A DNA stretch of 20,000 nucleotides, from the IMG/VR virus record IMGVR_UViG_3300029319_000021. One strand, given 5' to 3'. Source of the stretch: an uncultured virus (IMG/VR IMGVR_UViG_3300029319_000021) (taxonomy: Duplodnaviria > Heunggongvirae > Uroviricota > Caudoviricetes). The notes beneath the pieces were generated by a model. The model did not search any database and was not told the origin of the DNA. It saw only the letters and a list, made by a program, of their open reading frames with translations. The position numbers and the translations under genes were made by a program. The stretch's first letter is position 1. Each line of letters begins with the position of its first letter. Shown here piece after piece: positions 1 to 20,000 of this stretch.

Positions 1-348
1 GCTGCGGTCACTGGTGAACTGCAGGTTAGTGGTGATATTATTGCTTTTTATTCTTCATCAGATAAAAACTTAAAGGATAACATCACACCTATTGAAGATC
101 CTCTTGCTAAGGTGCTTTCAATTAGTGGTAATACATTTACTTGGAAGGAAGGAAATTCTTATCAAGGTGAAGATACTGGTGTAGTTGCACAAGAAATTGA
201 AGCACTCGGATTACCTGGAATAGTCAAAGATCAAGATTCTGGACATAAATCAGTACAATATCATAAACTCGTTCCTCTTCTTATTGAGGCTATTAAAGAG
301 CTTTCAACCAAGGTCGAAAATTTGGAACAAAAACTCCAAGATAAATAA
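1..348 (+). CDS. Tail fibre C-terminus with intramolecular chaperone / autocleavage (peptidase S74) domain, 5'-truncated
   Basis: Frame is open from base 1: ...GDIIAFYSSSDKNLKDNITPIEDPLAKVLSISGNTFTWK...GVVAQEIE...VQYHKLVPLLIEAIKEL plus a coiled coil. S-D-x-x-L-K and GxxAQE are S74 hallmarks. Confidence 0.9.
   Translation, partial: AAVTGELQVSGDIIAFYSSSDKNLKDNITPIEDPLAKVLSISGNTFTWKEGNSYQGEDTGVVAQEIEALGLPGIVKDQDSGHKSVQYHKLVPLLIEAIKELSTKVENLEQKLQDK
341..347 (+). promoter_or_regulatory. T4-type late promoter-like ATAAATA
   Basis: ATAAATA lies 16 nt before the ATG of a structural gene and matches the T4 late consensus TATAAATA. Confidence 0.55.
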
Positions 349-363
349 CTAAAAAGTCATAAG

Positions 364-3300
364 ATGGCAAATTATAGAAAGTCGTTTAATTTTCGTAATG
401 GTGTACAAGTTGATAATGATAACTTTATAGTAAATCCAAATGGTTTAGTCGGTATAGGAACGTCCGTTCCGACTGAACTATTGGATGTTAGAGGAACTAC
501 TAAAGTTACTGGAATAGTAACTACTACTAATTTGTGGGTAAATGAAAATTTATATGTTGGTGGTATTTCGACTGTTGGATTTATAACTGCATCAGATATA
601 TCGGTTTCTGGAGTTGTAACTGCCACTAAATTTAAGGGTGATGGTAGTGAATTATCAGGATTAGCACAGGCAGCATGGAATATAACATCGGCAGGATTAT
701 CAACATTAACTGATGTTGGTATAGGAACTACAAATCCAGAATATAAGTTACAAATAGGATTTAATCCATCAACTGGCAGTGGAACTGGTATAGATTCGAC
801 AGGAAATGGATTTTTTAGTGGAATTGTAACAACTGGAGGACTCGAAACAACTGGATTCGTAACAACAGGAAATCTATATGTTTCTGGAGTTACTTCACAT
901 TTTGATGATTTAACACTCTTTGGTGCAGGTGGTAATGCTTCATGGGATAGAGATGGTGGATCAGGTCAAGGACAATTAGGTTTTTCAGATAATGTTAGAG
1001 CAGTTTTTGGAACGGGAAATGATTTAAAAATATTTCATGGTAATTCCCCTTATGATTCAGAATCGGCAGACCAACACAGTTATATTCAAGATTCTGGAAC
1101 TGGAGATTTAGTACTATTATCCAATCAAGTTGCAATAAGAAATGCGGCTGAAACTGAGGATATGGCAAGGTTCTACAGTGATGGATCTGTTGAATTGAGA
1201 TATAATGGTAGTAAAAAATTCGAAACGAGTGGACTTGGTGTAACTGTAACTGGTGTTACAAGCACAACAGATTTATGGGTAGATGAAGATGTATATATTA
1301 CAGGAGTTGCTACTGCAACAACATTTTTTGGTGCATTAACAGGAACAGCATCAACTGCCACAGCATCAGCGACTGCTTTTGGATTATCAGGAACTCCTCA
1401 TGTTACTGTAGGAAATTTAATTGGTGCTGCAGCTACATTTACAAATCTTGAAGTTGATAATTATGCATTTAGTGTACTGAGCACAGGAAAAGTTGGTATA
1501 GGAACAAGCATTTCAACAGCAGATTTACAAATTAATAAATCTACTAATACATTGCTAGAAGTAATAACATCGAGTAATACTTCAAGTGTGAGTGTTGGAC
1601 AATCTGTTGGTTTAGGTAATAGTAGTGGTGCTCTACAATTTAATTCAGGTACTCTAAAACTTAAAAACTATGATTTGGGTGGAGTAGAAGTTGAGTTACA
1701 TGCTGGTACTGGAAGTGGAACAACAGAATCATTTAAAGTTGTACACGATGATAATACACAATTTGAAGCAACTTATGATGGTAAGGTTGGTGTTAATCGT
1801 CCTGGAGTAAATTTATCACGTAATTTAGAAGTTGGTGGTAATGCTTACATAACTAGGGATTTGGAAGTTGTAGGTGTCATTACCGCAGGAGTCGGTGCTA
1901 ATCAAATTACTTTTGGTGATGGTAGTTCTATACCATTCCCAGAATCTCAACAATTTAATATTATTAGTGGTATTTCAACATTTAATAATTTGAATGTTGG
2001 ACGAGATCAAAGAGTAGGTGGTTCTTCAACAATAAGTGGGAATTTATTTGCTGCTGGAAGCGTAGGATTTGGAACTACTGGTAGTGCTGGATTTCTTGGT
2101 GGTGGTAATTTTAGTGTTGAGGTATTTGGTGATTTATTGTCACATGAAGGAATTATCGCACAAAGTAAAGGTGGTTTATCAACAGCAACTGATGGAAGTT
2201 TATTAGGTGATCCAAGAAGTGTCGCTATTTCTCTTCTTCCAGATGAAAATGTAGTTTCCCCACTTTCATATGGTACTTTCCAAGTAGATACAGCAGATCA
2301 AGGATTTAGTGTAATTGGTAAACAATCATTATTTGTTCCTACTGTGGGTGTTCCAGTAGCAGGATTTGGAGCAACTAACTTAGGAATTCTTCCTAAGGAT
2401 TTTGCTAAACAAAAGAGTTTATCAACGGTTGGAATCAATACTTACTTTGCTAGATCTGTTCTTGATGTTGGTGCTGCAACTACTACAAATAATAGTTATT
2501 TCATTCCACCTTCAGTAACAAGTGGTGAACTTGAAATAATTGCTAATCTATGGACTGGAAAGATAGTTGGATATGGTACAGTTCGAGCTAAACAGGTTAC
2601 TCCAGATGGAGTTCCTGGTGGTGCATTAGTATATAATAGAACCAATACAAGATTAGAAGTTGGTATTGGTACAACAACTTTCTGTGGAATTGCTACATTA
2701 ACAAATAATCATACTGGATATAGTGCTTATGTTCCACCATATGTTAATACAGAACAAAGACTTGCATTAACAAACGCTGGAATTGCTAGTGGTGCGATTA
2801 TATTCAACCCTCTTAACAAGAGGTTGGAAATGTATAAAGATGCCGTAACAGGATGGGTTGGAATTGCAACTGGTTCTACTACTGGTGCAGTATCACTTGA
2901 CGACCTAATTGATGTTGAAGTTCCTTATCCTAATGATAAAGATTCATTGGTATGGAACGCAGGTGCATCTAAATGGGTGCCATTCAATGTTGGAACAGGA
3001 AGATTTATATCTAATGATACTGGAATTAGTACAAATACTAATTTAGGTATTGGAACTACAACTGCCTCATCAGCCTTAACTGTTAGTGGTGATGGTATAT
3101 TTACTGGTGTTGTAACTGCTACTTCATTCATTGGTTCTGGTGTAAACTTAACTGGTGTTGGTACTCAAGGTCTTAATGTACAGGCACAATCATTAACTGT
3201 TGCTGGTATATCAACATTCCATAATGATATAAAGATTGGCACAGGTGTTACGATAGAGTCAAATGGAGATGCAACTTATACGGGTATTGTAACTGCTGGT

Positions 3301-4917
3301 TCATTTGTAGGTGATGGTTCTGGACTTACTGGTGTTGGTACACAAGGAATAAATGGACAATTCCGTGGATTAGTTGTTGCTGGTGTTTCTACCTTAGGTG
3401 TTACTTCAGTAAGTAATTTAGGGGTAGAAGAATTAAATGTAACTGGTATTAGTACATTTACTACAGTTAGTCTTTTAAAAGGATTATCTGTTGTAGATAT
3501 TACTGGATCAGGTCTTGTTGCATCTGGTGTTGTTACTGCAACGACTGTAGATGCAGGTATTGTCACCTCTACAAATCTTTATGTAACAGGTGTTTCGACT
3601 GTTGGTGTTATTACTGGAGGCACTTCGGTAGGTGCTAGTAACTTCTATGGTAATTTGGTTGGAGATGTAACTGGTGATGTAACTGGAAATACAACTGGAA
3701 ATTTAACAGGTAATGTTTATTCAGCATCAGGTATTTCAACATTTATGGGAAGTGTTGGAATTGGAACAACAGACATTGTTGGTGCAGCAAAAACTCTTAA
3801 TACCTCAGTATTAAATGCTGGTATTGTTACTGCTGCATATTTCTATGGTGATGGTAGTGGATTAACAAATTCTAGTGCTACTCTTGCTGCAGCATCAGGA
3901 ACTCAAAGAGTTGTTCTAACCAGCTTAACTTCAGGTGATATGGTTAATGCTGCTACTGACGGAGATTTATCATTTACTGTTGCTACAAATACATTAAACA
4001 CAATAAACATATCTGCAACTGCTGCTAATTATACTGGTATTGTAACAGCATCTTCTTTTGTTGGTGATATAACAGGAGATGTGACAGGTGCTTCCTCAAA
4101 AATAACATTAGGAAATGAATCTACTGATACTACTTGTTTCCCAATATTTGTCACAGCAGCGACAGGTGATTTAGCACCTAAGACAAATACAAATTTAAGT
4201 TTTGATTCTTCGAATGGAACTTTAAGTGCTGCTAAATTTTCTGGTCCTGCTTCAGCATTAACGAATGATGCATCAGTCAATACAAGTGGAGTTATTACCG
4301 CTTCTTCTTTTGTTGGTGATGGTTCTGGATTGACCAGTGTAATTGGTTCTGGTTCAGGTGTTGTTATAAAACATGATGATGCCACAGTTGGTACTGCTGG
4401 TACGATTAATTTCTCATCAAACTTAGATGTATCTGATATTTCTGCTGGTGTCGTAACTGTAACTGCGTCTGGTGGTGGCGGTGGTGCTTCTGGAGTATGG
4501 GCAACCACTGATGCTGGAATTAATACAACTTCAAGTGTTGGTGTAGGAACAACAAATCCACAATCAACTTTCCAAGTAGAAAGATATGGTATTCAGACTG
4601 GATTAGGAACATTTGATGCAATTGCTGGAGTAGCACAAACAGTTGATACATTTGCAATTTCCTCAACAGATTACAGAACTGCAGAATATACTCTTCACTT
4701 TGAAAGAGGAATTGATATTCAGGCACAAAAACTTCTTGTGATGCAAAATGGAACCACCGCATACTCTCAAGAATATGCAACAATGGCTGAATCTAATACT
4801 ATTGTTTCTGTAGCAGCAACAATTACAGGTGGAACTACCTGTGAGATTTTGATAACTCCAGAAATAGGTATTAGTGGACTAACCACATATAGATTCGTAA
4901 GAGGGGCTCTTCTTTAA
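364..4917 (+). CDS. Long tail fibre-like virion protein (1517 aa)
   Basis: Gly/Thr/Ser/Val-rich. Repeated VGIGTT and GIVTAxxFxGDGSxLT motifs are typical of cyanomyovirus fibres. It sits among S74 fibre genes. Confidence 0.85.
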   Translation: MANYRKSFNFRNGVQVDNDNFIVNPNGLVGIGTSVPTELLDVRGTTKVTGIVTTTNLWVNENLYVGGISTVGFITASDISVSGVVTATKFKGDGSELSGLAQAAWNITSAGLSTLTDVGIGTTNPEYKLQIGFNPSTGSGTGIDSTGNGFFSGIVTTGGLETTGFVTTGNLYVSGVTSHFDDLTLFGAGGNASWDRDGGSGQGQLGFSDNVRAVFGTGNDLKIFHGNSPYDSESADQHSYIQDSGTGDLVLLSNQVAIRNAAETEDMARFYSDGSVELRYNGSKKFETSGLGVTVTGVTSTTDLWVDEDVYITGVATATTFFGALTGTASTATASATAFGLSGTPHVTVGNLIGAAATFTNLEVDNYAFSVLSTGKVGIGTSISTADLQINKSTNTLLEVITSSNTSSVSVGQSVGLGNSSGALQFNSGTLKLKNYDLGGVEVELHAGTGSGTTESFKVVHDDNTQFEATYDGKVGVNRPGVNLSRNLEVGGNAYITRDLEVVGVITAGVGANQITFGDGSSIPFPESQQFNIISGISTFNNLNVGRDQRVGGSSTISGNLFAAGSVGFGTTGSAGFLGGGNFSVEVFGDLLSHEGIIAQSKGGLSTATDGSLLGDPRSVAISLLPDENVVSPLSYGTFQVDTADQGFSVIGKQSLFVPTVGVPVAGFGATNLGILPKDFAKQKSLSTVGINTYFARSVLDVGAATTTNNSYFIPPSVTSGELEIIANLWTGKIVGYGTVRAKQVTPDGVPGGALVYNRTNTRLEVGIGTTTFCGIATLTNNHTGYSAYVPPYVNTEQRLALTNAGIASGAIIFNPLNKRLEMYKDAVTGWVGIATGSTTGAVSLDDLIDVEVPYPNDKDSLVWNAGASKWVPFNVGTGRFISNDTGISTNTNLGIGTTTASSALTVSGDGIFTGVVTATSFIGSGVNLTGVGTQGLNVQAQSLTVAGISTFHNDIKIGTGVTIESNGDATYTGIVTAGSFVGDGSGLTGVGTQGINGQFRGLVVAGVSTLGVTSVSNLGVEELNVTGISTFTTVSLLKGLSVVDITGSGLVASGVVTATTVDAGIVTSTNLYVTGVSTVGVITGGTSVGASNFYGNLVGDVTGDVTGNTTGNLTGNVYSASGISTFMGSVGIGTTDIVGAAKTLNTSVLNAGIVTAAYFYGDGSGLTNSSATLAAASGTQRVVLTSLTSGDMVNAATDGDLSFTVATNTLNTINISATAANYTGIVTASSFVGDITGDVTGASSKITLGNESTDTTCFPIFVTAATGDLAPKTNTNLSFDSSNGTLSAAKFSGPASALTNDASVNTSGVITASSFVGDGSGLTSVIGSGSGVVIKHDDATVGTAGTINFSSNLDVSDISAGVVTVTASGGGGGASGVWATTDAGINTTSSVGVGTTNPQSTFQVERYGIQTGLGTFDAIAGVAQTVDTFAISSTDYRTAEYTLHFERGIDIQAQKLLVMQNGTTAYSQEYATMAESNTIVSVAATITGGTTCEILITPEIGISGLTTYRFVRGALL

Positions 4918-7226
4918 TGCATACTATAACTGCAGTATCATTTGGTTCAACTATACAAAATGATGTAGTACGTGTCATAAATGATACACCAAGAACCGAT
5001 CCACAGGCGTTCACAGTTTATGTAAAAGATGCAAAGGATTGGAAAGAAATTCATGATTATATCATTTATGAAAATAATCTTGATGATATTCCTAATCGTC
5101 AAATAAGTGTTGTATCGGAACTAGCATTTTCTCCAAAAAGATCTGTTTACTCTATGTCAGAAGATGAGGCAGATGTTTTAAGAAATCATCCAAAAGTTGG
5201 ATTAGTGACATATTCTTCTATGTACAATGAAGTTGTATTAGAACAAGCAAAATATGATCAAGAGCATGATAGACTTACAGATGCATTTAGATTTCAAGAT
5301 ACTTTTAATAGTACTAAATTTTATAATGCTCTAACATTTCCCCCTCACAATACCGACGATCCTATTGATTGTAAAACAGAACATATATCATTTTGGAGAA
5401 GGGATACTAATACTGTATTTGATATTAATACTCCTTTACCACAAGGAACTACTAATGGTGTTTATCGAGATTTGAGTTTTGGAGGTATTGGTATAGGATC
5501 AACAAATCCAGGTGTAGGTCTAACATTCACACAATGGGGATTACATAGACATAGTTATAAAGAAAATCCTTTTAAAGCAGGTTATCCTGATAGTGTTAAT
5601 GGATCTCTTGATAATGAAGTAATAACTGACAAAGATGTTGCATTTTCATTAACAGGAAAACATGTTGATGTTGTTATTATGGATAGTGGAGTTATATGGA
5701 ATCATCCAGAATTTTTACTTCCTGGTATAACTACTATTTCTACATATAGATCAACAACAGATTCTGAAGGAAATTCATATGATGCAAGTACAGAATGGGT
5801 AAAACCATATACAAGAGTACGAGATATATTACTTGATGGTAAATCTGATTATGGTATTGATTGGGAAGCAGAAGGATTAGTTTCTGCAGGTGCTGGTATA
5901 TTAACCGCTTATAATAGACAAAATGTGCTTTCACAATCGGGCATAGGAACTGATAATGGACATGGTACTCATGTTGCTTCAACTGCGGCTGGTAATGTAT
6001 TTGGACACGCACCTGAGGCAAACATATGGTCTATTGCTTGTGTTGATAGATCAGATGTTGGATTTGCAGAAGCTTCTGATGGTTTTGATTATATTAAAGT
6101 ATGGCATAAGAAAAAACCAATAAATCCTGTAACAGGTAGAAAAAATCCTACTATTGTTAATTGTAGTTGGGGTCAGAGACAGTTCTTTGTGTATAGTTTT
6201 GCTAGTCTTCCTTATACTGCAACTTTTAGAGGAACTTCCTATACTAGAGAACAAATAGAAGCAGATAATAATGCTGCTCCTGCCATTTATTATATCAATA
6301 AATCAGGTGGTTCTAGTCAATTCTTTAAGGCATTTACGAGTAAAAAAGATAGTGGACAAGCATCTGCCGATGAATTATATGAAGATCCTGATTGTAAGGA
6401 TGTTATTCTAGTATGTGCAGCAGGTAATAGTGGATATGACAATGGTAAACAGGACTTGCCATTGGGATATGGTGGTGATGGTGATTATGAAAATAATGAA
6501 ATTACTTCTGGTGCTTTCCTCTATACCTCTGGATTTGACAATCATTACAATCGTCCAGGTACACCTGCAATTACTGGTATTGGAAAACCTGATGCTGTAA
6601 TAAAAGTAGGTTCTATTGATAGTACACGAACAGGTGTTGGAACTGTTGGAATTGATGATGGTAGAGTAGGAACCAGTGGTACTTTTGGACAGGAAAGAAT
6701 TTCTAGGTTTAGTAACAGAGGTCCAGCAGTTGATGTACTAGCTGCTGGAAGTAATATATGGGGAGCGTACGATAGAATCGAAAATTCTGTTTTACCTGAT
6801 GGATACAGAGATCCTAGAAGACCAATATTCGATACATCATTACCTGATGATGATATTACAAGACGAGCAAATGCATTCTCTTGTGTTCCTGTAAGTGGAA
6901 CTAGCATGGCAACACCACAAGTAACAGGTGTCATTGCACAAAAATTACAGGCAGATCCATCAATGAATAGGATTGATGTTAGAAATTGGTTAATGAGTGA
7001 AGGGTCTGTAGTGGTAGATAATGAAGAATTTTGGGGTGGTAGATCTGGAAGTTCCCTTCCTTATACACCTGAAGATGCTGTAGGTGTTAATTCTGTTGCT
7101 TATTGGAGTGATGATTATGCATTAAGGGGTAATAATACTCGAATATTATTCAATCCTTATGCTAATAATTCACGAGCTTCTATAAAGGGTGTGAATATAT
7201 CTGGAGTTTCTATAACTCAATTATAA
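4917..7226 (+). CDS. Subtilisin-like serine protease (S8 family)
   Basis: Complete catalytic set: VVIMDSGV (Asp), HGTHVASTAAG (His), CAAGN (oxyanion Asn), FSNRGP, GTSMATPQVTG (Ser). Start overlaps the fibre stop (TAATG). Confidence 0.92.
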   Translation: MHTITAVSFGSTIQNDVVRVINDTPRTDPQAFTVYVKDAKDWKEIHDYIIYENNLDDIPNRQISVVSELAFSPKRSVYSMSEDEADVLRNHPKVGLVTYSSMYNEVVLEQAKYDQEHDRLTDAFRFQDTFNSTKFYNALTFPPHNTDDPIDCKTEHISFWRRDTNTVFDINTPLPQGTTNGVYRDLSFGGIGIGSTNPGVGLTFTQWGLHRHSYKENPFKAGYPDSVNGSLDNEVITDKDVAFSLTGKHVDVVIMDSGVIWNHPEFLLPGITTISTYRSTTDSEGNSYDASTEWVKPYTRVRDILLDGKSDYGIDWEAEGLVSAGAGILTAYNRQNVLSQSGIGTDNGHGTHVASTAAGNVFGHAPEANIWSIACVDRSDVGFAEASDGFDYIKVWHKKKPINPVTGRKNPTIVNCSWGQRQFFVYSFASLPYTATFRGTSYTREQIEADNNAAPAIYYINKSGGSSQFFKAFTSKKDSGQASADELYEDPDCKDVILVCAAGNSGYDNGKQDLPLGYGGDGDYENNEITSGAFLYTSGFDNHYNRPGTPAITGIGKPDAVIKVGSIDSTRTGVGTVGIDDGRVGTSGTFGQERISRFSNRGPAVDVLAAGSNIWGAYDRIENSVLPDGYRDPRRPIFDTSLPDDDITRRANAFSCVPVSGTSMATPQVTGVIAQKLQADPSMNRIDVRNWLMSEGSVVVDNEEFWGGRSGSSLPYTPEDAVGVNSVAYWSDDYALRGNNTRILFNPYANNSRASIKGVNISGVSITQL

Positions 7227-7229
7227 ATA
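7222..7229 (+). promoter_or_regulatory. T4 late promoter TATAAATA
   Basis: Perfect TATAAATA overlapping the S8 stop, 16 nt upstream of the next fibre ATG. Confidence 0.7.
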
Positions 7230-7245
7230 TCTAAAAACAATAAAA

Positions 7246-8559
7246 ATGGCAAATAAGAGCTTTGGTACAAAACAATTAGATTTAACTGGTGCTTCTGGGT
7301 CTCCTATTATTACGAGTCCAAGTGATTTAAGTATCAATGCAACTACTGTTGCTATAAGCACAAATATATCTGTGGGTGGTTATTTTGCATCTAATGTTAA
7401 TGTAGGAGCAGGATATTCAGTTGGTATAGGAACTACTATTCCAAGTGCAGAACTTGAGGTTAGAGGAGATATAAGATTAAGAAGAACTGCATCTGACGAT
7501 GGTGGAATATTTTTTGGAGCTACAGATAATAATTATATATTTGGTTCTGATACAGATGATCTTTTAACCTTTGCCACTAATGGTAGTGAAAAACTTCGCA
7601 TTCAATCAAATGGTTATGTTGGTATTGGAAGTGAAAGTCCACAACAACAATTAACTGTTGAAAATGATGCTACACATTGTTTAGTTCGTGTCATAAGTAA
7701 CAACTTGAATGAATCTGGTATAGATTTTGGTGATACTGACGATGGTGATCAAGGAAAAGTAAGATATAATAATGCTAATTCATATATGAGGTTTGAGGCT
7801 GCTGCAACTGAAAAACTTCGTATTACAGGCACTACAGACACCACTTTTGCAGGTAGTAATGATATAACTTTGAATCAAGGAGGTGGCATTGCTGAAACCA
7901 CTCAGGTTACGGGTGTGATAAATATGGGAACTTCTTATTTAAACAGTACACATACTGCTGGTAGTGGACATTATGGTGCTGTAAAACTTCATTTATATAA
8001 GAGTAATACTGGAACAAACGCTGAGACAATAGACAATGTATATGGTTTAGGTGTTAGTAACGGTATGATGGAGATACAATCTAACGCATTTTTAGGATTC
8101 TTTGCTGGAACTTCTGGTGCTGGAACTGGAACAAGACCATTACGAATGGTTATAGATACGAATGGTAATATTGGAGTACCAGGTAATTCCACTGAAATTT
8201 ATAATGCATCTGATTCTAGATTAAAGAAAAATGTAGTCACCTTAGATAAAGGTTTAAGTGAAATAAATTCTTTAAGACCAGTATCTTTTAGTTGGATAGA
8301 TGATTATTGTAAAGATGATAGAGATAAATTATATGGTTTTCTAGCACAAGAAGTCCAAACTATAGATTCTACTTTAGTATCTACTTTTGGAACAACACCA
8401 ATTGGAATTGGAACTGATCCATTAAATCCAACTCAGACAATAACAGATCCATTAACAGTTAATGAAAGGTTCTTGGTGCCAATGCTTGTAAAGGCAGTTC
8501 AAGAACTATCAGCAAAGAATGATGCACTTGAGGCAAGAATTGCTGCACTTGAAGGGTAA
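7246..8559 (+). CDS. Tail fibre protein with C-terminal S74 chaperone domain
   Basis: VGIGTTIP and FATNGSEKLRI fibre repeats, then SDSRLKKNV...LRPVSFSW...YGFLAQEV...LVPMLVKAVQEL and a coiled-coil end. Confidence 0.9.
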   Translation: MANKSFGTKQLDLTGASGSPIITSPSDLSINATTVAISTNISVGGYFASNVNVGAGYSVGIGTTIPSAELEVRGDIRLRRTASDDGGIFFGATDNNYIFGSDTDDLLTFATNGSEKLRIQSNGYVGIGSESPQQQLTVENDATHCLVRVISNNLNESGIDFGDTDDGDQGKVRYNNANSYMRFEAAATEKLRITGTTDTTFAGSNDITLNQGGGIAETTQVTGVINMGTSYLNSTHTAGSGHYGAVKLHLYKSNTGTNAETIDNVYGLGVSNGMMEIQSNAFLGFFAGTSGAGTGTRPLRMVIDTNGNIGVPGNSTEIYNASDSRLKKNVVTLDKGLSEINSLRPVSFSWIDDYCKDDRDKLYGFLAQEVQTIDSTLVSTFGTTPIGIGTDPLNPTQTITDPLTVNERFLVPMLVKAVQELSAKNDALEARIAALEG

Positions 8560-8635
8560 ATAAGTTGACTTAAAATCCTAATTTTTATAACTAACTCTGT
8601 AGGGTTTGTAGGACAGGCTCTATAATATTTTAAAG

Positions 8636-8692
8636 GAACCAATAGGCAAACTGCCACAAGACCCTTGCACGGGGTCTTTTTTATGCTATAAT
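8636..8692 (+). promoter_or_regulatory. Early promoter / stem-loop element (PeSL-like) A
   Basis: CCAATAGGCAAACTGCCACAA box, then hairpin AAGACCCT-tgcac-GGGGTCTT with a T-run. -35 TTGCAC (8665-8670), 16 nt spacer, TGC-TATAAT (8687-8692). Confidence 0.75.
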
Positions 8693-8717
8693 ATACTCAT
8701 ATAGACAAAGAGTATTA

Positions 8718-9893
8718 ATGCAATTACGTCCCCATCAGGAAAAAGCACTGGAAGCACTAGCAAGACATCCTAAGGGGCAGATCATCGTACCTACAGGCGG
8801 TGGTAAGACTCTTATTGCTATTAAGGATGCTATAAGAAGACTCAATGGTCTTACTGATCCAACTTTTGTTGTAGTTGCTCCACGCATCCTATTAGCAGAG
8901 CAATTATCATCTGAGTTCTTGGAAGAGATTGAGAATGTATCTGTGATGCACGTACATAGTGGTGAAACACATCATTATAGTACAACTAAGAGTGATAAGA
9001 TTCAAAAGTGGGTAAGAAATACACAGGGAAGTAAATTAATCTTTACAACATATCATTCACTTCATAGATTAGTAGAAGCAGATGTTGTTGTAGACACAGT
9101 ATATTTTGATGAAGCACACAACGCAGTACAAAAGAATTTCATAGAGTCAGTTGATTACTTCTCACTACCATTTAATTCTTTACGTTGCTACTTCTTTACT
9201 GCAACACCAAAGCACAGTAGAACACCTTTCAAGGCAGGTATGAATGATAGTGACATATTCGGTAATGTTATTTGTAATGTACCAGCACCTACATTAGTAA
9301 AGCAAGGTCATATTCTACCACCAAAGGTAAAAGTATATAAGACTGATATATTAAAGAAGGATGAAATAACATTCGATGTAGAATGTAATCAGATCATGAA
9401 TAATATTGATGACCATAAGACTAAGAAGATCTTAGTATGTGCTAAATCTACCAAACAGATTACAGGATTGATCTCATATCCTAAGTTCCTTGACGAATTG
9501 GAAGGTAGAGGTTATGATTGCATGTATATTACATCCAAGACTGGTGCTGTCATCAATGGTAAGAAAGTCAGTAGAGATGAGTTTTTTGAGACATTGAGTG
9601 CATGGGGTAAAGATGATGACAAGAAGTTTGTTGTCTTACATCACAGTATCCTAGCAGAAGGCATCAACGTAAAAGGACTTGAGGCAGTCTTATTTTTAAG
9701 ATCTATGGATTACATCGGAATATCACAAACGATAGGAAGAGTGATCCGTAAAGGTGGTAAAGACAAGACCTATGGATTAGTATGTGTTCCTGTGTATTCT
9801 AAGGTCGGTATTAGTACAGCCCGTAGAGTACAGGCAGTAGTCGATACTGTGTTTGAGAGGGGCGAACCTGCAATTAGTGTAGTTAAACGATGA
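8718..9893 (+). CDS. Superfamily 2 DEAH helicase (ResIII-like), no nuclease domain
   Basis: Q-motif LRPHQ, Walker A PTGGGKT, DEAH, motif III TATP, motif V LAEGIN, motif VI QTIGRVIR. Confidence 0.9.
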   Translation: MQLRPHQEKALEALARHPKGQIIVPTGGGKTLIAIKDAIRRLNGLTDPTFVVVAPRILLAEQLSSEFLEEIENVSVMHVHSGETHHYSTTKSDKIQKWVRNTQGSKLIFTTYHSLHRLVEADVVVDTVYFDEAHNAVQKNFIESVDYFSLPFNSLRCYFFTATPKHSRTPFKAGMNDSDIFGNVICNVPAPTLVKQGHILPPKVKVYKTDILKKDEITFDVECNQIMNNIDDHKTKKILVCAKSTKQITGLISYPKFLDELEGRGYDCMYITSKTGAVINGKKVSRDEFFETLSAWGKDDDKKFVVLHHSILAEGINVKGLEAVLFLRSMDYIGISQTIGRVIRKGGKDKTYGLVCVPVYSKVGISTARRVQAVVDTVFERGEPAISVVKR

Positions 9894-10846
9894 GAGACAC
9901 GATTTTATTTGGAGATTGTAGAGATACACTCACACAATTTGATGAACAGGCAAGAATGTGTGTTACATCCCCACCTTACTATGGTCTAAGAGACTATGGA
10001 GGGGAGGAGTCACAAATTGGTATGGAACAAACACCAGAGGAATATATTGATGAAATGGTCAAAGTATTCAGATTAGTGAGAGATTGTCTTACTGATGATG
10101 GCACACTATGGTTAAATATTGGAGATAGTTATTACAATTACCGAAGTGATGGAAACTATCCTAAACAAACAGTAAGTAGAACTAGACAAGACTTACCTGT
10201 TAAAACACCCGTTAGAGGAAATAAACTAGAGGGATTAAAGAGTAAAGATCTTATTGGTATTCCTTGGATGCTTGCATTTGCTCTAAGATCTGATGGATGG
10301 TATCTCAGACAGGACATTATATGGCACAAACCAAATCCAATGCCTGAGAGTGTGAGAGATAGATGTACCAAGTCACACGAGTATATTTTCTTATTAAGTA
10401 AAAACAAGAATTACTACTACGATAATGAAGCAATCAAAGAACCCGCAAAAGATTGGGGAACAAGAGACAGAACAAACGGAAAATACCACAACGAAGGAAC
10501 AGGACTCCAACCCCATAGCGGACTTACAAAATCATATCCAACAAAAAATAAACGATCTGTCTGGTCAGTAACTAAGAAACCATATAAAGGAGCTCATTTT
10601 GCTACATTTCCACCTGAGTTGATTGAACCCTGTATCAAAGCAGGAAGCGAGGAAGGAGACATCATATTAGATCCATTCATGGGATCAGGAACCACTGCTG
10701 CAGTGGCAAAATCGCTAGATAGAGACTATATTGGATGTGAGTTACATGAAGACTATGGTAGTCTAATTCAGAAAAGAGTGCAAGAATATCATCCAGTTGA
10801 AGAAGTGTCACAACAAACTACCATAAACATTTTAGATATTATATAA
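9890..10846 (+). CDS. DNA methyltransferase, N4/N6 beta class (probably N4-cytosine)
   Basis: Catalytic TSPPY near the N-terminus, then IIWHKPNPMPES, HFATFP and SAM-binding DPFMGSGTT. ATGA overlap with the helicase. Confidence 0.92.
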   Translation: MRDTILFGDCRDTLTQFDEQARMCVTSPPYYGLRDYGGEESQIGMEQTPEEYIDEMVKVFRLVRDCLTDDGTLWLNIGDSYYNYRSDGNYPKQTVSRTRQDLPVKTPVRGNKLEGLKSKDLIGIPWMLAFALRSDGWYLRQDIIWHKPNPMPESVRDRCTKSHEYIFLLSKNKNYYYDNEAIKEPAKDWGTRDRTNGKYHNEGTGLQPHSGLTKSYPTKNKRSVWSVTKKPYKGAHFATFPPELIEPCIKAGSEEGDIILDPFMGSGTTAAVAKSLDRDYIGCELHEDYGSLIQKRVQEYHPVEEVSQQTTINILDII

Positions 10847-10847
10847 T
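10790..10847 (+). promoter_or_regulatory. Early promoter element B (palindromic box + -10) inside the MTase 3' end
   Basis: CCAGTTGAAGAAGTGTCACAA (10793-10813) and TATAAT (10842-10847) at about the same spacing as the other copies. No hairpin. Confidence 0.6.
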
Positions 10848-10873
10848 ATGTACATATCAAAGGAGGAACCCTA

Positions 10874-11011
10874 ATGCGTTGTGAAGTTAAATTGTATGTT
10901 GCAGGTACAGTCTTTTATGAAGATGTATATGCAAAAGATTATAGAGAAGCCAAGCAAGTAGCTCTTGCTCGTAATCCAAATGCCACTGTTGTGAGTGTTA
11001 ATGCCAGATGA
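10874..11011 (+). CDS. Small hypothetical protein, 45 aa (MRCEVKLYVAGTVFYEDVYAKDYREAKQVALARNPNATVVSVNAR)
   Basis: Translated by hand. Strong SD AGGAGG at 10861-10866, downstream of promoter B, ATGA-coupled to the next ORF. Confidence 0.8.
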   Translation: MRCEVKLYVAGTVFYEDVYAKDYREAKQVALARNPNATVVSVNAR

Positions 11012-11187
11012 AATTAACACAAGAAGTAATTGATAAAATTCAATTAGCAATGACTCATACCAAGATGAATGGTGAAACCAACTGGAAAGATGGTGATGAG
11101 ATTGATGTTTGTTTAGGTGGTACATTTGCAGGTGATAAATTTATCAGCATCATAAACAGAACAAGAAGCAGTACTAGAAAAACATGA
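11008..11187 (+). CDS. Small hypothetical protein, 59 aa (MKLTQEVIDKIQLAMTHTK...NWKDGDEIDVCLGGTFAGDKFISIINR...)
   Basis: Translated by hand. ATGA overlap and tight packing. Confidence 0.75.
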   Translation: MKLTQEVIDKIQLAMTHTKMNGETNWKDGDEIDVCLGGTFAGDKFISIINRTRSSTRKT

Positions 11188-11190
11188 GAT

Positions 11191-11370
11191 ATGCGAATGA
11201 ACAATGAAACTAAATTAGTTTTTGCTCTTGAACATATTGCACATCTTGAGGATTTGATTAAGGGTAATGATTGGGAAGAATTTCTTATTCAACCCTTATC
11301 AACTATGAAGTATGAATTTTTAAGACAATTAAAGGATGAGCAGTACAGAAAGAAAACCAAGAAAAACTAA
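11191..11370 (+). CDS. Small hypothetical protein, 59 aa (MRMNNETKLVFALEHIAHLEDLIKGNDWEEFL...)
   Basis: Translated by hand. Fills the gap between neighbouring ORFs. Confidence 0.7.
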   Translation: MRMNNETKLVFALEHIAHLEDLIKGNDWEEFLIQPLSTMKYEFLRQLKDEQYRKKTKKN

Positions 11371-11560
11371 CTATCAAACCTTTTATAAGGATGCGATAGC
11401 AAATAAGAAAGGATACGTAACTAAAGACGGTATGTGGGCTGCTATACCATCCAACGGAAAGAAATTTGCTATTGTTCATAATGGAGAAGTAGTACACTTC
11501 TCAAGAAACTATGACAGTGCCATGAACTACATACTGAAACAATCTAAGAAATCCAAATGA
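11336..11560 (+). CDS. Hypothetical basic protein
   Basis: ORF track. Tight operon-like packing. Confidence 0.7.
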   Translation: MSSTERKPRKTNYQTFYKDAIANKKGYVTKDGMWAAIPSNGKKFAIVHNGEVVHFSRNYDSAMNYILKQSKKSK

Positions 11561-11769
11561 GTGAAACTAAACAAGATAAATGGGATCGTGGGAAGACCCT
11601 TTTTCTTGAATCTGTTTATAAACCCGATGTTAAATTGAGAGGATGTGCTCACAATCAAGAATGTTTCCATGAACTGATGGAAATAAGGGATCAGGTTATT
11701 GGCATGGTAAAGGCAATGAAGAATCCACATAGTCCACAAACACCAAGTGAGTATTATTATGAAGATTGA
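11557..11769 (+). CDS. Hypothetical protein
   Basis: ORF track. ATGA overlap with the previous gene. Confidence 0.75.
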   Translation: MSETKQDKWDRGKTLFLESVYKPDVKLRGCAHNQECFHELMEIRDQVIGMVKAMKNPHSPQTPSEYYYED

Positions 11770-12067
11770 TACACAAGGAATGAGTCTATCTCTTGATTCT
11801 AATTACAAAGAGACAAAATCAGTAGATGAGCAAAGAGAAGAGATTTCTAAAGCAATCATCCAACCAACAAGATTATTCACTCCTGAGTATGTTAAGGAGA
11901 TGAAAATTCTTATCAATGAAGTGTTAGATGAACGTGAGTACAATAAGAAGATGAAAGGTGCATATGATATTGGTGGGTATGAACTACCACCGTCATATTT
12001 TGATACAGAACATTTTAAACATGTAATTGGTGAACCAGAGCCAGAGTATAAAGATTGGAGTCAATAA
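11759..12067 (+). CDS. Hypothetical protein
   Basis: The track starts at GTG 11747, but ATG 11759 (MKIDTQGMS) is the more plausible start. Confidence 0.7.
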   Translation: MKIDTQGMSLSLDSNYKETKSVDEQREEISKAIIQPTRLFTPEYVKEMKILINEVLDEREYNKKMKGAYDIGGYELPPSYFDTEHFKHVIGEPEPEYKDWSQ

Positions 12068-12155
12068 ATTAAGCACCAATTTGTGTGTGTTAGATGACAA
12101 ATAAAATATAATTTTTCTCAATTAAAATATATAATGAGAACTATTAGATTATCTT

Positions 12156-12458
12156 ATGCTATCAACAAAATATCGTCTTCGGCTTGAATCAATTTGTAAA
12201 TCAATTGCAGCAGGAACTGAAGTTAGTTTAGAGGACATGATATGGGCAGAGAAGTTGGCAAAGGCAAATACGAGTGCGAGAGGGATGATAAAACAAGCAA
12301 GAAGAATAAAGACGAATCCGAACGATTCTTTTTTGAATAACTTGAATATAGGAGACTCCGATTCAAGTGGTAAACAAGTAAGGGGTTTCAATAGTCCAGA
12401 TGAAATGTACGATTGGTTTCGACCAGATAGGTCAGATGACTGGCGACAACGTGACTAG
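12156..12458 (+). CDS. Hypothetical cyanophage protein (MLSTKYRLRLESICK...)
   Basis: 100-aa ORF on the coding strand with phage-like codon usage. Confidence 0.8.
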   Translation: MLSTKYRLRLESICKSIAAGTEVSLEDMIWAEKLAKANTSARGMIKQARRIKTNPNDSFLNNLNIGDSDSSGKQVRGFNSPDEMYDWFRPDRSDDWRQRD

Positions 12459-12491
12459 GTATATGTGCGTAGGCATAAATTTTTGTTAAAA

Positions 12492-12536
12492 TGTATCAGC
12501 AAATACAGACATTTTTTGTCTAAATAATGATAGAAT
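12492..12536 (+). promoter_or_regulatory. NtcA-type box with extended -10
   Basis: TGTA-TCAGCAAA-TACA (GTA-N8-TAC, 12493-12506) in intergenic DNA. TGA-TAGAAT -10 (12531-12536) lies 24 nt downstream. Confidence 0.55.
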
Positions 12537-12591
12537 TAGGAGAACAAGATGATCTGAATCTCTTTGTTATTGTAGTTCATTGGAGACAATT

Positions 12592-12750
12592 ATGCACAAC
12601 TTAATACCATTTAATCAATTAGCTGGATCGAAACATGAAGAAACATATGATCCACATCAAGATTTAATCACGGAATACTACGAGTGCCTAATTGACTGTG
12701 ATAAAGACCAACATGTTTGTAAACGTATATGTAGGGAGGTTTTAATTTAA
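12592..12750 (+). CDS. Small Cys-motif protein, 52 aa (MHNLIPFNQLAG...EYYECLIDCDKDQHVCKRICREVLI)
   Basis: Translated by hand. SD GGAG at 12582-12585. Twin CxxxC motifs. Confidence 0.75.
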   Translation: MHNLIPFNQLAGSKHEETYDPHQDLITEYYECLIDCDKDQHVCKRICREVLI

Positions 12751-12819
12751 AACAATTACACGTCTATTCTAACAAACAAATGATAAAGTATCAGCATCCA
12801 CCGTAAAGGTAATTAAATA

Positions 12820-12861
12820 GTCACACTAACCCTTGACACAATGTGTCAGGGGTTTTATAAT
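12820..12861 (+). promoter_or_regulatory. Sigma70 promoter with stem-loop (PeSL-like) C
   Basis: GTCAC half-box. 12-bp hairpin AACCCTTGACAC-aat-GTGTCAGGGGTT. Perfect TTGACA (12833-12838), 17 nt spacer, TATAAT (12856-12861). Confidence 0.85.
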
Positions 12862-12881
12862 ATTAAGGAACTAAAAGATAT

Positions 12882-13526
12882 ATGAGTCATTATAGAAAAG
12901 CACTATTTCCAATACACATTTATCAGACACATATAAAAGAGAATGAATTGATAAAAGATGAATTGTCAAATAACATTGAAAAATATGTTAAAGATAAATC
13001 ATTGAAAATTCCTGATGGTTGGCTTACAGATAGTCTACAAACATCATATGATTTTAGTACTGCTAATATAGAATTATTTGATACTAATAGTATTGTTCAT
13101 GATTATTATAAGAAATATCTCTATAAGATGTTTGATAAACCAGTAGAGTTAATTATAAGCGATATGTGGTTTAATTATTATTCAAACGGTGAGTATCAAG
13201 AACCACATCATCACATTAATAGTCTTTCTGTCACTAATAGACAAGCACATTTTTCATGTATTCATTATTTAAAATTTAATGAGAATGTACATGAACCAGC
13301 AATATTTTTTGATCCACTTGCATTAACAAGATGTCACTCTATAGAGTTGGATTCTAATAACTATAATGAAAGATATGTTCCAAATGTAAAAGAAGGAACT
13401 TTAATGATGTTTCCTTCTTATCTTGAACATTATGTATCAAAAAATGCACCGACTCCCGATGATCCAAGAGTAACGATTGCATTTAATATTATACTAACAA
13501 AATATGGAGATGATGATGGAAATTAA
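12882..13526 (+). CDS. 2OG-Fe(II) oxygenase superfamily protein (TIGR02466-like)
   Basis: LFPIHIY start, MWFNYY, QEPHHH, FSCIHYL, EGTLMMFPSYLEHYV, RVTIAFN. Confidence 0.85.
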   Translation: MSHYRKALFPIHIYQTHIKENELIKDELSNNIEKYVKDKSLKIPDGWLTDSLQTSYDFSTANIELFDTNSIVHDYYKKYLYKMFDKPVELIISDMWFNYYSNGEYQEPHHHINSLSVTNRQAHFSCIHYLKFNENVHEPAIFFDPLALTRCHSIELDSNNYNERYVPNVKEGTLMMFPSYLEHYVSKNAPTPDDPRVTIAFNIILTKYGDDDGN

Positions 13527-13998
13527 TTATAAGGATAAATTTTTTAATGAAACGGAACATAATATTATTAATCAATATTGTATAGGTGCATCATATCAAT
13601 ATGGTGAGGTAGATAATACTGAAACACCATGCACAGGAATGATTCATAATATACCTGAGACTGAGTTTGTACATAAACTATTTCGTAAGAAGTTGAGTGA
13701 TGAGTATAAAGAAGTCACGACTGATATGAAATTGTACAGGATGTATATTAATTGTTTTGCACCGAGTGAGAATCCATATTTTCATACTGATGGTGAGAAT
13801 GGCATTACATTTTTATACTATCCGAATATGAATTGGGATCTACAGGAAGGTGGAGAGACACAATTTTATATTAATGATGACATCTATGGCATTACACCAG
13901 TACCAAATAGAATAGTTATTTTTAGTGCAAATATAAAACACAGAGCTACAACATTTAGGAATAATCATCGCTTCACTGTTGCTGTTAAATATGCATGA
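13516..13998 (+). CDS. 2OG-Fe(II) oxygenase
   Basis: FHTD (HxD), TFLYYPN, GGETQF, PNRIVIF..IKHRA, RFTVAVK. Start chosen from SD GGAG at 13506-13509; alternatives are 13504-13513. Confidence 0.88.
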   Translation: MEINYKDKFFNETEHNIINQYCIGASYQYGEVDNTETPCTGMIHNIPETEFVHKLFRKKLSDEYKEVTTDMKLYRMYINCFAPSENPYFHTDGENGITFLYYPNMNWDLQEGGETQFYINDDIYGITPVPNRIVIFSANIKHRATTFRNNHRFTVAVKYA

Positions 13999-14005
13999 AT
14001 AAATA
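13999..14005 (+). promoter_or_regulatory. Late promoter-like ATAAATA
   Basis: Immediately upstream of the glycine-rich structural-type gene. Confidence 0.5.
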
Positions 14006-14031
14006 TATAATAAAGAACGTAACATAATATA

Positions 14032-15351
14032 ATGGCAGTAACCATTTCAGCACCAAAATACTTTACTGGAACTGGACCAATTAAATTTAGTGAGATAAGA
14101 GATACATTTGGTGATTTACCAGGAACTAATGTGCGTATATCAGATTATAAACGTAATTCTGATGCTTGCGTTGATTGGGATGAAGATAATACTATAACTC
14201 CACGTGTTCCTGATGCAACTGAAAATGCTCAATTACCCGATATTGATGAGAATATACAATTACAGGACTATCGTAATACGATTAGAGAATACGATGTAAC
14301 ACAAACAGGAAGTGAGGAAGAGAGAGTATATACTGATGGAAATGAGGCTGACTGGAATAATAATTTGAGTAAGAATGTCAATAAAGATTATAATGTAACT
14401 GGTACAATTTATTCAAATGAGACAAGTAAATATGCACTAACATTTCAAGAAGGTGTTTATAATAATTTGTATATCAATGTAAGTGGAAATATCTACGGTG
14501 AAGGTGGAGCTGCTGGTGGTGGAAATGGTGGTGGTGCATTGTATATAAAAAACACATTCATTTGTGATAAAGTAACATTAAGTATTGCTAATAATGGTAA
14601 GATATGGGCAGGTGGAGGTGGTGGTATTGATGGTAATGCTGGTAAAAATCCAAAAGCAATAACTTGTACAGAAACAAAAGCATGGAACGCTAAAAATGCA
14701 GTAGGTAATACTCATTTATGTAATGACAAAAATAATAATGGTTGTAATCGCCCACTAGCTGTATGTAAAGCAAATGATGCAGATGTTGGTAATCTTGTTA
14801 ATGAGACTAATAAAAATAGAGCATCCAACAAAATTGTTGACAGCACTGTATCTTGGAATAAAGCAATAAACAAAGGTGGAAATAGAGGTAGATGTAGGCA
14901 TACCGATCCGAAGCAAGGAATAGGTAGGGGTAGTATCAACGTTGGAGATGTGAAGAATTATGCTGATAGACAGAAAGGATATCAATGCACCACGAAATGG
15001 GAGATGGTATGTTACGGTGATGCCGAGTATACTGTAAACCCAGTTGCAGGAGTAAATCGTGGTGGAAATGGAGGAAATGGAGGTTCGGGAAAAGGATTTA
15101 CGAATCGTAATGTTGCAATGAACGCTTCTCCTCATAAAGGTAATGATGGTGGTGCCAAAGGAACTTGCGTTAAGTGTCCTAATACAGATACAAAATCATG
15201 TGGTAAGGCTGGTAATCCTGGTAATTCAGGTGGAGACTGGGGACAGCAAGGTGGATCTGGTGGATCTGGTGGTATAGCAATTCATAGGAAAGGAATAAAT
15301 CTTATTGGTAGAAGTGATGATACTGTAAAAGGAAATGTAGTTAGTATTTGA
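14032..15351 (+). CDS. Glycine-rich tail-tip adhesin-like protein (T-even gp38-like) with Cys-rich insert
   Basis: GNIYGEGG..GGGALYIKN, IANNGKIWAGGGGG, GGNGGNGGSG and terminal GGSGGIAI...VKGNV resemble the conserved gp38 glycine-rich motifs. 12 Cys. Confidence 0.6.
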   Translation: MAVTISAPKYFTGTGPIKFSEIRDTFGDLPGTNVRISDYKRNSDACVDWDEDNTITPRVPDATENAQLPDIDENIQLQDYRNTIREYDVTQTGSEEERVYTDGNEADWNNNLSKNVNKDYNVTGTIYSNETSKYALTFQEGVYNNLYINVSGNIYGEGGAAGGGNGGGALYIKNTFICDKVTLSIANNGKIWAGGGGGIDGNAGKNPKAITCTETKAWNAKNAVGNTHLCNDKNNNGCNRPLAVCKANDADVGNLVNETNKNRASNKIVDSTVSWNKAINKGGNRGRCRHTDPKQGIGRGSINVGDVKNYADRQKGYQCTTKWEMVCYGDAEYTVNPVAGVNRGGNGGNGGSGKGFTNRNVAMNASPHKGNDGGAKGTCVKCPNTDTKSCGKAGNPGNSGGDWGQQGGSGGSGGIAIHRKGINLIGRSDDTVKGNVVSI

Positions 15352-15372
15352 TTTATATGGTATAATATTATT

Positions 15373-15708
15373 ATGGATAAAGTGAAACTATCTGATGTCA
15401 TTTTTCATTTCATGGAACTGTTCTTTTTAGAAGAAGCAAGTGGTCGTGTATGGGGTGCATCATCTAATTGTATTAAAGAGCGATGGAAATTATGTGAGGC
15501 ATGTGAGCACTATGATGAACCTGAAGAAGGGTGTAAGTATTGTATGTGTTATTTACCGAACAAGATAAAAGATCCTTTCGGTGAATGTCCACTAGATAAA
15601 TGGACAGCAAATTCAGAACAATGGAATGAAACTGATTATGAAATTGTTAAACAAAGAGTCATTGAATTATATCCAGAAATGGAGGATTATATAAATGGAA
15701 AAGATTGA
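15373..15708 (+). CDS. Small Cys-rich, probable metal-binding protein (DUF6171-like)
   Basis: RWKLCEACEH...GCKYCMCYLPNK...CPLDKW pattern. TGG-TATAAT at 15358-15366 upstream. Confidence 0.75.
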   Translation: MDKVKLSDVIFHFMELFFLEEASGRVWGASSNCIKERWKLCEACEHYDEPEEGCKYCMCYLPNKIKDPFGECPLDKWTANSEQWNETDYEIVKQRVIELYPEMEDYINGKD

Positions 15709-16291
15709 ATTAACTGGAGAATACAGTGATTTTATTGGTTCATATTCATGTGCCTATAACTCTGAGTTCTGTAGTGAGGTAATTAATGCCTTTGACTATT
15801 ATACATCAATGGATGCTGTTTATTGTGAAGATGGACAGTTTGAAAATTGTAATGCGGGAAGATTTGATTATGCAATAGACATGCAAGACATGACTCCAAC
15901 AATGAAAGGAGAACCATTATTAACATTAAATCAAACATTACAGAATAGTCTGGATGAATATACGAGAGTCTTTGGACATTTAAAAAGTGTTCCGTTGTAT
16001 AGTTGTGTGCAGAAAGTACAAATGACACCAGCTGGAGGAGGATATCATGTATGGCACGATGAAAATAGTGGATTACAACATTCAAATAGATGTTTAGTAT
16101 GGATGATATATTTGAATGATGATTTTAAGGGAGGAGAGACTGAATTTTTATATTACAAGAAAAGAATAAAAGCAGAGAAAGGAAAGTTATTAATATGGCC
16201 AGCAGGTATGACACATGCACATAGAGGAGGATTAGTACTAGAGAAAACAAAGTATATTGTAACTGGATGGTTCTATCTTGCTAATTTTTAA
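15695..16291 (+). CDS. 2OG-Fe(II) oxygenase (prolyl-4-hydroxylase-like)
   Basis: GYHVWHDE (HxE), LVWMIYLNDDFKGGETEF, WPAGMTHAHRG, KYIVTGW. Confidence 0.9.
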   Translation: MEKIELTGEYSDFIGSYSCAYNSEFCSEVINAFDYYTSMDAVYCEDGQFENCNAGRFDYAIDMQDMTPTMKGEPLLTLNQTLQNSLDEYTRVFGHLKSVPLYSCVQKVQMTPAGGGYHVWHDENSGLQHSNRCLVWMIYLNDDFKGGETEFLYYKKRIKAEKGKLLIWPAGMTHAHRGGLVLEKTKYIVTGWFYLANF

Positions 16292-16323
16292 TAAATAATA
16301 TGTAAAGAAATCAACACAATCCA

Positions 16324-16473
16324 ATGTTATCCGATAAAAAAGCAGCAAAGAGAATTATTAAGATTGCTAAATGTTGCCCAGAGTATTATTCTAATGAAGA
16401 AGTATCATATGCTAAAATATACAAAAGAAATCTAAAAAATGGAAAACAACAGTCTAAAAGTAAATCAGAATAA
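16324..16473 (+). CDS. Small basic hypothetical protein, 49 aa (MLSDKKAAKRIIKIAKCCPEYYSNEEVSYAK...)
   Basis: Translated by hand. Follows ATAAATA at 16291-16297. Confidence 0.6.
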   Translation: MLSDKKAAKRIIKIAKCCPEYYSNEEVSYAKIYKRNLKNGKQQSKSKSE

Positions 16474-16612
16474 AGATGGGTCATACACGTTAGAGTGGGA
16501 TAGAAAAGATCCTAACTGGAAATGGTTAAACAACTTGACAACTAAAGAGATACAAGTTATTATTGAAAAAGCTGTTCAATACGACAAGAATGACCGAAAA
16601 ATCAGAGTATAA
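16439..16612 (+). CDS. Small hypothetical protein, 57 aa (MENNSLKVNQNKDGSYTLEWDRKDPNWKWLNNLT...)
   Basis: Translated by hand. Overlapping packing with its neighbours. Confidence 0.7.
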   Translation: MENNSLKVNQNKDGSYTLEWDRKDPNWKWLNNLTTKEIQVIIEKAVQYDKNDRKIRV

Positions 16613-17006
16613 CTACTCTCTATTGAATCTTGAAGAATCAATACGAGAAGTTATGGAAGGTGAATTTACACCGCAAGAAGTATACGATACGATAGTTGAT
16701 TCAGTCAAGAAGAATATGAGATATTATAACGCATGTTATAATCATAGTGTAAAACTTCTTGCATTATTGAGAGGAAATACTAATAATAGTATTAAAGTAC
16801 ATGATAATATTGAGGGTGGTAGTGCAAGTGAATATACAGAAAGTCAATACTGGAATGGTGAAGTTCCTGAGCAAGAATTTGAGAAATATTTACGAAAATA
16901 TGGATATGAATACACACCAGAAATTGATACTACTAGATTTAAGTTAGATTCTCCATTTCTACATAATGAGGAGAAAGATAAGGAGAAAGACGATGGCATT
17001 AACTGA
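16590..17006 (+). CDS. Hypothetical protein
   Basis: The track starts at TTG 16563; ATG 16590 is preferred. Confidence 0.75.
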   Translation: MTEKSEYNYSLLNLEESIREVMEGEFTPQEVYDTIVDSVKKNMRYYNACYNHSVKLLALLRGNTNNSIKVHDNIEGGSASEYTESQYWNGEVPEQEFEKYLRKYGYEYTPEIDTTRFKLDSPFLHNEEKDKEKDDGIN

Positions 17007-17190
17007 TACTGTAGAGTATTCATTACGAGAAGCTCAAGAAAATTTAAGAAATGCACTTGCATTTTCAGCAAGAAATGAAAAACCATATGTATCAAAACAT
17101 ATAGCAGACATGCTTGCTAATATAGACAATATTATTAATACTGCTGATGTGTTGGAACATTTGAAAGAACTAGAACAAGATTCAGATTAA
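16993..17190 (+). CDS. Hypothetical helical protein (MALTDTVEYSLREAQENLRNALAFSAR...)
   Basis: ORF track. ATG 16993 follows AGGAG. Confidence 0.75.
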   Translation: MALTDTVEYSLREAQENLRNALAFSARNEKPYVSKHIADMLANIDNIINTADVLEHLKELEQDSD

Positions 17191-17287
17191 GTATTGAGAT
17201 ATACTAAGAGAGTCTAAAGACAATATAAAGTTTATAGATAAATTATATACCTTATGTTATAATTTCAACACATCTAGAAACGGAGCT

Positions 17288-17506
17288 ATGATTAATTTAG
17301 ACGAAAAATACCATTCTTACTTAATAGGTGAAAAAAAGTTAAGAATTGATGGAATCGAGGAGAAAGTAGTGGCATATGGATATACTGATGATGGAAGTAA
17401 TATTGATGGATATTACTTGACAACACCAAATTATAAGTTAAACTACACATTACAAGGTATATTTGTTAAAATGACAGCAATTAATCAAGTGGCTGAAGTC
17501 ATTTAA
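17288..17506 (+). CDS. Hypothetical protein
   Basis: SD GGAG at 17282-17285. TGTTATAAT extended -10 at 17255-17263. Confidence 0.75.
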   Translation: MINLDEKYHSYLIGEKKLRIDGIEEKVVAYGYTDDGSNIDGYYLTTPNYKLNYTLQGIFVKMTAINQVAEVI

Positions 17507-17540
17507 AATATATAATAATGAGGTTATTGCTCAAACTATT

Positions 17541-17810
17541 ATGACTACTAGAGTTCCAAAACACGATTTAAATCACGAAGTTTATCTTGATCCTAAGGAT
17601 GGGAAGGAGCATATCAATCATGGTATGCTTGAATACTCTAAGGATGAGTTGGAACTTCACAATGATGCTTTTCATGCTCATGAGGAGAATGAAGAAAATC
17701 TTGGTGGTGCTAAGATTAATGATTGGCATACTAGACATGAGGATAAGCATTTAGAAGTATATTGTGACAACCATCCTGACTCATTAGAGTGCAGAGTGTA
17801 TGATGATTAG
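17541..17810 (+). CDS. cp12: CP12 Calvin-cycle inhibitor-like protein (auxiliary metabolic gene)
   Basis: The C-terminus LEVYCDNHPDSLECRVYDD matches the CP12 C-x8-C-x-x-Y-D-D GAPDH-binding tail. The N-terminus is acidic and His-rich. Confidence 0.85.
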   Translation: MTTRVPKHDLNHEVYLDPKDGKEHINHGMLEYSKDELELHNDAFHAHEENEENLGGAKINDWHTRHEDKHLEVYCDNHPDSLECRVYDD

Positions 17811-17868
17811 GACAGTTTAACATAGTGGTACACAGACCCCTTTACAGGGGTTTTTTTAATGGTATAAT
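17810..17868 (+). promoter_or_regulatory. Early promoter / stem-loop element (PeSL-like) D
   Basis: GGACAGTTTAACATAGTGGTACACA box. Hairpin AGACCCCT-ttac-AGGGGTTT with a T-run. TTTACA, 16 nt spacer, TGG-TATAAT (17863-17868). Confidence 0.8.
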
Positions 17869-17894
17869 AATAGTATTATACAAGGAGATCACCA

Positions 17895-18434
17895 ATGAAA
17901 GTAACTAAACTTTCGGAGATTGTTGCTCTCGGTTTTGAAGAACTCATTACTGAAGGCGATACGAGAGAAATAGGAAAATTTCTTGCTTTCCCAACTGAGA
18001 GAATCATAGCACCACAATGGCTACGAGAGGAGTGTGGTGTTTATACAGAACAATCACCTGATGATGATGAAGGACAACAAGAGAAGTATGATAGACTATC
18101 TACCAATGGTTTAAGAATACAGGTCAAGTTTCGTGGTGGTAAAACATTACACATGGAGCAAACTAGAAGAACAACAGGGAAAAATGCAACTGCTGGTGCA
18201 AAAAATGGTCAAGTACGTTATGCTATTGGATCATTTGATGTTATACTATTCATTATTCCTACCAACCATAATAATATAGATGATTGGGAATATCTAGCAA
18301 TTCCAAACTATGAATTAGAAGATGATAAAATGAGTGGGTATTGTGTTGGTCAAATACCAAGTAGATTGAGAAGGAAGTATGCAGGTAGAGCAAAAGAAGT
18401 GATTACAGCAATGGAAGATGCTAAACGAGTATAG
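17895..18434 (+). CDS. Putative PD-(D/E)XK-fold endonuclease (type II restriction enzyme candidate)
   Basis: TE...KYDRL...RIQVKFR catalytic-like motif, later FDVILF. SD AAGGAG. Overlaps an MTase gene. Confidence 0.55.
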   Translation: MKVTKLSEIVALGFEELITEGDTREIGKFLAFPTERIIAPQWLREECGVYTEQSPDDDEGQQEKYDRLSTNGLRIQVKFRGGKTLHMEQTRRTTGKNATAGAKNGQVRYAIGSFDVILFIIPTNHNNIDDWEYLAIPNYELEDDKMSGYCVGQIPSRLRRKYAGRAKEVITAMEDAKRV

Positions 18435-19401
18435 TATTGGTGATAGTAAAGAACTACTGAAAGAAGTAGAATCTAGTACAGTGGATTTAATTTATATTGA
18501 TCCACCGTATTGTACTGGACGAGATTTCTATCATTTTGATGATAGATTTAAATCTAGTAGTGACTATAGAGAATTATTGATAAGACCATTAATACTAGAA
18601 TGTCATAGAGTATTGAGTGATGTTGGTAATCTCGTAGTGCATGTTGAACCAAAAGTATCTCATCATATTAGAATTGTATTGGATGATGTATTTGGTGAGA
18701 CTAGATTTAAGAACGAGATAGTATGGATCTCTGGTGGTAATCATAAATCAAAGAAACAATTACAACGTAATCATGATACTATAATTGTTTATCAAAAGGG
18801 TAAAGAATCAATATACAATCCCGAACATAGAGAATATGATGCTGAGACAGTAAGAAAAGCAAAGATATGCCCATATCGTAAAAAGAAATATAATACATCC
18901 GCACTGGTAAATAGACAACCAAATGTAGTATCGAGACCTAATCTAAGATATGAATGGAATGGAAACCATTTACAATGGCATGTTTCGAGAGAGAGAATGG
19001 AAATGTTACATAATGATAATAGGTTAGAGTATTCATCTAATACAGGTATTCCAAGAGTCAAGAAGTATCTTGATGAAATGGATGGTATTCCAATTAAAGA
19101 TGTATGGTCAGACATTAAACAAATACAGGGAATAGAAAAGTTGGATTATGCTACACAGAAACCAGTAGCATTATTGAATAGAATTGTGAACATGTTTAGT
19201 AATGAGGGATCAACTGTATTGGATCCTTGTGCTGGTAGTGGTACAGTTGGTAGATCTGCTATACTAACAGGCAGAAATTATATACTATTTGATCTCAATG
19301 AAGATGGTAAAGCATTATTCAATAAATCGCTAGTGGGGCTTGTGCCACTTCATAAAGAGTCACAACCAATGTTGAATCCCCTTGAAAATCTGTTATATTA
19401 A
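18418..19401 (+). CDS. DNA adenine (N6) methyltransferase, beta class
   Basis: DLIYIDPPY, FKNEIVW, YATQKPVALLNRIV, VLDPCAGSGT. Confidence 0.92.
   Translation: MLNEYSIGDSKELLKEVESSTVDLIYIDPPYCTGRDFYHFDDRFKSSSDYRELLIRPLILECHRVLSDVGNLVVHVEPKVSHHIRIVLDDVFGETRFKNEIVWISGGNHKSKKQLQRNHDTIIVYQKGKESIYNPEHREYDAETVRKAKICPYRKKKYNTSALVNRQPNVVSRPNLRYEWNGNHLQWHVSRERMEMLHNDNRLEYSSNTGIPRVKKYLDEMDGIPIKDVWSDIKQIQGIEKLDYATQKPVALLNRIVNMFSNEGSTVLDPCAGSGTVGRSAILTGRNYILFDLNEDGKALFNKSLVGLVPLHKESQPMLNPLENLLY
19342..19399 (+). promoter_or_regulatory. Early promoter element E inside the MTase 3' end
   Basis: GTGCCACTTCATAAAGAGTCACAA box. TTGAAT (19372-19377), 16 nt spacer, TGT-TATATT (19394-19399). Confidence 0.65.
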
Positions 19402-19405
19402 ACAT

Positions 19406-19480
19406 GGGAAACAAACATACTAAGTCATTAGATGACTAAAGACACAACTAGCATAGTTGTGACGGTATTTTTTGTTTCTC
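19406..19480 (+). ncRNA. Putative structured RNA / leader 1 (three-way junction)
   Basis: Closing stem GGGAAACAAA/TTTGTTTCTC extended by ATAC/GTAT. Internal hairpins AGTCAT-tag-ATGACT and CACAACTA-gca-TAGTTGTG. Starts 7 nt after the -10. Confidence 0.6.
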
Positions 19481-19507
19481 TCACCTTCCAAACCTGACTT
19501 TTTTATT

Positions 19508-19621
19508 ATGTCACCTAATTTTGCAGAATTTCTTTTGGACACTACCAACAATGGAAATGAGATCCTAGCAGTTCTCGAAGATATTGTAGAGGTAGTAGAG
19601 ACAGGAGGAACCGACCTATAG
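19508..19621 (+). CDS. Small acidic peptide, 37 aa (MSPNFAEFLLDTTNNGNEILAVLEDIVEVVETGGTDL)
   Basis: Translated by hand. It is the plausible + strand ORF between RNA 1 and element F. 8 D/E, no K/R. Confidence 0.6.
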   Translation: MSPNFAEFLLDTTNNGNEILAVLEDIVEVVETGGTDL

Positions 19622-19680
19622 GACAATTTAATTAGTGTCACAAGCCCCCTTCACAGGGGGTTTTTTAATGCTATTATAAT
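19621..19680 (+). promoter_or_regulatory. Early promoter / stem-loop element (PeSL-like) F
   Basis: GGACAATTTAATTAGTGTCACAA box. Hairpin AAGCCCCCT-tcac-AGGGGGTTT with a T-run. TTCACA, 16 nt spacer, TGC-TATTAT (TATAAT overlaps it). Confidence 0.8.
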
Positions 19681-19684
19681 AGTG

Positions 19685-19766
19685 GGGAAACAAAACAGGC
19701 AAGGATCTATGGTTGTCTTTGTTCAGCAGAGAAATTACGTCCTGTAAGTCCTAGTTTTTGTTTCTC
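19685..19766 (+). ncRNA. Putative structured RNA / leader 2 (multi-way junction)
   Basis: Closing stem GGGAAACAAAAC-AGG / CCT-a-GTTTTTGTTTCTC. Internal hairpins CAAGGAT/GTCTTTG and TTAC/GTAA, possibly TTC/GAA. Confidence 0.55.
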
Positions 19767-19790
19767 GCATCCAATTATCCCCTTATTCCT

Positions 19791-20000
19791 ATGGCAAGAG
19801 AAGGACTACCCACAGGTCAAATGCAAGAAGAGACACAGGAACTTCTTGATGAGTATAATGAACTCTACAACTGGGAGTACAACGATATGGTTGACTTCAT
19901 TAAGAGTTATGGAGAGGAAGCATTTAGAGAGTATTATGATGACTATCATGGTCAAGTAGATGAGTTAGGTATCGAACCAGTTGAAGCATTTATAGAAGTA
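19791..20000 (+). CDS. Highly acidic early protein, 3'-truncated; possible ArdA-like antirestriction / DNA mimic
   Basis: Translated by hand: MAREGLPTGQMQEETQELLDEYNELYNWEYNDMVDFIKSYGEEAFREYYDDYHGQVDELGIEPVEAFIEV. 20 D/E versus 3 K/R in 70 aa. Confidence 0.6.
   Translation, partial: MAREGLPTGQMQEETQELLDEYNELYNWEYNDMVDFIKSYGEEAFREYYDDYHGQVDELGIEPVEAFIEV

Follow-up and report, generated by a model that had tools for sequence, protein, structure and literature searches.

Two structured elements, termed RNA1 and RNA2, were found in tandem near the end of a 20,000-nucleotide stretch of DNA from an uncultured virus (IMG/VR record IMGVR_UViG_3300029319_000021; the whole stretch is referred to here as the window), and these very probably belong to a large family, so far uncatalogued, of structured 5' leader RNAs that T4-like cyanomyoviruses carry as portable units. 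The family is widespread, with strong covariation and at least two dozen interchangeable folded domains on one shared closing helix, here called the handle. Its cassettes would be ordered as an optional terminator hairpin, a host-type promoter, the purine-rich 5' arm of the handle, an exchangeable folded interior, the pyrimidine-rich 3' arm, a G-poor spacer of 19-30 nt with no Shine-Dalgarno (SD) word, a small early ORF and the next terminator, with transcription predicted to start at, or within approximately 2 nt of, the first G of the purine-rich arm. It is tentatively proposed that the modules act as portable 5' leaders whose closing helix buries the 5' end of the transcript and stabilises short early mRNAs, a role regarded as possible rather than probable. 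In the sea, few viruses are as abundant as the cyanomyoviruses that infect Prochlorococcus and Synechococcus, and little is known of how their early host-takeover genes are controlled.

Two leader elements in the window

Genes for a tail protein, a tail fibre, a helicase, two DNA methyltransferases and 2OG-Fe(II) oxygenases were identified in the window, the source of which is, as judged from this gene content, a T4-like cyanomyovirus. Its closest DNA matches are Prochlorococcus and Synechococcus myoviruses. Both RNA cassettes (Table 1) lie 3' of a DNA methyltransferase gene (ORF 18418-19401), a position found to be a syntenic hot spot with related leaders in phages P-SSM2 and P-SSM5. Among cultured phages, related modules were identified in these two and in P-SSM7, S-SSM4 and S-SSM6b.

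Table 1. Features of the two leader cassettes, with positions in the window
Feature	Position	Strand	Details
Weaker copy of the upstream box, GAGTCACA	19357-19364	+	Ahead of the RNA1 promoter (E)
Host-type promoter of RNA1	19372..19399	+	-35 TTGAAT 19372-19377, 16-nt spacer, TG 19391-19392, -10 TATATT 19394-19399
RNA1 leader module, 75 nt	19406..19480	+	Closing helix 19406-19415 with 19471-19480
G-poor pyrimidine-rich spacer	19481..19507 (27 nt)	+	Begins TCACC; no Shine-Dalgarno word
37-aa acidic ORF	19508..19621	+	pI 4.05
Upstream box AGTGTCACA	19634..19642	+	Ahead of the RNA2 terminator/promoter
Composite terminator/promoter of RNA2	19646..19677	+	Hairpin CCCC-TTCACA-GGGGG and T run 19646-19666; -35 TTCACA (19650) in the terminator hairpin loop, 16-nt spacer, TG-extended -10 TATTAT 19672-19677
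RNA2 leader module, 82 nt	19685..19766	+	Closing helix 19685-19699 with 19750-19766
core56, portable hairpin module of ~55 nt	19698..19752	+	Within RNA2
G-poor pyrimidine-rich spacer	19767..19790 (24 nt)	+	Begins GCATCC; no Shine-Dalgarno word
Acidic ArdA-like anti-restriction gene, start	19791..20000	+	phrog_36653, E 2e-27; cut by the window end

The handle consists of a 5' arm, GGGAAACAAA, at 19406-19415 in RNA1 and 19685-19694 in RNA2, and a 3' arm, TTTGTTTCTC, at 19471-19480 and 19757-19766, respectively, with a G.U pair at position 2 in both elements. It closes the minimum-energy fold of each. Within the window, five matches to GGGAAACAAA with at most one mismatch were counted compared with 1.84 expected (8 of 200 shuffles reached five), as were five matches to TTTGTTTCTC compared with 2.89 expected (31 of 200 shuffles). 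These counts exclude chance modestly, and the main support for the handle comes from matches outside the window.

The RNA1 fold (-23.2 kcal/mol, z -5.15) was equalled by none of 200 shuffles, and its interior was found to consist of a second stem (CAUAC/GGUAU) and two hairpins, at 19423-19437 and 19443-19461. A terminator scan flagged the second of these hairpins and the T-rich run that follows it; the 3' arm is rich in U, with weak stems beside it. For RNA2 (-24.0 kcal/mol, z -2.98), one of 200 shuffles folded as well and the reverse strand reached -13.8 kcal/mol, compared with the above value for the + strand. Its interior is formed by an internal loop (CA opposite GUAAGU) followed by one long irregular hairpin. 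With downstream sequence added, the fold of RNA2 was no better than that of shuffles (z -0.97), with the closing helix persisting.

The candidate promoter of RNA1 sits inside the 3' end of the methyltransferase ORF with its -10 box 6 nt before 19406, while the -10 box of RNA2 ends 7 nt before 19685. Unlike RNA2, RNA1 has no terminator hairpin upstream of its promoter. The initial annotation had described most of this arrangement: the closing stem shared between elements of 75-82 nt, beginning at 19406 and 19685 and ending at 19480 and 19766, with G.U at position 2, was recovered at the same coordinates, and the transcript starts that it had assigned to promoters E and F agree with the host-type -10 boxes 6-7 nt upstream, the start sites being placed by promoter geometry. 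Its pyrimidine-rich spacers with no SD word, leading to acidic ORFs of 37 and over 70 aa, were also found, both ORFs having a pI of 4.05. It had further given the interiors as two or three hairpins, which holds for RNA1, with two, but not for RNA2, with one long irregular hairpin.

Homologues of the 37-aa ORF were identified in P-SSM7 (PSSM7_070) and on uncultured contigs, with no PHROG family matched. The ORF that begins at 19791 and runs beyond 20000 has a pI of 4.05 over the 70 aa that lie within the window. Its homologue in phage P-TIM68 is annotated as an anti-restriction protein, and a related copy gave a weak Pfam match to ArdA (E 0.004), below the cut-off.

Distribution and layout of the cassettes

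A search of viral genomes had been suggested in the initial annotation and was performed on IMG/VR with a pattern consisting of the exact handle arms separated by 45-75 nt. The pattern was found in at least 121 viral stretches, and 66 distinct elements of 65-95 nt were present among the exact-handle matches listed. From 596 Gb of cellular genomes, 55 exact-handle matches in unrelated taxa were obtained, which is chance level. A -10-like box upstream together with a (G/T)CACC-type box downstream accompanied 109 of the 121 viral matches listed, compared with one of the 55 cellular matches.

The matches listed provided 89 distinct upstream contexts, in 78 of which a -10 box (at least 5/6 match) ends 6-8 nt before the handle; the box lies 4 nt before the handle in seven and is absent in four. 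An extended TG was found in 44 of these contexts and an upstream box resembling GTGTCACA in 64, and in many related cassettes a terminator hairpin is fused to the promoter. On the downstream side, an ATG was located 19-30 nt after the handle in 109 of the 114 elements with an ORF among the matches listed, with nine of 123 elements lacking a downstream ORF. The 79 distinct spacers of the matches listed are poor in G (T 0.34, C 0.30, A 0.28, G 0.07). An SD-like word was identified in nine of these 79 spacers compared with four of 22 other genes in the window, and the missing SD word was thus rejected as a special mark of the cassettes. The predicted products have a pI below 5 in 59 of 79 cases, and with 18 of 79 having a pI of at least 7 it is not quite the case that all downstream proteins are acidic.

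Each unit of the island in the window is closed by a terminator (19646-19666 for the RNA1 unit), and the mRNAs would therefore be short and structured at both ends. The folds are strand-specific, the + strand being the more stable in 58 of 67 elements. A miniature inverted-repeat mobile element was considered and rejected, as there is no flanking target-site duplication at either window copy, the arms pair via G.U, and it is the + strand that folds better.

Relatives of RNA1 were sought with a 15-base anchor, which returned mostly chance matches; six of the 120 matches listed were relatives (five distinct), and no match to RNA1 was found in 50,697 GenBank phage records. Assembled contigs with pieces of both elements, in differing flanks, were found in four marine metatranscriptomes. 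These contigs extend upstream into the promoter and hence mark neither the start nor the end of a transcript, nor transcription as such.

Covariation and exchange of modules

The interior of RNA2, core56, forms a separate module. Intergenic DNA without annotation in P-SSM2, P-SSM5 and single-cell virus contigs matches window positions 19697-19753 at 87.7-98.2% identity, compared with 74-89% for neighbouring coding matches. A degenerate pattern for core56 was found in at least 121 viral stretches and, at the stringency of the search, in none of the genomes of 185,579 cellular species; the idea that core56 mimics a host RNA was rejected at that stringency. The settings of the module vary. It is the sole occupant of the handle in the window, follows a handle-closed module in P-SSM2, sits within the loop of a different interior in P-SSM5 and at many loci, forms two tandem copies at loci L165 and L195, and at some loci lies directly at the promoter, where it is closed by its own short stem only. 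The P-SSM2 element is 138 nt long and is the sole convincing copy in that genome, where seven looser matches equalled the number given by a reversed control.

Among 73 distinct 60-nt copies of core56, 98.3% of the cells were found to be paired, compared with 41-54% in slid controls. Changes on both sides were seen for eight of 20 pairs (104 cells), which none of 500 shuffles reached, columns 15-25, 29-33 and 37-46 being fixed by the search pattern so that about ten pairs were free to vary. The CA, UC and UAAGU-loop columns, which the pattern left free, were at least 90% or fully invariant. A 12-codon ORF inside core56 was rejected as coding sequence, given that its variable codons are compensating stem positions, that some changes pair with positions beyond the ORF, and that its stop is missing in one of the 73 copies.

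In an alignment of 12 RNA2-type sequences, 98.0% of cells were paired (43-58% in slid controls) and 11 of 32 pairs had compensatory changes, a result reached by none of 500 shuffles. Six of these 11 pairs belong to the closing helix; the rows were selected for a flanking helix of at least 6 bp, and the outer pairs are therefore partly ascertained. For RNA1 and its five distinct relatives (six sequences), all 29 pairs were kept (100% paired), three of them with compensatory changes.

Independent evidence on the handle was obtained from module A, an unrelated conserved interior that was fetched from 82 loci by an interior-only pattern with unconstrained flanks. Module A was found to be closed by at least nine different complementary arm pairs, namely GGGAAACAAA / TTTGTTTCTC, GGGAAAACAAA / TTTGTTTTCTC, GCGAAAACAAA / TTTGTTTTCGC, GGAAAACAAA / TTTGTTTTCC, GCGAAACA / TGTTTCGC, GAGAAACAT / ATGTTTCTC, GAGAGACA / TGTCTCTC, GAGTGAAACA / TGTTTCACTC and GTTGAGAGAT / GTCTCTTAAC. 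The second closing pair varies across copies between G.U, C-G, A-U and U-A, and the handle types seen on the same interiors include GCG.../...CGC, GAG.../...CUC, GUG.../...CAC, four-A/four-U and a GUUGAGRG type. That other handle sequences close the same interiors shows the stem to be a genuine RNA helix and the position-2 G.U to be non-essential. A control in which arms were paired with their own partner or with those of other elements gave moderate support, as 35 of 49 self pairs formed helices of 8 bp or longer, compared with 640 of 2074 cross pairs. All nine arm pairs of module A have purines predominating in the 5' arm and pyrimidines in the 3' arm, a bias that points to a constraint beyond pairing.

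Twenty-five interior classes were distinguished among 123 clustered elements (the 121 viral elements listed and the two from the window). An ORF within 60 nt follows 111 of them, and the encoded proteins fall into 20 families, in 47 combinations of interior and family. The interior class of RNA2 (19 elements) was found ahead of six protein families and that of RNA1 (six elements) ahead of five, and in the other direction the anti-restriction family is preceded by nine interior classes. Only the anti-restriction, DUF7717 and Kyano_Gp96 families are annotated among those downstream, with a function assigned to no other. Elements with unrelated interiors have the sequence TAAGTCC, corresponding to the UAAGU loop, beside the handle in 26 of 67 distinct cases. 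The anti-restriction homologue of P-TIM68 has a plain leader with an SD word, and the folded leader is therefore dispensable for this gene.

These results bear on the principal claim of the initial annotation, that of a modular family with a common handle and an exchangeable payload, and uphold it through the 25 classes, 20 families and 47 combinations together with the compensatory stems; the covariation in homologues that it had put forward as a check was present in the RNA1, RNA2-type and core56 stems. The handle that it had called fixed is shared as a closing helix but not as a sequence, there being at least nine arm pairs and no fixed G.U. Of the anti-defence genes that it had suggested downstream, one annotated family (anti-restriction) was found; the others do not carry that annotation.

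The same data could be read at the DNA level, with the handle, promoter and spacer serving mainly as recombination seams, as in the cassettes known as promoter-early stem-loops (PeSLs), and the RNA fold having little function of its own. Interiors and genes are indeed recombined exactly at the conserved ends, the syntenic hot spot after the DNA methyltransferase gene is common to the window, P-SSM2 and P-SSM5, and the upstream terminator/promoter composites fit the PeSL description in the available text of PMC4122927. This explanation is nevertheless considered very unlikely, as homologous recombination needs no pairing of two arms, while the compensatory changes in both handle and interiors show selection on RNA pairing, and the G.U pairs and strand asymmetry (58/67 more stable on the + strand) point to an RNA of the + strand; nor is there any target-site duplication at the window copies.

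Possible function and comparison with known systems

The tentative role in protecting the 5' end would operate as follows. The closing helix would hide the 5' end while the interior forms a compact fold, and short monocistronic early mRNAs, structured at both ends, would resist the 5'-end-dependent decay carried out by the host RNases E and J. The spacer, unstructured and poor in G, would be left free for SD-independent initiation, and the conserved ends of promoter, handle and spacer may double as seams for the reshuffling of interiors and genes. Bacterial mRNAs are known to be stabilised by 5'-terminal stem-loops, RNases E and J both occur in cyanobacteria, and the host's RNase E is important during infection by cyanophages. 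If the leaders do stabilise early messages in this way, it would explain the survival of short phage mRNAs against host RNases.

Several observations stand against such a role. In P-SSM7 a module before the 37-aa gene lies behind a terminator-like hairpin with no visible promoter, at locus L335 a module precedes a tRNA gene, and the modules of P-SSM2 (after another module) and P-SSM5 (nested) are away from the 5' end. The anti-restriction gene of P-TIM68 does without a folded leader. In addition, the interior loops (CA, UC and UAAGU of core56) are more conserved than capping requires, which argues against a passive cap. The conserved loops, such as the UAAGU internal loop beside the handle, suggest that some interiors may also bind a specific factor.

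This conservation is central to a different explanation, in which each interior would be a working RNA in itself, acting towards host or phage factors as a binding site, decoy or small RNA, with the handle as its carrier stem. Such RNAs would be made at the very start of infection and might be freed through termination within the U-rich 3' arm or through processing of the stem base. This explanation would account for the identity of core56, loops included, across divergent phages at 87.7-98.2% against 74-89% for flanking genes, for invariant core56 columns that the search pattern did not fix, and for a UAAGU loop common to 26 of the 67 distinct elements. Also in keeping with it, the choice of module does not depend on the downstream gene (47 combinations), modules occur before a tRNA and between genes, and the downstream proteins are mostly small and acidic with one anti-restriction family. 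The U-rich 3' arm directly after the stem, and the flagged second hairpin of RNA1 with its T-rich run, could serve for release; efficient intrinsic terminators are however built differently, the stems beside the U run here being weak and enclosing a long interior. Furthermore, 25 unrelated interior classes would require many different partners, and the absence of core56 from the genomes of 185,579 species speaks against host RNA mimicry at the stringency of the search. This explanation is regarded as somewhat unlikely.

In an extended form of it, the phages would maintain 25 or more portable RNA domains as a shuffled library on one carrier stem, and these would be fired at the onset of infection as leaders of early genes, anti-defence genes among them. 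The domains themselves would then be the effectors, set free as stable RNAs of 65-95 nt that act as aptamer-like decoys or sponges of host nucleases, defence proteins or regulatory RNAs. This is thought unlikely; if true, it would represent an RNA counterpart of protein anti-defence islands, and domains that bind host factors would constitute a new class of phage RNA effectors.

An action of the leaders in cis on transcription was also considered, either through read-through of the island terminators by RNA polymerase, or as an attenuator- or riboswitch-like choice between a short leader and the full mRNA. The former would resemble HK022 put, a nascent two-stem RNA that makes RNA polymerase terminator-resistant. 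The elements are promoter-proximal, 65-95 nt long and multi-stem, the island units are all bounded by terminator hairpins, the same modules are found behind three promoter-like classes, and the U-rich 3' arm fits either a closing helix or a terminator-like tail. It is quite unlikely all the same, for 25 unrelated interiors would hardly share one polymerase- or ligand-binding fold, no mutually exclusive pairing was found (the closing helix persisting when downstream sequence was added), and no riboswitch or leader family of Rfam was matched. The preferred reading thus remains, tentatively, that of leaders which protect the 5' end.

A comparison with Rfam 15 gave no match in the window at the gathering threshold and seven matches at E ≤10, all far below that threshold; in 10 related loci, tRNA was the only match. 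This agrees with the initial annotation, in which no named RNA family had been recognised here. No description of handle leaders was found in the literature that was searched.

Among known systems, 5'-terminal stabiliser stem-loops such as that of the ompA leader are simple hairpins, each specific to one gene. The elements described here are similar in having a helix that would, by promoter geometry, include the first transcribed nucleotides, followed by an unstructured ribosome-loading region, but differ in their multi-stem, sequence-conserved interiors of at least 25 classes, swapped among genes. RNase III processing hairpins lie between the early genes of T7, one of them preceding an anti-restriction gene. 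In general terms, these and HK022 put share with the present elements the character of promoter-proximal or intergenic irregular hairpins in phage early transcripts.

Structured RNA motifs already known from cyanophages, as far as the available text of the sources describes them, are manA, wcaG, PhotoRC-II, glnA, abiF and CfrI (PMC2864571, PMC12197685). The first four go with particular metabolic gene classes, and are comparable in that they are structured RNAs in potential 5' UTRs of cyanomyoviruses, mostly from marine metagenomes (Weinberg et al. 2010, PMC2864571; PMC12197685, in the text available). None of the six motifs matches the window or the 10 related loci, and the present leaders precede many unrelated small early genes.

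The closest resemblance in cassette design is to the PeSLs of T4-type phages, which are described in two papers (Arbiol et al. 2010, PMC2839356; Comeau et al. 2014, PMC4122927) as a terminator-like stem-loop fused to a host-type early promoter and repeated before small variable genes in hyperplastic regions. According to the available text of PMC4122927, a PeSL has its stem-loop upstream and ends in an SD sequence and start codon right after the promoter. The word 'cyanophage' is absent from PMC4122927, while a cyanophage paper (PMC4503421, available text) found few PeSLs in S-PM2. The RNA2 unit is PeSL-like at 19646-19677, where a hairpin and T run overlap the promoter, whereas the RNA1 promoter has no such hairpin. 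The family as a whole also shares with PeSLs the presence of gene-swap points, as seen from its 25 interior classes, 20 families and 47 combinations. It differs from PeSLs, as described in that text, by a transcribed, covarying and modular RNA of 65-95 nt between promoter and ORF, and by a mostly absent SD-like word (9/79 spacers) in place of the SD sequence and start codon in which a PeSL ends. Absent from Rfam and, as far as the searches reach, from the literature, the new part is this transcribed modular covarying RNA leader, added to the known regulatory cassettes of T4-type phages.

Module A and the insertion of core56

A second leader domain of approximately 60 nt, here termed module A, was identified as highly conserved and possessing covarying stems of its own, with the loop ACUUAGAAG being invariant. 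It is carried by phages P-SSM2, P-SSM5, P-SSM7, S-SSM4 and S-SSM6b, where it is without annotation, and no counterpart of it was found in Rfam. The ACUUAGAAG loop is also the exact and frequent insertion point of core56, the portable hairpin module found within the second leader RNA of the window. Contigs from three marine metatranscriptome runs were found to contain core56 with its apical loop (window 19717-19729) exchanged for approximately 50 other letters, which is a further case of nesting. An ORF of twelve codons, with AAGGA just 5' of it, lies inside core56; a coding role for this ORF was rejected, as the pattern of changes is better explained by RNA pairing. At locus L335 a tRNA gene is situated directly 3' of module A, indicating that these leader domains are not limited to protein-coding messages.

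Third and fourth leader elements

In many leaders, core56 is followed on its 3' side by a third conserved element, consisting of GAGGAGATGGATGTGCC, a covarying hairpin and then GAAAGAACTAACATCC. A fourth conserved leader element was identified with the form ...GGTTCAGGTGTAAGCGATTCCC...GGTAAATTTGGGC..., and no Rfam family was found for either of these two elements.

Locations of the features described
Feature	Sequence	Positions
Module A	L001 (P-SSM2)	1346-1483
Module A	L261-L342	
Third conserved element	L001 (P-SSM2)	1560-1612
Third conserved element	L002	1637-1690
Third conserved element	many other loci	
12-codon ORF in core56	window	19710-19748
GTGTCACA-like box	window	19634-19642; 19357-19364
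Composite terminator/promoter unit 1	window	12829-12861
Composite terminator/promoter unit 2	window	17834-17868
Composite terminator/promoter unit 3	window	19646-19677
DNA methyltransferase genes (both phrog_67)	window	9890-10846; 18418-19401
2OG-Fe(II) oxygenase-like genes	window	12882-13526; 13504-13998; 15695-16291

Upstream signals and neighbouring genes

Each of the three composite terminator/promoter units consists of a G+C-rich hairpin bearing the -35 hexamer in its loop, followed by a T run and the -10 box. From units 1 and 2 the gene is reached through a short plain leader with a Shine-Dalgarno word, not a handle leader (a folded RNA closed by the common handle helix). A GTGTCACA-like box, located approximately 45 nt ahead of the presumed start and 5' of the terminator/-35, was present in 64 of 89 related upstream contexts among the matches listed, and may be an early-gene element. 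On this same 20-kb stretch, the three 2OG-Fe(II) oxygenase-like genes were found to lie between the two methyltransferase genes.

Module A closed by the handle was also identified 3' of two further promoter-like signals (loci L266, L322, L338 and L341, and loci L269, L295 and L342), one being a GGGGGA...TGTCC(C/T)TATAGTG motif and the other a motif with TATAAAT, which resembles a promoter of the T4 late type.
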